10,497 bases of DNA. Origin: Microcystaceae cyanobacterium. Its GTDB lineage: Bacteria; Cyanobacteriota; Cyanobacteriia; Cyanobacteriales; Microcystaceae. A model generated the notes under the pieces. It made no database searches, was not told the origin of the DNA, and worked only from the letters and a program-made list of their open reading frames with translations. Position numbers and translations under genes: made by a program. The DNA is taken from the NCBI GenBank assembly GCA_041746575.1, contig JBGTGT010000043.1:1-10497 (forward strand), given 5' to 3'. Position 1 is the first letter of the stretch. Every line of letters starts with the position of its first letter. Shown piece after piece: positions 1 to 10,497 of this stretch.

Positions 1-810
1 GAAAAAGAGGAAAGAACTTATCATAGTAAACAGTTAGCTAATCTCTTAGAAAAAGAACGAAAAGTTAAATTAACTTCGGGAAGAATCCGTAAGATTCTTA
101 AAAAAAGGGCTGGAAAGGGAAACGAACAAAAGTGAGTACAAGAATTCATCCATCTCCTCAACAAAAAGAAGCCCAAAAAGTAGAGCTAGAAATACTGCGC
201 TTGGCTTCGGCAAGGGAGAGAATAAGGCTAAAATACTGGGATGAAGCAGAGTTTAGTCTCTGGAGTCCAGTCAGTTATACTTATATAAAAGTCAGAAAAC
301 AGAAAGTCATACCACAGAGCAAAAAGAAAGGAAAACGACTAAATATATGAGGAATATATGAACCCAATAAAAGTTTTAATTATGCTTTGTCAATCGGCAG
401 ATTCCAAAAAGAAAAATTTAGTCAAGATTTTGGATAAAGAAGCGGACGAAGCCGAAAAATACAAAAAAAAAGGAATAGATACAGTGATTGTTCTTGATAA
501 TTACTCAGTCCATAAAAGTCGTTTAGTTAAAGCTAAACAGCCAGAATGGGAACAGAAAGGATTATTTCTATTTTTTCTACCAACTTATAGTCCTGAACTA
601 AATTTAATAGAAGCAGGATGGCATCAAATAAAAACGCATAAAATTTCAGGAAGAATGTTTGAAGATGAATCTGATTTAGCTAAGGCAGTTAAACAAAGTC
701 TTGCTCAAAGGAGTTGTTCTAAACAACATCAATTAAGGCAATATCTATTTAGCGCGCTTTGGCTTAAATATAGAGAGCCAAAACAATTTGCTTTTTTAAC
801 GTTTATTTAG
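1..810 (+). pseudogene. IS630-family transposase, disrupted
   Basis: Frame 1 (1-135) reads EKEERTYHSKQLANLLEKERKVKLTSGRIRKILKK (wHTH region). It shifts -1 at the A7 run (100-106) into KKGWKGKRTKV...WDEAEF. An in-frame TGA at 348-350 interrupts RLNI*GIYEPNKSFNYALSIG. A second frameshift near 405-420 enters the frame of ORF 358..810. The ORFs 132..350 and 358..810 are pieces of this one gene. Confidence 0.88.
97..109 (+). other. Probable programmed -1 slippage site of the IS630 transposase (CTT AAA AAA AGG G)
   Basis: A7 run lies at the HTH/DDE junction. A -1 shift gives LKKKGWK.KRT, matching the LKKKG..WKR junction typical of split cyanobacterial IS630 transposases. Confidence 0.6.
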
Positions 811-823
811 GGCTACCTACTTA
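802..823. repeat. Terminal inverted repeat (3' end) of the left IS630, including the TA target
   Basis: Reverse complement TAAGTAGGTAGCCCTAAATAAA matches 10358-10379 TAAGTAGCTAGGCAGAATTAAA at 17/22 positions, ungapped. Confidence 0.7.
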
Positions 824-1535
824 CTGCCGTCTGATCTATCTGGAAGATTCTATCTCATTAGAAGCAATTGTTCCAATTACCTTTTCAAATTCCCACGCCA
901 AAGATTAGCTCGAGTCTATCCTAAACGGACTGTTTTTACCAGTTTCTTTTTTAGGGGGCACGTTACAAACCCAAAATAGTGTTAATCAACAAGCGATTCA
1001 AATTGTTTTAAAAGTTCCATTAATTCCCAATATATTGGGTTAACCCGTGTGAATTGGGTGCTATTCTCCAGTTATACAACTGGCATTCACTCCCCTTGCT
1101 TTTTTAGCAGGGTTAGCGGTTTGTCACCGAAGCGATGAAAGTATTCCGCTACTTACCGATGATTTAACGCAAATTCAATCGGCGAAATGGATACTATGGA
1201 TTGGTCAAAAAACTCAGATCATCCCCAAGGGAATTAAAGTTAAAATTGATTGGTCGATTACCCCACACCAATTACAACAAGCTGTCAAAGCTGTTATGCG
1301 GGGCGAAACTTGGGGTATGGAGCGAGATCCTCAAAAACAACCGGTTCTTTCAGAGCGAAAGTTAGAAATTTTGACGCTTTTGGCTCAGGGGTTACGCGAT
1401 CGTGATATTGCTCATCACTTGATCCTTAGTGAAAGTACGGTCAAATTCCATCTCAATAATGTTATGGCTAAGTTAAAGGCACGAACTCGTGATCAAGCGA
1501 TTCATCAGGCGACGATTGATGACTGGATTGAGTAG
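822..1535 (+). pseudogene. Truncated, decayed LuxR-family (C-terminal HTH) transcriptional regulator, probably the cyanobacterial GAF-LuxR type
   Basis: ORF 1296..1535 has a LuxR HTH (LSERKLEILTLLAQGLRDRDIAHHLILSESTVKFHLNNVMAKL). The same frame stays protein-like back to the IS junction (YCRLIYLEDSISLEAIV...LAFTPLAFLAGL...WILWIG...QLQQAVKAVMRGETWG). It has in-frame stops at 906-908, 1041-1043 and 1050-1052. Confidence 0.8.
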
Positions 1536-1607
1536 GGGTTTTGTTGCCAGAAATTTTTAGAGATAGAACTTCTCGTCGATTATGATGTTAATTTTGTCAG
1601 GCTTTTA

Positions 1608-1616
1608 GGGCAAACT
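1608..1616 (+). promoter_or_regulatory. Possible J-box-like (SigJ/SigF-type) -10 element upstream of the PatA-family gene
   Basis: GGGCAAACT is a 7/9 match to GGGAATACT and ends 32 bp before the ATG at 1649. Confidence 0.35.
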
Positions 1617-1633
1617 AATCTAGAAGACGCTCT

Positions 1634-1639
1634 AGGAGG
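1634..1639 (+). promoter_or_regulatory. Shine-Dalgarno of the PatA-family gene
   Basis: AGGAGG lies 9 nt upstream of ATG 1649. Confidence 0.75.
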
Positions 1640-1648
1640 TTTTACTGT

Positions 1649-2821
1649 ATGCCATCGTCCTATAGTAAGGAAACAAAGGTAACGGTTGACACGCTTATTC
1701 AGAAGTTCGCCGATTCTCGTTCTACAGGTTGTCTATCAATTCGAGGCTCAAAGGTTCAATGGTTTCTCTATTTTCATCAAGGGAGTATCATTTATATTAC
1801 CCATTCGTTAAAACCAGAAGAAAAGTTTGAGAGACATCTTCGCTATGTTAGTCAGCATAATCCGACCTTAAGTAGTGCAACACGAACACAGATTAGAAGT
1901 TTACTCACTCAAAATATTCAGGGGAAATTTTATAATCCAGAATACAGTACTTTAACGTATCTTGTCAATCACTCTTTTTTGGATTTTCAAGAAATTATGA
2001 CCTTTATTTTGCGAAGTTCAGAAGAATGTTTGGAGTCTCTTTTATCCGTTCAAGAAATTGAACATCAGTTTCAAGAAAGTACGGATTTTCCAAAGCCGTT
2101 GGCTCGGTTAGATTCTATAAAACTTTTAAACCAAGTTCGAGAAAAAATTCAAAAATGGCAAGACTTATGGCCAGAAATTGTATCGCCCTATGAGTGTCCT
2201 TATCTGCCCGCAGAAGATAATTTATCAACTCCTTTAGCCAAAGAAATTCGGCAAAAATTTGGTAAGATTTTAATTGGATTAAGTTTTCGTGAATTAGCCA
2301 GTCGTCTCAAACAAGATGAATTAACGTTAGCGAAGAAAATTCGTCCATTGATTCAAAGAGGTTTTGTCAAATTACGCGGTCCCCAAGCCCCTTTTGAACA
2401 GTTACCTTTGCTTTCTTCGGGTTGTCAACTTTCTTCGTCTTCCTCCCCTCCTTCACCTGATAAAACGATTATCTGTGTTGATGATAGTCCTAGCGTATTA
2501 AAAATAATTAAAAACTATTTAAGCGATCCTCAGATTGACGTTCATCTGATCACAGAATCACCCAAAGCATTAATAGAGATTATTAATTGTAAACCTGATT
2601 TAGTTTTATTAGATGTGAATATGCCCAATTTAGATGGCTATCAATTATGTAAATATATTCGGAATAATACAGATCTCAGTCAAACTCCGATTATTATGGT
2701 GACAGGAAAATCAGGATGGATTGATCGAGCAAAAGCTAAAGTTTCCGGTGCAACGGATTATCTTGTTAAACCTTTTAGTCAAGATGAATTGGTTCAGCTC
2801 GTTTCTAAGTATATATTCTAA
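1649..2821 (+). CDS. PatA-family response regulator (N-terminal PATAN/DUF4388-like domain + C-terminal receiver), PixG/TaxP-like
   Basis: 390 aa. The N-terminus STGCLSIRGSKVQWFLYFHQGSIIY is PATAN-like, followed by a Ser/Pro linker. The REC domain has ICVDDS, LVLLDVNMP, IMVT and YLVKPF. It is the first gene of a cheY-cheW-MCP-cheA cluster. Confidence 0.92.
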   Translation: MPSSYSKETKVTVDTLIQKFADSRSTGCLSIRGSKVQWFLYFHQGSIIYITHSLKPEEKFERHLRYVSQHNPTLSSATRTQIRSLLTQNIQGKFYNPEYSTLTYLVNHSFLDFQEIMTFILRSSEECLESLLSVQEIEHQFQESTDFPKPLARLDSIKLLNQVREKIQKWQDLWPEIVSPYECPYLPAEDNLSTPLAKEIRQKFGKILIGLSFRELASRLKQDELTLAKKIRPLIQRGFVKLRGPQAPFEQLPLLSSGCQLSSSSSPPSPDKTIICVDDSPSVLKIIKNYLSDPQIDVHLITESPKALIEIINCKPDLVLLDVNMPNLDGYQLCKYIRNNTDLSQTPIIMVTGKSGWIDRAKAKVSGATDYLVKPFSQDELVQLVSKYIF

Positions 2822-2870
2822 ATAAAATCTGAATTAAATTGTCCTGACCTTCTATTTTTTCTTAATTTTT

Positions 2871-2879
2871 GGGAATACT
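2871..2879 (+). promoter_or_regulatory. J-box (GGGAATACT) sigma-factor motif upstream of cheY
   Basis: Exact match to the GGGaAtacT consensus described for Nostoc punctiforme SigJ motility promoters. It is intergenic, correctly oriented and 46 bp before ATG 2926. Confidence 0.55.
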
Positions 2880-2925
2880 ATTTATATTAAACCCTTGCTC
2901 CCTTATTTTCAAGGAATGAAAAACA

Positions 2926-3291
2926 ATGATGCCTACTATTCTTGTTGTCGAAGATACCCCATCCGCTCAACAACTCCTTAATCAGTATCTCCAAGAGTCG
3001 GGTTACAATGTCATTAATGCTAATAATGGCAAAGAAGCTTTAGACAAAGTCAATCAGCAAAAACCAGACGTTGTCATTACCGATTTAGTAATGCCCGGTA
3101 TGAGTGGTTTAGAGTTATGTCGAAGCCTAAAAAAAGACCCTAACACTAAAAAACTTCCCGTGATTGCTTGTACCTCAAAAGATCAAGAATTGGATCGCTT
3201 ATGGGGGATGAAACAAGGAATTGATATTTATATCACGAAACCCTACAGTAAAGAAGAAATTATTCGTGCTGTACGCTCCGTCTCAGGTTAG
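2926..3291 (+). CDS. cheY: Single-domain CheY-like response regulator (PixH/PilH-like)
   Basis: 121 aa REC domain: ILVVEDT, VITDLVMPGMSG, IACTSK, DRLWGMKQG, YITKPY. Confidence 0.95.
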   Translation: MMPTILVVEDTPSAQQLLNQYLQESGYNVINANNGKEALDKVNQQKPDVVITDLVMPGMSGLELCRSLKKDPNTKKLPVIACTSKDQELDRLWGMKQGIDIYITKPYSKEEIIRAVRSVSG

Positions 3292-3418
3292 ATCTTTGAG
3301 TCATTAATAGTTGATTTGTCTCGTTCAATAAACTGTTAATCCCTGAAAAAATTTTATTGCTTAAATTGTATTTTTAAGCATTGATTTAACCTTATCAAAT
3401 TTAACCTATTTTCTTGCA

Positions 3419-3910
3419 ATGACACAAGCCTTAGCTGTAGAAAATGCTTCTACGTTTAATCAAGTCAAAGATGCTTATCTGAATCTTCAATTAGATGCTC
3501 AAGCTCAAATTCTTTTACCCATGACTCAAATTCAAGAAGTGGTTGAAGTCAGTTTAGAAAGGCTGACACCGATTCCCAATATGCCCTCATATGTGTTGGG
3601 ATTATTAAATCAACGTAGCCAAGTCATTTGGACAATTGATTTAGCAGCTTTTTTGAATTTTACACCTCTTAATCTTGAGCAAACCAGTTATACCATTACG
3701 ATTATTCGAGGCGGAAAAACTGCCATTGGATTAGCCACCGAAAAAATGAAGGGAATTATTCGTGCTTTTCCTGACAATATTCAATCCCCCGTTGGCGCAG
3801 TTGCACCTTCTATTGTTCCTTATCTTCGGGGCTGTTTATTTCATCCTCCTGAAACGATTTTTTTTGTTTTAGATCCCCAATCTATTTTATCAGTGAGCCG
3901 TTATCAGTGA
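3419..3910 (+). CDS. cheW: CheW-like coupling protein (PixI/PilI-like)
   Basis: 163 aa with LTPIPNMPSYVLGLLNQRSQVIWTIDL and PYLRGC...VLDPQSIL. It lies between cheY and the MCP. Confidence 0.94.
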   Translation: MTQALAVENASTFNQVKDAYLNLQLDAQAQILLPMTQIQEVVEVSLERLTPIPNMPSYVLGLLNQRSQVIWTIDLAAFLNFTPLNLEQTSYTITIIRGGKTAIGLATEKMKGIIRAFPDNIQSPVGAVAPSIVPYLRGCLFHPPETIFFVLDPQSILSVSRYQ

Positions 3911-3914
3911 GCCG
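3887..3914 (+). repeat. Perfect 14-bp tandem duplication (TTATCAGTGAGCCG x2) spanning the cheW stop
   Basis: Copies at 3887-3900 and 3901-3914; the TGA at 3908-3910 is in the second copy. Confidence 0.9.
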
Positions 3915-4004
3915 CTTTTTAGCTAACAGTTATTCTTTCTTACTTCTAGACTCCTGTAACACCTGAATTTCTAACCCTTATCAATGCTCGGAGAAATACA
4001 TCTC

Positions 4005-5009
4005 ATGACAGAACACTTTCCTCAAAATGGCTCCACTAATCAGCAAGTATCTGACTCAGAATTAACCGCTATTTCTGTGTCAGAAATTGAACCGTCTCCG
4101 CTTATTATCGAATCAGAAATTAAACCCTTTGAAGATGTTAATTCATCTCACAATACGCCAGTTGATGTCGAAGACACGTCATCTTCTCCTTTAATGCAAT
4201 GGTTTTCTAACCTTCCTGTTAATCGTAAACAAGTCACCACTTTGGTAACATCGGAAATCATTTCAGTTATTGGAATTGCCGGAATAGGAGTATTTCTAAT
4301 TTGGACAACGGGCCATAATCAATTAACGAACCAATCTAAATCAGAGGTAGCCGTTACTGAATTAAACTACATGACAAAAATTAATCAGATGGGCTTTGGT
4401 TTTCGCGGTCAATCAGATAATGTGGCCATTATTAATATCGCTCGTCTTTATAAAAATAAGGAAGTGATTCCTGTTGGATTGCGGCAACAAGTTAAGCAAA
4501 TTTTATTAGGAGAAACCATCGCTCGAAAAATTGAATATGCTACCCTAGTTGGTACAGATGGTAAAATTATTGCTAATGCTAATGCCAGTCGTATTGGTGT
4601 TTCTTTTGATCCAGGTGGTTTAGTCAGTAAAGTTCTAGATACGGGTTATCAATATAAATCCAGTGCTATCGTTTCTCAGGAAGAACTCAAAAAAGAAAAT
4701 CCTCTGTTACCTGATGGATTTGAAGGGAAAGAAGCCCTAATTCGCTACACCGCTACTCCTGTCAAAAATCCTGCGAATAAAAGCATTATTGGCGTTCTCA
4801 TTTCAGGTGATATTGTTAATCATAAACTGCCCATTCCTCAGGCAACCCTTAAGAGTTTTGATGGGGGATACAGTGCCATCTATTTCCGTAAGTCTGATGG
4901 TTCATTTGAGCAAGCGACTTCTTTACAGCAAACTGCCGATGAACAACTTCCTAATGTTTCTTTTCCTAGCCTTTCATTGCTTCAATCTGCGCTGGATAAT
5001 CAATCCTAG
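4005..5009 (+). CDS. N-terminal fragment of the split receptor: acidic cytoplasmic tail, TM1 and most of a periplasmic Cache-like sensor domain
   Basis: Hydrophobic [16 protein letters not shown] (~4257-4304), then [15 protein letters not shown] and [16 protein letters not shown]. It ends at TAG directly after the AATC duplication. Confidence 0.6.
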
Positions 5010-5016
5010 CCAAAAA

Positions 5017-6969
5017 GTGACTCAACAAGGGGTAAAAATTAAGGGTTCTCCCTACACAGTGGCGGCTATGACTTTACCGAATTTATGGCAACAATCTGTA
5101 GATGGGCCAGTTCCGATGGAGCAAAAAGAGCCCCCCGTGGCAATTTTAGTCCGAGGAACACCAGAAACAGGTTTAAATGCCCTTTTAAGAAATATGCTCC
5201 TTTTACAATTAGGTGCAGTCGGCCTTGCTTTATTAGCAGATGTTTTCCTTGTGAGATTATTAGGAAAAGCCATTGTCAAACCCATTGAACGACTCAAAGC
5301 GATAACGGAACAATTTGCCAAGGGCGATCGCCAAATTCGCGCTACAGTAACATCAAACGATGAAATTGGTCAACTTTCGGCGACTTTCAATGATTTAGCG
5401 GATAATATTACCCAAGCTGAACGACAACAAATCGCTGAAGCGCAACGAAAACAATGGTTCGCCGATATTGGGAAAGCACGGGAAGTCCATGAATTAACCA
5501 CTCCCTTTGAGGCATTATTAACAGAAGTACAGGAAAAAATACAGGCAGACCGAGTGGTTATTTACCGTTTTTCAGCCGAAGGGAAAGGATATGTGGCAAG
5601 TGAATCGTTAAGAATCGGTTTTCCTTCTAGTTTAGGCGATTCTTTTGAAGACTCTTGTATCAGCGAGGAAATTCTAGAAGGTTATCGACAGGGCAATATT
5701 GTCGTTAATGACAACGTAAATCACAAGAATTATCATGCTGATCATCTAAAATTACTCAACCGCTTGCAAATTCAGTCAAATGTAATCGTTCCCATCATTC
5801 AAGGAGAAGAAATCTTTGGCCTACTCATTGCTCATCATTGTCAAGCCACCCACCATTGGCAACCTGAAGAAATTACCGATTTGCAACAGTTGGCTACTCC
5901 CCTAGCGCAAGCTTTAGTAGGATTGGGCTTATTAGAACGAAAACAAGCGGATGCAGAGCGAATTGAGCAACAAAACCAACAATTACAGCTGGCATTGCTC
6001 CAATTGCTCTCGGATGTGGAAGGTGCAGCCAGCGGTAACTTAACCGTGCGTGCGGAGATTAGTGAGGGACAAATTGGCATTGTAGCCGACTTTTTTAACG
6101 CTATTATCGAAAATTTACGAGATATTGTAACTCAGGTTAAACAAACCACTGCTCAAGTGAACGCCTCCTTGGATAAAGATGAAACAGAAGTCGCTCAATT
6201 AGCCAAAGAATCTCAGAAACAAGCGAAGAAAATTCAACGGATGCTGACTTTCATTGAAGATATGGCAGCTTCTATTGAAACTGTAGCAAATAATGCCGGA
6301 ACAGCAGCGCAAACGGCTCGAAATGCTTCGCAAAAAGCAACTGATGGTGCGACGGCGATGGCTCAAACGGTTGATAGTATTGATAATCTACGAGAAACCG
6401 TTGCGATTACAGCGAAAAAGGTCAAACGGTTAGGGGAAATCTCTCAGCAAATTTCTAAGGTTATCTCTTTAATTAACGAAATTGCCTTGAAAACCAATCT
6501 TCTTGCGGTAAATGCGAGTATTGAGGCTGCCAGAGCAGGAGAAGAAGGACGAGGCTTTGCGGTAGTTGCTGAAGAAGTGGGACAATTGGCGGCACAATCC
6601 ACCACCGCAACCAAGGAAATCGAACAAATTGTTTCTGCCATTCAACAAGAAACCTTGGAAGTGGTTGAAGCAATGGAAATGGGAACAACCCAAGTGGTGG
6701 AAGGGACTCGATTGCTAGAGCAAGCCAAACGCAGTTTAGGAGAAATTGTGACTGAATCCCAAGAAATTGACCAATTGGTACAGTCTATCTCTGAATCGAC
6801 TACTTCTCAAACCAAAACCTCCGAAATGGTGAGTAATTTTATGAAAGATATTGCCAAAGTGTCTGATGATTACTCAGATGCGTCTCGACAAGTTTCTGAA
6901 TCCCTCAAAGAAACAGTGGCGATCGCCCTTACTCTCCAAAAATCGGTAGGAACTTTCAAAGTTGACTAA
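5017..6969 (+). CDS. C-terminal fragment of the split receptor: TM2, HAMP, GAF and methyl-accepting signalling domain (start uncertain: GTG 5017, ATG 5068, 5116 or 5194)
   Basis: TM2 [32 protein letters not shown]...[25 protein letters not shown]...EDSCIS...[16 protein letters not shown]; hairpin tip [32 protein letters not shown]. Confidence 0.65.
5324..5331. repeat. HIP1 palindrome GCGATCGC
   Basis: Exact octamer, extended to GGCGATCGCC. Confidence 0.85.
6919..6926. repeat. HIP1 palindrome GCGATCGC
   Basis: Exact octamer, extended to GGCGATCGCC. Confidence 0.85.
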
Positions 6970-6992
6970 AGTTTCATCACTATCATTCTCTT

Positions 6993-6998
6993 AGGAGG
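6993..6998 (+). promoter_or_regulatory. Shine-Dalgarno of the ferredoxin gene
   Basis: AGGAGG lies 8 nt upstream of ATG 7007. Confidence 0.8.
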
Positions 6999-7006
6999 AA
7001 TTTACC

Positions 7007-7321
7007 ATGTCTCAATCTATCAGAACCTATCGCGTAACGTTGATTAACGAAGCTACCGGTACCAAAAACACCATTAAGGTGAAAGAAGATGAATATATCT
7101 ATGAAGCGGCGGAAATGCAGGGAATTAATCTACCTGTTTCCTGTCATGCAGGTGCCTGTATCAGTTGTGCGGCCAAAATCATCGAAGGAAGCGTTGATCA
7201 AGATCATAGTTTTTTAAAACTAAAAGAGCTAGATGCTGGATTTTTGTTGACTTGTCGTGCGTATCCTCAATCTAATTGTGTGATTCTCACCCACCAAGAA
7301 GAAGCCTTACTTGATCTTTAG
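7007..7321 (+). CDS. Plant-type [2Fe-2S] ferredoxin (divergent PetF-like paralogue)
   Basis: 104 aa with C-x4-C-x2-C...C ([13 protein letters not shown]...[21 protein letters not shown]) and a strong RBS. Confidence 0.95.
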
Positions 7322-7340
7322 TCATTTGTCAAGTTCAAAC

Positions 7341-7410
7341 AGGTGTTAGGTTCTAGGTTGTTAAAAATTTAATTTCAACCTCGAAACCTTGCACCTCATA
7401 CCTCATACCT
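7341..7410. repeat. Inverted pair of degenerate heptamer (STRR-like) repeats forming an imperfect hairpin between the ferredoxin gene and cheA
   Basis: AGGTGTT AGGTTCT AGGTTG (7341-7360) pairs imperfectly with CAACCTCGAAACCTTGCACCT (7376-7396), which continues as CATACCT CATACCT. Confidence 0.65.
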
Positions 7411-7422
7411 AAACTAATTGCC

Positions 7423-10356
7423 ATGTTTCCAGAAAAAGAACAAGAAATTCGGCGACAATTTTTAGATGAAGCATCAGAATATGTTGATATTCTCGAATCT
7501 AGCTTATTAGGAATCACCGCTCAATCTCTTAGCAACACCCAACTTGATGCTATTAGACGGGCAGCCCATTCGTTAAAGGGGGGCGCAGCCTTAATGAGTT
7601 ATACGACCCTCAGTCATTTAGCTCATAAACTTGAAGATGGCTTTAATTCTCTGCAAAATGGCTGGATTTGCCTTGATGAATTTACAGAAAGCTTATTTTT
7701 GAAAAGTATTGATAATTTACGTCATTGTCTTAGCCAACATCGTCAAGGCATTGAACAAATTGATGAAAATTGGCTGAATAATGAGGTCATCCCTTTATTT
7801 GAGCAATTAGAGGAATTAATGTCTTCTTGTGCTTCCTCTGAGTCGTCTGAAGATGGGAATATCTCAGAAGAAATGGATATGCGAGTTTTTATGTTTGAAA
7901 CGGAGGTCGAAGGATGTTTACAAAACTTAGAAAAGGTAATTTCTAGTAATGAGAAAGTTTGTTTAAAAGAGGAATTCCAAATCGCTGCCCAAGCATTAGG
8001 CGGATTAGGGGAAATGTTAGAATTACCCGCGTTTAATCATCTTTGTGGTGAAATTGAACAAGCAGTGATGGTAGCCAGCGAAGAGACGCTTTTAGGCGTG
8101 GTACAACGGGCTTTAGACGCGTGGCGGCGATCGCAAGCTATCATTATGATTAAGCAATTTGATGCCTTACCAGACCATTTTAGCGCAGAAATCCCTTCAG
8201 AAGCCACTTACGAGACCTTAGGGATCTTAAACTGTGAAACTGAAGAAATTTCCGAAACGGATAGTTTAGATTTTTTGGCCGCATTAGATGCGTTTAATGG
8301 GGACGAAGAAGTTTCAGATAAGACTGTACCTCCATGGCAAACCGATTTAGCGGCGTTTAATTTGGCAGAAGAAGCCTTTAGCACAGAGGAAATTAAAGAA
8401 AATATTCCAAAAATTGACGCCAGAGAACAAGCTGAACCCGTTTTAGTGACGTCGGCGGTCAATTCATCATCTGTTTCTGGGCAAAATATGACCCCATCTC
8501 CCCCCCTTGACTCTCCCTCAGACCATAATGTTCGGGTGTCTGTGGATAAATTAGAGCAGATGAGAGAGTTTTTTGAAGAATTAACGATAGAAAAAAACGG
8601 ATTAAACCTACAACTGCAACAATTACACGGATTAACTCAATTATTACGTCAAAGAGTGAATCATTTAGAGGGGTCTAATCGTTCCTTACGCAACCTTTAT
8701 GATCAATCTAATTTTACGCCTCAATCTTTAAACCTTAAAGGTGAGTGGGATGTCCTCGAAATGGATAGTTACAGCGAGATTCATCCTGTTTTCCAAGATT
8801 TGATGGAAACGATTGTGCAAATTCAAGAAGTCACAGGAGATATTGAATTTAATCTTGATCAAACCCAACATTCCGCTAAAGATCTTTCTCGAACGTCGGG
8901 ACTCTTACAAAATAACTTAACTCAGGTGAGAATGCGTCCCTTTAGCGATTTAGTAGGGCGATTTCCGAGAGCAATTCGGGAAATGAGTCTTAAATACGGA
9001 AAATTGGTTAATTTACATATTAAAGGTGAGTCCATCCCCATTGATCGAATGATTTTAGACGCACTCAATGAACCTCTGATTCATCTTTTACGTAACGCCT
9101 TTGATCACGGAATTGAAAATCCCGACGTTCGGATCGCTAACGGAAAACCCCCTCAAGGAAATATTACCCTTGAAGCGATGCAACAGGGAAACCGAATTGT
9201 GATTACGATTAAAGACGACGGACAGGGCATTAATTTAGAGAAAATTGCCGAAAAAGCTCAAAAAAAAGACGATTATAAGTTAAATAAGCATCAACTTCTT
9301 GATTTAATTTTTGAAGCCGGTTTTACAACGGCCTCCGAAGTGACTGACTTATCAGGTCGCGGGGTGGGAATGGATATTGTACGGACGCAATTACAGCGTA
9401 TTCGGGGACAAATTCAAGTATCGACCGAAAAAGAAGAAGGCACAACCTTCATAATTACTGTTCCTTTTACGTTATCGCTCATTCGAGTCTTATTAGTCGA
9501 AAGTGGGGGAATGTTAATGGCTATCCCTAGTAATACCGTCGAGGAAATGTTAGTCATCTCACCAGAGATGAAAATTGAAAGTTTGGGACAAGATTGGCTC
9601 AAATGGGATGAGGAAATGATTCCCTTGTTAAATCTCTCCTCATGGCTAAATTTTAATCGTTTAAGCCCCCGATATAACTCCAGCGATCCCCCCGTTATTA
9701 ATCAACCGATTGTTTTGATGATTTCCCAAGGATCTCGCCTCTTTGGGCTAGAAATGGATAAATATTGGGGTGAACAAGAAGTGACGATGCGTACCTTAGA
9801 TAGTGTCTTTCCTTTACCGACTGGCTTAACGGGATGTACCATTCTAGGGGATGGACGAGTGGTTCCCTTAGCGGATGCGATGACCTTGATTAACTGGATT
9901 GAACAAAACCGTCATGGTAGCGTTGCTTCCCATCTGATTTCCTCCTCAGAGATGGAAAATTTCTCCATTCCTAATTATAAGCCGCAGAAAACCACGATTT
10001 TAGTCGTAGATGATTCTATTAATGTACGTCGCTTTGTGGCATTAACTTTAGAAAAAGCAGGTTATCGAGTGCAACAAGCAAAAGATGGACAAGAAGCCTT
10101 AGAAAAACTCGAAAATTATTCCATCCAATCCGTGATTTGTGATATTGAAATGCCTCGCTTAGATGGGTTTGGCTTTTTAGCTCATGTTCGTGCCAATCCC
10201 CAATATAAAACTTTACCCATTATTATGTTAACCTCTCGCAGTGGTGAAAAACATCGCAAAATTGCCATGAATTTAGGTGCAACCGACTACTTTGCCAAAC
10301 CTTTCCAAGAACAAACCCTCTTAAAAACCCTTAAATTAGTTATCAATAAGCAGTAA
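7423..10356 (+). CDS. cheA: Hybrid CheA histidine kinase/response regulator (Hpt - pseudo-Hpt - dimerisation - HATPase - CheW - REC), PixL-like
   Basis: 977 aa. Hpt RAAHSLKGGA; N-box HLLRNAFDHG; G1 DDGQGI; F-box IFEAGFTT; G2 SGRGVGMDIV; P5 GCTILGDGRVV; REC VVDDS/ICDIEMP/LTSR/FAKPF. Confidence 0.96.
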   Translation: MFPEKEQEIRRQFLDEASEYVDILESSLLGITAQSLSNTQLDAIRRAAHSLKGGAALMSYTTLSHLAHKLEDGFNSLQNGWICLDEFTESLFLKSIDNLRHCLSQHRQGIEQIDENWLNNEVIPLFEQLEELMSSCASSESSEDGNISEEMDMRVFMFETEVEGCLQNLEKVISSNEKVCLKEEFQIAAQALGGLGEMLELPAFNHLCGEIEQAVMVASEETLLGVVQRALDAWRRSQAIIMIKQFDALPDHFSAEIPSEATYETLGILNCETEEISETDSLDFLAALDAFNGDEEVSDKTVPPWQTDLAAFNLAEEAFSTEEIKENIPKIDAREQAEPVLVTSAVNSSSVSGQNMTPSPPLDSPSDHNVRVSVDKLEQMREFFEELTIEKNGLNLQLQQLHGLTQLLRQRVNHLEGSNRSLRNLYDQSNFTPQSLNLKGEWDVLEMDSYSEIHPVFQDLMETIVQIQEVTGDIEFNLDQTQHSAKDLSRTSGLLQNNLTQVRMRPFSDLVGRFPRAIREMSLKYGKLVNLHIKGESIPIDRMILDALNEPLIHLLRNAFDHGIENPDVRIANGKPPQGNITLEAMQQGNRIVITIKDDGQGINLEKIAEKAQKKDDYKLNKHQLLDLIFEAGFTTASEVTDLSGRGVGMDIVRTQLQRIRGQIQVSTEKEEGTTFIITVPFTLSLIRVLLVESGGMLMAIPSNTVEEMLVISPEMKIESLGQDWLKWDEEMIPLLNLSSWLNFNRLSPRYNSSDPPVINQPIVLMISQGSRLFGLEMDKYWGEQEVTMRTLDSVFPLPTGLTGCTILGDGRVVPLADAMTLINWIEQNRHGSVASHLISSSEMENFSIPNYKPQKTTILVVDDSINVRRFVALTLEKAGYRVQQAKDGQEALEKLENYSIQSVICDIEMPRLDGFGFLAHVRANPQYKTLPIIMLTSRSGEKHRKIAMNLGATDYFAKPFQEQTLLKTLKLVINKQ
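8127..8134. repeat. HIP1 palindrome GCGATCGC
   Basis: Exact octamer. Confidence 0.85.
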
Positions 10357-10357
10357 T

Positions 10358-10497
10358 TAAGTAGCTAGGCAGAATTAAATAGAAAACGTTCTGTAGTATG
10401 TTGCGATCGTTGTGCGCGAGTTTCTACACTCTCGATTACAGTGATCGCCAAATCATATTCGTCTTCAAAAATCCGACCAGCCAGTTCATGTGTTTTT
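10358..10497 (-). mobile_element. 3' end of a second IS630-family insertion sequence (continues beyond the window)
   Basis: On the minus strand it ends ...ATTTAATTCTGCCTAGCTACTTA, with the transposase stop inside the terminal repeat and a terminal TA. It resembles the left element's terminus. Confidence 0.85.
10365..10496 (-). CDS. IS630-family transposase, C-terminal 43 aa (partial; not in the ORF track)
   Basis: KTHELAGRIFEDEYDLAITVIESVETRAQRSQHTTERFLFNSA* aligns ungapped with the left transposase KTHKISGRMFEDESDLAKAV...QYLF (19 of the first 40 residues identical). Confidence 0.88.
   Translation of the reverse strand, partial: KTHELAGRIFEDEYDLAITVIESVETRAQRSQHTTERFLFNSA

Follow-up and report, generated by a model that had tools for sequence, protein, structure and literature searches.

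The window, i.e., the whole 10,497-nucleotide stretch that was analysed, carries a co-oriented cluster of a patA-type response regulator, cheY, cheW, an MCP gene, a [2Fe–2S] ferredoxin gene and a hybrid cheA (Table 1). This order had been proposed in an earlier note on this DNA and is borne out by the coordinates and domain matches, as are the spacings of 37 bp from the MCP stop to the ferredoxin and 101 bp from the ferredoxin to cheA, and the perfect AGGAGG ribosome-binding site of the latter gene's neighbour, the ferredoxin. The presence of a patA-type regulator, cheY, cheW, an MCP and a hybrid cheA in one co-oriented cluster assigns it to the Tax/Pix pilus class, and the same layout is found in the Thermosynechococcus pix (TePixJ) and Synechocystis Tax1 clusters, the latter being described in the accessible text of PMC11181946 as PixG-H-I-J-L plus a second CheW. 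Such a second cheW is present in relatives of the window; its place 3′ of cheA is occupied here by the end of an insertion sequence, and the orthologous cheW2 stands at the start of contig C21. The CheA and MCP are of the TePixJ class: in genome G515, the best-matching operon encodes a receptor with a GAF identical to that of TePixJ 3VV4, the CheA groups with the subclade of the TePixJ operon (support 97, quick tree), and the MCP lies within the TePixJ-operon MCP subclade (support 69/94). A domain search found no cheR or cheB in the cluster; in the genome as a whole, matches to CheR and CheB are confined to one 1420-aa ORF (contig C49), which holds both. A promoter scan returned hits at chance level (23 vs. 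21.2), and no terminator-like site was detected on the + strand of the ferredoxin–cheA spacer.

Table 1. Features of the window and loci of the ferredoxin-bearing operons
Feature	Position or locus	Strand	Basis or remark
patA-type response regulator (PixG-like)	1649..2821	+	DUF4388 12-171, Response_reg 274-385
cheY (PixH-like)	2926..3291	+	Response_reg
cheW (PixI-like)	3419..3910	+	CheW domain
MCP N-terminal half: first membrane helix, periplasmic domain	3984..5009	+	early TAG; true start probably 4005
4-base tandem duplication shifting the MCP frame	4998..5005	+	sequence; same in contigs of four runs, one study
MCP C-terminal half: second membrane helix, HAMP, GAF, 40H-length signalling hairpin	5002..6969	+	Pfam HAMP, GAF, MCPsignal
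CBCR-like GAF without canonical chromophore Cys	5494..5916	+	alignment with TePixJ 3VV4
Basic patch KKIQRMLTF, N-terminal methylation helix; predicted ferredoxin-binding surface	6226..6252	+	co-varies with ferredoxin
Opposite hairpin arm (EM...KD..K) at the height of the basic patch	6823..6858	+	co-varying columns
AGGAGG ribosome-binding site of the ferredoxin	6993..6998	+	8 nt ahead of ATG
Fd2/Fed4-type [2Fe–2S] ferredoxin	7007..7321	+	104 aa; CX4CX2C...C intact; net charge -5
Stem-loop, inverted heptamer repeats, ferredoxin–cheA spacer	7341..7396	+	-21.6 kcal/mol, z -3.7; without U tail
Hybrid cheA (PixL-like)	7423..10356	+	Hpt, HATPase_c, CheW, REC; CheA subclade of the TePixJ operon
End of multi-copy insertion sequence	10358..10497	-	99-100% copies at six other contig ends
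Ferredoxin between MCP (or cheW) and cheA	L086, L087/L166, L088 (4 copies), L165 (3 copies), L167, L288, L442, L495, L502, L503, L504
Ferredoxin at the head of the operon	L096, L185, L171, L286, L496, L497, L499

The MCP gene claimed in the earlier note is present and co-oriented, but it is not one ORF, being frameshifted near 5002, from about which a second frame runs. The MCPs of same-genus relatives are intact (995 and 1041 aa), and the N-terminal half in the window, which has a hydrophobic helix near residue 84, is 64–66% identical to their N-terminal halves; it has no Pfam match, and a PDB profile search with the periplasmic domain gave 0 matches. The C-terminal half aligns without gaps with 6S18, compared with 14-residue gaps against Aer. 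An assembly error was rejected as the cause of the frameshift because the contigs of four runs from one study, three of which are possibly the source of the window DNA, are identical across the break. The window operon looks decayed in this genome, and, the receptor being frameshifted, its taxis module is probably no longer functional.

Light, chemical and redox inputs had all been suggested for this system. In the receptor GAF, the canonical first chromophore Cys of the CH motif is replaced by Asp (TECH in TePixJ, HADH in the window), and the second Cys, of the DXCF motif, is present (DPCF in TePixJ, DSCI in the window). With the gene frameshifted and the bilin-binding Cys missing, there is no support for a light-sensing role of this receptor, and the GAF of close relatives likewise has no canonical chromophore Cys. 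The suggestion of chemical sensing finds slight backing in a dCache_1 domain in two of four aligned relatives, but none was found in the N-terminal half in the window. A domain search detected no PAS domain in either receptor half or in the intact relatives. The window operon differs from the Thermosynechococcus pix and Synechocystis Tax1 operons in its ferredoxin gene, its GAF without the chromophore Cys and its frameshifted receptor.

The ferredoxin is of the plant type, with a Fer2 domain, the corresponding ligands and fold, and a TIGR02008 score of 117 bits (cut-off 81). In both sequence and fold it matches best 6IRI, Fd2 of Thermosynechococcus elongatus (133 bits vs. 117 for PetF; TM 0.90), with which, and with Synechocystis Fed4 (slr0150), it shares the pattern DHxFLKxxELxAGF, a hydrophobic residue in C-I/V-x-C and a weakly acidic character. 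Its assignment to the Fd2/Fed4 type rests on this nearness to 6IRI, on H67, K71, E74 and L102, and on the hydrophobic residue in C-x-x-C, the defining residues being our own contrast with PetF. Fd2 is a poor electron donor to FNR; a valine at the hydrophobic position of Fd2 was reportedly noted by Motomura 2019. Identity with PetF (Fd1) was rejected: the protein has neither the acidic SDQSFLDDDQ loop nor CSTC, its net charge is −5 vs. −15 to −19 in PetF, and in the tree PetF sequences make up a clade of their own (99/100). It is not Fed4 proper either, i.e., the slr0150 orthologue, as it sits in a che operon and the slr0144-0152-like position on contig C12 is filled by a separate, more distant Fed4-like gene; fed4 itself is placed in an slr0144-0151 operon in the accessible part of PMC4284462. 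Fd2 and Fed4 are described as electron carriers in the accessible portions of PMC7363133 and PMC8887894, which draw no link to taxis, unlike the copy in the window's che operon. No fusion of such a ferredoxin to MCP or CheA was seen among 15 longer homologues, which is weak evidence.

The closest ferredoxin homologues had been expected to lie in che clusters, and the gene-neighbourhood comparison found them there; a first reading of the gene as a lineage-specific passenger was abandoned when homologues turned up in other che clusters. The Fd2-type ferredoxin occurs in 19 distinct TePixJ-class operons in two orders: in 12 it lies between the MCP (or cheW) and cheA, a position hereafter called the slot, in up to four tandem copies, and in 7 it lies ahead of patA. 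Of 89 genomes from the family to which the window belongs, 3 have the type, all three copies in the slot, and in two genomes of the genus of 6IRI and TePixJ the gene stands at the operon head; 6IRI, identical to L284, is the sister of the head-of-operon copies (support 95/93). None of 130 PetF loci is found in the slot or head positions, and the recurrence is thus beyond chance. Two positions within one operon class argue for retention rather than one accident. The slot copies are compatible with having arisen once (p-AU 0.54). Most Fd2-type genes lie outside che clusters (3 of 30 loci inside). The absence of the gene from orthologous clusters, which the earlier note would have counted against its proposal, is in part observed, as none of 80 clusters chosen by CheA likeness carries it and both same-genus relatives are without it, yet 19 operons do; the ferredoxin is an optional part of TePixJ-class operons. 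In the 400-genome searches, up to 12 candidates for the ferredoxin or 2 for CheA were scored in each genome, and one true case or more, including G041 (151 bits), fell below the profile cut-off; the tallies are therefore lower bounds. A single-protein locus scan gave no matches, whereas alignment-based scans did find the operons. The slot of relatives holds heptamer repeats and unrelated inserts; passengers in it are a four-helix-bundle gene in L067 and a YefM-YoeB pair in L086.

On the receptor, 19 MCP columns split 6 linked from 41 unlinked receptors, and two clustered segments of these columns face each other, the arm at +94 to +105 from the hairpin tip and the patch at −97 to −105, in the numbering of alignment A5. 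Ferredoxin-linked receptors carry a basic patch, KK[IV]xRM, over the methylation-helix site, with a net charge of about +3.6 vs. −0.6, and the strict motif is present in 15 of 18 in-operon receptors vs. 1 of 80 others. This basic patch is newly found here. The KKIQRM of the window aligns with QELEQA of 6S18, so that the patch takes the ELEQ site of the canonical receptor. The methylation consensus of chemoreceptors is an EE/EQ pair, and no such pair is present in the N-terminal methylation helix of the window receptor. On CheA, no column was rarer than 43% among unlinked rows, and CheA, with no co-varying columns, was rejected as the ferredoxin partner. The proposal of a dedicated redox subunit for the MCP/CheA array is in part supported, by homologues in che clusters and by a co-varying surface on the MCP, but not on the CheA side; nor was a clear counter-signature matching the patch seen on the ferredoxin.

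Among receptors later found via the ferredoxin, the strict motif is present in 4 of 7 and a relaxed motif, set after L502–L504 were seen, in 7 of 7. A blind motif search of 401 genomes gave 6 matches, 4 of them in MCPs and those in G044 and G298 outside MCPs; each of the 4 genomes with an MCP match carries the ferredoxin within the operon, and one new ferredoxin-bearing operon was predicted by the search. The motif receptor of G041 is an orphan, whereas the ferredoxin is retained ahead of cheA in the operon. Among 48 genomes from a second order, the ferredoxin type occurs in 14 of 15 motif genomes vs. 10 of 33 others, the MCP identity of the matches in G787 and G790 being assumed. The motif also separates sisters, e.g., L288 (KKIQRM) vs. 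L080 (LKIQEM), and the window vs. sister receptors with EKIQHM, NKIQNM, QKIQQM and QKIQEM. Five independent sister pairs point in the same direction and none in the opposite one (p 0.0625), and in a larger quick tree, with many pairs without difference, p is 0.25–0.5; these phylogenetic contrasts are too few for significance. All motif receptors fall in one subclade (support 69/94; 60 in the larger quick tree), and part of the match is therefore shared ancestry; L166, which is partial, and L359, a long-branch row of unusual composition, were left out of the MCP trees and tallies. The exceptions are G788, in which the motif is present and Fd2 was not found (100 contigs), L378, in which R-L is kept without the ferredoxin type, and G047 and G080, in which an Fd2-type gene lies elsewhere and the motif is lost. 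TePixJ itself has the motif. The module is patchy, e.g., with the strict motif in 4 of the 401 genomes from the order of the window, and thus cannot account for taxis in all cyanobacteria.

The recurrence in one operon class, together with the matching positive patch, suggests that the Fd2-type ferredoxin of this Pix-class pilus taxis cluster likely docks on the receptor as a redox input to CheA, a reading toward which we lean modestly. The acidic ferredoxin would bind directly to the basic, Met/Phe-flanked surface of the methylation helix, and the binding or the helix packing may vary with the redox state of its cluster. The effect on the hairpin would be allosteric rather than electron transfer, because the hairpin has no cofactor to accept an electron. 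Photosynthetic electron flow would thereby be coupled to CheA activity, with a putative output from CheA through PatA/CheY to type IV pili. According to the accessible text of PMC11181946, methylation enzymes are absent from such cyanobacterial systems, and an Em of −440 mV is given for an Fd2 homologue in the accessible parts of PMC7363133 and PMC8887894. More tentatively, and with somewhat more doubt than belief, the methylation site in one lineage of cyanobacterial Pix receptors, to which the well-studied TePixJ belongs, may have become a dock for a PSI-reduced, low-potential ferredoxin, through which local photosynthetic electron flow would directly set kinase output.

The synteny and the co-varying patch would be explained equally well if the ferredoxin bound constitutively as a structural or localising subunit (for array stability, or to keep low-potential ferredoxin at the cell pole for another enzyme) and sent no redox signal to CheA; the hairpin without a redox cofactor fits this, and the tandem copies could reflect a dosage effect. 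However, all four cluster Cys are invariant across the operon copies, the patch lies where methylation tunes other receptors, and Fd2 has a reported potential of its own (accessible text of PMC7363133), so that we regard constitutive binding as unlikely. A tie to the operon without receptor contact, in which the co-expressed ferredoxin supplies electrons for another process such as bilin synthesis or thiol reduction and the patch belongs to another partner or is a decaying ancestral trait, is rather unlikely, if a little easier to entertain. Bilin supply, the alternative raised in the earlier note, is rejected for the slot operons, as Pfam detected no GAF in any of the 5 other slot receptors searched, the CBCR motif is absent in four further ones and the window GAF has no chromophore Cys, but it could still apply to the head-of-operon cases, whose receptors mostly have intact DPCF and CH motifs. 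The other main home of the Fd2 family, an slr0144-0152-like cluster with V4R and bilin-globin genes (PMC10151467), would suit such a role. Three CheA Cys conserved in 82–94% of the CheA subclade would also fit a tie without receptor contact, but they occur with or without the ferredoxin; and while the motif receptors form one subclade, the patch is eroded in sister lineages without the ferredoxin gene.

It is also conceivable, but quite improbable, that the gene is a passenger from one old insertion beside an ancestral MCP, lost at random, in a spacer tolerating small genes. The repeats and inserts in the slot of relatives, the 80 CheA-selected clusters without the gene, the compatible single origin and the decaying window operon all fit a passenger. 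Such a gene would, however, not be expected to follow receptor surface residues, and its retention in two orders and two positions, its expansion to 3–4 copies, the lack of PetF loci so placed, and G041, where the gene stayed in the operon and the motif stayed in the relocated receptor, speak against it.

Comparable inputs are known from other receptors. CheD binds receptor methylation helices, and in the Cet system the redox state is relayed through a separate sensor protein. Inputs at cytoplasmic domains include PTS sugar taxis via McpC and ethanol via McpB (accessible part of PMC7542364), and TlpD has metabolic partners (accessible part of PMC4820699). As in these cases, a metabolic signal would come in on the cytoplasmic side, on the methylation helices or close to them, and possibly via a separate protein; however, none of the McpC, McpB, CheD and TlpD cases involves a ferredoxin or a photosynthetic pilus system. 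Under this model, CheA would be informed of the redox state of electron transport as it is with Aer and CetA/CetB (accessible parts of PMC2886117 and PMC3558505), but the sensor would be a free [2Fe–2S] ferredoxin rather than FAD-PAS, and no PAS was found in the window receptor.

A phototaxis phenotype may have been mentioned for an Fd2 mutant, which the literature search did not confirm; were it already in print, the novelty would be lower. The search, which covered main article texts, returned no description of a ferredoxin that is encoded in a che cluster or sits on an MCP, in agreement with the earlier note, and the term "ferredoxin" is absent from the accessible text of PMC11181946 and PMC9090330. 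The accessible text of PMC13383048 states that DCMU blocks photophobotaxis in many species and that the role of the PixJ MCP domain is unclear, and that of PMC9090330 that Thermosynechococcus photoreceptor knockouts still move towards light. The finding bears on how photosynthesis feeds cyanobacterial taxis and suggests a role for a ferredoxin with poorly known biology; if true, the proposed exchange of methylation for a ferredoxin would provide a molecular route for photosynthesis-dependent (DCMU-sensitive) taxis. It names two proteins from a culturable model, TePixJ and Fd2, for which crystal structures are available, and a few surface residues, so that the question is directly testable.

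The gene order described in the earlier note (patA-like, cheY, cheW, MCP, ferredoxin, cheA) was confirmed from the window sequence and domain hits, and the 37-bp MCP–ferredoxin gap, the 101-bp ferredoxin–cheA gap and the AGGAGG site were all reproduced. No terminator-like site was found on the + strand in either spacer flanking the ferredoxin gene, and the stem-loop in the spacer before cheA lacks a U tail, so that co-transcription of MCP, ferredoxin and cheA is plausible. The cluster belongs to the known Pix class, and the ferredoxin is of a known type. The closest solved relative of the window ferredoxin is 6IRI, the Fd2 structure from Thermosynechococcus elongatus (133 bits vs. 117 for the best PetF, the major ferredoxin), with a TM of 0.90 between the predicted model and 6IRI. 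Differences from PetF are seen in a loop (DHSFLKLKE vs. DQSFLDDDQ), in CISC (CSTC in PetF) and in net charge (−5 vs. −15 to −19), and the PetF rows form their own clade in the ferredoxin tree. Fd2 reportedly receives its electrons from photosystem I but donates them poorly to FNR. It is described, in PMC7363133 and PMC8887894, as a homologue of Synechocystis Fdx4/slr0150, Em −440 mV; fed4 is dispensable and belongs to the slr0144–0151 operon, according to PMC4284462. The window genome also has two PetF genes and, within a V4R/globin (slr0144–0152-like) cluster, a separate Fed4-like gene.

Closest homologues of the ferredoxin do lie in che clusters, at 19 distinct loci found by searching from the ferredoxin side and counting identical loci once; one refuting point of the earlier note, that orthologous clusters lack it, holds in part: none of 80 clusters selected by CheA likeness has this gene. 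In 12 of these loci the gene occupies the slot, immediately preceding cheA or following the MCP, and in seven it heads the operon, with patA as the next gene; together they span five family codes and two orders, plus metagenome contigs. Within the window's family, the Fd2 type occurs in 3/89 genomes, in the slot in all three, and 30 order-wide loci divide into slot (3), in or near the V4R/globin cluster (13), alone (11) and after a psaL-like gene (3). As a control, 0/130 PetF loci are in slot or head position; four have a che-like neighbour, which in three is a short 31–35% match and in the fourth a convergent CheA. Of the linked CheAs, those from ferredoxin-bearing operons, seven had the length needed for tree building; they fall in one 52-row subclade shared with the kinase of the operon of TePixJ, the Thermosynechococcus Pix receptor, at five scattered places. 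The ferredoxin tree is weakly resolved, and a common origin for all slot copies is not rejected. In this tree, the protein identical to 6IRI is sister to the head-of-operon copies (95/93); in its genome, G515, this gene lies far from the pix operon, and in two same-genus genomes it lies at the operon head.

Features of the window and of the compared loci (G, genome; C, contig; L, locus)
Sequence	Position	Feature
Window	132-810	IS630-type transposase remnant (DDE_3); related copies at other contig ends
Window	822-1535	LuxR-type regulator with in-frame stops; sole ORF, C-terminal helix-turn-helix
Window	4998-5005	4-base duplication splitting the MCP gene
Window	5009	Stop of the N-terminal MCP half
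Window	about 7870-8160	CheA residues 150-245: second helical, Hpt-like stretch without His
G000 (window genome), C49	16208-17581	Only ORF matching CheR and CheB (1420 aa, domains fused)
L027 (G025)	931-1794	PetF co-oriented with cheW-like gene
L066	9193-9305	Heptamer tandem repeats flanking MCP-cheA spacer
L067	8830-9520	Heptamer tandem repeats flanking MCP-cheA spacer
L068		Heptamer tandem repeats flanking MCP-cheA spacer
L086	7369-7921	YefM-YoeB toxin-antitoxin pair separating ferredoxin from cheA
L088	6612-8138	3-4 tandem ferredoxin paralogues, net charge -2 to -9
L165	4577-5656	3-4 tandem ferredoxin paralogues, net charge -2 to -9
L496	5231-5738	cheW of head-type operon seemingly split, two ORFs
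Window, L086, L087/L166, L088 (four copies), L165 (three copies), L167 (contig ends before cheA), L288, L442, L495, L502, L503, L504		Slot loci
L096, L185, L171, L286, L496, L497, L499		Head loci

No CheA column is specific to ferredoxin-linked rows (7 vs. 45). In the MCP signalling domain, 19 columns separate 6 linked from 41 unlinked subclade receptors. The clearest separation is shown by K84 and R88 (6/6 vs. 2%), M284 (5/6 vs. 0%) and D291 (5/6 vs. 2%). Counted from the tip of the hairpin in alignment A5, the co-varying columns form two segments, one at −97 to −105 and the other at +94 to +105, at equal height on opposite arms. The first aligns without gaps onto QELEQA of a canonical 40H-length receptor, by consensus a methylation site. 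Of the 107 receptors finally compared (L166 and L359 excluded), 15/18 in-operon ones carry the strict motif KK[IV]xRM, as do 6/9 with Fd2 elsewhere in the genome and 1/80 others; the [RK][ML] relaxation, defined post hoc, gives 18/18, 9/9 and 2/80, and mean segment charge is +3.6, +3.1 and −0.6, respectively. No counterpart signature was found on the ferredoxin side.

In a blind search, a DNA pattern for the motif matched in 6/401 genomes of the window's order: three known slot cases, two non-MCP matches and G041, where the motif lies in an orphan receptor and the operon reads cheW2-patA-cheY-cheY-cheW-ferredoxin-cheA, its ferredoxin having fallen below the earlier profile cut-off. Among 48 genomes of a second order, the ferredoxin type occurs in 14/15 motif genomes (in the operon in six, elsewhere in eight; not found in G788) vs. 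10/33 motif-negative ones, and six of these ten carry the relaxed motif, three of the six with a slot gene. In a receptor tree built with the motif segments removed, all motif receptors form one subclade (69/94), within which four lineages without an in-operon ferredoxin are nested, each lacking at least one basic residue. Five independent pairs agree and none oppose (p = 0.0625, the minimum possible with five pairs); a larger quick tree gives 2 to 3.4 agreeing pairs, none opposing (p = 0.25–0.5). The pattern is that of one gain with repeated joint loss, though not statistically settled.

The reading we lean towards, by a modest degree, is that the ferredoxin binds the receptor patch directly, with a redox-dependent effect. 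The docking face would be the basic patch, with exposed Met and Phe at its flanks; plant-type ferredoxins dock on such basic surfaces, as is established for FNR and similar partners. The patch lies at the tuning (methylation) site of other receptors, and the effect would be allosteric, as the hairpin, at 6109–6960 in the window, has no cofactor. Methylation enzymes are absent from cyanobacterial systems of this kind, and the Tax1 route, by which the output would travel, leads from PixL through PixG and PixH on to the pilus motor, both according to PMC11181946. Co-expression of the ferredoxin without receptor contact is unlikely; its bilin-supply branch, offered in the earlier note, fails for slot operons because Pfam gave no GAF in the five other slot receptors tested and four more show no CBCR motif. 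Constitutive binding is slightly less probable again, and that the gene is a mere passenger we consider the least probable.

The operon of the window genome itself looks decayed. The MCP remainder (membrane helix, HAMP, GAF and signalling domain) is in a different frame from the N-terminal half; same-genus relatives have an intact single ORF of 995 or 1041 aa. The letters across the break are identical in contigs from the four runs checked, all of one study, three of which may be the source of the window DNA. After cheA comes an insertion-sequence end, and the orthologous second cheW begins another contig. The GAF aligns best with TePixJ and has Asp in place of the chromophore Cys, and the light input suggested earlier is not borne out for this receptor.

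A report of ferredoxin coupling to a che cluster or MCP was not found in the open-access literature searched, nor did word searches of PMC11181946, PMC9090330, PMC13383048 and PMC2886117 return ferredoxin–taxis receptor coupling. DCMU blocks photophobotaxis widely, according to PMC13383048, where the link to PixJ is left open. The ferredoxin–receptor pair makes this photosynthesis-to-PixJ link testable. A phototaxis phenotype may have been described for an Fd2 mutant.

Several smaller observations were made. The tandem paralogues of L088 and L165 stand after short GAF-less receptors and may form a series adjusted to differing potentials. At L092, L248 and L250 (one family, receptors without the motif), the Fd2-type gene is directly downstream of a psaL-like gene; at L163, L214 and L227, PetF lies close to a long CheA gene that runs convergently and belongs to a different class. 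In the L066–L068 group, four-helix-bundle (23S_rRNA_IVP) genes occur within the MCP–cheA spacer or after cheA, one filling the slot of L067, a same-genus relative, between heptamer repeats. CheA Cys 165, 180 and 208 are conserved in 82–94% of the subclade, ferredoxin present or absent, a possible metal or thiol site. Finally, the MCP GAFs of L067, L075, L077, L376, L393 and L397 keep the DXC Cys and lack the canonical CH Cys, perhaps forming a thiol or non-covalent tetrapyrrole sensor.
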